Below are positions 1-64,000 of a DNA stretch of 64,000 nucleotides, one piece after another. The notes below the pieces were generated by a model. The model had not been told where the DNA came from and searched no databases. It saw only the letters and a list, made by a program, of their open reading frames with translations. Where the stretch lies: positions 1-64,000 of the forward strand of contig CDRNVI010000002.1 in the NCBI GenBank assembly GCA_977017575.1. The letters run 5' to 3'. Made by a program: the position numbers and the translations under genes. The first letter of the stretch is position 1. Every line of letters starts with the position of its first letter. Source of the DNA: Paramoeba atlantica (Eukaryota > Protista > Discosea).

Positions 1-760
1 CTGGTTCTCTATCAGGGCGACGCCCTTGCGCCTTATCTTTTTGTCCTTGTTTTAGACCGCATTCTCTATCAGGCTTTAGGTCGCAATGCAAGTGGTATTC
101 TCATGAGAAGCGAGGGGGCTAGGAGTCGTGGTATTAAGGGATTCCGGGTGTCAGACGTTGACTACGCAGACGATGTGGCTCTTGTGTCCTCATCTGCGGA
201 GGGTTTGTTGGGTATGGTGGAATCAACAGCACGGGAAGCAGCACCTGCAACCTTGCGCCTTGCCGTAGGAGAATCTAAGACCGCGTGGATGACTTTTGGG
301 AAACCTTCAGGCGCAGATCTTAGTCTTAGCTCAAATTATTGTGGCGCACCAAAGGTACCCAAGTACAGACATCTTTGCAACCTCCAAGGAGGACAGGGAA
401 CCATTAAAGATAGGCTGAGGTTGGCATGGGCAGCTTTTACAAAGCTTCGGGGTATTTGGGTGGCCCCACTTAAACCTTCTACAGAGCTTAGGTTGTTTGA
501 TGCTCTCGTGTACCCGGTTCTAAACTTTTTCTCGGGGGCTATATCGGTTCCTCTAGAGACGGTGCATTGACGTACAAGTAAACGTCGTGCGGAGAACGGC
601 ATGCAATACCGGTCGGTTGGATGAATTCCAAAAGTCATCCACGCGGTCTTAGATTCTCCCCCGCGGTCTCTTCTTCTCTCATTACTCAGCAAACGTCGCC
701 GCTTTTTTCAGATGCACTCCGATATTATGAAGCCTGCGTTAATTTTTAACGTTCCGCATA
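1..760 (+). mobile_element. Degenerate non-LTR retrotransposon reverse transcriptase C-terminal part (RTE-like), 5'-truncated by the window
   Basis: Frame 1 from base 1 reads LVLYQGDALAPYLFVLVLDR...DVDYADDVALV (RT motifs QGDxLxPxLF and YADD, YADD at 163-174), then GESKTAWMTFG, AWAAFTKLRGIW...ELRLFDALVYPVL and, after stops, LLSKRRRFFQMH, as in the RTE-type post-RT region; in-frame stops at 568-570 and downstream. Confidence 0.85.
268..659. repeat. Perfect 32-bp inverted repeat pair (268-299 / 628-659)
   Basis: GGAGAATCTAAGACCGCGTGGATGACTTTTGG at 268-299 and its exact reverse complement at 628-659. Confidence 0.95.
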
Positions 761-1250
761 GTCTCAGCACGCGAATGAGGTAATCTATTTATCTTGTTTA
801 GTGAGGGAACTTCGTGTCGACGAAGATAAATCGGTTCATTTGAAATCTGAGATTACCACTGATGATCTTACAGGCGGAGTGGCAAGAATTCAGAGTTTGA
901 AGCACATGGTGCTCAGACGGCGAGTTCAAACCCGTTCATCGCAATATTCCCGGCGGCCTCACTCTAAGAGGCTGGGCTGAGAACCGACTAGGCCCAGTAT
1001 TCGGAGGACCGTCCCGGACCCTCCCCTCAGGGAACCAGCTCCCTTACCCGGCTTACACCTCTTTGGTAAGCCGTGTTGACGTACAGTTCGTCGACGCAGC
1101 GTGTTGGCAACAGCACGTTGGTGCCGCCTTGGAAAAGCGGAAACTGGTAGAGGACGTCGGCCTCGGAACTTCCAAATCTGTCTGTGAAGGGTCTGGCTTT
1201 CCAGCGACCATCCGGAGCAATCCGGAATGATTTGGATGATGATGATTTTG
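760..1250 (+). mobile_element. Probable 3' UTR of the RTE-like element, with hairpins and a (GAT)4 tail
   Basis: GC-richer non-coding tract directly after the RT remnant; hairpins CGGCTTAC..GTAAGCCG (1049-1073) and TCCGGA-GCAA-TCCGGA (1211-1226); (GAT)4 at 1235-1246. Confidence 0.45.
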
Positions 1251-1389
1251 GTCAACATCCTCCTTTCTGAGAACGGGCAGCCTGTGCTTCCCCTGCCTGG
1301 GTAGAGTTTCACCTTTTTATGAAGTAGGCTTTATGCGAGCCTTTATCTATGATGGCAAGAAAATAACTTGCAAGGAGATAAAGATACTT

Positions 1390-1549
1390 TACTATACTAT
1401 TCTGGCTGCGCCCAACGACACCTCCCTCCCCTAGTTTTGTGCCACCAAATGAACGCCACCCCCCTAGTTATTTGTCACGCACACGCCCCCGTACTTATTT
1501 GTCACTTTTCTCCAAAAAGGGGTGACAAATAAGTAAGGGGGGTATAGTA
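1390..1549. mobile_element. MITE, pogo-like TACTRT-C6 end class (core TACTTATTTGTCAC)
   Basis: Right end GTGACAAATAAGTAAGGGGGGTATAGTA; internal direct copies CCCCCTAGTTATTTGTCAC and CCCCCGTACTTATTTGTCAC; terminal hairpin with TTTTCTCCAAAAA spacer; left end TACTATAC is degenerate. Confidence 0.6.
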
Positions 1550-1639
1550 GAATACCATTTTTGGGATAGTTTCTCTTCGAAAATTGAGAGAAGGGGGGAA
1601 GGTAAACATTTCTCATTCTCGTACATGACTTCCTGCTTT

Positions 1640-2309
1640 GAGAGCCTATAGGGTTTCATAGGAGAAATGACTCCGAGATCCCTTGCGGTATGGAGTGAAA
1701 ACCATAACGACCTGCAAAAGACGCTGCAAACATTTTCAAACGTATTGAAAAGATGGGGAATGTGCATGAATGGAGGTTGGAGTCAAAAGAGATCTTAAAT
1801 GTGCTTTTTACCAAGCTCCTGTGCCCGAGAGGGCGCGAGCGAAGTTCAGGTTTCATGATGCAAATGGAGATCTCTTCCAAATGACGGTGATGCCAATGGG
1901 GCGTAGGTGTGCCCCAGAAGTTATGCATACTATAACTTCGGTGTTGGCAGGGCGATCCTGGTGTATGCAAACCAGATGCTATTTTTGCGAAGAGTGGGAT
2001 CGATATTTATATCGACGGGGTTCGCTACGCGGGGAGTAAAGATGAAGCCAACGAATATACCAAGCGGATTGATTTGCGATGTAAGCGCGCTAGAGAGGGA
2101 TGTTCAAGGAAGCTGACTCTCCCCCGGAGGTGGAATATGTGTTTAATGTGGTGAAGTACGATCGCGCAGTTCACAAGGTCAGCCTGGGGCCACGTGCTCT
2201 GGCGAAGCTGCAGCGCGACAGATTTTCTACAATTACGTACGTCCAATCGGATAAAATAAAGACCCCAAATACATTGCCACACTCCTTTACACAGCTGGAA
2301 GATCAATAA
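1640..2309 (+). mobile_element. Frameshifted tyrosine-recombinase-retroelement-type (TATE/VIPER/DIRS-like) reverse transcriptase remnant
   Basis: Joined frames give RSLAVWSENHND / GVKRDLKCAFYQAPVP..FRFHDANGDLFQMTVMPMGRRCAPEVMHTITSVLAG / GIDIYIDGVRYAG (YIDG at 2008-2019) / VKYD...VSLGPRALAKL; DLKxxFYQ, MPMG and YID motifs are LTR/DIRS-class RT motifs. Confidence 0.75.
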
Positions 2310-3222
2310 TTAAATACTTGGTCTAAGCTAGCCTTTTTTTAAATTATTCTATTTGAATTGTTTTATTATGAATTATTCTATTTGAAAGTAGTAACTACTG
2401 CTTTTTAAGTAGTAACTTTAGTAATTACTAGTCTAGGCTATGATAATCTGTCCGTTTTCTTTAGCTTTCTCGGCCGAATTTTCTTTTTTAGGCTCTTCGT
2501 TAAATGCGGTTGTTGTTTTCAACGCGAAGCGCGCAGCATGAGCGACTTCTAAGTTCCCTGATGGGAGGGTCCGGTGAGGCTCCCGGTGAGGCGCCGGAGT
2601 TGCGAGAGGCCTCCATACATCACAACCCCCTTTATATTTAGAGGAGATTGCGGTGGTTGTAAACTACCGCTCTACCCTCGATTATTGAAAAAAAAGTGAA
2701 TAAAAACAGTGAAAATATAAGGAGGAACACAGTAATATAACAGAAGAAAAAAATATAAAAGGGGGCCCCGGGGGTCCAAAACTAGAAAAAAAAAATTCAA
2801 AAAAATGGGGGGTCAAGGGGGGGGGACGTCCATACGTCGCGATTTATTTTTCGAAATGGAGCGCAGGGAAGTGGTAGAGTAGGCCGCGGCGATAATTTTC
2901 CACCCCACCCCTGGTACGCGCAGAAGGGGTCCGACAAGGTCGAAATTTCCGAAATTTTTGGGATGACCCGAAAAAAAATTTAACCAAAAAAAAAAGAAAA
3001 AATATTATTTTTCGAAAATCGACTCCTAAAACGTATTTTGAGAGTTTGGGACCTCAGCTACCATTCTACGACATTTTTATTGACAGATTCGCCTCCTCTC
3101 CCCACTGGTAAGGCATCCAAAACGACCCAAATTCGGGTTAAAATTTCGCAATTTTCGCCTAAAAATCAAGCTTTTTTACCCAAAAAAATAGATTATTCAT
3201 GATCTTTTGGCGATTTTTCTTT

Positions 3223-3325
3223 TTTAGGCTCTTCGTGAAACGCGGTGGTAGTTTTCAACGCGAAGCGCGCAGCATGAGTGACTTCTAAGTTGAAAACAAC
3301 CACCGCGTTTACCGAAGAGCCTAAA
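3223..3325. mobile_element. 103-bp hairpin MITE (37-bp arms, 29-nt spacer)
   Basis: TTTAGGCTCTTCGTGAAACGCGGTGGTAGTTTTCAAC - spacer - GTTGAAAACAACCACCGCGTTTACCGAAGAGCCTAAA; second full copy at 39600-39704. Confidence 0.85.
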
Positions 3326-3544
3326 TAAACTTTTGCTAGTTATATAATAAACTATTGCTAGTTTTGGACTGACCAATTGCTAGTTTCAAAAAAACAACAA
3401 CTTGCGAAGAAAGAGCAAGATTGTTCAGTCACGTGTTTTTCGCGACCAAACCACGTGATCGTTTTAGAAAAATGATGCAGATTCTCCAAGAATCATCGAA
3501 TCTCACCATTTTCGATCCCGAGGAATTAGAAGAAGACCAAGACA

Positions 3545-3907
3545 TACTGTGTAGAAGTCGACGATCTTGACAGCAGTGAAAACGATTCAGATGAATTCAA
3601 CGAGAGTTTACCTGCTAACACTCGACTTACTCGCGCCGTGACTGAGCATATCCGTCTGAAACGTCGCTATGACATGATTGAAGGGTAATACAAGTACATG
3701 GTGCAAGGAGAAACTTATCGACATTACACAATCTACAATAGGGGGAGCACGTGTAGGTGTACTTGCCCAGATGTTAGACGCGGCAATCGTTGCAAGCACA
3801 AGTTATTCATTCTTATGAACGGAATGCGAGTGAACGAAAACGATGAAACTCTGGAAACCTTTCAAATGGCGGGAATTATTGGTTTGTGCTACTCAGGACA
3901 ACCTTAA
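3545..3907 (+). pseudogene. SWIM zinc-finger protein remnant (MEKK1/ZSWIM2-type SWIM)
   Basis: EVDDLDSSEND...TRLTRAVTEHIRLKRRYDMIEG*YKYMVQGETYRHYTIYNRGSTCRCTCPDVRRGNRCKHKLFIL; CxC-x7-CxH SWIM ligands; in-frame TAA at 3686-3688. Confidence 0.75.
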
Positions 3908-4177
3908 ATAGCAATTTGAGCGAAGGAAAACTTAGAAGGCACCACTACTGCGCACTTCGCGTTGAAAACTGCCACCACTTTTAAGGAAGAGCCTAAAAAA
4001 GCCTAATTGGTTCACCCGCACTCAAACTGTACCCAAAAACACGTTTTGTTAAAACAAATGCCTCCTTCGACCACCGGAACCCCTTTCTATATTTTTTCTT
4101 CTATCACAGTGTATAGACTATGTAGTACATTTATGCAGTACTTTTAGTAATTACCAGTTTACTAGTAAGTTTTTTTT

Positions 4178-4230
4178 AAACGCGGTGGTTGTTTTCAACT
4201 TAGAAGTTACCCGAGCTGCGCAACCACCGC
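4178..4230. repeat. Deleted copy of the 103-bp hairpin family
   Basis: AAACGCGGTGGTTGTTTTCAACTTAGAAGTTACCCGAGCTGCGCAACCACCGC matches an arm plus the spacer in reverse orientation. Confidence 0.7.
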
Positions 4231-4290
4231 AAGAATCGTGGGTAGAACGGTAGTTATAACTACTGCCGCAATTTAAGTATGGTGAGATGA

Positions 4291-6180
4291 TTATATATCT
4301 TCACATGTTAGGACGGATGTAAGTTGCACAAGATCGAGTTGTCTTGTTTCTCGCTTCCAGTTGGGTGCAAGCTGTAATAGTAGTGAAAGCTGGATGGGAT
4401 CTACGCTCTTTGCGACGACCTGGATAGCATCACCGGGGGCAAGTTTATCTTCGTTATGGTAAAGACATACAACGATCAGAAATTTTTGAAGAAGCACCCG
4501 CGCCACATATCGAGTGTTAGCATATTGCATCGTGGGAGATGATTCTATATTAATATTCATGGCAACGATTGCTGTGAGCTCAAGTTTCTCTTCTTTTTTG
4601 AGAAGATTTTCTATGTATGAGAGAGCCCAAAAATAGATGGAAGAATTCTGCAAAAGTCTTACGTCGGAAGTAACGGCAGAAGTTTTTCGGCATTGATCTT
4701 TTAAGACTAAATCTTCCATGCAAACGACACCAGTGTCATGTAATTCGTGCCTCGCCGCAAGAAGTGTCTTTAGTTGATGATGCACCATCATATCTGCGTA
4801 ACGCCGAAGAGGTGATGTGGAATGACAGTAGTATGAAGAGTTTAGAAAAGAGTGGTGACCACGCTGGTGCGAGTAATACGCCCTTGTAACCCCCTTCAAA
4901 GAAAGAGAGTCTTGTGCTATAACTTGAGCGGTTCTCACCATACCTTGCTCTACACTTGGAGTAAAGCTTTGTTTACTTGACCCCCCCGGTAATAATTCAT
5001 CGGCGTCACCATGGCGTTCAGAAAGAGGACGTGTTACGCGAAAAGGTATGCCAATATTATTTTCTAGGGCAACACGTGCACATACTTCATTAGCGGCGAT
5101 CATGAGTTCTTCAACAAGGTTGTACGCATCACTTAAATGTAGACTTTCATCCGATTCTAGTTTTACGTGAATAGGGGAATTGTCCTCGACCCCGATAGCC
5201 TTTACGCGTGGTTTCGGTACGAGAAGTTTCCAAGCTCCATTTTTAATACGCAGCGCACGTCGTAATTTTCTGATTTCATTCAAGCAAAGAATGTTGTCTA
5301 CGTCATTCGAAGTTAACCAATCGGGAGCACTACTTGGCAAACGCTTGTTTTGCAAGATATCTTGGCAATCATCGTAGGTTAGCCTTCTCAGGTTTTCTAC
5401 GATAGAGACACCCGTGTCATAATCGCACACATTTCCCTCAATATCAAAAACAAAAGAAATATGAAAGGTGCGACACGATCTTCCAGACTCAAGCGTTGCT
5501 GCGGCTACCAAGGTTCGAGGTAGCATACACCAAACACCCTCTGGTAAGTACGTCGTGGTCCGCAATCTTTGCCCAGAGTGACGATCCATAGAGGAATCCA
5601 ATGGACAGTAAGAAGTGACAGCGGCAACATACACTGTGACTCGCTTCCTTCCATCATTTTCAATTCGCACGGAAACAGCATCATCCACCTCAAAAGTCGA
5701 TTGACTATCGATCGCATAGACATTTTCTTGAACAATCGTGCGAAGGCTCGCAAACGGATCTGCTACATTTTTGCATTTCAATGCCAGACTCTCTGCTCGA
5801 GGCCCAAGCTTTAGTTTATTCTCAAGTTTTTTTCGGTAAGGATTGTCTTTCGGTCGTAGGTACCCAATATTGCACAACATTTTCAAAAGGACACTAGAGG
5901 AACGACACTCCTTTTGTTCACCAAAGAGAGGATTTAATATTCTATGAAGAAGACCGATATCCTCGCGTGGTAAAAAACTTTCCCCTACGACGTAAGATAG
6001 AAGCAGTTTATCATACTCATCATAGTCAAATGAAGATGCAGACTCGGTTTTGTACCGCAGGTCAAGGGTTAATCGTTTTTCTGCTTCAAAAATGTAAGTC
6101 TGCTGTGAATTATCTTCTACTTTGAATTTCTGTAGCACATGCTTGCAAAGGTATCGATGCCAGTTGTAGCGTGCTTTCAT
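4291..6180 (-). CDS. RNB-domain (RNase II/R family) exoribonuclease, DSS1-like
   Basis: Catalytic motif AIDSQSTFEVDDAVS; LVEELMIAANEVCA; YCHSTSPLRRYADMMVHHQLK; no PIN domain. Confidence 0.9.
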   Translation of the reverse strand: MKARYNWHRYLCKHVLQKFKVEDNSQQTYIFEAEKRLTLDLRYKTESASSFDYDEYDKLLLSYVVGESFLPREDIGLLHRILNPLFGEQKECRSSSVLLKMLCNIGYLRPKDNPYRKKLENKLKLGPRAESLALKCKNVADPFASLRTIVQENVYAIDSQSTFEVDDAVSVRIENDGRKRVTVYVAAVTSYCPLDSSMDRHSGQRLRTTTYLPEGVWCMLPRTLVAAATLESGRSCRTFHISFVFDIEGNVCDYDTGVSIVENLRRLTYDDCQDILQNKRLPSSAPDWLTSNDVDNILCLNEIRKLRRALRIKNGAWKLLVPKPRVKAIGVEDNSPIHVKLESDESLHLSDAYNLVEELMIAANEVCARVALENNIGIPFRVTRPLSERHGDADELLPGGSSKQSFTPSVEQGMVRTAQVIAQDSLSLKGVTRAYYSHQRGHHSFLNSSYYCHSTSPLRRYADMMVHHQLKTLLAARHELHDTGVVCMEDLVLKDQCRKTSAVTSDVRLLQNSSIYFWALSYIENLLKKEEKLELTAIVAMNINIESSPTMQYANTRYVARVLLQKFLIVVCLYHNEDKLAPGDAIQVVAKSVDPIQLSLLLQLAPNWKRETRQLDLVQLTSVLTCEDI

Positions 6181-6660
6181 TCTTCTGATTCAAAGTTAGT
6201 TGAGAGAATAGACGAGTAAAAATAACAAGAGTATACTGTTCTCGAAAATGCGTTGTACATTATTTGACAGATTACTTCTCGTAGGGAAGAAGCCGACACT
6301 CGTGTATTTTTCATTTTCCGACTTTTAAAGTTTCTTCAGGGATCGTTTTGGTCAGAGTAATTTTATTTTCGTACATCTGTGCTCAAGGTGTTGGTCACTC
6401 ACTTTAAGTAAACATGATGGCTTGTAAAATTATTTATTTAATCCGAATCTACGAAGAACATGCTCTTTCATTTTATGGATCGAGTAATCCATGATACTGC
6501 TATCAATATTTCTAAATGCTCGACGTTTTTTCTTGTGTGACAATACAGTCCATATGAACTACCCCCAAAAGGCGCCGAAGAAGACGTCGTATACCAATAC
6601 CATAACGCCGTATATTGTACAGAAATAAAGAAACGACACCTTGAATAGTAACTCTGAAAC

Positions 6661-7206
6661 CTACGAAGACCATTTCGGAGAACGGGGTGCGTCATTCTCC
6701 GGGACTAAGATCTGCTTAATACTTTTAATAGCTAGTCCGGGATTTAGATACTTGGGACACGTAATCGAACAGTTCAGCACGTTGTGACACAAATTAAGGC
6801 GGTTCCCCGTCTCCAGCTGCGCGAGACGCTCGTCAATATCCGGATCCAGCGGCTCCACCATCCAGCGGTAGGCCTGGAGCAGCACTGCGGGGCCCAGGAA
6901 CACGTCCCGGTTCCACCAGTAGCTCGGGCACGCGGAGGTGCAGGAGGCACACAACACACACTCATAGAGCCCCTCGAGATGGTGCCGGTTGGCTCGATGC
7001 ACTTTGTGTTTCAGGTACCACCGCGTGACGGTGTACTCCCCAAACCCCGCCCGGGTCGTGGAGAGACACATCGCGGCGGAGCGGTTGTCCTTTACGGCAT
7101 AGATCGTGTCCATGCGGCCAGTGGCCTGCTTGAGGATTTTCTTGTACGTGAAAATAGGACTGATGTACTGTACTCGCCCCCCTGGGAGTACAGCGGCACC
7201 AGGCAT
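6661..7206 (-). CDS. SDH2C: Succinate dehydrogenase iron-sulfur subunit, C-terminal half (split SDH2)
   Basis: LEGLYECVLCASCTSACPSYWWN..FLGPAVLLQAYRW..CHNVLNCSITCPKYLNPGLAI; no N-terminal 2Fe-2S domain; ATG at 7206. Confidence 0.92.
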   Translation of the reverse strand: MPGAAVLPGGRVQYISPIFTYKKILKQATGRMDTIYAVKDNRSAAMCLSTTRAGFGEYTVTRWYLKHKVHRANRHHLEGLYECVLCASCTSACPSYWWNRDVFLGPAVLLQAYRWMVEPLDPDIDERLAQLETGNRLNLCHNVLNCSITCPKYLNPGLAIKSIKQILVPENDAPRSPKWSS

Positions 7207-7525
7207 GCAAGCAGGTGTTGAATATAATAAAAAAAGTTGAAACAGAAGTGAAAAAGAAAAATAAGAGTAAAAACTGCAAGACCTCTGCACATACAGAATA
7301 CGTATGAGGACGAAATAGCTTTGCGATTCTACGCTTTGTGGGAAAATTGCGGGTAAATATAAAGTGGAAGTTGTGACACACTCCGCTCAATAAAAATAGC
7401 ATATAAACTATTAGCTAAAACTCTTTAAATAAGAACAACCCCTCATTTAAAGGACAGCCCAGTGAAAATTGTTACCCACTTCACAGCATCAGCTGCGAAT
7501 ACAGTCGTGCATATCATTCTATTAC

Positions 7526-8263
7526 CTAAACCAATTGCATGTGCAATGGACCTTGTATAAGCGGCCGTATATTATGAGCTCGACATACTTCAATCTGTTG
7601 TGCATTTAGTGTAGGCAATCGAAATCCAGCATAGAGGTTAACAGTCTTTTGTGGTGCAAAGAAACCTTGCCAAAATTTCGACGTCTGTCCTTGATCCTGT
7701 GAATTTTTTTGATAGTAGTGTGCGAACATGCATTGATGGTAAAATTTTCTTATTGCGGCAATATCAAAAACGGGAAAAGATGTAAAAATTGCACTGTGCG
7801 TGTTATTAGTAAGGATACCGTCGTATTCGGTGTTGCCCCAAATGTGTTGCCCGATACTACATTTCATAGCATCGTTGAAGGCGTAAATCAGAGGTTTTTC
7901 AATACACACTATTTTACATGGTTTCGAGTACACAAGTTCATTCTTTATGTCGTTAAAGGGCTCGTTTGATCTACCGAGTTCCAATGCAACTGCGTAACTT
8001 AAAATGAGAAAGGTTTTACGTGTGCGCACAGTATATGTGTAGGATGGCTTATGATATCTAGCTAAGGATATTGACTTTGGGTTATACCAACTGTTTCGCT
8101 CATCAAAGAATTCCACAACTACATCTGTCGTGTCATGTACGATGGCTTGTCCGAAATTACGAATCTTATCAAAAAAGCGAAAGTCTACCATGGTCGGTGT
8201 CCCGGGATCGTGCGCAGACTCGCGCATGATAAGTTGCACAGGATCACGTATAAGGGAGGCCAT
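7526..8263 (-). CDS. Hypothetical protein (245 aa)
   Basis: Long ATG-initiated ORF on the polycistron strand; weak EYDGIL motif reminiscent of a restriction-endonuclease-like fold. Confidence 0.65.
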   Translation of the reverse strand: MASLIRDPVQLIMRESAHDPGTPTMVDFRFFDKIRNFGQAIVHDTTDVVVEFFDERNSWYNPKSISLARYHKPSYTYTVRTRKTFLILSYAVALELGRSNEPFNDIKNELVYSKPCKIVCIEKPLIYAFNDAMKCSIGQHIWGNTEYDGILTNNTHSAIFTSFPVFDIAAIRKFYHQCMFAHYYQKNSQDQGQTSKFWQGFFAPQKTVNLYAGFRLPTLNAQQIEVCRAHNIRPLIQGPLHMQLV

Positions 8264-8585
8264 ATTTTATAAAAATATTTTGAAATAGTAATAAAGAAAA
8301 CTAGAATATCACCAATGGCCTGTGCATAATAAGAAGACAAACAATGATCAAGGACATGATGTAACCCCCACCCCCACAGTCACAGTACTTACATGTGTAT
8401 GTGTACACCTTGTAAAAACAACTTATGTACAAAACAACTTATGTATAAGACACAGCGCAATACAATGTGTGATAAAATAGATGAAACTCACTCACTGACT
8501 ATAACGATAATTTCATTGTCAAGAATACCCCCCCAGCAGAAATTTCACACCCACTCTACAAATCCCAACTTCTAAATTCCAAAAA

Positions 8586-9809
8586 TCATGCATTCGCGGT
8601 CATCGTTTCACCTCGTGCAAGGAGAGTGCTGATGGCAGCAAGAACACGATGTGGAGTGTCGACCTCATCGGAGGGTTGCGGCTCCACAGACCCTTCAGTG
8701 AGATTTGTGGGGTCCGAAGTACCCACCGCCCCCGCTATGGGTTCCACAGTTGAGGCGGTGCTGGTGCGTGGGATTGTGGTGGCAGGAACAATTCCCACCT
8801 CAGAGTCCAACTTGAGGACCACCGCGAAGCGTTGCCTGGTGGCACTCCCACATGGGATAATGCGAATCACTCTGTCTTGCTTGCGAAACGTAACGGTCTT
8901 CTCCTCCATGTCCAGATCAATGGTGACGCAATCCAGCGGCCCGAATTTCTCCAGCCCCTCTTCTTTTTTGTGATGAGGGTAGTTGGAATAGAACACCCCT
9001 GTCATGTAGTACACACAACAGTGGGTAGTCTTGTGAAATTCCTGATCTAGCGAGACGCAGTAATCGCTGATGACCCCTAACCCAACATATTCACAACGAC
9101 GTATCTCAAAAGTCACGCTGTGTTTTCCTTGCATGTAGAAATGTTCCCCCAGGAGACTCACGCTGTAGTGTGAACGAAATCGGTTTCGTTCCAAATTAGT
9201 CCCTCCGCCGTACTGGAACGCATTGGCTGGGGGTGACGTTTGTGAACGCACGACATCTGCAAGCGCATCGAGCCCGTAATAGTCCAAATCGTACAGAACC
9301 ATGCCAAGTTCAGAGGAGGAGAGCTGTGACTTGTATCCTCGAAGGTAGTTTAGAATGTGCCGAAAGACATGACTGTCTCGATCCAATTCGATTCGTCCTG
9401 CCGCATCGCGCTGTACATTATCACAAGTTACTAAGCGACAGAGCATGGATTGCGGTTGCTTCATAATGATTGACTTCGATATGCTATGATGTACTCCTCC
9501 AACGTTAAACGTGACTATATCGCCTGCAAGAAGTTTGCGCTCTTGAACAAGACGTTCTTGCTCTTCAAAAAAGCGCGTTTCTTCTTCCAATTCAAGAGCG
9601 GATCTACTCAGAGCTGCGTCCTCATCCTCTAGCTCTGCTTTTAAACGTGATAATGATTCTTTCCAGGCAGAGGAAGCGTGTGTACTTTCCACTTGATATT
9701 CGGCGGGAGAATTATGACGTAGTGTCTCTTCTTCCTCTGACAACATATTTTCGCGTGCGTGTGCCACTTGTGTCTCTACCTTTCTACGCTTTGTTTCTGT
9801 GTCCGACAT
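8586..9809 (-). CDS. BTB/POZ (KCTD-type tetramerisation) protein with coiled coil and SPRY-like C-terminal domain
   Basis: IVTFNVGGVHHSISKSII..QSML..IELDRDSHVFRHILNYLR; C-terminal VGLGV...DCVTIDLDMEEKTVTFRK. Confidence 0.85.
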   Translation of the reverse strand: MSDTETKRRKVETQVAHARENMLSEEEETLRHNSPAEYQVESTHASSAWKESLSRLKAELEDEDAALSRSALELEEETRFFEEQERLVQERKLLAGDIVTFNVGGVHHSISKSIIMKQPQSMLCRLVTCDNVQRDAAGRIELDRDSHVFRHILNYLRGYKSQLSSSELGMVLYDLDYYGLDALADVVRSQTSPPANAFQYGGGTNLERNRFRSHYSVSLLGEHFYMQGKHSVTFEIRRCEYVGLGVISDYCVSLDQEFHKTTHCCVYYMTGVFYSNYPHHKKEEGLEKFGPLDCVTIDLDMEEKTVTFRKQDRVIRIIPCGSATRQRFAVVLKLDSEVGIVPATTIPRTSTASTVEPIAGAVGTSDPTNLTEGSVEPQPSDEVDTPHRVLAAISTLLARGETMTANA

Positions 9810-9985
9810 AAAAAGTAAAAGTGAAGACGAACTATTTATAGTTAATATCGCGACCGGGGGGTCTCTACTGATGCGGCATTGCCTCTATATACCCAGTACA
9901 TGAAAGCAAAAAAATATTTACTTTCCTCTTTCATATTCTGCTCTGCTTTCAATTATCGAAAAGGTGAACAAAGGCAGCGAAAAAT

Positions 9986-10774
9986 CTACATGATGCTACA
10001 CGTCTTTTCATGACAAGTATCTTCGCATGGAAAATTTGATAGTGTAATCCTCGTCTTTTTACAAAATAAGGTATTTCTTTCTAGTAGTCCTGGCGGCAGT
10101 TGAGTTGAAGAAAGCTCTCCACATAGTCTCGGATTGTTACTTACGTCCAAGAGGCAAAGGCTTCTGGGCACTAACCCAATTTCAAGTGTGCCACTGACTT
10201 CTCACAAATTATTGCTACTGAGGTATAGTTTTCGCATTTCAAGTGGTATCTCTTCCCAACGAAGTGTACCGAAAAAGTGGTTATCAGCAACACCGAAGGC
10301 CTTCAGACCTCGAGGCAAAGCCCCAAATTGCAACGACCCACTAAGTTGATTGTATGAAAGATATACTTCTACAAGCATTTTAGGGATTAATTCCCATTCG
10401 GGATTGCCGCGAAGGTTTCGGTCGCCCCAGAGTACTCTTGTCAAAGTCGGTCCGTTGCATTCTACTCCGCTCCACTGACATATAGGAGTGTCTGTTGTCC
10501 AGGACGGGTGCGTGTTCTCAATGTCTTGCAAAAATCGGGCCAATGCATACTCCTGCGGCAAGGAAGCCGTTCTGACTCTTCCTAAGCGACACGATGTGTC
10601 GTACATGTCCGCAGCAAAACAACAGCATATTCCTTGAATAAATATTTGTCTGGTCATCAAAAACAAAAATACAACGTTTTCAAAAACGTTTTTAACAAGA
10701 CAGGTAAGATTTTGATTTCTATAAATACGAACCTTATTTAGTAGCGCTGAGGATTTCTTAATAAGAAAGAACAC
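9986..10774 (-). pseudogene. LRR protein interrupted by an in-frame TGA
   Basis: ORFs 10202-10774 and 9986-10171 share a frame: LYLSSNNL*EVSGTLEIGLVPRSLCLLDVSNN; LRRNT_2-type cap SWTTDTPICQWSGVEC; start uncertain. Confidence 0.75.
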
Positions 10775-10857
10775 TTCTTAAAACGAAACACTTATTGCTC
10801 TGAAATAGTATTCTTTGAATAATAGCTGTCGTTACTAACTTGACTTGTTAAAAACAT

Positions 10858-11547
10858 TCACTTGTGAGATAAAATTGCACGTCGATAGTCATATGTTGCA
10901 GAAATGTCTGTATCGCTAAAGGAGATGCGGGTACCAGAACTCTGAAATAATTCGACCTTTCCACCGAGTTCCCGATTTCCATCCAATGAGAGTTGCTTGA
11001 GTTTTCCAGAAAGAACACCCACGGTTGTATTGCCCGAAAAAAGGTTCTTTGAAAGTAGTAGGTGCTCTAATTCCTCCGGCAGACATTCGAGCTCAAGAGG
11101 GCCGATAAGATGGTTGCTATTCAAGTTAAGATAGCGTACCACAGAAGGTAACGAATCAAAGCGTAGTGGGGATGAATTTTTGAAGCGATTGCAACTTAAA
11201 TCAAGGTGAGACAATTTTTCGGGCAAAGTTTCGAACACCAGATCACCGGAAAGATCGCCCTCCACAACGGAAAAATACTCCACGGATCGCGGCAGTGCTG
11301 ATAGGACAAGAGAGCCTCTTAGCAAAGGAATTATATTACTCCAATCGATTTTACGTATCTCTTGCCCCACATCTACACGATACCATCGGTACGCGGGTGT
11401 AGTTACGTTCCATGATGGATGTGGATTCCACACGTTTGCAACAAGACGCGCAAGTCGGAATTCTGGGGGCAGCTCTGTATTTTTTACCTTGGATGGGCGA
11501 AGAGGCAAATTTTCGGCGGCCTTAAATTTCAATGTAGAACAAATCAT
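10858..11547 (-). CDS. Small leucine-rich-repeat protein
   Basis: LxxLxLxxNxFxG repeats; N-terminal RPSKV..LPPEFRLARL..NPHPSW motif shared with paralogues; start uncertain. Confidence 0.85.
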   Translation of the reverse strand: MICSTLKFKAAENLPLRPSKVKNTELPPEFRLARLVANVWNPHPSWNVTTPAYRWYRVDVGQEIRKIDWSNIIPLLRGSLVLSALPRSVEYFSVVEGDLSGDLVFETLPEKLSHLDLSCNRFKNSSPLRFDSLPSVVRYLNLNSNHLIGPLELECLPEELEHLLLSKNLFSGNTTVGVLSGKLKQLSLDGNRELGGKVELFQSSGTRISFSDTDISATYDYRRAILSHK

Positions 11548-11909
11548 AGTTCTGGTGTCGATATCGTTTCAAGAATATGTAGGATTTATTCTAATAAATG
11601 TAACACGGGGAATGGTACATTATATAAAATCGGAATTCGAATGGAAAAGTGTCGCGAAAACCTGTGTCACTGCAGTTAAATTTTTTATGCTTGTATACTT
11701 GTAACTGAAAAGAGCAATATCAAAGTCAGCGGATTGAAGTAAAAACCAAAATACTCGGCAGACCCTATAAAAGCACAATCCCGCGCTAAAATCCGTGCGA
11801 GGCCGCGCAAGACCCTACCCACAGATCATACATGTATCACATATCATAAGCAAATACATGTGTGTACATGCATATACATGTATGTACATGAGGAGCCTAT
11901 TAATAAACT

Positions 11910-12587
11910 TCACGAACGTTTGATCCGGCTCTTAGTCACGTACCTCACATAAAAATATAGTGCTTCGCTATTAGCAGGGTCTATAACTAAATTCTTCTTC
12001 CCAAAGAAAGTTTGTTTCGTCCGCGGTTCAACAATTTTGTGAGTGAAATCGTGTATCGGGTTCGGTTCCAAGGAGAAATTAGGTATTTCGTATGTATTTA
12101 ATGAGGCTGTTTTACCCTGCTTCGCTAAATAGCCGTAGTAGGCGTCCTGAACAGTCATTGACTTACAGTAATAAACTTTTAGTGTATGCGGAGAGGATGG
12201 CGGAGTCGCACTTAAAGAAATATATATCAAAAAGAGAAACCACATTGGTAAAACCATCCAATCACGATGCGCATTTCGCCTAGGCCCCAACGCGCTCAAA
12301 AAAGCATGGAACACCATGTCTGCAAGCTCTGTGGAACCTGGATCATCTGTGTTACTGGGAAGAACGGTCTCGCCGTGCCAGTCATACGCTCTTCTTAATC
12401 TTGTATTTATTAGTACATCTCGTGCATAACTTACACGGAGAAAGCTCGAATGACTTTCAGTACCAGCTTTATCAGGGTGGACGAACCGAGACACTCTACG
12501 ATATGCCTTCCGAACTTCATCTGTCGTGCAATCAGACGAAAGTCCTAATACTTCATAGAGAGATTTAGACTTGCCGATCTGTTCCAT
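11910..12587 (-). CDS. DnaJ/HSP40 J-domain membrane protein (DNAJB12/14-like architecture)
   Basis: SLYEVLGL..VRKAYRRVSRFVHPDK; hydrophobic segment WMVLPMWFLFLIYISL; ATG taken at 12587. Confidence 0.85.
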   Translation of the reverse strand: MEQIGKSKSLYEVLGLSSDCTTDEVRKAYRRVSRFVHPDKAGTESHSSFLRVSYARDVLINTRLRRAYDWHGETVLPSNTDDPGSTELADMVFHAFLSALGPRRNAHRDWMVLPMWFLFLIYISLSATPPSSPHTLKVYYCKSMTVQDAYYGYLAKQGKTASLNTYEIPNFSLEPNPIHDFTHKIVEPRTKQTFFGKKNLVIDPANSEALYFYVRYVTKSRIKRS

Positions 12588-13193
12588 ATCATGTAGAACA
12601 ATACAAACAAATACAAGAGGGGAATTCAAATCAATGCAAGAGGAAATTATTTTTCGCGAAACCATCAAAGCAAAAAACTATTGTAAATCGTTGATAAAAG
12701 CTTTGTCTGTCAAAAAACTATCGTAACCAAAATTATTATGGATACAAATCTATTATTACCAAGCCGTAACACAATGAACTAATGAAAAATCACAATTACT
12801 TTCGTATGACGACAATTATAAATAGAGAAGCAAATAAAGATTTTTTTTCCGTAAGCCCCCCGTCCAGCTAACCTCGTACCTCGCGGCGGTACCAGTCTTG
12901 TGCCGCCGCCTGTACAATCTGGGCGTTAAAAAATAAAGATAGTCTTTTGGTACAGAAGAAAGAATCTACTAGAGACTCATAGCATCAAAAAAATTGAAGA
13001 CGAATAAGTTTTGTAGCATCCGACAGTCAAATTTGTCGTTGCGAAAAGTAAAATAGTTGCTATATTGCATGCAATCTCTAAAAAACCAAGAACTGCTTTC
13101 ATAGAAGATAATTCAAACATGTAGATGCATATGGGTGGATTGTGAAAAATCTTGGGAATATACTGTACCTCATCTCTAGTACTCCGCATAAAT

Positions 13194-15077
13194 TTAATGG
13201 CGCCGTCGGTGGGATCCATGATTTCGGTAGGTTGATTTTACTCTTTGCTGGGTAGCCCTCATAACAATATCCGGTAGCCATTCTGGGACTGTCTGATTGT
13301 GTTCTTTCAATATTTCCAAAAGTTCATTCGCTAGAGGGGTGTCACTTGATTGAAAAAAGGCAGTGGCAAGCCCAACATTTCCTGCTCGACCTGTACGCCC
13401 GATGCGATGGATGTAGTCATCCATGGCACTTGGCATATCGTACTGAATAACGTGAGACACGTTGGGAATATCCAATCCGCGACTTGCGACGTCTGTCGCA
13501 ACGAGTACTGAAATCTCACCCGATCGGAAGAGTCGCAGCGCTTCTTCTCTTTCACGCTGGGAGCGATCCCCATGAAGTGTTGCGACAGATATCCCGTCAT
13601 TGGAGAGAGATATCATTAGCTCATCTGCGGCTCGCTTGGTTTCGACAAAAATCAGGGTCAGTGCCTCGGGATCTTTCTGCAGCAATCGTCGTGTCAGAGG
13701 AAGTTTTCTGTCACCTTCGACCAATTCGACGCGCTGCGTGATTCCTTCCGTGGTACTTCCGACTCTGCCTACCGTAACGAAATAGTAGTTAGCGAGGTAG
13801 TTCTTGGCAAGCGTCTGAATCATTAGTGGAAAGGTAGCACTAAACATTAAAGTTTGCCGATCTCCGGTGCTTGGCATGTCTGAATCCTTTAGAATTTGGT
13901 CAATTTGCTCCCCGAATCCAAGATCCAGCATGCGGTCGGCCTCATCCAAGACAACAAATCGCGTACAGGCAAAGTGAACGGTTTGTCTGTTGTACAGATC
14001 CCACAGTCGCCCAGGTGTTGCGACGACAAGATCTGCCCCTCGACGTAATTCCGCCATTTGTGGCGGAAGCTCAACACCCCCGTAGCATATCACAGAGCGC
14101 AGTTCCGTGCGGAAACAGAACTTACGCGCCTCGTCGTGGATTTGCAAAACAAGCTCTCGTGTGGGACCTAGAACAAGAGCTACCGGAAGGGCCCCACGGT
14201 AATGTGGATCCTGGCGAAGATGCATCGGCAAACGCCCTTTTCCATTCTCTAAAATGTCCGCTATGATGGGAACAAGAAACGCGGCAGTCTTGCCTGAGCC
14301 CGTTTGAGCACACGCCATTAAATCTTTTCCACGGAGAACAATGGGGAGCGCGTATTGCTGAATAGGAGTGGGAGTGATGTATCCTGCGCGGTCAATATTT
14401 TCCAGGAGGCTTGGAGGCAGCTGAGCATTGTTGAAACCAGTCCAAGGCTGAATATTATTTGGAACGCAGTTGACCGGAATTTTGCTGTAATGCGCAAAAT
14501 TAATTCCCGTACTCATTTTCGTTTTTTGAAACAATTCCAAAACGGCCTCTTCTTCTGTATTGCCTCTTAGCGATGTTGTGTGATGCATTGTTTCACCAGC
14601 TTCGGCAATGTTTCGATTTTCTCGAAAGCTGTTCGGGCGCCCAATACGGTTTTTTTCACTTCGGTACGCAAAGTTTCGAAAATTCTCCGGTGCTGCATAC
14701 TGAGAGAAGCCTGCAGACTTTTGAAATCGAGATCCTAGACTCTTCTCTTCTGCAGACCTGGTTTCCATTTGTAAAGCGTCGGTTTCATCGTGCTGTTGTC
14801 TTGTTCTTATGGAATGATCATAGCGTCCCCAGACTCCACTACAATCATATTCTTTATCCTTGACAGTTGGTCTAGGTTTCTCGCCAGTGTCTCGAGCGTC
14901 GTGGACTGCGCCGTAATCGTGAGGGGAAGCTCTTCCTCTTTCTCTCCCACTTTCTCTACCACGTGAGATTCCACGCCTCGGACGATCTCCCACTTTTGCT
15001 TCATCTTTGAAAGATACTATTCCGCGAGACAGCTCAGAAGTCCCTAGAGCTCTATGGGAAGCACCACCCTTCCACAC
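13194..15077 (-). CDS. DEAD-box RNA helicase, Ded1/DDX3-like
   Basis: TPTPIQ, DLMACAQTGSGKTAAF, PTREL, TPGRL, DEADRMLDLGF, SAT, RGLDI, HRIGRTGRAG; start codon uncertain. Confidence 0.95.
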   Translation of the reverse strand: MWKGGASHRALGTSELSRGIVSFKDEAKVGDRPRRGISRGRESGRERGRASPHDYGAVHDARDTGEKPRPTVKDKEYDCSGVWGRYDHSIRTRQQHDETDALQMETRSAEEKSLGSRFQKSAGFSQYAAPENFRNFAYRSEKNRIGRPNSFRENRNIAEAGETMHHTTSLRGNTEEEAVLELFQKTKMSTGINFAHYSKIPVNCVPNNIQPWTGFNNAQLPPSLLENIDRAGYITPTPIQQYALPIVLRGKDLMACAQTGSGKTAAFLVPIIADILENGKGRLPMHLRQDPHYRGALPVALVLGPTRELVLQIHDEARKFCFRTELRSVICYGGVELPPQMAELRRGADLVVATPGRLWDLYNRQTVHFACTRFVVLDEADRMLDLGFGEQIDQILKDSDMPSTGDRQTLMFSATFPLMIQTLAKNYLANYYFVTVGRVGSTTEGITQRVELVEGDRKLPLTRRLLQKDPEALTLIFVETKRAADELMISLSNDGISVATLHGDRSQREREEALRLFRSGEISVLVATDVASRGLDIPNVSHVIQYDMPSAMDDYIHRIGRTGRAGNVGLATAFFQSSDTPLANELLEILKEHNQTVPEWLPDIVMRATQQRVKSTYRNHGSHRRRH

Positions 15078-15429
15078 GTTACCCGTAGAGCACTTATTTT
15101 GCGAGCTGTTCGAGGTAGAATCTGCAGAGCTGGACAGTTTGAAAAGTTAACAAATAAAAGCTTGCTAAAGTAAAAATATAAATATTACGTAGAAAAAATA
15201 TTACACTTTTCTAGATGCACTCTATGTTAAAATAATTGTTGTGTATTCAAGTACCAAATATATTAAAAAAACACCAAGTGTGACGTGTTTTAGCTTCCTA
15301 GTTGCACATTGGTAACTTGACCTCGTTATACCTGGTTGAGAATGACTAGAAAGGAATACGCAGTTCGTACACAGTAGCATAAAAAAACATAGACCAATGA
15401 AAAAAACAATAAAGATCGAAGAGGTTAAC

Positions 15430-17805
15430 TCAGACAGCGTCGTCAACCGGAGCATACCCAGCTCTTCTGAGATCAAGCAGATAACTGTAGTAATCGGGAC
15501 GGTCAGTTACTATTTCGCGACTATCAAGATTTCGTGTTCGCGAATACTGACAACGCTCATTGCGCAAAATACCCTGAACTTTTTCATCGACAAAGTTTCC
15601 ATAATGTTGCATATTTCTGTCATATGTTTTGGAATTCGGTCGGACAACCTTGATGATTCGTTTTTGAACCGGATTTTTTGCGAAATTCGTCATTGCTATT
15701 TCATTGTAACCACCTGCTCTAGATACCGGATTTTCATTAAAAAGCGGAAACTCGTCTGGAACAATATGGGAAGGATTCAAGGAAACGATTACAGGTTGTA
15801 CCAGGGGTATGGTCTCTACCATAAATCGGACTGCATATATGGGCATCATGGCATCTGTGCCGTAGCTATGAGTACATAGATTCAGTTCATCACTTGGCAG
15901 GAGTGGAGTAATGGTCCCCTTCTCAATTTCCTCGCGTACTAACACCAAAGTCCACCGAAGGTCTTGCGGAAGTGTGCACAAATGTTTCGAACGAGTTTGT
16001 ATGGCGCGGAGTACACTGTATGGCACCACGGGACGGTATGCGCCGGTTTGCTGCAAATCCATTTCCGCTGTAATAAAATCACGAGTGCAAATAGGCCAGA
16101 AACAGCTTGTGTCCAGAAATCTTACCGCATTGGCAGTTCGACGCAAGAACTCTATCGTAGGAGCTGACGTGAACCCTTGTACGGCTCTCATATCAAGTGC
16201 TTCGAAATGTGGTAAACACTGCATTAGAATACGGTCAAGTGTATGTACGTCTCCAACGGTTCTGGCTATCAGGGTCTCACGCTGAGCTGTATCGGATACT
16301 CTCATGAGCAAATCAAAAAGATGTAAGTAGTCTTCTATCACACGGTTTTCGTCTCCCATGATGTTCCATAAATTTTCTACCATGTCAGTGTCAATAGGAT
16401 ACATTGACCCTAGAGCCAAGAATAGTTGTGGAGCGAAACGAGTATGCTCCAGTCGAGACCTTACTTGATTCGCTGACCATGGAAGCGGACGTGTGTCGTT
16501 TAGAACAGATTGAGGAATGCGCGACGATAAAAACGTGTTACTGCTCATTGAAACACCCTTTTCTCGTATTATTCTTAGTACACAGCTCCGTATTGCTGCA
16601 ATAATATCATCTCTCCAGAAACCTCCGAGGGTCATGTACAAGAATATTTCGGTAGAGAGATGGAAGGTTGCATTAAATTCTGTGAGAGTTGAGGATAAAA
16701 GGCGAATAGCCATGTTTCCTGTTGCTTGAACAAAAGTTCCATTGGCCCATTGACGTAAAGATAGAGCAGCTCCTAGAATAGTCACAATATTTTCTAGTGG
16801 CCATTCATCAATGTTTTGCAACGCTAATTCTTGACCCAAAGTAAACAGCACTTTGCCACAACCCGGGTGCCATTCAGTAATCGCATCTCCTATTCGGAGA
16901 AAAGCACGAGCAGTATCGCGGACAGCGTCTTTTTGACGTGTGACAAGTCTTTCGTAATTTGTTGTTGCGTCATCACATCGAACGTGCGAGAAGCAACGAA
17001 GAACGGTGGCTAAAAACTTCGGATCTGTAATAATGCGCTGATTCCCAGGGGAGGTAGTAAGATGCTCCTCAATCTTGCTCAAAAAATTAAAGTGAGATTG
17101 ATGTTGAAGTGGATCCGGCAATCGTATATGTGAGTGTACTGATATAGGTCTTGAAATTACTTTCTGGGAAAGAAATGGAGCTCCAATTTCGTGATTTTTA
17201 GCAAGTTCAATTAATACGGCTGCAAGATCTTGATTTGAAAATTTGGGGAGTATCGATAGAATATCTTCCCTTATGTACACGCACTGTATGTTTTGGAAGT
17301 TAAAAGAGGAACATTTTTTCCATTCGTACAGAAGTTCACTAGGACTACGCGCAGAACGGTAACGTGAAATTTGGGACGTAAGTTCAGGATCAATACGTTC
17401 GATTAGAGGATTTCGTGCGTCTGGAGCATTCAATGCACGGCCCAAACCGGTGTATCCCGCCGAATAAAAATGTGAACTCTCGTCAACATACTGTATATTC
17501 GATTGGTTTTCCGACGTTTCGTTAGCGTCCAATGATTCTAATAATTTCTTATCGCTTTCCTCAAGACTGGATACATGAGTTGATGGTGAAATTGATAAGG
17601 GTATGTCTGGAAGGGTATCAGTTGGGATGAAAGTTGGTCCGTAGCCGAATTCTTCATCATACTTGGGGAGAGGGTAAGGTGTATACGTAGGGGGAAGCGA
17701 TTTCGGTTCCTGATGTTCTACAGGGGAGTGTAGTGCGAAATTTGGTACCGAAGGGGGAACTAATCCTGGAATTAACATACGGCATAGTGACGTAGGTCGT
17801 GGCAT
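15430..17805 (-). CDS. Hypothetical helical protein (791 aa), possibly with a RAP-like C-terminus
   Basis: Long ATG ORF; C-terminal LLDLRRAGY resembles the end of RAP domains (weak). Confidence 0.75.
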   Translation of the reverse strand: MPRPTSLCRMLIPGLVPPSVPNFALHSPVEHQEPKSLPPTYTPYPLPKYDEEFGYGPTFIPTDTLPDIPLSISPSTHVSSLEESDKKLLESLDANETSENQSNIQYVDESSHFYSAGYTGLGRALNAPDARNPLIERIDPELTSQISRYRSARSPSELLYEWKKCSSFNFQNIQCVYIREDILSILPKFSNQDLAAVLIELAKNHEIGAPFLSQKVISRPISVHSHIRLPDPLQHQSHFNFLSKIEEHLTTSPGNQRIITDPKFLATVLRCFSHVRCDDATTNYERLVTRQKDAVRDTARAFLRIGDAITEWHPGCGKVLFTLGQELALQNIDEWPLENIVTILGAALSLRQWANGTFVQATGNMAIRLLSSTLTEFNATFHLSTEIFLYMTLGGFWRDDIIAAIRSCVLRIIREKGVSMSSNTFLSSRIPQSVLNDTRPLPWSANQVRSRLEHTRFAPQLFLALGSMYPIDTDMVENLWNIMGDENRVIEDYLHLFDLLMRVSDTAQRETLIARTVGDVHTLDRILMQCLPHFEALDMRAVQGFTSAPTIEFLRRTANAVRFLDTSCFWPICTRDFITAEMDLQQTGAYRPVVPYSVLRAIQTRSKHLCTLPQDLRWTLVLVREEIEKGTITPLLPSDELNLCTHSYGTDAMMPIYAVRFMVETIPLVQPVIVSLNPSHIVPDEFPLFNENPVSRAGGYNEIAMTNFAKNPVQKRIIKVVRPNSKTYDRNMQHYGNFVDEKVQGILRNERCQYSRTRNLDSREIVTDRPDYYSYLLDLRRAGYAPVDDAV

Positions 17806-18292
17806 TTCATGAGGAATACGAACAAGAAGTGTGTAGAAATAGAACAGGACGGAAAATCTTGATGAAACTAAAAACGGACGCTACATCGGTTCTATTATTA
17901 TAAAGCTATTTAAGGTTATTCTCAACTTGATAGTTCGAATCTAGGCACATACAAATAGTCCCAGTACGGAAAGTCAAGTTTCAATAAAAAGATAAACTTG
18001 ATAGAGCATCGAAATATTGTGATCGGTCCGTAACAATAAGTATTTTGCTATCCGTGTTGGTCTAATGATCACCACAAACAGTATTGTAGGATATGATATA
18101 TAAATGAGCAAAAACGAAGTAGACTTTCTATTTAGTATATTTTTTGGCTAATATTTGAGATTCTGCGCATTCGAAAAGGAGAGTAAAAAATCTACATCTT
18201 AAAAGCGTAATAGTGAACATATGATTTTTCATAGCGCAGAAACTATACAGTGAAATATTAAAATGCGTTCTGAATGATAAGCAATTCTCATA

Positions 18293-18571
18293 CTATTTTC
18301 CTGGGTACTGAGCTTTTTGCTGTTGCTCAAGTAAATCAGCAAATTTCTGCTTGAAAGTTGAGGAGTGCTCGCGCATTTTTCGATTAAACTTCTCGGTATG
18401 CTCTTTAATCATTTGCCCAAATTTTTCGTAGTGGTCCTTCATCTCAGGTGACAATGTAGAATCTTCCGGCTTCCCCTCAAAAAACTTTTTATTTTGATCT
18501 TCCATTTTCTTGCTGAACTCGTCATCAAGACGATCTAATTTGTCACTGAATTCCTGAAGGGTAGTGCACAT
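18293..18571 (-). CDS. KMP11: Kinetoplastid membrane protein 11
   Basis: 92 aa; TTLQEFSDKLDRLDDEFSKKMEDQNKKFFEGKPEDSTLSPEMKDHYEKF..EHTEKFNRKMREHS..FKQKFADLLEQQQKAQYPGK is the KMP-11 signature. Confidence 0.97.
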   Translation of the reverse strand: MCTTLQEFSDKLDRLDDEFSKKMEDQNKKFFEGKPEDSTLSPEMKDHYEKFGQMIKEHTEKFNRKMREHSSTFKQKFADLLEQQQKAQYPGK

Positions 18572-18575
18572 GATG

Positions 18576-18599
18576 CTAAGAGGTACAAGGTAAGAAAGC
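18576..18599 (-). promoter_or_regulatory. Likely trans-splice acceptor (pyrimidine tract + AG) for KMP-11
   Basis: Minus strand CTTTCTTACCTTGTACCTCTTAG followed by CATC-ATG. Confidence 0.5.
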
Positions 18600-18957
18600 G
18601 TTCTTATAAATTTAATCCAAACACTGTCAAATTCATGATTGGTTACGATTGTAAATTCAATTACGATCTGAGAGGGTTTTTAACTTGTTTTACTTATATA
18701 ATTTTACAATGTTCAATACCAGTCGACATTCCGTTTAGCAATACATAAAAGAAATTTCGTGTATGCGAATCTTTCCAATCGACAAAGAGTCACGCCAAAA
18801 AATGTCCGTCTAAAAAATGAATCGAATTTTTATTGCAAGTTCTATCACTCGTTTTGAGTCGCAATAGCAACTACGTAAAATATCCTCAAATCTTTAAATA
18901 AGTGCATTCAGAAAAACGAGATATTAGTTTTGAATATTCTAATGAATACTAGCTATG

Positions 18958-19317
18958 TTACTCGCTAGTAGAAGTAAATTTTCTTTGTTTTGACTCCTTC
19001 CACCTCTGAACTCTCCATCCCCGCTGAAGTAAGTATTTTTGCATTAGCAGGCTATCTTCAAGCAAAGATAACCACGTTGACATGGTAATAATACAAGCAA
19101 GGATGAGGACGTTGACAGCAGTAATGTCAAGTTTCGCTCTCGTTGCCATTTGAAAGCTATGAACAATCTCCATATACCATGGTGATTGGAAAAAAGATGA
19201 ACATAAGAGATTACGAGCTTCATTCATCCATTGCGGAAGAACAAGAAGGATTATAAAAGCAAGCGGAATGGAACCTAACGTTACCGACACACACTCAAGA
19301 ACATGAAAAATGTGCAT
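18958..19317 (-). CDS. Small membrane protein, possibly BAP31-N-like
   Basis: Hydrophobic segments (LGSIPLAFIILLVLP; VNVLILACIITM); ATG at 19317. Confidence 0.5.
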   Translation of the reverse strand: MHIFHVLECVSVTLGSIPLAFIILLVLPQWMNEARNLLCSSFFQSPWYMEIVHSFQMATRAKLDITAVNVLILACIITMSTWLSLLEDSLLMQKYLLQRGWRVQRWKESKQRKFTSTSE

Positions 19318-19849
19318 GATAAACAAAATAATTATACGTGAAAGGAAAACGAATAGGAAACAAAACATTTTGATAACCGCTTTTCCATAAAGTGTACCAT
19401 ACCTGAATTTCAACCGAAATGCGCTAAAAAAGAATCATTGCTAAGCTCATTGTGAAAAAACGATGTACCTGTAATACTTTGAGTAAAGCTTTGGGCCTTT
19501 AAAATTTCTCAAAAAGTATTACAAAAAATCAGGCAAGGTGTTTTGTGATTAACAATCATTATTATCTAATCTAATTTGCCACCTATACGTAAAAAAAGTA
19601 AATCTAAGTCTGATCTGAGAAAAGCTCTTTGTTTCAAGACATTAAAGTACTAGGATATTACTAGGGATTCTCCCGAAAAACGATATTGCAAGATATCAAA
19701 ACAAATCGATAGATCTCATCAATAAATTGGAGAGGTTATCATACAATAATATTTAAAGAACGTTTAATTTTGACAGAATACAAAGATTTCATAAATCTAG
19801 TTGATAAACGTAAAGATGCATTAGCAAGAAAGTAAGCATAAATACTCAC

Positions 19850-22800
19850 CTACATGGGAGCTTTGAATTCACAGACACTTGACTTTTTAAATTTACGACG
19901 TTTTGCCGCGAACCTTTTCCACCTTTCAACGGCTGCTTCCTCTGAGTATCCGTGATCTAGATCATTTTCCAATCTTTCAATGCTGATTTCGGGTTCATAT
20001 GTGTATTCTACACAAAGTCTTTTGCCGCGCCCATACTCCGTAGAAAGGACTTTATTAGCTGCATGTTCCCAATTGTAAACAGCTCTTTCAATAATAAAAC
20101 GAGTTTTAGCGCAGACCTCTTCCCAGTTGTTTATAAGAGGAAGATCCTGAAAGGATGTCAACTTTAAAGTGTTCTGATCATGTTCATTGAGAGCCAAAAG
20201 AGAATTCAACCGTCCACTATCACGTATCGGGATATTTTCGACTTCATTTAATGCAGCGACCCGTTTTTTCATGAGAAGTAACACGTTCTTTTGCTTCATG
20301 TCCGCAATATTAAGTCGCCGTTGCTCGATCCGAACTCCGCAAACTAAAAACAAAACACGAACATGATTCTTTTGACCGAATCTACATAATCTGTGTTGTG
20401 CCTGTTCGTCGTTTGCAGGCGTATAATCGACATCAAAAAAGATGCAAATATTCGAAACCTGCAAGCCGTCTATCCCGTACGCAGCACTTTTCATACTAGC
20501 AAGAAAAACATTAACATTTTCTGATTGAAACATTTCAACAAGTCGGCGTCTTTCACTCCTTCCAGTATTTCCATGAAGAGTGACGAAGTCATATCTACGG
20601 AAAGTGAAGTATTCCTGAAGCAAATCGATGATTCTTATGCGTTGCGCAAAAATAACAGTCTTTCTCTTTAATTGCCTCATGCGACTCAGAATGATGTCCA
20701 ACGCTAAAAATTTGCCACTCGATCGCATTAGCCATTCTTCCTGTTTGCTAAGATACTTTAACAAGGAGTTCCTTTGTTGTTCAATCGCGGCGTCATAGAG
20801 GTCTGAAACACCTTCCACGGCCGCTGGATGAGAGCATAAAAGGGTTTCTATACTAGACTTTCGAAAGGTTCTACGAAAAGCAAACTCCTTTGTGTAGTCC
20901 GTGTAAGACTCCAAACCTCTTGCGGATAATTCCAAAAGTTTTTCTTGCAAGGCGGAGATTCCACATTGTATGTAATGAGTGCTTTTGGTTGGAAGCTTTA
21001 TTCCGACGTCATCTCCCGTTCGACGTAACATAAACGGCCTGATCACTTGATGTAGTCGAAGTATTAATATTTCACGTTCTTCGTCCGTCAAGTCGGTAGC
21101 GGTCATTTCCCAGTATTCTTGTGAAACTATGACTTTATCTTTGTCAACCCCTATTGATTTTTGTAAACTAGAACTCTGAAGAGGGTCACTGAAACTCTCT
21201 AAAAATCCAGATATATTACCGAACACCTTTGGGTTAATGTAGTTAAGCAATGACCAGAGTTCACGTACCTTGTTTTTCATAGGTGTCCCCGTTAAAAGAA
21301 GTTTATGAGAACAGCGAATATCGCGCAAGGCAGCCGTGGTCTTACTATTTAAATTACTTGCAATGTGACCCTCGTCCACGACAACATACCCCCAATGAAT
21401 ACGTTCAAATTGTGCAGTGCTCAAGCCATAAGTCAATTCGATACGAGCTGCAATGACAATGTCTGTAAAGCCATCGAGACTGATCGTGCACAAGAGAAAC
21501 AGAGCCTCGTTCGCGTTTTTAGAATTCGGACAAAGAGTTGCTCGAAGACACGTGCTATTTCTGCGACGAAACAGAGTTGTTAGAGGTAATTGGTCCGTAT
21601 CACATACTTCGGAGATAAATTGTAGAGCGGGATAAGGACTGCGCCCTGATGACAATGTTGATAATAGTCCATTTCTATCCTTGGTCCCCATTATACGAAC
21701 ACGAATCTTTGGAGCCCACCGAGCGAACTCATCCGCCCACTGCTGTACTAAACTCACTGGACATATTACTATGTGAGGCCCCGGATATTTTTCAACGCAA
21801 AGTAGATGACAGAAAAGTGCTATGGTCTGTACTGTTTTCCCCAGACCCATCAAGTCAGCAAGGATACCGTTCAGGTTGTTATGGTAAAGGGAAATCAACC
21901 ATTCTACACCCGTTATTTGAAAAGGCTTGAGTTGACCGCCTGAGAGCCAGCTTGGCTGTTTTCCTTCCAACTTTACCTCTTTCATGTGCGTCAGTTTGTA
22001 GGTACGATGAAGATTATTCACATATTGAGCAAGCTCGGCAAAATCTGTTTCTTCGTTCCCGCAGAAGCGGCTGCCGACGTTGTCTAGAAGAGTCGTCGTA
22101 CTACGCTGCATTACATGATCTGAAAAGCGAGCACCAATATCCTTTAAAAAATCGTCTGTTTTCCGCAAGATGATCAAAAAGTTAGACAACTTTTGGGTGC
22201 TTAACACTCTGGCATGAGCCGCAGGATCGTTCTCGCGCAAATATTTTAGCCTTCGAGCAAAAATAACTTGTGAAAGTTCTAGTGCCTTTGACTCCATTTC
22301 CTTAGATAGATTCTTTGCGTTCTTCAAATTTGTCTCCCTTTTAAGCTGTTGAGCTCTTTGGAAATTGACAGCATCTTCGCAAATCTGTAACTGTGAATGG
22401 GTCAACTCTTTACTTTCACACTCTGTGTAATTGTAATCCCGACTCAAATCTTCACGATAAGAATTGCATGCTTGATTCTTCTCTCGCTTCCTAAAGTTGA
22501 ACGCATGACCGGCTGAAAGCAAACTGCGACAAAGAATGGACGACGTCGACCTATATGAATAGTCTTTCCGTATTGGAAAAATATTTTGCAATTGAATACG
22601 GTGTCGCACTGAATCCTCAGAGAAATTGAAGCTTGGAGAAAGCAAGTCAAGTACATTTTCACCATCGCTGAATTCGTAAAGAATTTGCGGCAGGCTACCT
22701 TCCGAACTGGCGTACTGTTCAAGGGAGTTGTACACTGCTCGTTGAAAGGATCGTTCTTCCAGACAAAAAGCATTTATAGAAGACTCATCATCTTCAGTTT

Positions 22801-22948
22801 TGACGAAGGCAGCTCCAACGAACTTAACTGGGGTACGCTCTTTATTTTTTTTCATAGAAAGGCGTAGAGAAGCCATTCGAATATGTCTGCGCACTTCCAC
22901 ACACGCAGCAAGGCTCAAATTCAGAGAGTGGTCAGAAAACTGCATCAA
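19850..22948 (-). CDS. SNF2-family chromatin-remodelling ATPase (Snf2/BRM-like)
   Basis: LKPFQITGVEWLISLYHNNLNGILADLMGLGKTVQTI; DEGH; LLLTGTPMKNKVRELWSLLNY; RSSGKF; QAQHRLCRFGQ; HSA-like region upstream. Confidence 0.93.
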   Translation of the reverse strand: MMQFSDHSLNLSLAACVEVRRHIRMASLRLSMKKNKERTPVKFVGAAFVKTEDDESSINAFCLEERSFQRAVYNSLEQYASSEGSLPQILYEFSDGENVLDLLSPSFNFSEDSVRHRIQLQNIFPIRKDYSYRSTSSILCRSLLSAGHAFNFRKREKNQACNSYREDLSRDYNYTECESKELTHSQLQICEDAVNFQRAQQLKRETNLKNAKNLSKEMESKALELSQVIFARRLKYLRENDPAAHARVLSTQKLSNFLIILRKTDDFLKDIGARFSDHVMQRSTTTLLDNVGSRFCGNEETDFAELAQYVNNLHRTYKLTHMKEVKLEGKQPSWLSGGQLKPFQITGVEWLISLYHNNLNGILADLMGLGKTVQTIALFCHLLCVEKYPGPHIVICPVSLVQQWADEFARWAPKIRVRIMGTKDRNGLLSTLSSGRSPYPALQFISEVCDTDQLPLTTLFRRRNSTCLRATLCPNSKNANEALFLLCTISLDGFTDIVIAARIELTYGLSTAQFERIHWGYVVVDEGHIASNLNSKTTAALRDIRCSHKLLLTGTPMKNKVRELWSLLNYINPKVFGNISGFLESFSDPLQSSSLQKSIGVDKDKVIVSQEYWEMTATDLTDEEREILILRLHQVIRPFMLRRTGDDVGIKLPTKSTHYIQCGISALQEKLLELSARGLESYTDYTKEFAFRRTFRKSSIETLLCSHPAAVEGVSDLYDAAIEQQRNSLLKYLSKQEEWLMRSSGKFLALDIILSRMRQLKRKTVIFAQRIRIIDLLQEYFTFRRYDFVTLHGNTGRSERRRLVEMFQSENVNVFLASMKSAAYGIDGLQVSNICIFFDVDYTPANDEQAQHRLCRFGQKNHVRVLFLVCGVRIEQRRLNIADMKQKNVLLLMKKRVAALNEVENIPIRDSGRLNSLLALNEHDQNTLKLTSFQDLPLINNWEEVCAKTRFIIERAVYNWEHAANKVLSTEYGRGKRLCVEYTYEPEISIERLENDLDHGYSEEAAVERWKRFAAKRRKFKKSSVCEFKAPM

Positions 22949-23258
22949 TTCATTAAATTCGCTTTAACAAGCTCATGAAGCAACGCGCGCAGAAACATTT
23001 TTCTTCGAGAAATAAAGAATTTTAGATGAATACTTGCAATGTGAATGTCAATTCACATGTATTGTACCGTGTGTATTGTACTTTCAAGTAGATTGTATGG
23101 TTATAAATCAAAGGAATGGGTGGAGAAACATTAAGCAATCTCGTTCCATGTCGGAATGATTTCAAAGTCCGCGAAAGCAAAGTTCTTGATTGTCTTGATA
23201 TCACATCAGTGGTCAGTATTTGCTAACGGAATTCGCAAAATAAAATACCGACTCCGAT

Positions 23259-24299
23259 TCATGCAATAAATTTTCGTATTTTTCTCTGCTTGGGCTTACC
23301 CTCACGATTATCATAGCACGATAGTACATGAGAACGATGAGAACTCTTTACCACTTTTAAACAGAGAGGACATTTTTCATCTATTACGCATTGCCCAATA
23401 AGCAAAGTCAGTTGCTCATCTTTTTCATTTGACGTCGATTTAGATTTTCTCTTACGTGCGCGTTCTTCTCGTCGGGAACGGTGTTCCTCAGCAGCCTCCT
23501 CTTGCCGTTTTCTCCGACACATTTGGTCATATGCATCACGTGAAACATTAGTATAGAGATAACCAAACACTTGACGGCACCCTGGACAACGGACCCGTTT
23601 CTCATAAAATGGCGGATCATATGAGACCACCTTGTTGCAAAGCGGACAGTAGTGCAACGCACTATATGAACCAAACTCAAGAAGACAACCCTCACAGTGA
23701 ACCTTGTGACCTCGAGACATGAACAATGTATACAAGTCCTTATTATCGAAACAGCAGGGTCGGGACTTGGGCCCACAGCGAGGACAACGGATGGGGGTTC
23801 GGTAGCAATGTCGGTTTCGCTTCTCCAGTTCGTCCCTCGTCAGTACTGCAATGGGAGGCTCCTCACTGTCTCCCATACCTTCAGAAAACTCCCCTTTTTC
23901 TTCTTCGGACGAAATTTCCTCTTCTTTAATTGGACGTCTCCGTTTTGCTCCGGAAGAACTTCTTTGTCGGGACTCGTTTTGCGCTGTTTCTTCAGTTTCC
24001 GTCGCAGTGAGTTTAGCTGCCCCTTTATTGCCAGTGGAAGGCTTCCCTTTTCTTAGAGTCTGCTTTCTTCGCACTTCACTCATAACGGAATCGTAAGCGC
24101 GAACCAGCACTTGAAACGCTTCCGTGGCTTCTGCAATATTTTTGTTCTTATCTGGGTGAAGAGCTTTTACCAAACCGAGGTAAGCACCGCGTAGAACATC
24201 GTTAGAACTTGATGAATCAAGAGGTGAACCAGGGCTTAGCGAAGCAAGAACGGCAAAAGGTCTTTCTCGGCGCTCAAGTACCCGTGAGACGAGCTCCAT
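23259..24299 (-). CDS. J-domain protein with multiple Cys-rich zinc-binding motifs
   Basis: AYLGLVKALHPDKNKN..EAFQVLVRAY; CPRC, CEGC, CPLC, CPGC and C-terminal CPLC-x8-HxxxC; ATG at 24299. Confidence 0.85.
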   Translation of the reverse strand: MELVSRVLERRERPFAVLASLSPGSPLDSSSSNDVLRGAYLGLVKALHPDKNKNIAEATEAFQVLVRAYDSVMSEVRRKQTLRKGKPSTGNKGAAKLTATETEETAQNESRQRSSSGAKRRRPIKEEEISSEEEKGEFSEGMGDSEEPPIAVLTRDELEKRNRHCYRTPIRCPRCGPKSRPCCFDNKDLYTLFMSRGHKVHCEGCLLEFGSYSALHYCPLCNKVVSYDPPFYEKRVRCPGCRQVFGYLYTNVSRDAYDQMCRRKRQEEAAEEHRSRREERARKRKSKSTSNEKDEQLTLLIGQCVIDEKCPLCLKVVKSSHRSHVLSCYDNREGKPKQRKIRKFIA

Positions 24300-24447
24300 T
24301 TCATTCAATATTAATAACTGAAACTTGTAAAAAAGCTGAAATGTGCGAAAAATAGAAAAAAAATTACATCTTAAAAATAAGTCCACGTCTTTTAAAATCC
24401 TGTGGGCTCACTATGTGAAGGAACTGACCCGGTCTAGTTCGTGCGAA

Positions 24448-25542
24448 CTACGCATACGACGAGAAACGTATCCCCAGCCCCTGACAGCATTGCTCCACTA
24501 ACTCGGGAGGGAGGGAGGTGCGGTACTTTGCATGAGCCTCGGCGTGGGGCAACACATCACTGTCTGGTCCCACACCGACACACCCTCTGTGGTGAGACAC
24601 CAGTCGCACATACTCCCCGTGGCAAATCTGTGCCACATCGGATAGCTCCGGATACTGTGGCAGCGAAGTGAGAGGGGTGTAGCCCAGACCATCAAAGTCG
24701 GGTAGCGTCGCCTCCCCCGCAATGCGCCGCGATCCACCCTTTTTTCGTATCGCGTCCTCTTCGGCGTGAAGTGTCCCGAATACGTCACGATGGACAAAGC
24801 GGAATGCTTTCTCCAAGGTTCCTTTCGTGACCAATCTGGTGTTGTAGTCATCCGTGAGCGTGTTGGAGGCTCTCCGATGGTGCCGTTTTCGGGAGCGGAC
24901 ATAGTCCTCGGTGATATCTTTTTCTCGAGCCGCGACGAAAAAGCTGATCAATGTGATTGCCTGATTGGGAGTGAGCTGTGCCGCGTACTGCTCCATGCAG
25001 GGGTAGCGGAAAGCTTGATATCTCCGATCCATGAGTGGCATCGTTGCCTCGGACGAAGCCTCGTCGGAGACGTCCAGAAAGGTGAGATGGGGGAAATAGA
25101 ACATGGGCCCCGGTCCCACAACCCACACAAAACTGTGAGATGCTAGAAGTGTACATGGGCTTAAAATGGATCGGGTTATGGATCCGTGAAAAACGACGTG
25201 GCGTTGACTGGACATTGCACGAACCCACTGTGACTCAGTGGGGAGTGACTTCTTAAGCTCCGCCGTGCTGAACCAGGATACCTCGTCGAAGTAGGAGCCT
25301 GAGGTCTGAGGCACCACGTCGGATTTGTCACTCTTTCCGGATTTTCGAGACTGCGTCGAATTTGACGGAAGTTTCTTGCCAGCGTATAATAGAAGCAAGG
25401 CTTCCCGGAGAAACTGCGAGGCCATGTACATCCCAGCCGTAGAGGGAGAGCGCACCACGGTGATACACCCTTTGTTCTTCTTATTGGCACTGTTTATGAT
25501 CTCTGTAAAGATACGATACTCCGTGGCAAAAGTTGTCTCCAT
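24448..25542 (-). CDS. Hypothetical protein, ORC5-like (degenerate AAA+ plus winged helix)
   Basis: TLISFFVAA..RKRHHRR and terminal KYRTSLPPELVEQCCQGLGIRFSSY resemble ORC5 C-terminal motifs; no intact Walker A. Confidence 0.45.
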   Translation of the reverse strand: METTFATEYRIFTEIINSANKKNKGCITVVRSPSTAGMYMASQFLREALLLLYAGKKLPSNSTQSRKSGKSDKSDVVPQTSGSYFDEVSWFSTAELKKSLPTESQWVRAMSSQRHVVFHGSITRSILSPCTLLASHSFVWVVGPGPMFYFPHLTFLDVSDEASSEATMPLMDRRYQAFRYPCMEQYAAQLTPNQAITLISFFVAAREKDITEDYVRSRKRHHRRASNTLTDDYNTRLVTKGTLEKAFRFVHRDVFGTLHAEEDAIRKKGGSRRIAGEATLPDFDGLGYTPLTSLPQYPELSDVAQICHGEYVRLVSHHRGCVGVGPDSDVLPHAEAHAKYRTSLPPELVEQCCQGLGIRFSSYA

Positions 25543-25839
25543 GTGATGACGAAAAAAGTGACTAGGCCGGGTTGAACGGAGTCATGTGAACATCAACTGC
25601 AATGTCTGGAAAACTCTGTACAGTCACGTGTATCAGAAGTAACAGAAGAGAAAAAAATGTTTTAAACGACATATTTATTTCATACATTTCGTTTCGTACA
25701 TTTCGTCTGACATTAATGGGTTTATTGTAAATAAATTGTCGTACTTACATGAAAAAGAATACGTTTTTTTTCAACGATGTTCTCTTAATAGCAGAAAAGT
25801 ATATTACATGTACTATACCTTAGTACGTTACGCGGAGAT

Positions 25840-26622
25840 CTACTCATTGTATAGTGCATTGAAGTTTAGATCCTGTCTAGAATTACCGGAGTTATACCCA
25901 GAAATCAAAGAGTTCCCTTTATCTCTGTTCAAGCCCAGCCCAGAAATAAAAGAGTCCCCTTTATCTTTGTTCATCAAATTTCGGGCAATAGCGTAGTACG
26001 CTAAAACCATGATCAGAAGCCGGCGCGCCCACTGCAGAGTTCCGGAACTCCGAAAGCGCGACCAAAATGACAGCAAAACCGACTTCACGGAGCGAGGACG
26101 CAAACCGCTACTCAACTCCTCAACCTCCTCTCCCTGCGGCAACAAAAACTCCCCACACTCCGTCTTCCACCCCGAAAGACGCGTCGCAAAATGCAACAAC
26201 GTACCCGCGGACGACTGCACCGTATGCGCCACCATCCCCAACATATCCATCACACGTGTGAGCAACATAAACATGGCATGCCCCCGTTGCTCCAAATCCC
26301 CCAAAACCCCTCCTCCGGACATCCCCCCGTACCCCATTCCCCCATACCCCATTCCCCCGTACCCCATCCCCCCATAGCCCATCCCCCCGTAGCCCATCCC
26401 TCCCATCCCCCCTCGGGGTAGCCCGGTGCCGTAGCCATAGGGACGGTGCCCGGCGGGGGGGACACCGTACCCCGTGTTGTCGTAGGGCGCAGTCCCCGCT
26501 GTCGCGTTCAGGTCGTCGTGACTCCCCGAGAGGGCGGAGGAGGAGACGGGAGGGGTGGCATGGGGAGCACGGGAGTGGGAGGAGGAGCTTTGTGGGTGTG
26601 CGTTCCAAGGCTTGGGAGGCAT
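25840..26622 (-). CDS. PEX13: PEX13-like peroxin (YG-rich, no SH3; PEX13.2-type)
   Basis: MPPKPW start, GGMGY x5, then FMLLTRVMDMLGMVAHTVQSSAGTLLHF and a TM segment; ATG at 26622. Confidence 0.7.
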   Translation of the reverse strand: MPPKPWNAHPQSSSSHSRAPHATPPVSSSALSGSHDDLNATAGTAPYDNTGYGVPPAGHRPYGYGTGLPRGGMGGMGYGGMGYGGMGYGGMGYGGMGYGGMSGGGVLGDLEQRGHAMFMLLTRVMDMLGMVAHTVQSSAGTLLHFATRLSGWKTECGEFLLPQGEEVEELSSGLRPRSVKSVLLSFWSRFRSSGTLQWARRLLIMVLAYYAIARNLMNKDKGDSFISGLGLNRDKGNSLISGYNSGNSRQDLNFNALYNE

Positions 26623-27291
26623 GGAGGGGGTTGTTGTTGTAACCAATGAATAAAAATGGATGGGGTTGGGGAAATAAAAATTTGGTTTACTACAATAGTT
26701 TTGGTACAATTGTTTATACAATGTTGTTAACCCCGGGGTCGGATTACCGTTTAAATTGCACATTATCGTTTAAATATGAATTTAAACGGTAACCCGACAG
26801 ACGGGTTAATAGGGAATATACTTCCGTATAGAAGATGAATTTTTTTTATAGAGAAAAAACTAAAAAGAAGAGGTAAAGTGTAGTGCGTTCTGTGTGTGTG
26901 TGTGTGTGGTAAAGGTAGAATGCTAGTTGTGAATGTTGTTAGCAATTTTGGGTGCATTGGTGATGATTGTGTTCCTACCTCTGCAGTCAAAAGGTAAAAT
27001 GAGATACATGAGGGGCTGCGGGTCGCGGGTTCGGTGCGGGTATTACAACAATTTTCTCTCTCTTCAGGCATTCCAGGCACTGAAGTAGAAAATCAAAATT
27101 AGATAAATCAAAATAAGAATAAGAATGGAAAGATCCCATCCTTTAATTAACCTACTAAATTTTCAGGATCCATTTACAAGGAACCATAAATAAGTTCACA
27201 ATCTACAATATGATGACGTAGTTTACACTTCCCGATTCGAAAACGATGCGATAATCTCTTTTATTATTACGTACGCTTCTGAGAGGGGAAA

Positions 27292-27959
27292 CTACAGGGA
27301 AGGAAAGCGCATCACGCGAGAGGAACGTGGCTTCAAAGAAACTTCCCCAAGCGAAGGTTGAGGGAGCGAGGAAGGTTGAGTGCGCGAGCTGGGTGAAGAG
27401 ATCACCATAGAAGAAAGGGATTCCTCTGCGGCGTTTTCTTTACCCTGGCCACTCTTCCGTTTGCGCCACAGAGTGCATGATCTGGAACGCTTTCCTGAAA
27501 CAGAACGCCACACGTTCTCCACGAACTCCCCCACAGCTCCATCATGGGGAGGGGTGTAGAGAGGGTTCTGTTCCAAGAAAGCTTCCAGATCACGCGTCGC
27601 CTCTGCAAGGAAGTAGACCCCTCGTGGCAGGCAATCCAGGAGAAGGTGTCCTCGACGCTCCACAAGGTGGAAGATGACACGCTGCAGCACTTGGGCGCTA
27701 ACCTCCACACCACACACAGCGCGTGTGGCATGTAAGTAGCTGTCCATCGTGCGCGATACGCGCCTCATGCAATCTTCCACCTTGACTCCCAACTCCTCCT
27801 CGGTGATAACGAGCGCTGGGGGGGGGCGAAAGTAGTTTTGCGCTTCGTAAAGGTGCGCGTAAGCGATGCGACAATGACGTCGTATACGTCATCATCGCTC
27901 GGAGATGTGACTTTCATACGCGAGATGAACGCTTCGTTGCTCTCAACAGGGCTCATCAT
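27292..27959 (-). CDS. Hypothetical protein (~220 aa) split by a frameshift in a C9 run
   Basis: ORF 27765-28043 (MMSPVESNEAF..TTFAPP) joins ORF 27292-27792 (ALVITEEELGVKVEDCMRR..) if the G9 run at 27818-27826 had one more base. Confidence 0.6.
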
Positions 27960-28317
27960 ATAAAAAGGAGGATAATGTAAAAGAATTATGCATGTATGTG
28001 GAGGGTATATTAATTGTACATTTGATTTGTGTAATGCATACACCGTTCGTATACAACACCGTATACAGCGTACACCGTATTTTCACAGTAAGGCGGCTAT
28101 GTACGGTAACAAACTAAAAAAATTACACTTTAAGCTACTTTATACGTGTACAATCCATTTTTTTGGGCTGAAATAGACCTTGTTCGACCTCAAATGCAAA
28201 GCGCGGGTTCGGTGATGCATACACGCAGCCGCTCACATGTACAAAAGAAACTAAATAATTTACATGTGTAAATAACTACTATGTGATGATATTTTCATTA
28301 GGCAACTTCAATTTAAT

Positions 28318-29345
28318 TACTATCCCCCCCTATTTAGTGTTGAGTGAAATTCGGAAAAATTCAACACTAAATAGGAGGGGTAAGAAATCTCCTCCCCTCA
28401 AAAAAAAAGCGCGCCGCTTCGCGGCGCATTGTTTTCAAAACCATGATTATAGTATTTTTTTCACTCGGTTGGGGATACATCTTTATGAACGCTGTGGGGC
28501 ATTGCCCCACGCTGTGGGGGTATATATTTCACAAACTGAACAAAAACCTGCCTTGATTCTTCTCTGGGATTGCTGCTCTGTACATACCACGCGCTCTGTA
28601 CTTATCACGCGCAACGAAGACACTTTTTCATGGTTGCGAATTGTGTACATTCCAGCAAAGTGCACATGAAGACTTCAGCCTTGCGATGTGGGTCTTTTTA
28701 ACCGTTTGAAGCCAAAACTATTAGACTACCTAATCATGACCTTACTGAAATACTGTCAGAGTCAATACACTGAGGGAAAGCGACACTCGGTCGATAGGAG
28801 CAAAAATAAGCAGAGCACGGCTTCTTGACAGTATTATCAAAACGTACGCCCACCTTAATGATAATCAGAACAGGTATGCCAATGGTCAAGCGTGGAGTAA
28901 GGTCGGAATTTCGCCGGAAAGTCTAAATAAGCCAGAAAACATCCTTGAAGCGATTCGCCGGGCGAGCGAACTGTTTGCAGTGATACCGGTTCTTGATGCA
29001 GCAGAAAAAATGAAGAGGACATAATTTCCCCTGAAAGTGCTGATCACCCCTTTGTTTTGTAAAAGCCTTCGCAAATTTATTTACCACCAGTAGTTAATTT
29101 TTTAGATAAATTTGTTGTTAGGAAGAGCGCTTCTCTCGACGCATTCATTTTTGCTATAAATTATATTTATAAAAATCAATGAGAGGGAGAGTAAACAATC
29201 ACAAATAACAAGCAAAGATAAGAAAAAAAACGTTATGGGGAAAAAAAATTAAGCGACGCTTCGCGGCGCCTATACGCACCGAACCCAAAATTCAACACTA
29301 AATAGGGGGGGTTGAGCACTCAATAGTAAATAGGGGGGGACAGTA
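28318..29345 (+). mobile_element. Internally deleted pogo/Tigger-like (DDE_1) DNA transposon with TIRs and TA ends
   Basis: Left TACTATCCCCCCCTATTTAGTGTTGAG versus right (reverse complement) TACTGTCCCCCCCTATTTACTATTGAG; internal ALILLWDCCSVH..LRIVYIPAKCT*RLQPCDVGLFNRLK and later AWSKVGISP. Confidence 0.88.
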
Positions 29346-29449
29346 ATATAAAAAGAAAAATACTAATGGAATGGTACTTTGACGGGCGAGTGGAAAGTAA
29401 TAAACAAAAATTATGAAAAAGAAAGCAAACCATAAACAAGAAGATATTT

Positions 29450-32400
29450 TTAATGGGCAAGAGATACCAATGCCTTTTGTGCATGAGGTGTTAAAAAGTT
29501 AAACAAGTCAATTGATGTGCTCTTTTCTAAACGTTTTCGCAGTAAAAGCAGAAACAATGCAACGCTTATGTCTTGATGCAGTGAGAGTACTTCGTCGCCA
29601 AAGACAGTAAAGCATACAAGCATCGCTGTTCCCAAATGGAAAGAAGGAAGGCACGCCAAAAAAGTGACACATTCTGGGAGTAATGGGAGAGAGTGAATTA
29701 AATTATCGTGCGTGAAGTTCTGAAAGAAGACTCGGACAGGCCGACGAATCATATCTTCGCATGCCATGTGAAATTTCAATACTGTATTGGTAACGTCAAA
29801 GAGTGTAGGTAAGGACAACACGCGTATCTCACTGGTAACGTTCAGAAACTGCAACCGAGACTCAACTTCGCGTTCCCTGATAGACAATAGAAGCACCGAT
29901 ACAATGAGAAATTGTCTGCATAGTGTAAGCACGTTATTTTCGAGCGTTCCAGCCTCTTGACTATTCAGTATTCCACTGTCAAGCAAAAGCACTCCATGAG
30001 TAGGAGAAAGGATCAGATCAGCGGGATGATGTGAGTCGGCTGAATGGACCACACCATGAGAGATCGTATTTATGTTCATGTCTTCGCCCGTTGTCTTATC
30101 CCCTGGGGGTACAAGACGAAATACATGAGAAAGAGGCGGAAATCGTTCCATACACTTCGCACTAATGAAAATTATGTCTAAATGATCTCGGGATCCAAAA
30201 TATGATGCTAGGCAAGAAGAGCTCTCTTCGGACAAAGATAGTTCATTTGTGGAATGTTCGAAATTCCGTGGGGAAAAAAATGGAGTTGGTGAACTTGTAG
30301 AGACCTCAGGGTGTTCGCTGTTGCGAGTACGGAAAGAGAAAGCCATATCGTATTCTAGAAGTGCCCGATGAATAGAACATCGTTCTGTGTACGACGGAAT
30401 TATTGTTCGTGGATAGATAAACTGTGTATAGAGTAGATTTTCGTTTTGTACTGCGGGATGAAAAGTTTTACCTTGCTCAAAAGCACAGTACGATGGTAAG
30501 TTTAAAAAGAAACCCAATGGATGATAGTCGCTCTCCAAGAAATCGTATATAACAACCAAAATATGGGTAGGATAAAGCGTGTTAGACTTCTGATTCCTCA
30601 GGGTTTCATCCAGACTATTAATACGGACCACTGCAAGACCATTAAAAATACGACGCACAGCGTGCAGATTGGCATCCCTACTTACCACAATTAGAGTTAG
30701 ATGTTCGTAAAATTGAGTTCGATAACCAAACGTTTTTAAAGATCTACTTGACGCGGTTTCAATCGAACTCAGAAAATGTGTTCTTGAAACCTCGGAAAAA
30801 AGGCAACGATCTCGAATCCAACGCTCTACTACCTCTTGCTTGACAAGCTTCTCATACCTTTTCTTAGAAAATAAATACTTGCGCAGAATTTCTAGCACCG
30901 AGGAAATTCCATAGCGTTCGCAGTAATGGAACGCAGTAAAGCTTTTTACATTAAGTATTGATGACCAGTGATGGTGTTCCATTTTTTCCCAGAGCGCCAC
31001 TCCTTCCTCTCGTCCAAGCGAGTAGATTGTCTCGTAAAACAATACAAAGACATGAAGATACAAAAGCAAGGTACGATTGACCGGTAATGTCAGACTTCGC
31101 GTGTTCGTGTCTTTTAACCACTGAATAGATATAGTCGAATCGATAGGTAGATGAGAAGAATTATGCACGTGTCTGGGTGCGTGTGCAGGAAATTCTCTGT
31201 AATCTTTGCAATCGTCGTACATGGTGTTTATACCTTTTTTTAATTTTGTTAGCGTATCAATGAAATCGATGTCCTCACTTTCCACGTCGCAATATAGCTT
31301 GTTGAATCCAGGTGCGCAATTATAGCTTCCTTCTCTGGACTTTGAGTGATTTTCAGGCTTTGGGCATTGGATACAGTACACCTTATCTGTATTTTCCAAC
31401 ATTTTTCTGCTCTCGAATAATGCAAAATGAAAAACCGGACAGCAAACGCTGTACTGAGTTGATAGTTCTTGAGTAAACTTCCTGAAATACGCACCCCAAT
31501 TGAATCCCGCGTACGGTCCGTACATTATAAGAGACAGAGACGTAATCCAATCCATTTCGCAGGAACACAATGCGTCAGCGGCGTCCTCTGGGGTAGCCAA
31601 TATAATAGCCGGTGTCTTGATTGAGTTATACGCATGACGACTGCTTTTAGATAGACGAGAAACATGATAGGTACTTTCTAAACTACTTCGAAGAACGTCA
31701 AACACAAATCGCGAGTTGCGCTCCCCGGGCACTATGAATAAAACGAGTTGACTACAAACTTTGCATAACAGGTGCAGAAATGTGGAGATAAACTGCCATA
31801 CTCTGAAGCAAGGGGAGTAAACGATCGAGATTGACGTACACGTACCATCCGTTCTTTCAACGCAAGTGCATAGCTGCAATATTTGATTCAAAACATCGTC
31901 AAGCACTTTTACCCCAGTAAAGGACCTTTCCGTACATACATCATCTAAATTTACCTTTGATTCTTCCTGAGTATCTATCTCGCGTTTGTTCACGTCTTCC
32001 AATCTAAGGAAGAAATCTTCTATCTCAGCTCCCATTGAGTCATTAGAGATGTCCTCTTTCCTATGAGCGACAAAAACTGCGCTACGTATTCCCGCCATTA
32101 AATCTAATGTGCTATCCAAAAAAGAGAAAATGTCTTTCAAGGAGTTTGCTTTAGTTCGAAGCGTCCTGTTCCAGAATTGAATAGCACCATATTCAAGGTT
32201 CTCGCTGTAAGTATCCTCATGAAAAATAAAAGATGCGTTGCTTCCTGATCTATCTTGTGACAACATAGTGGATGCAGATACAGTATCGGTGACGTACTTG
32301 TGTACAAAAGGAGCACATAAAGTACCAAGTTCTGATGATTCCCACTTATGGAGGTACATCCATGATGTTGCTTCCTCCGGTAGTGAGTTAAATGACTTTG

Positions 32401-33787
32401 CGAAGTCAAGCAAACACGATGAAAAGCACTCCTGGATACCGACTTTCTCGTGAGAGTACTCTTTTGTCTCTGTTGAACGAGAGAAATATACCCCGTCAAG
32501 CCATCTTTCAGGAATGTTGATATCGTTGAGAGGCAGTGTTGGAAGGGGCAACACCTTCATTTCACCACAAAGTTGTGCTTCGGCGCCTAGCAAGAGACAC
32601 TCATTGTATATCGAAAGCGCCTCCCGTTTTTGAAGCAGAGGATAAAGTTGGTTTGAAATTTGAATGTAATTTATGTGCAAAAGACTGATTGCCCGACCGT
32701 ATAAATCAGATTTTAAAATTTGTGATTCGAAAACCCATGTATTTAGAATATCGTCTGAAACAAATCGAGGGAAAACGAAATCTCGTTCGAGAAAGGAATC
32801 AACAGTATCGCCGCCTTCGAAGACTATGGTTTCTAGCTGGCTACTAAGATTCATTTCGGATTCATCCAAAATATGCGGTGCCTCAGCAGTGCATGCTTTC
32901 GTTTCACTTAATTCAGACGCATTATCGAGCGGATAACGAATTGCAAAGACTGTTTTCTTCATAGACTCCGAAGTATCTGGTTGTATGGTAGGCTTGCTCA
33001 TTTCGTTTAGCATTGTTAAGTATTTACCAGTATTAAACTCACCCCAGAAGGACAAATTATCACGTTCGTTGAAGGTAGAAAATTTTATTCCGCCATCTAG
33101 CGGATACTTATGGCCGATGTACTGCAGCGCATTACTCGAGTTAGTATTTTCCATAAAACTAGAGATCGGCGAAATATCAATGCTCTCCAAAGAATCTTGA
33201 AGTGATTTGTCTATCAGATCATGACATTGTTCTTGCGCAGTGGAAACCTCCTTATTTTTGAAAGGCGACTCTATACCTTCGTATATGCAGTGTTGCAGTT
33301 GAAAGATCTCCGAAAAATTACCAAGTCTGTTGATTGCTGCATCTGCCTCTAAAATCCTATCGTATTTAATCTTTCCAGTGCCAATACTATGAAAATATAT
33401 CTCTGGTACGATCATACGAGGTGCGACTTGTTCGTTTGCCATTAACTCGAGGGTTGACTTTGGGGTATCGCGAGTATGTACTTGCATGGGTCGGATCGAT
33501 TTCACATCCTCCAAAAAAGACTCGTTGTGGAAAACCAGATTTTCTAGCGCCCGAATGTCAAACTCTGTAAACAACGCCCTGCCTTGGACCTGCGCTATTT
33601 TCTCGGATATTGAATGCTGAAGAATTATATGATATACATTTCGGTAACATTCAGAACTCTGAAAACAAGAGTAAGAGTTCTCCCACGGTATTGATCCGAT
33701 AGATGCAGGATACAAAGGAAAAATAGAGAATGGTGGCGCATAATGCACTGTACAAGCGTTCTCGTTTGTGTAATTCAAGCGAAACAT
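29450..33787 (-). CDS. Large hypothetical protein (~1445 aa), C-terminus SHOC1/Zip2-like (XPF-like fold)
   Basis: HPADLILSPTHGVLLL..LENNVLTLCRQF..IRVLSLPT..VTNTVL..CVTFLACLPSFHLGTAMLV resembles the SHOC1 C-terminus; CDS secure, family call tentative. Confidence 0.7.
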   Translation of the reverse strand: MFRLNYTNENACTVHYAPPFSIFPLYPASIGSIPWENSYSCFQSSECYRNVYHIILQHSISEKIAQVQGRALFTEFDIRALENLVFHNESFLEDVKSIRPMQVHTRDTPKSTLELMANEQVAPRMIVPEIYFHSIGTGKIKYDRILEADAAINRLGNFSEIFQLQHCIYEGIESPFKNKEVSTAQEQCHDLIDKSLQDSLESIDISPISSFMENTNSSNALQYIGHKYPLDGGIKFSTFNERDNLSFWGEFNTGKYLTMLNEMSKPTIQPDTSESMKKTVFAIRYPLDNASELSETKACTAEAPHILDESEMNLSSQLETIVFEGGDTVDSFLERDFVFPRFVSDDILNTWVFESQILKSDLYGRAISLLHINYIQISNQLYPLLQKREALSIYNECLLLGAEAQLCGEMKVLPLPTLPLNDINIPERWLDGVYFSRSTETKEYSHEKVGIQECFSSCLLDFAKSFNSLPEEATSWMYLHKWESSELGTLCAPFVHKYVTDTVSASTMLSQDRSGSNASFIFHEDTYSENLEYGAIQFWNRTLRTKANSLKDIFSFLDSTLDLMAGIRSAVFVAHRKEDISNDSMGAEIEDFFLRLEDVNKREIDTQEESKVNLDDVCTERSFTGVKVLDDVLNQILQLCTCVERTDGTCTSISIVYSPCFRVWQFISTFLHLLCKVCSQLVLFIVPGERNSRFVFDVLRSSLESTYHVSRLSKSSRHAYNSIKTPAIILATPEDAADALCSCEMDWITSLSLIMYGPYAGFNWGAYFRKFTQELSTQYSVCCPVFHFALFESRKMLENTDKVYCIQCPKPENHSKSREGSYNCAPGFNKLYCDVESEDIDFIDTLTKLKKGINTMYDDCKDYREFPAHAPRHVHNSSHLPIDSTISIQWLKDTNTRSLTLPVNRTLLLYLHVFVLFYETIYSLGREEGVALWEKMEHHHWSSILNVKSFTAFHYCERYGISSVLEILRKYLFSKKRYEKLVKQEVVERWIRDRCLFSEVSRTHFLSSIETASSRSLKTFGYRTQFYEHLTLIVVSRDANLHAVRRIFNGLAVVRINSLDETLRNQKSNTLYPTHILVVIYDFLESDYHPLGFFLNLPSYCAFEQGKTFHPAVQNENLLYTQFIYPRTIIPSYTERCSIHRALLEYDMAFSFRTRNSEHPEVSTSSPTPFFSPRNFEHSTNELSLSEESSSCLASYFGSRDHLDIIFISAKCMERFPPLSHVFRLVPPGDKTTGEDMNINTISHGVVHSADSHHPADLILSPTHGVLLLDSGILNSQEAGTLENNVLTLCRQFLIVSVLLLSIREREVESRLQFLNVTSEIRVLSLPTLFDVTNTVLKFHMACEDMIRRPVRVFFQNFTHDNLIHSLPLLPECVTFLACLPSFHLGTAMLVCFTVFGDEVLSLHQDISVALFLLLLRKRLEKSTSIDLFNFLTPHAQKALVSLAH

Positions 33788-34347
33788 TGTTATAAAAGGG
33801 ACATTTTCGCGAAAATATATATTCACGATGAGGTGTGGATGAGTGCCTCCCACTCGACTTTCAAGTACGAAAAGTTGATGAAAAATAGTGAAGAAATAGA
33901 GGAATATTGCAATGCACAGTAAGTAGTGAGTTCAGCCAAGAGCGAAGACCCTGATTCTACAGGAAGTCTAGTGGAAATTTAGGATAAACACATAAAAAAA
34001 CGCATACCAGTCTAGCAACGAGAATTGATTAGAGGGAAAAACACCCTCATTTGAAACTAATAATTACTTACTTAACTAATAATAACTACCTAATTTGAAA
34101 ATCGCCTTTTCAAGCTCACTCAGTTAACAACTTCACTGATGTGCGCAGAAAATATTAAGCTGAAAACTTGTTGCAGATCAGTTGCGAACTTTAGCACCCG
34201 AAGTAACAAAATGTTATCGATCCTTGGCTGAGATTCCAGCTTCATGAAACACTCTCGGCTAGCAGCGCCCCGAGACGTTTTCTCTAATCCATGTTGACCG
34301 AGTTGAAGTTTTCATAGAGCAAGGATAATAATGATGTTGAACACCAC

Positions 34348-35277
34348 TTATGTTTTGAAATCTTTTACTTTTTCAAGCCAGCCCATAAACGCTGATCTGG
34401 ACGTTAGTTTATGTTTGAATGGGAAGTACACCTCTTCCCATGTAGTAGCGGCTGTTTTAGTCATTAAGTACAAGCCACCGCTGTCAAGTGCAAATACGAA
34501 ACCATCCAAATTATGTTGGCTGCGTTCGCTATTCATGTAATTTATTATACAGGAACGACATTTAAATAGCACACGCAATAATTCGGAACTGTACAGGGCC
34601 AATGGATCCATTGGCAGAGGGTGAGTATTCGGAATCTCATGTACTTTTGCTGCTGCATCGATAAATGAGGCATTGAGAGCATAAAGCTCGTATACGCACA
34701 ATCCCATACTATGAATAGCATCAGACCAGTCTTCAGTGTTTGTATTACCCTGGTCAATACAGGTCGGCGCACATTGCAGGCGATAAACACCTCGTATCGC
34801 ACTAAAAAGGTTAGCTTCTTGTGACGCACGTCCTGGTGCACTGAAAGGAACATGTGGTACTTTCACTGCTTTAACAGTGAGCAAACTCCTCGGAGGATAG
34901 GTTCCTATTTGACGAAACCAATGAAAAAGCTGCGGATCTGTATGACCGACCATTAGTCCACATGAATGAGTCGTTGCAATGTTATTGCAGTGCAAGCTTT
35001 CTCGTGGAAGACAAAGAAATAAGTGCTCCGGAGTGCTGATTTCACGAGACAGAAAGGAAAAACAGTGTAAGTCGCTAATCACATTTGCTGTGACACTTTT
35101 TAGATCATTTTTATTGGTATCTTGATTCGAGAGTGTAGGATCTGATGTGAGACCCGTAGTGACTTGGGCGACACTGTGAGTCCTCAGAGTGTGCCAAAAG
35201 CGGGAAAGCCAGAATCCAGTACTTAAAGATCCTGGTAGGGGCTTGAATTTGTATTCCATGTCTGCTACTGAGCACAT
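34348..35277 (-). CDS. CREG/HugZ-like split-barrel protein with DUF2470-like C-terminus
   Basis: SLHCNNI..SCGLMV..PRSLLTVKA and IINYMN..ALDSGGLYL..VYFPFKHKLTS pattern. Confidence 0.5.
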   Translation of the reverse strand: MCSVADMEYKFKPLPGSLSTGFWLSRFWHTLRTHSVAQVTTGLTSDPTLSNQDTNKNDLKSVTANVISDLHCFSFLSREISTPEHLFLCLPRESLHCNNIATTHSCGLMVGHTDPQLFHWFRQIGTYPPRSLLTVKAVKVPHVPFSAPGRASQEANLFSAIRGVYRLQCAPTCIDQGNTNTEDWSDAIHSMGLCVYELYALNASFIDAAAKVHEIPNTHPLPMDPLALYSSELLRVLFKCRSCIINYMNSERSQHNLDGFVFALDSGGLYLMTKTAATTWEEVYFPFKHKLTSRSAFMGWLEKVKDFKT

Positions 35278-35487
35278 ACATTTTTAGTGTTTTAAGACTG
35301 ACTTTCAAAGAAAAATATGTATAATTCATTCGCTTGCTAAAACGTCGGAAACATCGCCTAAAGATCCTTGCGGGTAAGTTACATTGCACACAAGAAGGAA
35401 TGGTGCACTACTTAAAAAAAGACATTCTTGTACCTGCATGATACTCGTACTGTACCCTTACAAACTCTATATACTGCATAAAATTAT

Positions 35488-36891
35488 TCACTGAGGCATA
35501 CGTCTTACCGGTCGGCCCACGGGGTGGCTCACATACCCATAACGTGAGTGCGAAGGCAAGGAGGGTTTGGACTCCCGCCGCACTGGCCCTCCGGGAGTCA
35601 CCCGTGAGACCATTTCAGCAGGTCGCTTCGGTGCCGAGGCGCTCCCATACGTAGTGGTCTGACTTTGGTTTGCGGTGCGGTAACCCGCCGTTGAGCTGGA
35701 GCTCTGCACACTCCCCCGGTGCGGCCGCTGTACCGCAACCCGTTCCCCCACGGCGGCTTGATAGCCTACTGAATGACGTGAGGCCGCAGCGGTGACTCCG
35801 GGTCGACTCAGGAGCTTCGGGATGTACCCCAGTTCAGTTTTCGCGACTCTCTCCTTCCTTTTGCGCTGCGCAATGTCCTCATAGAGGTAGTTGCGGTACT
35901 CTGCTACCGTGTAACGAGTGTCGTCACTGAGGGGTATGACAATCGGTGAGGAGCACGTGGGTTCCTCTGACGGGTTGTGAAAAGCCGCGACATAGGGATG
36001 TGCAATCGCTTCCTGGGCGTTGAGTCGCTTCTTTGGATGAAACCGTAGCAGTCGCCGCATGAAATCCACTGCGTCATGTGGGGCCTCCGGGAACACCTCC
36101 TCGAAGCTCCGGGGGGTAACCCGTCCCATATTCTCCAACATTGTGTTAACGTACGGACTGTGTATCCCGGAGCGGTCCCCTGCACTAGGGTATCCAATCA
36201 ACCCGATAATGCGTTCAAGCTGGTTCATCGTAGAGGTCCCTGGGAACAATGGTTTTCCTAGAATCATTTCCCCTGCAATGCAGCCCACGCTCCACATGTC
36301 CACTCCAAAGGTGTAGGTGGTGGAGCCCAGCAGTATCTCCGGCGCTCGGTACCACCGCGTCGCTACATAGTCCGTTAACGCTGGACGGGCCACGTGCGGT
36401 TCCGAACTCACCACGGACCGGGCCAAACCAAAATCTGCCACCTTCATAAAGCACTCCGAGTTCAGCAGCAGGTTCGAGGGCTTCAGGTCGCGGTGCAGAA
36501 GCTTTCCTGAATGCAGGTAGAGCAACGTCTTGAGCAGTTGGTACGTCACGAACCGTTTGTGAATATCCTCGAGAATGCTCACCCGGATGACGCTGTGAAG
36601 GTCGGTGGCCATGTACTCGAATACGAGGTAAAGATCTTTGTCATTTTCTGCGCGATGTACATTTAAAAGCTTTACCACATTGTCGTGCTTCAAACGATGT
36701 AGAAACATCACTTCGCGAAACGTGCGTTGAGCATCGGTAGAGTTTTGAAAAGCGTCGAAGATCTTCTTTACCGCGACCAAACGTCGCGTACGACGATCGA
36801 CTGCCTTCCAAACCACACCATACGCACCCTTGCCGAGTTGCTGCAGCAACTCGTACCTTCGGGAAATGTGGGGTTCTACTTCGGAGGACAT
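35488..36891 (-). CDS. Mitogen-activated protein kinase, ERK7/8 (MAPK15)-type with TDY loop
   Basis: LGKGAYGVVWKA, VKKIFDAFQNSTDAQRTFRE, HRDLKPSN, DFG, TDYVATRWYRAPE. Confidence 0.95.
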   Translation of the reverse strand: MSSEVEPHISRRYELLQQLGKGAYGVVWKAVDRRTRRLVAVKKIFDAFQNSTDAQRTFREVMFLHRLKHDNVVKLLNVHRAENDKDLYLVFEYMATDLHSVIRVSILEDIHKRFVTYQLLKTLLYLHSGKLLHRDLKPSNLLLNSECFMKVADFGLARSVVSSEPHVARPALTDYVATRWYRAPEILLGSTTYTFGVDMWSVGCIAGEMILGKPLFPGTSTMNQLERIIGLIGYPSAGDRSGIHSPYVNTMLENMGRVTPRSFEEVFPEAPHDAVDFMRRLLRFHPKKRLNAQEAIAHPYVAAFHNPSEEPTCSSPIVIPLSDDTRYTVAEYRNYLYEDIAQRKRKERVAKTELGYIPKLLSRPGVTAAASRHSVGYQAAVGERVAVQRPHRGSVQSSSSTAGYRTANQSQTTTYGSASAPKRPAEMVSRVTPGGPVRRESKPSLPSHSRYGYVSHPVGRPVRRMPQ

Positions 36892-37104
36892 AGCATGCGC
36901 GTATACAAATACTAAGCACCAATTTTATGTTCCGATTCGGTAAAACAAATAGTATGTATTTCAGGGGAAAAGTGGAAAAATTGAAACCTTTCTAACACAT
37001 CAAAAACAGGGAAAAGATATTAAAAAAGCCAATACCTCGGTCAACACAAAATTTTGTCTATAGTACATACCGTCGCACTCGGAGTTCTATGACCAAAATT
37101 GAAA

Positions 37105-37680
37105 TTCTACCTTGTTGTTTTTTTCTGTACCTTGTTGATCTACCCCATGTACCCCTTCACCCCCGTTCCCCGCGCCCTTCGCCGTCTCCCCGCCGTTCTC
37201 CCCGCCGTGCTTCCCGCCGCGCTCCCGTCGCTTTCCCGCCGCTGTCCCGCTGCTCCCCCGTCGCTTTCCCGCCGTGTGCCTTCTATGGTTGAGGTACTCT
37301 CATGGCGGCACAGGTGCGTCGAGCATCGGCATCCGCACAGCGCACCTAGGCTGAAACTAGGGAGCCATATCTCCTCGGAGACAAACGGCTCTGTGAACCA
37401 ACCAACCAACCTCCTTCTTTGAAGGCGCGTGGAGGACTGGTTGCCCCTCTCGTAGGGACCGCTGGTCAGTGTGGCCTATCCTCACTGCGTCTCCGACTAC
37501 CGTCCTCGGTGAAGTGCCAGCCGTGGCTTGCTACGGCTGGCTCGCCCGCCGGTCCGCAAGGACCGGTCGTACGCATCGGAGTAACATCCGAGCCGTCGGG
37601 CCCCTCACGTGGACGGTAGAGGGCCCATAACCTGTCAAGGCCAAAAGGGTGCAAGAATTATCATCATCATCATCATGACC
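37105..37680 (+). mobile_element. SL-headed, structured, non-coding insert (element 1) with an (ATC)n tail
   Basis: TTTCTGTACCTTGTTG at 37122-37137 plus a degenerate tandem copy at 37105-37117; C-rich short tandem repeats; hairpins at 37517-37540 and 37549-37566 (GCAA loop); CATAACC at 37626-37632; (ATC)5-6 at 37660-37676. Confidence 0.6.
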
Positions 37681-38217
37681 GAAATGTATACGATAAAAAA
37701 GATATAACATACGATAGCATACAAGATGTAAGAATACATGTAAGAATGTTTGACATGCTTTCGTTTTTAATTCCTTTAACTTTGCTCTCACACAGTAAAT
37801 TTTTCCCAGTAACTGACGTCAAGAGATTCCCACCATCGATCACTCGACACCAATTTATCGGCTTGTTTTATTTTCTTGTTGCTTTCGAAAGGCGGTTGGT
37901 CGGAAACGTTTTTACGATAAGCGTACCACACATTTTTTTCTGTGTCCCACTTTGCAAACCGTGTCGGAAGGCTATCGATTTTTAAGTCTTTTTTCGGAGA
38001 ATAATAGACGCAAATCTTTTTAAGGTCGTGCGGGGCCCGTTCTTTGTCAACGTAAATCGTGACGCGATTATCAAAAATGGATACGAAGTTGGTCGAGTCT
38101 GGCATCTGAGAGATGTCAACTTCGCCCTCAAATTTATTTCTTGCCAGGGCTAGCTGCTTGATTGACGAGGGAACACGTGATAAATCTAACCGTCCGGTAA
38201 AGGAGTTATTATGCAAG

Positions 38218-38833
38218 GGTTATGATCATACGCTCGTGGCGCAGAGATGCGTCTCTCTGTGTGACGGCCGATACCATCGGCGCATGACCCGCATACGACG
38301 GGTGTCACACAGAGAGTGGAGTGCGAGGTAGGAGACGAGACGCCCATCGGTCATGCTACAGCACGTATAGCCATGGTTCATGCTGCAACACGGTCAAGCC
38401 GTGGGTTCATGCTGTCAGATGGTCTATCGTGGATCATGATGCATCATGGGGAGGTCCGTTACCGCCGCACTCGCTACAGCATGTAGGGAGAGAGGGGTGC
38501 AAGTTCGCATCCCCTATACACTCATACAACGTGTCCTCCCGCTGTAGCACGCCCAGTGGTCCTCAAGGGAGGCCACCATGGCGCATAGCTCCCGGGAGAA
38601 GAAAGCACGAGAAGGAGAGAGCCGGGGAGGGAAGAAAGCTCACTCGAAGAGAGCGAGCCGGGGAGGGGTGAAGAGTGCGAAGTGCGTCCCCTACTTCCGC
38701 GACAAAGAGGGACAGTTTCAGCTAGCCGTCAGCCGGAAACGGGCATTTAAAAGTAAGAATACGCCCGTTTCCGGGAAAAGAAAGGAAGGGCTAGCAAAAT
38801 GTACCAACAAGGTACAGAAACTGTATCTTTATA
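38218..38833 (-). mobile_element. SL-headed, structured, non-coding insert (element 2)
   Basis: Minus strand begins (TATA)AAGATACAGTTTCTGTACCTTGTTG|GTACA, followed by nested stems, purine/pyrimidine tandem repeats and a 3-way junction at 38253-38316; ends CATAACC. Confidence 0.8.
38805..38833 (-). ncRNA. Spliced-leader exon 3' portion (~nt 11-39) with GT donor
   Basis: TATAAAGATACAGTTTCTGTACCTTGTTG-GTA versus bodonid-type SL ATAAAAGATACAGTTTCTGTACTTTATTG-GTA (recalled consensus); SL 5' end AACTAACGCT absent. Confidence 0.75.
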
Positions 38834-39599
38834 ACATGTTCAGTGAATCGGGAAGAACACTTAAATCAAGTTTGCCTTCGAGCATATTATGATCCAGAAA
38901 CAGGTGTGATAAAGTCGAAGGCAAGGACTCAAAAAACACGACACCTGAAAATCTATTCCAGTCTAACAAAAGATCTAACATTGTGGGAGGTAAGGCGACC
39001 AAGTCGAGTTCCCCGTGACACTGATTATATCTTCCCCATAGACTCTGTAAAGTGCGCGGAAGTTCTCTTAGAGCAAGTTCTCCATCTAACCGATTGTCAT
39101 CTAGGTGTATGGTTTCAAGTTTTCCCGCTTCACGCCCCAGCTTTATAGATCCGGTAAGAAGATTGTTATTTACATCTACACTTCGTACTGTTTTAGGAAG
39201 ATGCGCAAAATCCATACTTCCTTGCAGATCGCGGCCGTCCCATTCTATTTCGTCGATTTCCCCGCTTTCGAGTACATTAATTCCATCCCACTTACAAGCA
39301 GGATTGTCTACTACCCAAGTTACATGAGGATTAGTTAGATTTGCCACGAGACGGGCCAAATGAAATTCCGGAGCAAGCACAGTCCTATGTATCTTAGAGG
39401 GTCGCTTCTGGTGTTCATACCCGTACACATGGACAACGCTCCGCATTAATACCATTCGAATAGTTTCATAAGTGCATATTTCATAAGTATGTACATACAG
39501 TTGTATTGTAGGTAGCACATGTTACAAATAGTAGGCCCCCATTTATAGCGCCGCGGTGTACGCCCGCACGTATTGGGGCATTTTAAAAACAAATAGTTT

Positions 39600-39704
39600 T
39601 TTAGGCTCTTCATTAAACGTGGTGGTTGTTTTCAACTTAGTCAAGTCACTCGTGCTGCGCGCTTCGCGTTGAAAACTACCTCCGCATTTAACGAAGAGAC
39701 TAAA
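39600..39704. mobile_element. Second full copy of the 103-bp hairpin MITE (opposite spacer orientation)
   Basis: TTTAGGCTCTTCATTAAACGTGGTGGTTGTTTTCAAC..CTGCGCGCTTCGC-GTTGAAAACTACCTCCGCATTTAACGAAGAGACTAAA. Confidence 0.85.
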
Positions 39705-39859
39705 AAAGGAAATTTGATCAGGAAAGCCGAAGAATATTTGAGCGAAAAATAGCCGATTTTTAGGTAAAAATGGGGGTATTCTTGCGTATTTTTGCCCTCA
39801 GAACACTAAATCTTAAAGTACATGTAGTAGCAGTAATATACACGCTGTTGAATCCTTTT

Positions 39860-42730
39860 TTACTTCCTACCGCTACTCTTTCTCTCCCCTGGAGCAAGCC
39901 CATGACCCGACGTCGGCGTGGCCATCGGGGATCCAAGGATTCCATTACTGGGCTTAACGCCCCACTATCCTCGACCTCAGGGGGACCTGCTACCACCCCT
40001 CTCAGGCGAGGCTCCAGCCCCCATCCCTCCCTAGGGGTCGAGGGGCTGCGCCAGCTCTCCATCGAGGAGCTGAAGAAGGCGAGGTCGGACTTGGTCGTCC
40101 GAGTCAAGGAGCAGCACAAGACATGTGCATGTGACTTCTGTGGCCTCCCTTTCGTGCCAATCAGGCGGTACAACCGCCTGTGTGATGAGTGCGTCTCTCT
40201 GCGCTCTCGGCACAGGAACTACATACGAGCGCGTGCTTTGACGCAAGCCTCTGGGACCCCTCCATCCCGTTCCACGTCTTCCTCCCGATCCTCCCGCGCC
40301 AAGTCCCCGGCCTGCAGGATCACACGCTCTTCTTCCTCTAGGGGCCGATCCCGGAGCGTAAACCGTACAGGTACTACGGTTGCCCCACCCCTATCCTCAG
40401 GAAATCGGCTAACGTCTCCTTTGCTCATCTCCCTACCTCCGACAGCCACCGCGCGTCCTACGCCCGCGTCTCGATGCCAGGCACGGAGACCGCCCCTCAG
40501 TCCGCGTCGGACATTATGGATAGTGACGCCCCCACCCAGGCGGAGCACCCGCTTAACCTGCCTACTCTAGGACAACAGTTTAAGGCTATGGACGCCGTGC
40601 GTCTCAAGCTCCTCCCCGCCCCCCTCTGTTCGGGGCGCCCTCTTGCGGAAACCGGCAGATGCTCCGCCTCTTTACGTCTTTACTCTGCCCTTCACTCGGA
40701 ACAAGAGAGGGTTTCCCTAGAGGAAATGGAGGTCAGGGCCCGTCGCGAGCTCCTCCTAGAGGCCATCAGTGGCTTACACGCCGCTCAGAAGGCCATCGAA
40801 GACCGCCTTTTCCTTATTAATCCGGGTCACCTAGTCTGCATCGAATGTCGACTACCCCAACCCCACCATGTTGCCCTACAAGCCCACCTCATCAAGGTGC
40901 ACGGGCCCAAGCGCCTTAGGAAAGCGTCTTTGGTCCTGCTTAAGGAACATGCCCCGGAAGCTCTCCGGATCAAAACCGAACGATACGCCACCCTGATGGC
41001 TTCGTACGCGGAGTTTTGCGCGGAGGAAGCCCGCTTGCGCTTGGCCCAGGTCTCCACCGAGCCCCACGGGCCCCCATGGCTCCTGCCCCCCCAACACTCC
41101 CCCCCTTCCTCCTTCCCCACCTCCCCCCTCACCTTTCCCCCCATTTCTCCTGGCGGACGGGCCGGGCGTACAAAGGGCACCGGCGAGAGCATCTACAGGG
41201 GAGGCACCGAATAAACCATTCGAACCGGAAGGAAAGGATGTTTTTAAAATACTCCTAGACTTTGGCCCCGAGCGCTCGAGCTATATCATCATCCCTTGCC
41301 CGCCCGAACGCTCGTTCCAAGCGATCATAGGCATAGTGGGCAACACCCTAGGGGTCCCGGGAGAGAGCCTACTCTTGAAAGACATTTCAGGAGAAGTCAC
41401 CTCCATCACCGACTGGAACGGGCTGGACCGTGCGCAACGAATCGCGGTCAGTTTGTCCCTTCCCCTCCTTTCCCCAGGGCCTGGCGACAGGCCCACACTC
41501 AGGGTGTATGATGGGACCCGTCACGGCTTGGTTTCGACCCCAGGTCTGAACGCGGCTCATGACATCCCCGCGGGGCTCAATGAGAGCCTAGGAATACCTC
41601 GGATCATGACCGGGGCTTGAGAGCCCCGCCAATACGAGGAAGGGCTCCTGTGGTGTTTCCTCCCCACGGAGACCCTTGTGAGTGAAACGGGTTGGACTAC
41701 CCGAGTACTCCAATGTAACCTCCGCAGAGGCTGCATTGAGGCGAATCCAGGCCCTCGATCTAAGTCGAGGCGAGCCTTAGGGGATACCCATAGTGCCCAA
41801 ACCGCCGGGGCGGTAACCCCTGCCCCGGTTAGGGAAGGCACCATATTGGAAGGGATTGCGGCAGCGACCTCTCCCCATAGCCCCTCCCGCCAGGATGGCA
41901 AACCCCCCACCCCTCCCCCGCCTCCATACCCCCATCTCATAGGGGCGGACCCTCCCGACAAGGCCCCCCACTTCACGCCCCCTAATACCCAAGGCGCGGT
42001 AACCGAGTAGGGTGACATCACGCCCTCCCCGGACAGCCTGGCACAGCTCCTTGAAAGGGGCTCGCTGCGTACTCTTTACGCAGTCCAATGCCCCCCTTGG
42101 AAGGACTACGTCACGTCGGTGTGCAGCAACTTCTTGGGGAAGTCCATACGACGGAAAGCTCAAGATCGCCTGGGATCTCCTTCTCGGGGTCAAACGGTTC
42201 TTGTTTTTCCCCGAAGACAAGCTATCCCAAAGGCAGCTCGCCCAGGGAGCTTCGCAAAAGGGCTCACCTAGAGGGGTCGGAAACCTTAGCCCCGACCCCT
42301 CCCCTCACCAACAGCTTCCCCCGCTCCGTTATCAAGCGGGGGGTAGAGCTGATTCGGGCAGGGGCCTTCTCCAGGGCGGCCAAGATCTTGGAAGCCCCCC
42401 TCGACCCGCCGGCAAACCCTGTTACGGCGGGGGAACAGGCGAAACGCCTCCGCCCAGCGGGGGGTCCCTATAACACCCCTTTGTCTATGACAAAGACAGT
42501 CATGGACCCCTCCCGTCGGAGGCGGATGTTGCCCGGAAGGCAAGCCTGGCGCCGCTTAGAGCGCCAGGCCCGTCCGGATGGACCAAGGAACTCCTGGTCC
42601 CCATCCTGCAGGAGGGTGAACCGAGGGACGTCGTCACTTGGATCATTCAAGGGATCCTCACCAACTCCCTGCCTCCCACGATGAGGGATAGTGCCGTTTC
42701 GTCTAAAACTGCTGCAAAATGGGCGACATA
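39860..42730 (+). mobile_element. Degenerate CRE/SLACS/CZAR-like non-LTR retrotransposon, 3'-truncated at the start of RT
   Basis: Multi-frameshift ORF: CxxC..CxxC (40124-40192), C2H2 finger CIEC-x12-H-x4-H (40837-40902), Pro-rich linkers, GCIEANPGP (41729-41755), RGVELIRAGAFSRAAKIL..EQAKRLRP, APGPSGWTKELLVP (42561-42602). Confidence 0.8.
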
Positions 42731-42796
42731 TTAGTGCGTACTAATGAGGGGCTGCGGATGACGTAAAGCGCTGTTTCGCGTTGCTTCAAAACTGCG

Positions 42797-42979
42797 TACT
42801 CTCCCCCCTTCCCTTAAGAGCACCCGGCCAGACCCCCCCGTTTAAGCGCACATAAAGTTGAAGGGAAGAGCCCGGCGCCGCGAAGCGGCGCCAATTCTTT
42901 TTACGTAGTGATTCAGACCCCCCCCGTTTAAGCGCACTTTTCGCGGAAAACGAGGTGCGCTTAAACGGGGGGGACAGTA
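42797..42979. mobile_element. MITE, pogo-like TACTRT-C7 end class (core GTTTAAGCGCAC)
   Basis: Left TACTCTCCCCCCTTCCCTTAAGAGCACC; right (reverse complement) TACTGTCCCCCCCGTTTAAGCGCACC; two internal CCCCCCCGTTTAAGCGCAC copies; GGCGCCGCGAAGCGGCGCC hairpin. Confidence 0.8.
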
Positions 42980-43276
42980 AGTCAAAAAGGAAATAAGTAG
43001 CTATTTTTCATTTTAGATAACCAATGAATAAAAGAAGAGTAGGCATAGCTCTAGCTCTAGGAATAGCTCTAGCTCGGGAACGTCTAAACTGCTACTCCCA
43101 GAGTAAATTACCAAAAAATACAATAGAACAGAATCTAAGGATTTTTCGTTGTTCTTACCTATTCTTAGTTTCTATACTGTCTCCTTCCTACTAAACAACA
43201 ACAGCGGGTCGAAAGTTTCGACCCGAAATTCGCTATACATTACATATGCATCTTAGTAGGCGAAAGTATCCTGATT

Positions 43277-45631
43277 TTAAGAAAGCCAAGTGTGACCAAG
43301 AAGATGCAATGCAGATGTTCTAACGCTTGGATCATATTCCAAACAGCTCATTATGAAATCGGTACATTTTTCTGCCTCTGTCTTCGAGACAAATGCTTGC
43401 AACTCTTCAGTTAAATCACGAGAAAGCTTAACTTTGTGCGAGTATTTGAAGTCTCCGCATTTAAAAATCTTCGCAACAGGTGTTGTCTTGAGAGTAGTAA
43501 AAGAGGAAGGAAGCGGCCCAAGTAGTTCCATCATCATCGCAATGTGCTTAACATCGATACGAGTCTCACTATGAAGACCTTTCTTCGGGTCAAATAAATA
43601 CCGCCCTGTAATGAGTTCGTACACCAGACAGCCAAGAGACCACACATCCATTCGTGTAGTAATTGGTCCTTGTAGAATTATCTCAGGGGAACGATATTCT
43701 CTTGTCTGGAGTGTAATGCCCGGATTTTCCGCTCGCCCTGGGGTCCGCACGCAAAGACTACGCGTACAGAACTTTCCGGGCTCGAGCAGAAGCGACAAGC
43801 CAAAATCCGCAAGTATTGCGGTATAAAAATCATTTTTTCTTTGCCCCCGCTCAGAATTACCCTTTCTCATGCTTGTCCACTTATTAGAACAGACTAACAG
43901 TAGATTTTCTGGCTTCAGGTCTGTATGTACAACATTGATTCTCTCCAAGTGCATCAAAGCAGTTACTACGGATCGTATGACAGATTTTCGGTACCTTAAT
44001 TGAGAAGAAGAAAGCCGAATTTGCCTTCGCAGATGGTCTTCAATGACTGTTAGAAGGCTCGACTGGTAAACTGGCATAACCATGCAAGAAAATGTTTCTC
44101 GATTCCTCTGATAATCGAAGGTGTCTAAAACACGTATAATAGGACAAGACCCCATGTATTCTTTTTCCATACTGAAGTCTACCTCTTCAGATCGATTTAA
44201 CTTCTCGTGTATGTATTTTAGAAGATCCATTTCTATTTTGGCCAATTTCCGGACGGATACAGCGCACTTGCTTACTTTAATTGCAACGTGTACGTTATTC
44301 ACGTTTTCTTGGGCAAGATATACAGTTGAAAATCCCCCTTGCCCAAGCTTTTCCAGAACTTTATAGCGTTCATGTAACATGTCCCCCTTGCTAACGGCTA
44401 GGTGACCTTTGCCCTTCTTTTGCAAAGATATTCCAGCAGTTTGGTTCACAATACTTTGAAGAATAAATTTAGAAAGTTTACTACTCTTTTTATCGTCTTG
44501 CACGTGCTCAGCACCGTAACATGGAGGCAATAAATGGTTTGTTTCCTCGACCCACTTAGTTTCTACTCCGGTGAACTCTTTCTCTTCCGCTGCATATTCC
44601 GTGGCGTTATGGTAGGCCTCAGGAAATTCAGCATCAGAGAAGTCAAATTTTTGAGATTCTCTGGAAGAAATATGCACTGTTTGCTTTTCGAGATATGCGG
44701 CATCTGCCTTCGCATCTTCACAACACGCAGCATCATTTTTGACCGAATATGAAGGAGTTGAAGCAAATGTCTTCAAGAAACCATTCTCACCACTCACGCT
44801 TAAGACTGAAGAACCGCTTTTTAGCATTACAGCTATGTCAGCTGATGTGCTTTCGGAGCTACTCAACTCCGAGCAGCAGGATTTAGCTGAAATAATGGAG
44901 AAATTGCAACTCATTTTTGCTTCTTCCGGTTCTTTGCATGCAACGGAACTTTCGTTCACGTCCTCCGATTCGAATAATATCTTCTCTTCCGAATTTTCGA
45001 CTGGAATATTTTCTCGATCATAAAAGTCTGGAGATCGATGAACTTTGGAAAGAGAATTGTAAGCCTGAATTTCAGAGCACGTACCTTCATTCGAATCGCT
45101 GGACGAACGAGATCTTTTGACATTGAATTTCTGTGCGGGAGTCGAGCATGAGCTTTCACGCGAAGAGCTACCACAGTACGATGTGAATCCATGGGAATGC
45201 GTCGAATCGGGCAATTGTTTGTTCACGCGAGCAGGATCGTGGGTGAAAGCGTTTGGAGTAGATTTCCCGAATCCACGAAAGTGAGAATTCCACAAGCTTG
45301 GTCGGCGAGCTGCTCTTGATAATATTCGGGTGCTTGTTATTCCGCATATGAATGGCCTTGCTTCAGGGGATAAATTAGTGGAATTCTTTTGATCATTTTC
45401 TGTTGACGGTTTCTGATCGTCTAAGTCAGTTCTTACGGTTCCTACACTGTTGAACGCCGACGAGATCTCACTTGTACGTGAAACACACAATTTCTGGGTA
45501 AATTGACCCCATAATCGTTTTCTTTCCGTGCTATGCACCCCTAGTAAGGAAGAAAGACTTGGTAACTGAGTGGAACTAATCTGATTCCAGGTTCTCGGCT
45601 CATAGTGGGCATGTGGTTCTGTATGACGCAT
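43277..45631 (-). CDS. SR-protein kinase (SRPK)-like CMGC kinase with a long disordered N-terminus
   Basis: KLGQGGFSTVYLA, VAIK, HTDLKPENLLL, DFG, LQTREYRSPEIIL, DVWSLGCLVYELITG; ATG at 45631. Confidence 0.9.
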   Translation of the reverse strand: MRHTEPHAHYEPRTWNQISSTQLPSLSSLLGVHSTERKRLWGQFTQKLCVSRTSEISSAFNSVGTVRTDLDDQKPSTENDQKNSTNLSPEARPFICGITSTRILSRAARRPSLWNSHFRGFGKSTPNAFTHDPARVNKQLPDSTHSHGFTSYCGSSSRESSCSTPAQKFNVKRSRSSSDSNEGTCSEIQAYNSLSKVHRSPDFYDRENIPVENSEEKILFESEDVNESSVACKEPEEAKMSCNFSIISAKSCCSELSSSESTSADIAVMLKSGSSVLSVSGENGFLKTFASTPSYSVKNDAACCEDAKADAAYLEKQTVHISSRESQKFDFSDAEFPEAYHNATEYAAEEKEFTGVETKWVEETNHLLPPCYGAEHVQDDKKSSKLSKFILQSIVNQTAGISLQKKGKGHLAVSKGDMLHERYKVLEKLGQGGFSTVYLAQENVNNVHVAIKVSKCAVSVRKLAKIEMDLLKYIHEKLNRSEEVDFSMEKEYMGSCPIIRVLDTFDYQRNRETFSCMVMPVYQSSLLTVIEDHLRRQIRLSSSQLRYRKSVIRSVVTALMHLERINVVHTDLKPENLLLVCSNKWTSMRKGNSERGQRKNDFYTAILADFGLSLLLEPGKFCTRSLCVRTPGRAENPGITLQTREYRSPEIILQGPITTRMDVWSLGCLVYELITGRYLFDPKKGLHSETRIDVKHIAMMMELLGPLPSSFTTLKTTPVAKIFKCGDFKYSHKVKLSRDLTEELQAFVSKTEAEKCTDFIMSCLEYDPSVRTSALHLLGHTWLS

Positions 45632-45914
45632 TTTATAGAATATGGGAAAAAAGAAACGAATCCTCAAATACAAGTGGGTAGATAGGCTATTACTCCATAA
45701 ACTTTCATTGTCAGAAACACAGAATGTAAAAACGTATGGAATGGAAACCGTTTTTCTTTTTCTATGTAAAAGTATTACTGAGGGGGTGTATTTTGTATAA
45801 AGTGCGTACTAATATTTGACCCCTCTTCCAAAAATGATTAAACAGCTAGAAAAAAATCAAATCTTTGGCACCACAGTAAATCCTGCTAACCTTTGCAGCC
45901 CTATTAGGTTCAGC

Positions 45915-48683
45915 CTACCTCTTTAAGTTTCGCGCAATCCCCATGCTACCAGTATGCATGGCATTTACTTTGTCAATGCTAACACCATGTACTAAACAGA
46001 GCTGCTCAATTCGGCCTCGTACAGTTTTGTTGGCCAAGCAGGAAAACGAAAATTCCGATAGAAAATATTTAAGGATAGCCTCTACAAAGTCTCGGTATAA
46101 TTTGTTTTTAATGTGATAAGTAAAGAAATCAAGAAGTGCTAACAGATAAGATCTCGTAGTTCTGGTAGGGGTGAGTAATTGTTGGTCCAAATTTGTTGCA
46201 TTTTGAAGATTTACAAGACCTCCAACGCTTTCTTCGATAGTAGTCATACTTTCAAGAGCAGCATCTTCGTTGTTATCGTCGCCCTCAATGCGCATACAGC
46301 CTTCTAACTCCAAGCAGATGGAAGACGCTGGTAGAGACATAAGATAATCCAGGGCCTTTTCATAGTTGGACTCAAGAAGAAACGAGGAAAAAAGTGAACT
46401 TCCTACATTCGTACTCAGATGATGCGTGAGTGATTTGTTGTCTTGGTTCGGAGCTTCGTCAATAGTTGATGGCACCGTAGGAGGTAGAAAAAAGGGAGCT
46501 GAAAACTTTTTCGGTGGCAATAGAGGTTTAGAACCCTGTGCGATACGATGTACGTATGGAATAGAACATACTTTATTCTTTGGCCATGTACTCCAGCACA
46601 TTTTGTCTTTTTCATTAGAAGCCTCCAGCTCGGAAAAATCGTTTACATTACCCTCTCCTGACGAACTAGGCTGCTCAACGTTCATCGGACCTCCATCTGA
46701 AGGATATTCTAAGAGGGGAGGACAAGATCTCACACTTGATGAATCCGAACAGACACCGTATCGAATAGCACAAGTCCAAAGAAAAATACCACGCTCACCA
46801 GCGTGAGTAGATAGTAGAAACCGTCCGTTGGAATCAAAGCTAATACTTGTGGCAGGGTGGTGAAATCGGTATTGTGCAACGAGACTGGCATTTAGCAGAT
46901 CCCATACACAGAGTGTTGAGTCGAGCGATGAGCTTATCAGATATCTCCTCGTAATAGGGTCAAGGACTAGATCTGTAATAGGCATTCGATGATGCGAAAA
47001 TATGCGGACCGACTCGTTAGAGACATCTTCACCAACAGAAACATCATATACTGAGATGCACGACGAGCCATCTGCAACACATAGCAAATTCGAATCATTA
47101 TGTAGCACACTCGAGGATAGCAGCTTTTCACTCGAAGCCGGAAACGAGCGCTGTGCCTTACCCTCAAGCAAATCATAAATAAAAATAGTTCCAGATTGCA
47201 CGTAAGAGATCACTCGCGTATTACAACCGGATACGTGGAGAGCTTGCGGGGCGGAAGGCAGAGCCGGTTCCCACTCGCAGCGCTTCGTGTTGGTTTGTAA
47301 ATAAAATGAATGTACTGTGCCATCTGTACACCCCACAATGCAAAAATGGCCGCATCGTGACAAGGTAATACATTCCGGCTGAACTTTCAGTTCCAACCCC
47401 TTTTTGGTGGCAGAAAGTTTATCGAGCCGCCACGTCTTCACTATATTTGAATTCTCATGCACGCTTGCAATACAGGCCCAGTCATTCTTTCGTGGAAGGC
47501 AACATGCTATCTTGGTGATAGGGGGCATTCGCACCTCAGAAATAGAGCATTGAAACTTCTTTGCAATGCGGCGCAGATGACCTTGAGAAAATTCAACGGA
47601 GAACAGATCAGTTAAGGCATGATGAATGCGCAGTGTATTGTCCAATCCTACACTACACAACCGGCTTTCATCAATAAAGCGTGCAAAAGAACACTCGCGA
47701 TAATGACCCTGGCGAGATCGCAAATGTTTCGCTGTTCCATTCAAGGCGTCAAACTTATACATGCGCAGAGCATTGTCTTCTCCGTTAGTAAGAAGAAGTT
47801 GAGTTCCGGGTAAAAAGGACACTCTTGCGCAACCACCGACATGACAAATTTCGTACCCACCATCCATAGAATCACACACTCCATTGGGTCCCATGACATA
47901 CAAAAGAGCACCGGTGTCCAGATCCCATACATTAACTGCCCCACCTTGTGATGCAGAGATTATCGTATGAAGCAATTCGGTGCTGAAGTCCACACTCCGA
48001 ATCGGCTGACCATCGCTGTGAGATAACCGCAGCACCTCCGCAGATGTGACTCTGTCCAAAATAACAACGGTCCCATTTTCCGTTCCTGCGGCGAAGAGTC
48101 TTGGAGCATACGGGCAAACTCGAAGAGAGCGAATGGCCCCTGTTCCCCCATAAGGAGCATCGCTTTTCCACACATTTTCTCTTTTTTGATAGTTCCATAG
48201 CTCAACCATTCCAGCAAATGTGCCCAGAAGAATACTGTGGTTAGACACCTCGCAAAGACCCGCACACGTGTAGTCAACGTTTGATTCCAGCATCACTCGA
48301 CGTACCAGGGTACCCTCTCGTTGACTCCACACACATATGGTGTGATCCGTGCCAACGGAGAGTAGCTCTTCGGTAGTTAACGTTTCCAGAGACAGAATCC
48401 GTCCCACCTTGGTGTGTTGGGCTCGCCAAACCTCCCGGGTGCAGTAAAACCCTCGTATCTCACCCTCCTTCGTCGCGACGAACTCCATAGAGCCTTGTAA
48501 GGCAACACAGACGATGGGGAAGTCCAGCACGTCGCTGACGCGCAGCAGGCGTAGTTGTTCGGCGTTGTACAAGTGGTACCGGCGGCCCACGGAGGTCATC
48601 ACCAGCGTGCGTCCGCGGTGAGTGGCGACGTCAAAAGGAATTCCGTCGGTCACGAGACCAATGCCACGGAAAGGACGAAACAT
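45915..48683 (-). CDS. UTP21: U3 snoRNP-associated WD40 protein UTP21/WDR36
   Basis: MFRPFRGIGLVTDGIPF start, GEDNALR, RSRQGH, many WD repeats, C-terminal SAPFFLP; ATG at 48683. Confidence 0.88.
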   Translation of the reverse strand: MFRPFRGIGLVTDGIPFDVATHRGRTLVMTSVGRRYHLYNAEQLRLLRVSDVLDFPIVCVALQGSMEFVATKEGEIRGFYCTREVWRAQHTKVGRILSLETLTTEELLSVGTDHTICVWSQREGTLVRRVMLESNVDYTCAGLCEVSNHSILLGTFAGMVELWNYQKRENVWKSDAPYGGTGAIRSLRVCPYAPRLFAAGTENGTVVILDRVTSAEVLRLSHSDGQPIRSVDFSTELLHTIISASQGGAVNVWDLDTGALLYVMGPNGVCDSMDGGYEICHVGGCARVSFLPGTQLLLTNGEDNALRMYKFDALNGTAKHLRSRQGHYRECSFARFIDESRLCSVGLDNTLRIHHALTDLFSVEFSQGHLRRIAKKFQCSISEVRMPPITKIACCLPRKNDWACIASVHENSNIVKTWRLDKLSATKKGLELKVQPECITLSRCGHFCIVGCTDGTVHSFYLQTNTKRCEWEPALPSAPQALHVSGCNTRVISYVQSGTIFIYDLLEGKAQRSFPASSEKLLSSSVLHNDSNLLCVADGSSCISVYDVSVGEDVSNESVRIFSHHRMPITDLVLDPITRRYLISSSLDSTLCVWDLLNASLVAQYRFHHPATSISFDSNGRFLLSTHAGERGIFLWTCAIRYGVCSDSSSVRSCPPLLEYPSDGGPMNVEQPSSSGEGNVNDFSELEASNEKDKMCWSTWPKNKVCSIPYVHRIAQGSKPLLPPKKFSAPFFLPPTVPSTIDEAPNQDNKSLTHHLSTNVGSSLFSSFLLESNYEKALDYLMSLPASSICLELEGCMRIEGDDNNEDAALESMTTIEESVGGLVNLQNATNLDQQLLTPTRTTRSYLLALLDFFTYHIKNKLYRDFVEAILKYFLSEFSFSCLANKTVRGRIEQLCLVHGVSIDKVNAMHTGSMGIARNLKR

Positions 48684-49003
48684 GAGGGGCCCTAGAAGAA
48701 AAAGAACAGAAGAAAGCTTGAGAAGTGCTGTGTCGATAGAGTCTGTATTTAGTGACAAGATGTCAGTATCGATTGAAAAAATAGTTTTTAAATAGAATGG
48801 GATTACTAGTTTTCTAGAGACTTTGGGTGGGCTTCACGTGTTTCGCATGTAAAAGTGTGAAAAAAAGCCGTGTAAGAGTGCTACCTTCTGGTAGAGGCGA
48901 GACAAGAAAAGAATCATGGAAGATGGAAAACGTGTGTAGGAGAAATAGTACTTCATAAGATAAAGTGCCAACGGAAATTGAAATACTTGGAGAAACGTTT
49001 GCA

Positions 49004-49309
49004 TCATTCGCACGCCAAATACGGATTTTCAATTTGCTCCATCCCGTCTTTGGGAGCCACAGCTAGAACACTACTCCCCTTCGCCAAAACAGCACCCAGC
49101 GGGCGGGAAGGTCTGATACCAGCAGATTTTTCTTCGTCAGTTTGTGCAGAGTCAGACAGCATTTCTAGTGTGCATACCATGGAAAGATTCATTGATGTAT
49201 CAAATCCTTTTAGTACGCCGTGAGTTTCTCTACCACCCACATGGAACACAACTACTTCCTTGTCAATGTATTTTTCGAGATTCTGCAAAGCAGCTTTCTT
49301 GTATGGCAT
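49004..49309 (-). CDS. LSM7: U6 snRNA-associated Sm-like protein LSm7
   Basis: LQNLEKYIDKEVVV..GGRETHGVLKGFD..NL..RPLGAVLAKGSSV..P.DGMEQIENP. Confidence 0.9.
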   Translation of the reverse strand: MPYKKAALQNLEKYIDKEVVVFHVGGRETHGVLKGFDTSMNLSMVCTLEMLSDSAQTDEEKSAGIRPSRPLGAVLAKGSSVLAVAPKDGMEQIENPYLACE

Positions 49310-49546
49310 GGTATGGAGAGTGTACAGATAAACAAGCGTAAAGCAAAAATTATTATGACGCGCTACGGCTAGCACCCTACATGTATATTTTAGAATCTGC
49401 TATTCTGCACTATGGTTATAGGTATCAAAAGTACAGTAATTTGCTAGATCATTGTAAACGAATAAACGATATGCGTTATCATTTTTTATGATCAATACAG
49501 TGCATACGCGGAAAAAGCAGTCGTGTTTCAAGGATTCTACCAATCA

Positions 49547-50482
49547 TTAAGTTCCGGATGTATTGATAGCAGACATGTCGTTTACGACCCTCTCCATTTC
49601 GGTTTTCACTTCTTCTTCTCTTTGCCGAAGCTTCCGAAGATGTATCGAAGCGAACTCTGCAAAATATTCAGCACGAGAGTCTAAAATCGCTTTGAACAAT
49701 TCTTCCATTCCTTGACCAGTAGCAGCAGAGAGGCTTACGCTGCCGATGGATTCATAAAACTCGCTGAGAAGTAACGACATATTTTGATAGAGTACTGAAG
49801 CATAGGAATCGGAGTGTGCATTCAACGCGTCCTCCAGACTTTTGGGATCCCGCATCCATTCGTTTAAAAGATTTGTATCACATGCATCTGCTTTGTTGTA
49901 AACCAGTAGCAGAGGAAGTTGTGATTTGTACATGATTGAAGTGGCATAAAGTACACTGCTCATAAAACACTGAGGATTGGACGTGCACCGTATACCATCT
50001 AAAACATAGAGCAGTATTGTAGGAAAGCTTGTAGCAAGAAGTTGAGTGATAAGTGTACCAGAAGCCGACCACGTAAATACTTCAATTTGTCCAGGCGTGT
50101 CAACAAAAACGTATTTGATTTTATCTTGATTCTCTTCCAAAAAATGCATTACTTCATCGAACTGCGTCGCAAATAAATTGAGCGAAGTAAGTATAGCGCC
50201 GTTCGGGCCTAGCCCATGTGTTTTCATAACATCCTTATACGAGATGCTGTCGCGGATGTCGATATTAACGCCATAAGGCACATCAATTACAGCGGGATCT
50301 AGGTTAATAAAATAAGTGGGCTCGCTTTCCGATATGCAATGTAGATTTAATCGATGAGTTAGAGTGGATTTCCCTGTTCCAGCCATTCCAATGACTAAAG
50401 CTATTGTAGGCATATTAGGTGAGGAAGACTCATTGTTCACCCCCTTTATCATTTCTTCGTTTCGATCCGGCGAACCAGTCAT
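49547..50482 (-). CDS. GPN1: GPN-loop GTPase 1 (XAB1/Npa3)
   Basis: GMAGTGKST, INLDPAV, LGPNGAILTSLNLF, DTPGQIEVFTWSASG. Confidence 0.95.
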   Translation of the reverse strand: MTGSPDRNEEMIKGVNNESSSPNMPTIALVIGMAGTGKSTLTHRLNLHCISESEPTYFINLDPAVIDVPYGVNIDIRDSISYKDVMKTHGLGPNGAILTSLNLFATQFDEVMHFLEENQDKIKYVFVDTPGQIEVFTWSASGTLITQLLATSFPTILLYVLDGIRCTSNPQCFMSSVLYATSIMYKSQLPLLLVYNKADACDTNLLNEWMRDPKSLEDALNAHSDSYASVLYQNMSLLLSEFYESIGSVSLSAATGQGMEELFKAILDSRAEYFAEFASIHLRKLRQREEEVKTEMERVVNDMSAINTSGT

Positions 50483-50623
50483 TTAGTTAATAGGATTATA
50501 AGAATAAGCTACTCATACAAGCTTAAAAGAATAGTGAGATCTAATCTCGCTTCTACGAATGAGAAACCAGAAGACCTAAAGCTGTCTCCGCATAAATTCA
50601 TGTTCTTATTCTTAAATTTATGA

Positions 50624-50716
50624 TACTGCACCCCACGTTTAAACGTACCCCATTTTTCGTGAAAAGTGTACTTAAATGGGGGGAGTTAAACGGACGGGCT
50701 TAAACGGAATACAGTA
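50624..50716. mobile_element. Short MITE of the TACTG end class (core GTTTAA)
   Basis: Left TACTGCACCCCACGTTTAAACGTAC; right (reverse complement) TACTGTATTCCGTTTAAGCCC; TTTTTCGTGAAAA spacer. Confidence 0.6.
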
Positions 50717-50890
50717 ATATCAAGACAACATCACAAGGTACCCTTGCTATCGATCCTGGGTCACGATGCCATACGGCCCCCCGTGGTATGGTCCGAGGTC
50801 ACAGATATGAAAAAATGTGACCCCCGTTTCAATTAAAAACCATTTTTTTAAGTTAGCAGCAACTACGATGCCAGCCCCGCGAGCCTCTGG

Positions 50891-50976
50891 TACTAAATCT
50901 CCCTTACTGGGGGTCAGCCCAAAAAGGGACAAATCTCTCTAAATGGGAGGGGTCTCTTACTGGGGGGTCTACGGTA
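50891..50976. repeat. Solo Tc1/pogo-like transposon end
   Basis: Reverse complement TACCGTAGACCCCCCAGTAAG..; internal repeat CTTACTGGGGGT twice. Confidence 0.45.
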
Positions 50977-51282
50977 ATCGAACAATGAACTCATCCAAGG
51001 ATGGTATAATTCAGATAGCTGTCCGCACAATTTAAAATTGTTGGAAGCCCCCTAGAAAAGCGCTTAAGATACTTCAAGCACATTTTTCTGGTAAAAGAGC
51101 TTCGAGGAAGGGCTGGAAGTCACGAGCTTAAAGCCACTGATCTCAAGACCTCTTCTCTCGATAGCATGGGTTTGACAATTCTACGTCAAAGTGTTCGTTA
51201 ATTGTGGAGTCTTTAGTGCTCAAATATTCGCAGTGAGTTCAGAGTTAAGACGGGTTACGACATGAAAACCAAGAAAAAATGA

Positions 51283-52467
51283 CTAATGATTTAGAGAATT
51301 TGTTTCTCCTCCTTTTCTATGACGCGTTTGACTCGGGTCGAACCCTTTTTCCTCAGCATTCACTAGTGACCATTTTGGGGTGACCGCCCAATATTCCTCT
51401 GGCCGTATACATTGTATTCCGGGATTGTTCGCCAAAATATGAAATTTATCATATTCAATCCAAGTGTGCCACTCACCGTTATGCAGAAACTTTTTATGTG
51501 CTAGCAGCACGCAGTTGCTGTGCTCGTGCCCACATACTACACTGTAGTAATCACACAACCATGCATGATTCGCTAATCTGTGAGCGAAGTGCAGAAGCTC
51601 TGAATATGAAGGAACATTATTCATGCGAAACGGCTTATGGGAACCGTCACCCTGAAAAGTCGGAGTCAATGCCTTCAGCTCAACGAAACATGGCCAGGCC
51701 TTTGATATACATTCCGCATAGCCCTCAAGTGGCTCGGTATCCTCTTTTTCTGAAAGCAAATTTACCCCTTTGATCATTGTCATGCGAAGAACTGTACGTC
51801 CTGCTTTGTCACGCATTACATCCAGTGAACGTTGAAAGCGTTGCCAATAGTCGGGAAATACTGGACGTCCGACTTCTTTCATAATTAGCGCGTTGTGCGC
51901 ATCTACACTTAAGTACAGCTGAGTTACTTGCCGCAACGAGGCCAGCTGGTCGGGAAACTGTCCATTGTTTACTAAAAAAGTAGAGACGTTTCTTCGATGA
52001 AGTTCACCAATAAGTTCATTTACTTTAGGATATAGAATAGGTTCACCGACCAAGGAAAGGGCGCAGTGACGTGGATTTAAGCCCTCGCAAAGGCGGTCTG
52101 GAGTAACTCCCGGAACCCCTCCTGAATTCTTAACTAAGGCTATATGAGCATCAATCATTTCTTTTACCAGACTTACAGGGTTATCCATATCCCACTTCCA
52201 CTCCTTTGCAGTTGGATTCGTATTGTGTCGCCAACAGAAAGTGCATTTATTTGCGCACGCCATCGAGGGTGTAGCTTCCATACATTGATGAGACTTTATA
52301 CCGTAAAAAGTGGACTTATAACATCCTCCTCGCCCTCGCAACATAGACTTTTGCCAACGACACAGTTTCACAGCCGAGTGACTACCCACATATCTATACA
52401 TGCCCCCCATGTTCTCTTTCCGTTGCTGTGTCAACATCGGGCGTGCGGCATTTCCAACGCAAGACAT
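51283..52467 (-). CDS. TYW1: Radical-SAM wyosine synthase TYW1/Taw1, short form lacking flavodoxin
   Basis: HSAVKLCRWQKSML..CYKSTFYGIKSHQCMEATPSMACANKCTFCWRH, HCALSLVGEP, TQLYLSVDA, HEHS; ATG at 52467. Confidence 0.93.
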   Translation of the reverse strand: MSCVGNAARPMLTQQRKENMGGMYRYVGSHSAVKLCRWQKSMLRGRGGCYKSTFYGIKSHQCMEATPSMACANKCTFCWRHNTNPTAKEWKWDMDNPVSLVKEMIDAHIALVKNSGGVPGVTPDRLCEGLNPRHCALSLVGEPILYPKVNELIGELHRRNVSTFLVNNGQFPDQLASLRQVTQLYLSVDAHNALIMKEVGRPVFPDYWQRFQRSLDVMRDKAGRTVLRMTMIKGVNLLSEKEDTEPLEGYAECISKAWPCFVELKALTPTFQGDGSHKPFRMNNVPSYSELLHFAHRLANHAWLCDYYSVVCGHEHSNCVLLAHKKFLHNGEWHTWIEYDKFHILANNPGIQCIRPEEYWAVTPKWSLVNAEEKGFDPSQTRHRKGGETNSLNH

Positions 52468-53736
52468 TGCTGATGGACTTAGTAGCAACAACTTCTGTAA
52501 TATTACGACAGAAGTACTGTAGCCAAAATGATAAAAAAGAGACCAAGTATACCTAAATTGCGCAAAAATCATTGTTTTGTACAAGTTGGAATTCCACGAA
52601 TTTTTTACATTCATTTGCTAAACATTCATTTAAAACAGGCATCTTGTACCTTTCCTTCTCTTTTCTTTGTCACTTCTTGCTAACCCCTGATTGACTAAAA
52701 TTTGTTTTTGCCTACAAAACCATGTTACTATTTGTCCTTCACCCAAATGGGTAAAAGAAAAATTTAGTTTTTTGCGCAATTTAGGTGCGCTTCCTCCTAA
52801 AAAAGTATAAAATAGTTTAGGTAACATAGCAAAAAAAAATGGGGCTGAGAGTTGCCCAAATGGAAATAAATTCACGTATCTCCCACGCAAATGACTCCTC
52901 TAGTTATGATGACTGTGTCGCATGACTAGAGTTAAGGTGCGGGTTTAAGGCGCTTTGCCATAATTAAGGCCTTTGAAAACTTTACAATTTTTGGCCAATG
53001 TTATCTCTCTCTATGAACGATGTTAAGCGATCACTCTGTAGTGCAGTTTGGTGTTTTTGTGATCCTTCTGGTCATAAAGGCTTTATGACGGTGCACTTTC
53101 CGATTTCGTTGAACGTTGTGTCATTTAAAACAGTGAGTGACAAGGTGTTTAAAGGGAGTGATAAGGTGTAAACTAAAAGGCTGAGCAATACCTGTGCAGA
53201 AGTACGCATTGTCACAGTAAAGACAACTCTTTCCATTCATATACAGTACAGGAAAAAGTACGTTTTTATAGACGCCTTTGAAAAGTAGTATCTCATGTTA
53301 TACACCTGTGTGTGGTACATGAACCTGTGTATATACTAAATTCTAGTTAGACTATGTCACCCAGCCTTGCATCACTATATACAATTTTCGCCTTCGTGTA
53401 CTTTAAAGTGAAGTGAAAATTCTATTTTTTCTCTTAAAAAAAGACTATGGATGAAAAAGAGAGCCCAGACGGTTCGCACCGCGCATGCTACACTGATTTT
53501 CTGTACTGATATCTTTTCTGTAGGCACGGCTACTACAGACTGTACTGTTCTACTGTAACAGTAGAATCTGGGCTCTCTAGAGTAATATGAAAAGACTTGC
53601 AGAGTAGGCACAGTAAAGGATAAATAGGAGGCACAGTAAAGAACAAAGTAAAGCATAAAACAATTTCATCAATGTCCAACTAATTCTACATCTTTATATT
53701 TCTTAATTCCATTCGCATCAATTGCTGAACGAGTGA

Positions 53737-54480
53737 CTATGTCGTAACCTTTAAGGTAGTCGAAACACTATTTAACCCGTGAATTTCTTCCCAATTGTTT
53801 CCTTGGAGCATCAATAAACGAAGTCCTGGGGGTAAATCCCGAAGATCAATGCGACCCTCAAGCTTGTTGTAACTGAGTGTTAATTCTTGAAGAGTTCTAG
53901 GTAAACAACCTAGTTCAACGGTTCCCTTAAATTGGTTATTTTGTAGACCCAGAAGTTGTAAGCTCGAGGGTAAGTAACGTAAATTTAACTTCCCCGAGAG
54001 AGTATTCGTACAGAAGACTAGATGGGTTAAAGTGTGTGGGAGCGAAGTCAAATCTAGCCTGCCTTCCAGTCGATTTTGGTTTAGGATTACCACTTTTATA
54101 AACTGCGGCAGATGTGCTAAGTCGACATTCCCAGTGTGACGGTTACCACTCAAATCCATATGTTGTAATAATGCAGGCGACGCTTGAAAATTAATGAATC
54201 CAGATAAGGCATTTGTTTGTCCCTCGAGGTGTACCAATGCTGCTGGAGCGTAGGAAAGAGTGAGCGAACCGCGTAAACCATAGAAGCTCCAATACACTCC
54301 AGCCACCACGCGATCTTCGTTACATTTAACGTCTCTCCACTCACAAGCCGGTACACTAGAATTCCAGGAGGTGTGAGGATTATGTATTTTCTCAGTAAAT
54401 CGCGATAGTTCATACTCTTGCGGAAGTATCATACGCTGTACTTTCGCCGGTCGTATAACGTTCGAGGTCTCCGTGTTCAT
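53737..54480 (-). CDS. Small leucine-rich-repeat protein
   Basis: RPAKV..LPQEYELSRF..NPHTSW..ACEWRDVKC cap, then about 7 LRRs. Confidence 0.9.
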   Translation of the reverse strand: MNTETSNVIRPAKVQRMILPQEYELSRFTEKIHNPHTSWNSSVPACEWRDVKCNEDRVVAGVYWSFYGLRGSLTLSYAPAALVHLEGQTNALSGFINFQASPALLQHMDLSGNRHTGNVDLAHLPQFIKVVILNQNRLEGRLDLTSLPHTLTHLVFCTNTLSGKLNLRYLPSSLQLLGLQNNQFKGTVELGCLPRTLQELTLSYNKLEGRIDLRDLPPGLRLLMLQGNNWEEIHGLNSVSTTLKVTT

Positions 54481-54651
54481 TCGTAAATTATTAATTAAAT
54501 GTAGATCACCTTAGAAGAAACTTATGGCGTTCGACGCGGAATTCAAATTGAAGTGTCTGAACGCCAAAAACTCAATAGTTGTAAACTACTTGTACTAAAC
54601 AAATGGGCTGCTAAAATAGCCTAGTTGTACGTTTCGTAACTCAAAAAAGAT

Positions 54652-55695
54652 TTACTGAGCAGAAATTTTTTCTTTTATTGGTGCATTTAGAACGACCGTC
54701 TTTAGGCGCCTACAGTGTTTGGCAAAATCGCGCAATGCGGTACGCACAATCTCTCTCGCCGACATATGACCCACACTTTCGACGGTAAACAAGATCTCGT
54801 CCTTTTTACGTGCTAAACGTACGAGTGGTTTTTCCTCCTCCCCCCGTACACACTCACGGCAGCTCGTGCACGCCGAGGCCCTGCCCACCCGTACACTCCC
54901 CGTCTCCTCTACCTCAAACACCCCCATGGGACAACGCTCCACGAACTCTTTCGCAGCGTTTCCCTCCAGCCCCTCTCCACGGGTTGTGAGTTCCACAACT
55001 GGTGCCAGTCGGTACGACGCACACGACACCGGACAAAATTTCGCATGAACCATTCCAATGCCTTTAATCGCGAACGCTGTGAGTTTCACTCGTTGTCCAA
55101 TCGCCAGCTTAGTGAGCAGAATTTTTTGATTCACCACAGCGGCGGGATAAGCCTCTGCGTCCTGTCCCGGCAACGGTATCCATCGCAGATCACCACTGTA
55201 CACAGGCGTGAGTCCCGGCCTCGTGGCCTCAACATGGAGCTCAAATTTCAGCATATATTTTGCAGAGGGTTGAGCCAAGTCGTATTCCTCCAGTGAAGAG
55301 AGAAATGAAAATCGACCGGGGGCGCAATAAATCGGGACGAGACCGATACGGTGACTCAGGGCCTCATCAAACACCACCCCGGTGTTCTCCTCCACAATCA
55401 CACGGTCAAAGGCCATGGTGGGAACCTCCGAGAGCATGAGACGACGGAGTAAGTTCGCAAAGGGGATGGAGCCGCCGTGCAGCGTGAACTCCAGGGTGTC
55501 TTGTTCACACCCACTGTCGCTCAGACGAGGGTGGGTGAGGTCCCGGTGAAGGTGGGTGATCTCGATGCGGGGCTGTGCGAGGGCGGGGGTGGGGCCTTGG
55601 AACCCAGGGCCGGTGACGGTGAAGGGGGAGGACATGACGTCCACCCCCGAGGCGTCCTGGGCGCCCAGATATACGTGGTTTAAGTTGGAACTCAT
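54652..55695 (-). CDS. RPC40: RNA polymerase I/III subunit AC40
   Basis: FANLLRRLMLSEVPTMAF, DEALSHRIGLVPI, LAIGQ..AIKGIGMVHAKFCPV, CPMGVF, CTSCREC, FTVESVG; ATG at 55695. Confidence 0.93.
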   Translation of the reverse strand: MSSNLNHVYLGAQDASGVDVMSSPFTVTGPGFQGPTPALAQPRIEITHLHRDLTHPRLSDSGCEQDTLEFTLHGGSIPFANLLRRLMLSEVPTMAFDRVIVEENTGVVFDEALSHRIGLVPIYCAPGRFSFLSSLEEYDLAQPSAKYMLKFELHVEATRPGLTPVYSGDLRWIPLPGQDAEAYPAAVVNQKILLTKLAIGQRVKLTAFAIKGIGMVHAKFCPVSCASYRLAPVVELTTRGEGLEGNAAKEFVERCPMGVFEVEETGSVRVGRASACTSCRECVRGEEEKPLVRLARKKDEILFTVESVGHMSAREIVRTALRDFAKHCRRLKTVVLNAPIKEKISAQ

Positions 55696-55956
55696 AGAGG
55701 AGGGAGAGGTGGGGGGTGAGGGAAGAAAGGAAGGAATGGGGCTGCTAAGAAACATGTGTGCTAAACATGTGTTAAATAACACAGGTAAAAGATCTTAACA
55801 ATGAGCACTGTACAACCGAACACAGTCCGAAAGCCGTCATTTTTTTCAGTAACAAAGGACCCATACTATCTGATCCACAGCGAATATTTGTACTAAATGT
55901 CAACGAACTACCAAATCTTTCCTCAGTGAAAGAGGCAAAAATGAGGCAAAAATTTC

Positions 55957-56901
55957 TCAGACCTTTGTCGACTCCTGCAAGGTCTCACACGGTTTTGTAG
56001 TAGCCTTGGCTGCTTCCACCTTTTTTCGCCTCTTTTGATTTGCAACAAGATCCCCCACGCTGAGAATGCATCGAGTAAGGGAACTTACATATGCCGTCAG
56101 CGCCGTGTCATTAGCCTCACGCCCCATTGCCTCGCTACGAGCGGCACGATATAAATCCGGAAGTGCATTAAAAATGTTTTGTATGTTATACAAGATGCCT
56201 GGATGATTACGGAGCCGGCCTGCGGCTACGTCCTCTAGATACAATTTCATTTCCTGCACTTTGCGAGCCAGTACAGTAAGAGAGTTTTGCTTTTCATTAA
56301 TACGTCCCTCCATAGAGGTGATGGTGGTATCTGTGAGGTCGCGTATAAGTTGATCGACCCCAATTTCTTCAGCTTCCTTAGAGGCAAGCACGGTGTGCAC
56401 GGGGGTAAAACTCTTTTTCGGGACACTGTCTTCACTTTCTTTTCTTTCGTGTATGCGGTAGCACGTCGCTGGCATCCCCTCTCGTGTCGGGTTTACGTTA
56501 ATGAGCGCGTAGACGGGATCCTCACAGTAGGACTGAATACTCTCATGGATGGCAACATCGCTGGGACAGATCTCCGCGCCGGAGGAATACCAGCCTACGA
56601 TACGAGTGCGAGCCCAAACTTTACGAAACATTGCAAACATATCCTCCAGGAAGTTCCCATCAAGATACCACAAAGATGGATTACTCGGGTCTTCCTCAAA
56701 AGGTACAGCAAAGCTGTTTTCTATGTCGATTATCCCAGAGACACGAGAGCCGAGCAGAATGCCAACGACGCGACGGCCGCTAGTGATTTTGTGATTGATA
56801 CGAGTGTAGTGGTCCACCGCGCTTAGCAGTACGAGGGGGTGAATCCGTACCTCATGAGGGGCTGCAGAGACGGAAACCTTCTCTGAAGTTTTGAGATCCA
56901 T
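55957..56901 (-). CDS. RPN8: 26S proteasome regulatory subunit RPN8 (PSMD7)
   Basis: VRIHPLVLLSAVDHY, RVVGILLG, NSFAVPFEED, VGWYSSG, EAEEIGVDQLIRD; ATG at 56901. Confidence 0.95.
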   Translation of the reverse strand: MDLKTSEKVSVSAAPHEVRIHPLVLLSAVDHYTRINHKITSGRRVVGILLGSRVSGIIDIENSFAVPFEEDPSNPSLWYLDGNFLEDMFAMFRKVWARTRIVGWYSSGAEICPSDVAIHESIQSYCEDPVYALINVNPTREGMPATCYRIHERKESEDSVPKKSFTPVHTVLASKEAEEIGVDQLIRDLTDTTITSMEGRINEKQNSLTVLARKVQEMKLYLEDVAAGRLRNHPGILYNIQNIFNALPDLYRAARSEAMGREANDTALTAYVSSLTRCILSVGDLVANQKRRKKVEAAKATTKPCETLQESTKV

Positions 56902-57335
56902 AGTACGAACAAGAGTATTTAAAGAAAGACAAAAAAGATGCTCTGTATAGCATACAGGAATCTGCGCTTCAGACAAAAATGAAGCAGAGAGTATGTGAAA
57001 TATATGAAGTATGGGTAGAGGTGTTTAAGGACAACGAAAGATTTCGGATCACGCGTTCACGGGTGACGAATTATAAAGAACCTTGGCTCTAGTAAAAACC
57101 AAATTTCAAGTTCGTTTCGTATGTTTACCCCTGATACATATTTCTATGGAGCGTTTAAGAGAATGAAATACTGATGTATACACATTGATGAATTCAGGAC
57201 TTTAATGTTTGAACTTGTAACTACGTTGGGAACTTCTTACAATTTTATTATTTTATAAATAAAATTTTCAATATTTAATGAAAACTATGCATCGATGAAA
57301 ACAGAATAAAAAATATCTCCATCACAGGATCACGT

Positions 57336-57953
57336 CTAGTACTCCACATCGGAACCCGCAAAGAATCCCCATTTTTCCTCCCACTCATCTGCCACCATAA
57401 GAATATACGGCCCAAAGAACGGCACGTTATCCACGGGGTGTACCCATTTCTTTTGGTCATCATAAATGTACCGATCCCTAGCCCACCGCATACGTGTCAC
57501 CCGGCGGTCGCCGTGCACAATCTGCTCCTGCGGGGCTCGTGTGCGCGCGGCTCGGCTCCACCAGCCCTTCATATTCACCATGTCATCCGCGAACACACCC
57601 CATTTGTGCCACTGGAAAGTGTCATAAATCGCATGGGTTTTCTTACGGTACCATTTCGTGTACGTGTTGAGCTCTCGAGGATCTGCAAGAACTGTTGTCA
57701 AACGCTCCCACGGATACTCCATCTTGTACGGATGTGCGTTATCGGTGACAGGAAGCGCTAACAGGTTTCTGATATCGACCTTATTCGCTTTGAGTGCGGA
57801 TTGGATACGCATCGCTCGCTCAACTTTACGTGCCTGCTGCAACGCGAAGTACTCACGGTACATGTTGGGGTAAAACATGTGCGCCAGGAAGTACCGACAC
57901 CCGGCATAGGCCCCCATCCAGGGCATGTAGGGGGTGGAGGATCGGCGGAGCAT
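57336..57953 (-). CDS. QCR7: Ubiquinol-cytochrome c reductase 14-kDa-like subunit, kinetoplastid form
   Basis: LLALPVTDNAHPYKMEYPWE..ADDM..RAARTRAP..GDRRV..WVHPVDNVPFFGPY..VADEWEEKWGFFAG matches the recalled trypanosomatid subunit and the UCR_14kD pattern. Confidence 0.7.
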   Translation of the reverse strand: MLRRSSTPYMPWMGAYAGCRYFLAHMFYPNMYREYFALQQARKVERAMRIQSALKANKVDIRNLLALPVTDNAHPYKMEYPWERLTTVLADPRELNTYTKWYRKKTHAIYDTFQWHKWGVFADDMVNMKGWWSRAARTRAPQEQIVHGDRRVTRMRWARDRYIYDDQKKWVHPVDNVPFFGPYILMVADEWEEKWGFFAGSDVEY

Positions 57954-58443
57954 GAGGGTTGTACCTTCACAAGGTGTGTATGATGAGGGATAGTGTAGTG
58001 TGTTCCTGAGAGGGAATAATAAATAAAAAAAGGGACTAGGGTTTTCGATACAGCATTTATCATACAGGTCGAGTTTGCTTCGCCATGAAAGGTACTATCA
58101 TGTAAAGTGACAAAATAATGTAGAAAGAGGTTAGAAAGCATAGAGAGGGTCATTTTGTTTGTTTTGCACAGAATTTATTCAATTTGCGAGTCTATCTCCT
58201 GTTATTGTCTCCACTACTTGAGCGGATAAAACATATAGTTAACAGTATAAAGAACGATAAAAAGGTTTATCCAAAAAAGGATTCAACACTGTTTTAACAA
58301 CTATTGAACAAAATTCATTCATTTGGAATATAAAAAAGTATTGCTTTCCACTGTACCCGTTCACGATAGTAGAGTTATCTGCTACCTGCTTGCCACAGCG
58401 AAATTTAATTATACACAGTACTTATCCAAAATGCTTTTAGCAA

Positions 58444-58806
58444 TCAATGCTCAAGATCGATCCCGGTCTCACGATATTTCGGCTCGCCGTTAGCGTATCC
58501 CTCACCGATTGCGAACTCAAAGTGCCAGGGAGGTGCTGCGTGTATCTGATCCTGTCCGTAGTCAAATTCTACGGGCCCTCCCCCAGCGATACTGTCGATC
58601 CACACAAGCACTCTCATCTTGTTGTAGGTGTACATTCCCACCATGAACACAGCCATTCCGGCAAGTGTGTATAGCGTTTCACCGGCGACATCGTAGTTCG
58701 GTGCGGAGTAGTACCCGACCCCTTTTAACCCAAAGTTCGGCCGAGCCTTTGCTGCTTTATTGAAGGAAAGATACCAAAGACGAGCACCGGTTCTTGAAAG
58801 CATCAA
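58444..58806 (-). CDS. Kinetoplastid-specific cytochrome c oxidase subunit (COX IX-like)
   Basis: KARPNFGLKGVGY..single TM..DSIAGGGP..FAIGEGYANG..IDLEH matches the recalled trypanosomatid nuclear COX subunit. Confidence 0.7.
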   Translation of the reverse strand: MMLSRTGARLWYLSFNKAAKARPNFGLKGVGYYSAPNYDVAGETLYTLAGMAVFMVGMYTYNKMRVLVWIDSIAGGGPVEFDYGQDQIHAAPPWHFEFAIGEGYANGEPKYRETGIDLEH

Positions 58807-58963
58807 GGAACGAATTCAGACGAACCAAAGGTGATCGAATTGCTTAACTAATAAGAACAAAAAGGTTCTAATAAGTGTTACATCAATAAGTGATGAACAA
58901 AGGAAACACACTAGAAAAAAACGGACCATTTTACACACCCAATTCAGAAACAACCACCATCCA

Positions 58964-59869
58964 TCAATCCTCCCTAAACGGATGATACTTTGGTCTTTGC
59001 GCAAAATGTATCCTCCCCTCCGTCTCCCTCCCCCCCTCTCCCTCAGCCTCCACCTCCACCTCCACAATCCCCCTCCGCTCCCTCTCCCTCCTCGCCTCCC
59101 CGGGATCCCTCATCCGCTCCCCCAACCCCCCCGGGTCCTCATACAGGTCCAGCAACAGCAGCTGCCGTCGCAGCGCCCGGAGGTTCACAAAGCAGTACAG
59201 CTCGAACTGCTCCCCCTCCGGGCCCGTGTACGGGTACCGCTCCCGTAGCCTCCCCAGGGCCTCCTCCCACCGCGCGAGCTGGCGGTTCGTCAGCGCGCGA
59301 AGCTCCGAGATGTCGACATACCCATTCGGGAGGTCGCAGCCCCGCGGGGGGTACTGCACCACAGGCGCCTGCAGCTGCGGGACGTCCATCCCGAACCCCG
59401 GCTCGCACCCTTGGAGCGGCGGGGTGAGTCGCGGCCCGGGGGTGTTTAACGGGGGGGAGGCGCTCTCCAGGGCCGTGGCCTCGACCACAAACGCCTCAGG
59501 CATGGCTTCTAACGCCTCGTTTTGCCGGGAAATCAGTTGGGCGAGCCGGGCGTCGTGCGCGAGGTCCTCGGAGGCCAGGAGACGTTCCAGCGCCATGGTC
59601 ATCTCACGTTCGTATTGGATGTGGGTTGCTTTTTTTCGATGCCCGTCACTGGGCATGAAGGCGTACTCCGCGGCGTACTCCAGAAGGTGCTGGCCGTATT
59701 TCTCATCCGCCCCGGCTTTGGGTTTGGCGAATGCGCTTTGCATCACGGAGGCGGAGACCTGGACGTGACCGCCGGATTTTTTACTGGCTTTGGTTTTTTT
59801 GGCTAGCGCATGGCCTCCGTGAGCGGGCTGAACAATGATTTGACGTATGGTAGGGGCAAGGCGAAACAT
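58964..59869 (-). CDS. Mitoribosomal large-subunit protein mL40-like
   Basis: Presequence MFRLAPTIR, basic AKKTKASKK, QNEALEAMP..EA..PLNTPGPRLTPPLQGCEPG. Confidence 0.6.
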   Translation of the reverse strand: MFRLAPTIRQIIVQPAHGGHALAKKTKASKKSGGHVQVSASVMQSAFAKPKAGADEKYGQHLLEYAAEYAFMPSDGHRKKATHIQYEREMTMALERLLASEDLAHDARLAQLISRQNEALEAMPEAFVVEATALESASPPLNTPGPRLTPPLQGCEPGFGMDVPQLQAPVVQYPPRGCDLPNGYVDISELRALTNRQLARWEEALGRLRERYPYTGPEGEQFELYCFVNLRALRRQLLLLDLYEDPGGLGERMRDPGEARRERERRGIVEVEVEAEGEGGRETEGRIHFAQRPKYHPFRED

Positions 59870-60088
59870 GTATAGGGGTGACTGGGAAATATTGAAAATT
59901 TGGGGCTAAAAACAGAGAGTGAGTTTAGGATCATCCATAATACGCTTTCAATGAATGTTTCAAGCTTTTTCAAATAATGAACAAGGTCGAATAACATAAA
60001 AGCAGCACAATAGAACGAAGGCTAAATTAAAAACAAAGAGGTTCGTATTCAATGTTCAAAGGGGTTCAACGTATTCAATGTGGTAATG

Positions 60089-61282
60089 TTATCGCTTTGC
60101 AAGAAGACTTACTGCTAAAGATACCCCACAGCCTACAAATGCTCCTGCTTGTTCGGACGCACCCAGCTTAGAAGCCACTGGAGCTTCGGCTCGAAAATAC
60201 AGCGCCGAGTTCAGTAACGCGAAAAGAATAGAATCCACAAAGCTGCACGGAACCGTCAGCCACTGACCCCATGCATCACGGCATAACACCACCAACAGAG
60301 TCGTCATAAACTGTATCACCGTCAGGGCAAGCAGTGGGCTCGTACCCCATCTCGCAATACGCTTTCGATACACGGCAGCGAGAATCCGCGACAGTGCGGC
60401 CCCACCACGACCCGAAAACAAAAACACCAGCAACACATCTCGCCGTGTAACAATCCACGAAGACATTCCATGAAGAAAAAAATTCACCACCGAAATCGCA
60501 AACTGCAGCGCGAGCAACAGATTCACCGAAGAGCTCTTCGGCACCTCTCCCTCCCCCTCTACGCCCCCCCGTCTCGACGAACGCGTCGCCTTGCCGCTCC
60601 TCCCCGGCAGCAGCAGCAGCTGTCCCCCCGCCAGCGGGGTCCCCACCACCGCCGCGGCCGCGAGCACGCAAAACACGCTCATCACGTAGCACGCGACATC
60701 GAGACTGAACCGGGGCCTGTCCCGGGACCCCGCCTGCTGGGCGGTCGCTACCCCATACGGGAGCAACGAGGTCCCGAGCGTGGCCACCGACAGCACCGAG
60801 ACATGCGTCAGGCGCCCCGGCATCTCCCCCGCGTAGTGCCACATGGTGAGGTTCGACAGCGACCCCGCGGCCCCGGCGACCAGCGTGCAGAGCAGCAGCC
60901 CGAGCGAGAGCCCCGGGGTGCGGTGGTGGACCAGGTGGGGGGTGGAGAGGAAGGCGGCCAGGTAGAGCAGCAGCCAAACCAGCACCGCGTTGCGGAGCCC
61001 GGGGAGCGAGCGCACGGTGAGGCGCCACAGGGTCGCACGGAAGAGCAAAACGAGAAGGGAGCCGAGCTGGAGCGCCACCGCGAGGTAGGCGCCCAGGGCG
61101 TAGCCCTCGGGGGGGAGGGGGTGGAGCAGGAGGGGGAGCTCGGCGAAGATCAGGTTGATGTAGAGCCAGCAGCAGAAGCCGAGGAGAACCATGGTGAGGT
61201 GGGAAAGGTGAAGGGGGGGGAACCACCGCGGAGGGGGTTGTTCGTCGTGAACGGGGTGGGGAGGGGTCTTGTTACTTGTCAT
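60089..61282 (-). CDS. SLC52/RFVT-family riboflavin transporter-like membrane protein
   Basis: LLGFCCWLYINLIFAELPLLLHPLPPEGYALGAYLAVALQLGSL aligns with SLC52 FGMGSWxxxNxxxxELP..LPEGWSLPSYL; about 11 TM; terminal QAGAFVG. Confidence 0.75.
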   Translation of the reverse strand: MTSNKTPPHPVHDEQPPPRWFPPLHLSHLTMVLLGFCCWLYINLIFAELPLLLHPLPPEGYALGAYLAVALQLGSLLVLLFRATLWRLTVRSLPGLRNAVLVWLLLYLAAFLSTPHLVHHRTPGLSLGLLLCTLVAGAAGSLSNLTMWHYAGEMPGRLTHVSVLSVATLGTSLLPYGVATAQQAGSRDRPRFSLDVACYVMSVFCVLAAAAVVGTPLAGGQLLLLPGRSGKATRSSRRGGVEGEGEVPKSSSVNLLLALQFAISVVNFFLHGMSSWIVTRRDVLLVFLFSGRGGAALSRILAAVYRKRIARWGTSPLLALTVIQFMTTLLVVLCRDAWGQWLTVPCSFVDSILFALLNSALYFRAEAPVASKLGASEQAGAFVGCGVSLAVSLLAKR

Positions 61283-61518
61283 GCCTTTGGTATTAAAACG
61301 TGCCGGTTATGGGTTTCATGGCGGTGTGAAGAATAGTGTATTCAAGATGTATTCTATGTGAGGTCGTGAGCTAAAAAAAGGAAAATCGATAGAGCTAAGG
61401 TAATAAAATATTGTAAATGTTGTATTCGGCACATTTCATTTTTGTATTCGGCACCTTTCATTTGCTTAGCTATTCTTTACGTACTACAAGTGTTTTAAAT
61501 AATATTACAATAAGAGAT

Positions 61519-63042
61519 TTAAATATTGCTTTCACGAGGTTCAGGAGGTTGAGGTGCAGGTCCGTCACGTAAAGGAATGTCAGGAAAGGGGTCGGCACGG
61601 CTAAGTTTCAGCACATTGTAATCAAGGTAGATGCAACCATTAATGTATTGACCAAGCACTAGGGGGATCAAGTAGTGATCCCTGAAGTGCTCAACGGTGG
61701 GGAATATGGGAGATAGTGCAAGGTGAAACCTTTTCGATGATTCTGGTACTGCCGCCTCGTTTTCCGACGTTTCACTGGCTTTGAATGCGTAATCAAACAG
61801 GTGCTCAGCGGAATGCCATAGCTCTTGCAAGTCGACTTGCGTTTCTGAAGGCGCAGATAAGGAAGCATAATATCTCAGAACAAGATTTCGAGCGACAATC
61901 AATCTTACGGCCATGAGAGGGAACAATACGCCGTATCGTGCATACTCTTTCAAATGAGTTATCATACAGGCTTGATAAACATCGAGACGGCCACTCTGTA
62001 CAGCGAGGGTAATTCCATGTAGACACGAGAGATCATGCTCAGCTATCGCCCTGGTGGAAAGCAAATAACCTCTTGCCAAGTTCAAGGATGCCCATAAAAG
62101 CAGGATCGTGCGTTTGTGATGCGGGAGATTGTATGAGATAGCTTTTACTAGGGTTAACTCCGCGGTAAGTAGATTTCCGTTATGTATGTGATACAGAGCA
62201 AAATAACAATAGAGAAGCGACGCCAGGTCATGTGAACAAGCAAGAGAGCATCTATCTACTTCTTCGCACGTTAAAACTATACTAACAGAAAATGGTGATA
62301 GACGCCAAAGCTCAATAAGGAACACACTTATAGCCCTTTGAGCATTTTTGAAATGTTCCCCTACATGCATCTTTTCATGTGAAACAGTTGGAAGTTTTTG
62401 CAAGCTCCGTATTTTCCTTAGCAAAACCATGTAACCCTTGATCAGCTCCTTCTTCAAAATCGATATTGGGTCCATTTCTGTACCCCCAACAGCTGAAAGC
62501 AATCTAGCGCAAATTCGGGCTCTCTCGCAAAAAATTGGAACCAAGCATACGTCCGGATGACGGGTTACGTGCTGTAGGCTTGGACTTAACACTGAATCTA
62601 CATAGAAATGAAGTGCAGTGCAAGCCCTCTCTACTGCAACTGTGAGACACTTCTCGAATAAATCATGCCCATTTCGGGCCTGATCTGTCAGATAATTTAC
62701 ATTTGAAAGAAGGCTGCAAAGTATAACCCATTGAAACTTTCGCGGGAATCTCTTACTCACGAATTGAGGGGTACGTGAAGTAGAATGTAGTTTCTCCAGC
62801 ACAGCCTTAATATTCTTTTCGTAACGAAAATCCTTACGCACTGGTTTTGCCGGAATGCCGGTCACAGGTTGTGTTTCTTCGGCGTCGCATACAAGAGCTT
62901 CCTCACAAATCCTTTTCGCCTCGTACAAATCGTCTGTACCACATCCAGAGTTAAAGGCTATACTACATAGAGACGTGACAGCTTCCTGCGACGAATTGTT
63001 CAGATAGGCTGTTCGGAATTGCTTCAAGGTGCTTTCGAGCAT
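61519..63042 (-). CDS. PCID2: PCI-domain protein, PCID2/Thp1/CSN12-like
   Basis: HKRTILLLW..LARG..LAVQSGRL..YGVL..VRLIVARNL..YINGCI..LKLSRADPFP. Confidence 0.7.
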   Translation of the reverse strand: MLESTLKQFRTAYLNNSSQEAVTSLCSIAFNSGCGTDDLYEAKRICEEALVCDAEETQPVTGIPAKPVRKDFRYEKNIKAVLEKLHSTSRTPQFVSKRFPRKFQWVILCSLLSNVNYLTDQARNGHDLFEKCLTVAVERACTALHFYVDSVLSPSLQHVTRHPDVCLVPIFCERARICARLLSAVGGTEMDPISILKKELIKGYMVLLRKIRSLQKLPTVSHEKMHVGEHFKNAQRAISVFLIELWRLSPFSVSIVLTCEEVDRCSLACSHDLASLLYCYFALYHIHNGNLLTAELTLVKAISYNLPHHKRTILLLWASLNLARGYLLSTRAIAEHDLSCLHGITLAVQSGRLDVYQACMITHLKEYARYGVLFPLMAVRLIVARNLVLRYYASLSAPSETQVDLQELWHSAEHLFDYAFKASETSENEAAVPESSKRFHLALSPIFPTVEHFRDHYLIPLVLGQYINGCIYLDYNVLKLSRADPFPDIPLRDGPAPQPPEPRESNI

Positions 63043-63592
63043 TTACATATCAGTTTTCGAAAGGTTGACAAACGAGAAGGGTAATGGGACGCTTTCGATT
63101 TGTTTTAGAAAGCATACCGAACGAAATAATTTAAAGTTACAAATTGTTTTCATCATTACTGAACTTTATTATTTAGCGCACATTTACTTCCACTACATAT
63201 TACGTTTTTACTACTACGTAGTACTTTCGCATTCCTGATGCAGAATTCAGCATCATTCAGATGAATTGCTCTAGAAATAATAGAATATTGTCGCTATATG
63301 ATGCAAGATAAAGGATTAAATTCACCCGAAAAACAGGAATTGAACAGCAAATGCATAGTCAGTCATTCACATTTCTCAAAAAAAAGCGTTAACCCAGCTA
63401 GAAAAAGGGCTAAAGTTTGGAGTCTAGGTTTTGTTTTCAATCGCTGAGTATAATCTTTTCCCGAATAGACGTTGCAAGGCTGGTCGCCAAAGTGCTCGTG
63501 AGTGGTTGCAACTTGAGAGTAGTGATTAAGATTGAAACAAAGTACAGGAGCTAGCCATTTAACGTTTGAGACAAATTTATAAATTTCTGGCA

Positions 63593-64000
63593 CTAACGTT
63601 TTTGTACTACAAAAGCAGTACTTGTGTGTACTTCTATTTTGAGGTTCAAAATGACATATGAGGTAAAAGCAGCTCCCGAATCTGAAGATTTTTCATGTCC
63701 AAAAGTGGAAGTATTAATCGACTTCTTTGTCACAATTTCCAGATTGTCCAAAGGAAAGGTTTCAATTTCGCAGAAAGAGCCGTTGTCTTGTGCTTTCTTC
63801 TTTGGAGGGGCTGTGCCTGTGTGAACTAACACATTAACGCTTGGTAATTCGATACAGTTCGGATATTTTGCGCGGTATGCGGGAGGAAGTCTACGGCAAA
63901 CATGAGCAGCTGTACGCAACGCGATGGGAATTGTGCGCCCCACCGCTCGAATCTTCATGGATCGAACTCCCTTAATCAGCATAGAAATTATGTAGTCGGT
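63593..64000 (-). CDS. Alba-like (Rpp20/Rpp25-type) protein, 5' end beyond the window
   Basis: Frame open to the window end: YIISMLIKGVRSMKIRAVGRTIPIALRTAAHV, the Alba beta1-helix pattern. Confidence 0.45.
   Translation of the reverse strand, partial: TDYIISMLIKGVRSMKIRAVGRTIPIALRTAAHVCRRLPPAYRAKYPNCIELPSVNVLVHTGTAPPKKKAQDNGSFCEIETFPLDNLEIVTKKSINTSTFGHEKSSDSGAAFTSYVILNLKIEVHTSTAFVVQKR

Follow-up and report, generated by a model that had tools for sequence, protein, structure and literature searches.

The DNA analyzed was a stretch of 64,000 nucleotides (the window), in which every long open reading frame (ORF) apart from one degenerate retroelement lies on the minus strand; the gene set therefore forms a single polycistronic array. 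Within this array, a leucine-rich repeat (LRR) gene (39455 to 37788) is interrupted by an insert of 612 bp, here termed Element 2, which lies in the sense orientation relative to both the gene and the array (Table 1). The LRR ORF runs through several 23-residue repeats to ...LPDSLNML and then meets a TAA codon at 38831-38829, the T of which is a base of the LRR gene and the AA the initial bases of the insert. The reading frame is picked up again at 38216, where LHNNSFTGRLDLS... encodes LHNNSFTG. Element 2 opens with AAAGATACAGTTTCTGTACCTTGTTG followed directly by GTAC, closes with ...GTATGATCATAAC, and has a GC content of 56%, compared with approximately 42% in the LRR gene. An earlier note on this DNA had placed the insert at 38218-38833; the site was right, but the ends were 1 to 3 bases too wide.

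Table 1. Features in and around the interrupted LRR gene (window coordinates)
Feature	Position	Strand	Description
N-terminal part of LRR gene	38831..39455	-	Start codon (ATG) at 39455; last residues ...LPDSLNML, followed by the first base of the split codon; 62% identity to paralogue P0001 and 52% to P0002
Element 2 insert	38219..38830	-	612 bp; defined by the empty site and nine copies
SL head	38805..38830	-	Last 26 nt of the SL exon (28 with AT at 38832-38831); SL nt 11/13 to 38; identical to L012 positions 26-53, minus strand
GTACATTTTGCTAG	38791..38804	-	Donor-like GT directly after the exon; 14-nt GT..AG piece; exactly absent in the L003/L009 subfamily
5' module (nt 1-283)	38548..38830	-	Conserved; 76-91% identity between subfamilies; hairpin across exon end, long hairpin, further hairpins
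Pyrimidine-rich stretch	about 38676-38594	-	Within the 5' module; then AG at 38590-38589
Variable middle	38321..38547	-	Not alignable between subfamilies
3' module (102 nt)	38219..38320	-	13-bp stem around two hairpins, small hairpin, terminal ...ATGATCATAAC
C-terminal part of LRR gene	37788..38218	-	Opens with the other two bases of the split codon and continues LHNNSFTG...; stop at 37788
Element 1	37105-37631	+	Antisense to the array; occupies the spacer that separates the LRR gene from the MAP kinase gene
Palindromic MITE-like repeat	39590-39734, 2457-2555, 3211-3335, 3929-4001, 4160-4221		Approximately 500x single-copy depth
GC-rich element	39770-42979	+	Antisense to the array; called a CRE-like element in the earlier note

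Two uninterrupted paralogues (P0001 and P0002; 344 and 345 amino acids, respectively; assembly ENA ERZ24900291) are colinear with both pieces of the LRR gene and have one residue between them (LDTLQLHNN and LHTLSLHNN), and the breakpoints thus hold against an uninterrupted alignment. Contigs from three DNA runs of the same organism (X1 to X3) were aligned to positions 35400-40400 of the window (5,001 bases); the runs were taken as DNA on the basis of their contigs of 158-228 kb and their even cover of genes and spacers, and depths derived from them are rough, as they are stored as contigs. Contigs of all three runs contained an empty site in which 38216 is linked to 38831 via CG alone, giving a net 612 bp fewer than the filled allele and reading LNMLSLHNN; a second variant of the empty site has GCG between the same positions. 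The flank is CG in the empty allele and CC in the filled allele, at most a one-base difference, and no target-site duplication (TSD) was found when filled and empty sites were compared. The earlier note had read the locus as an insertion of 612 bp without target duplication, the removal of which restores a perfect repeat, and had expected an empty allele; on each of these points it was confirmed.

As the filled site and a clean empty site occur in the same DNA libraries, the site is polymorphic and Element 2 is mobile. Between 38948 and 39309, two versions of the LRR gene approximately 8% apart were present at similar depth in run X2, and the empty site goes with the version missing from the assembly. 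Element 2 is therefore carried either by a single haplotype of a divergent pair or by a single member of a very recent duplicate pair. The filled allele is broken: its 5' junction bears a stop codon, and the frame is not restored by any GT..AG pair close to the borders.

In the sense strand of Element 2 the longest stretch free of stop codons is 68 codons and no ORF was identified; the two ORFs on the antisense strand (104 and 116 amino acids) matched only other copies of the element. There is neither an A-run nor a poly(A) tail at the 3' end, and the termini have no inverted repeats, such that the earlier description of an insert with no ORF, poly(A), TIR, or TSD stands. With neither terminal inverted repeats nor a TSD, a DNA transposon or MITE was rejected. 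A BLAST search of the element against the window revealed no further copies there.

The first 26 nt of Element 2, together with the preceding AT, are identical to 28 of 28 nt of the canonical spliced-leader (SL) exon on JGI metagenome contig Ga0316204_10168667 (L012), a match that is judged to be more than chance. The exon is 38 nt in length, of which Element 2 carries only the last 26-28; because the AT before AAAG is also found in the window's empty allele, its assignment to the head is ambiguous. L012 comes from a close environmental relative. Its canonical SL gene has the exon at positions 26-63 (minus strand, 38 nt), followed by GTATGAGAAGCTTCGAAC, with a 5S rRNA gene at 450-568 (plus strand) approximately 390 bp away (region 1-700). 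The L012 intron start matches the main SL gene of the window's organism for 18 nt and then diverges. A high-copy contig of that organism exits the window right after ...CCTTGTTGGTA (loose end at 38802) and continues with the GTATGAGAAGCTTCGAAC intron start; this is the genome's main SL gene. After GTA, the post-exon sequence of Element 2 (GTACATTTTGCTAGCC...) is unrelated to the main SL intron, and, unlike on L012, no 5S gene is linked to it. No complete 38- to 39-nt SL exon behind a promoter was identified, nor do the end and start of Element 2 rebuild one when joined, the bases around SL nt 4-10 being missing or different. The earlier note had proposed a unit built from the SL RNA gene itself that drops a sense SL exon and a GT donor into the pre-mRNA. 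The sense orientation and the GT were correct, but the exon is partial, and given this, the different post-exon sequence, and the lack of a linked 5S gene, an origin from the SL RNA gene itself is not supported.

Most units have GTAC after the exon, and one (L008i) has GTAA. In the L003/L009 subfamily, the exon runs straight into CCCTTCC at a point immediately behind an AG, and the loss of the 14 nt listed in Table 1 looks like a splice junction and not a random deletion. When the SL was aligned with that of Trypanosoma cruzi on their common GATACAGTTTCTGTAC core, the commonest start of Element 2 copies, 5 nt before GATACAG, was found to be the base after the nt 11/12 site. Searches for a small-RNA-gene head with an internal Pol III promoter, as in SINEs, found no tRNA, 5S, or 7SL. 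Rfam yielded nothing in the whole window at the gathering score and only chance-level matches in 37000-39000 at E values up to 10, with no known ribozyme, SL, 5S, or snRNA family in the Element 2 region, and ARAGORN detected no tRNA, either in 36900-39800 or on contig L012. An exact search with one protein of the window, aimed at reading the mature SL at an mRNA 5' end, returned nothing on record.

The element as a whole folds much better than shuffled sequences do, with a z score of -8.5. Between subfamilies, four compensatory pairs were identified in the 5' module and compensatory changes in 6 of the 32 pairs of the 3' module, covariation that is based on only two or three diverged units. 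A search of 190 kb with a covariance model of the 3' module (R1) recovered all units and no other convincing match, and no other elements ending ...ATGATCATAAC were present in the same 190 kb. Because the tail covaries, the 3' module would act as RNA, for example as a reverse transcriptase recognition signal, and not as a promoter; its conservation argues for an RNA recognition signal.

Three neighboring features were also examined. Element 1 consists of SL 3' fragments of 10 nt and 13 nt, with T7 between them, which at the exon end give way to a C-rich, hairpin-rich body of unrelated sequence ending CCCATAAC; parts of it are multicopy. It has in common with Element 2 only the SL fragment and CATAAC, without the body or tail module, and was not matched by model R1. 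The palindromic repeat is MITE-like and occurs at five places in the window. No Pfam domain was found in the two longest ORFs of the GC-rich element at 39770-42979, and no SL fragment was found at its 5' end.

From the same assembly (ERZ24900291), 10 to 11 further units were identified. The sample analyzed comprised 12 units of perhaps several dozen and was picked by spurious-ORF bait, that is, by antisense ORFs that had been called as genes. Nine copies are of the Element 2 type (the window copy and L003, L004, L005, L006B, L007, L009, L010, and L011) and share 95.8-99.7% identity, while their flanks are unrelated and represent different loci, which indicates a young family. The remaining three units (L006A, L008i, and L008ii) belong to diverged subfamilies and have in common with Element 2 only nt 1-283 (76-91% identity) and the last ~100 nt. 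Units are approximately 0.57-0.61 kb long; copies other than that in the window range from 581 to 612 bp, and most are not multiples of three. In the DNA runs, the body of the element was present at approximately 20-40x single-copy depth and the bin containing the SL head at approximately 230x. The polymorphic site, the depth of the body, and the nine near-identical copies at different loci agree with the earlier view of a discrete mobile unit acting as an insertional mutagen. The features of a SINE found here are a short, noncoding, dispersed sequence in many copies with defined ends, and 3' ends that are uniform where 5' ends are variable or truncated.

The 3' ends are the more regular of the two. 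Six copies (the window copy and L003, L004, L006B, L007, and L010) end ...CA[TC][AG]AC, and three (L005, L009, and L011) end in a variant one base longer. At the 5' end, six heads begin AT AAAG and the others begin 1 to 12 bases further in, with starts observed at SL nt 11, 13, 14, 16, 20, and 23. L011 is 5' truncated, beginning at Element 2 nt 32 behind filler, and its 3' end is intact. Stuttered partial SL copies lie between the LRR flank and the 5' end of the element in L005 (6458-6501) and L006 (2117-2132, minus strand), as in the series AAAGATACAGTTTCT, then AAGATACAGT, then the full head; these pieces look like the product of template switching at the 5' junction. L006 holds a head-to-tail dimer of units from two subfamilies, in which the younger unit adjoins the downstream half of the LRR gene. 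In a low-depth contig of run X2 (over 38218-38822), an element 3' end (...CATAACC) is followed, after a single additional base, by AGTTTCTGTACC; this is a head-to-tail junction with eight head bases missing, located elsewhere in the genome. Among the units examined, there were no arrays beyond the L006 dimer and this one joint. Two partial sequences were also noted. An SL fragment with only 37 nt of the 5' module, followed by unrelated sequence (L008, 5374-5435, minus strand), is either a broken copy or a different element with the same head, and a sequence upstream of a paralogue gene (L001, 9443-9551), which weakly matches the 3' module and no other part, is possibly a relic consisting of that module only.

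Eight of 11 independent insertions lie in LRR genes (the window copy, L003, L005, the L006 pair, L008ii, L009, L010, and L011), all in the sense orientation and all at one repeat position, LPxxLxxL/xLxxNxFxG, with the slash marking the insertion. The junction falls between the fourth and sixth residues of LxxLxLxxNxFxG, so that the flanks read LPxxL(xxL) upstream and (x)LxxNxFxG downstream. The host LRR genes differ from one another, with different codons right up to the junction. The other three insertions (L004, L007, and L008i) are outside LRR genes. That a single position of a 23-codon unit has been struck eight times, always in the sense orientation, is far beyond chance. The earlier note had looked to the junctions of dispersed copies, and shared ends were found; the fixed position in the LRR repeat goes beyond it. 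A likeness of the LRR target to the SL exon or to the ends of the element was considered and rejected, as only loose matches (AAC TTG and AAY NNN TTY) with inconsistent spacing were found.

The explanation that we favor, and to which we give roughly an even chance, is that the family is a SINE-like, nonautonomous, RNA-mediated, site-specific retroposon moved by a LINE aimed at an LRR-coding motif. Each unit comprises the final 26-28 nt of the SL exon fused to the structured 5' module, followed by a variable middle and a hairpin-rich 3' module ending ...AAC. A reverse transcriptase/endonuclease supplied in trans, most likely from an R2/CRE-type LINE with a restriction-like endonuclease (RLE), would nick the DNA motif encoding one LRR repeat position, prime on the 3' module, and copy towards the 5' end. 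The outcome would be an exact 3' junction, a ragged, stuttered, or truncated 5' junction, and no target duplication, the exact 3' and ragged 5' junctions following from priming at the 3' module. Target-primed reverse transcription of this type is suggested by the exact 3' end, the ragged 5' end, the lack of a duplication, and the strict orientation, as well as by the young subfamilies, the structured 3' tail, and the fusion of the SL exon, at its splice point, to unrelated sequence. RLE-type elements such as R2 produce 3' junctions that are exact and 5' junctions that are ragged, and R2-like elements are likewise without TSDs. A spliced RNA source is consistent with the exon end being joined to GTAC... 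in Element 2, to CCCTTCC after an AG in L003/L009, and to the canonical intron in the main SL gene, and the position of the younger L006 unit fits recognition mainly of the downstream LRR half. The head start is also homologous to the nt 11/12 site used by CZAR and SLACS. Mobility, the structure of the copies, the target position, and the conserved folds are established by the data; the RNA intermediate, the enzyme, and the way in which the 5' end of the RNA arises are our inference.

Several observations weigh against this retroposon. Model R1 identified no autonomous partner or LINE end with the 3' module in 190 kb. The absence of a poly(A) tail and of a target duplication fits only some LINE clades. 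No unit-length RNA was detected, one RNA-like run providing a single 153-nt contig that passes through the 3' end of another copy into the flank. Half of the heads begin at SL nt 11, for which the retroposon does not account. Finally, the GTA(C/A) after the exon, the SL-RNA-like hairpin, the dimers, and the ...AAC end would also suit a repeat unit of a variant SL gene. The family acts like a nonautonomous non-LTR retroposon yet lacks several formal marks of a SINE, namely a Pol III head, a duplication, and a known partner.

The chief alternative is mobilization at the DNA level, an explanation that is unlikely but deserves serious consideration. Element 2 would then represent one entire unit of a tandem SL-gene repeat of a minor, variant type, opened within the exon at the CRE/SLACS-type site by a site-specific nuclease or recombinase and captured at breaks in LRR genes; the variant leader implied by dimers of the element would begin ...CATAAC plus AAAGATACAG. 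A unit that begins at the homologue of the nt 11/12 site and ends in an ...AAC resembling the first SL bases would be expected on these terms, as would a head that folds like SL RNA, head-to-tail joints such as those in L006 and run X2, and the lack of a target duplication. However, the exon is followed by something other than the main SL intron, the joined end and start fail to rebuild the 38-nt exon, and no array of more than two units was found among those examined. Copies truncated at the 5' end with intact 3' ends and a 3' module that covaries like RNA also oppose it, and the sense orientation of all eight LRR insertions has a chance of approximately 0.008 if orientation is free. Gene conversion or unequal exchange could instead have spread one old LRR insertion to other LRR genes, with the same repeat position and orientation in eight genes and no target duplication as the result. 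This is quite improbable given elements that are 95.8-99.7% identical in host genes whose proteins are 52-62% identical and whose flanking codons differ up to the junction, 5' junctions that vary between copies, and three insertions outside LRR genes.

The sense orientation and a length (612) that is a multiple of three would also suit an intron-like element (introner) that is spliced out and leaves the LRR gene functional. The borders, however, are AA...AC and neither GT...AG nor AT-AC, and the sole in-phase GT..AG choice near them yields a stop codon. A TAA lies on the 5' junction, the lengths of the other copies are mostly not multiples of three, the other haplotype has no insert, and the RNA data, which are very thin, contain no such joint; we therefore hold an introner to be very improbable indeed. 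Short-read unitigs do end at the junctions, as they would at any repeat border, and the earlier note had allowed for a misassembly joining an SL array to the LRR gene. A unit with matching ends is nonetheless present in nine contigs of a long-read-style assembly, with both flanks continuing one gene, and it is scarcely credible that the assembly has falsely linked an SL-related repeat with the LRR gene.

A bolder extension of the retroposon hypothesis, advanced tentatively and rather unlikely as it stands, is a retroelement system, in a kinetoplastid of free-living type, aimed at one LRR codon position, in which the nonautonomous members carry an SL-derived, SL-RNA-like 5' module. If this is true, the 5' module may direct processing of the RNA and so fix its 5' end at the very base where CRE-type elements open the SL exon, and members of a large LRR family would time and again be inactivated, split, or rebuilt by the system, with SL donors scattered through pre-mRNAs. 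Element 2 adds to the pre-mRNA an SL 3' part with a GT and, approximately 200 nt further downstream, a stretch rich in pyrimidines that is followed by an AG, and these signals could conceivably redirect pre-mRNA processing. Such an element would directly generate presence/absence variation among genes of a family whose role is often in recognition, and exact, duplication-free, orientation-specific insertion bears on site choice by RLE-type enzymes. In annotation, its units will mislead twice over, once as spurious SL genes and once as LRR genes that are broken.

The SL core, the one-strand gene array, and an REH2-type helicase on L004 suggest that the host is a kinetoplastid or a close relative. 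The helicase (L004, 6630-12474) is large and has REH2-type double-stranded-RNA-binding domains by Pfam, which fits a kinetoplastid-like host. The SL and the SL-5S-U2 repeat of Diplonema papillatum differ from the SL of the window's organism. Literature searches revealed no SL-headed noncoding elements, SL-derived SINEs, or SL units in LRR genes, in line with the earlier note's failure to recognize a described element. To our knowledge, rRNA, snRNA, SL, and telomere repeats are the targets of site-specific retroelements; were an element aimed at one set position within a protein-coding repeat such as the LRR, this would be a new target class.

Element 2 is neither a member of the CRE clade nor a copy of the main SL repeat. 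Elements of the CRE clade (SLACS, CZAR, and CRE1/2 of trypanosomatids) are tied to the SL exon, which they open between nt 11 and 12 (PMC5814959; PMC12278014), and the commonest 5' end of Element 2 is the homologous base. They are reported to end in poly(A) (PMC12278014), whereas Element 2 has no poly(A) tail and no ORF for a reverse transcriptase or restriction-like endonuclease; its target is an LRR codon and not the SL gene, and it carries part of the SL within itself. With the canonical SL-5S repeat (bodonid type; L012), it shares the last 28 nt of the exon and the GTA that follows, but it has a different intron, no 5S gene, an incomplete exon, and a copy number far below that of the SL exon. 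TcTREZO of T. cruzi, as summarized in a review, is a repeated element found mostly in MASP pseudogenes and site specific for a multigene family (PMC5814959). Judged by that summary, it resembles Element 2 in inserting mostly into one protein-coding gene family; the host gene family is different, and the review reports no fixed codon phase in a repeat and no SL head (PMC5814959).

In general build, Element 2 is closest to SINEs and to R2 SIDEs: it is short and noncoding, with a head, a variable body, and a conserved tail, it forms subfamilies, its 3' end is uniform and its 5' end subject to truncation, and it would depend on an enzyme made elsewhere. SIDEs are short, internally deleted partners of R2. 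Compared with SINEs, the head of Element 2 is a fragment of a Pol II SL exon and not a tRNA, 7SL, or 5S gene, and there is no target duplication. A SINE-like element with an SL head would be new and would link trans-splicing to retroposition outside dinoflagellates. Relic SLs on retroposed dinoflagellate genes were reportedly interpreted by Slamovits and Keeling in 2008 as the mark of trans-spliced RNA copied back into DNA. There, as in Element 2, the SL exon stands at the 5' end of the genomic DNA; the dinoflagellate sequences, however, are mRNA retrocopies at scattered sites, whereas Element 2 represents a dedicated noncoding family with a fixed target.
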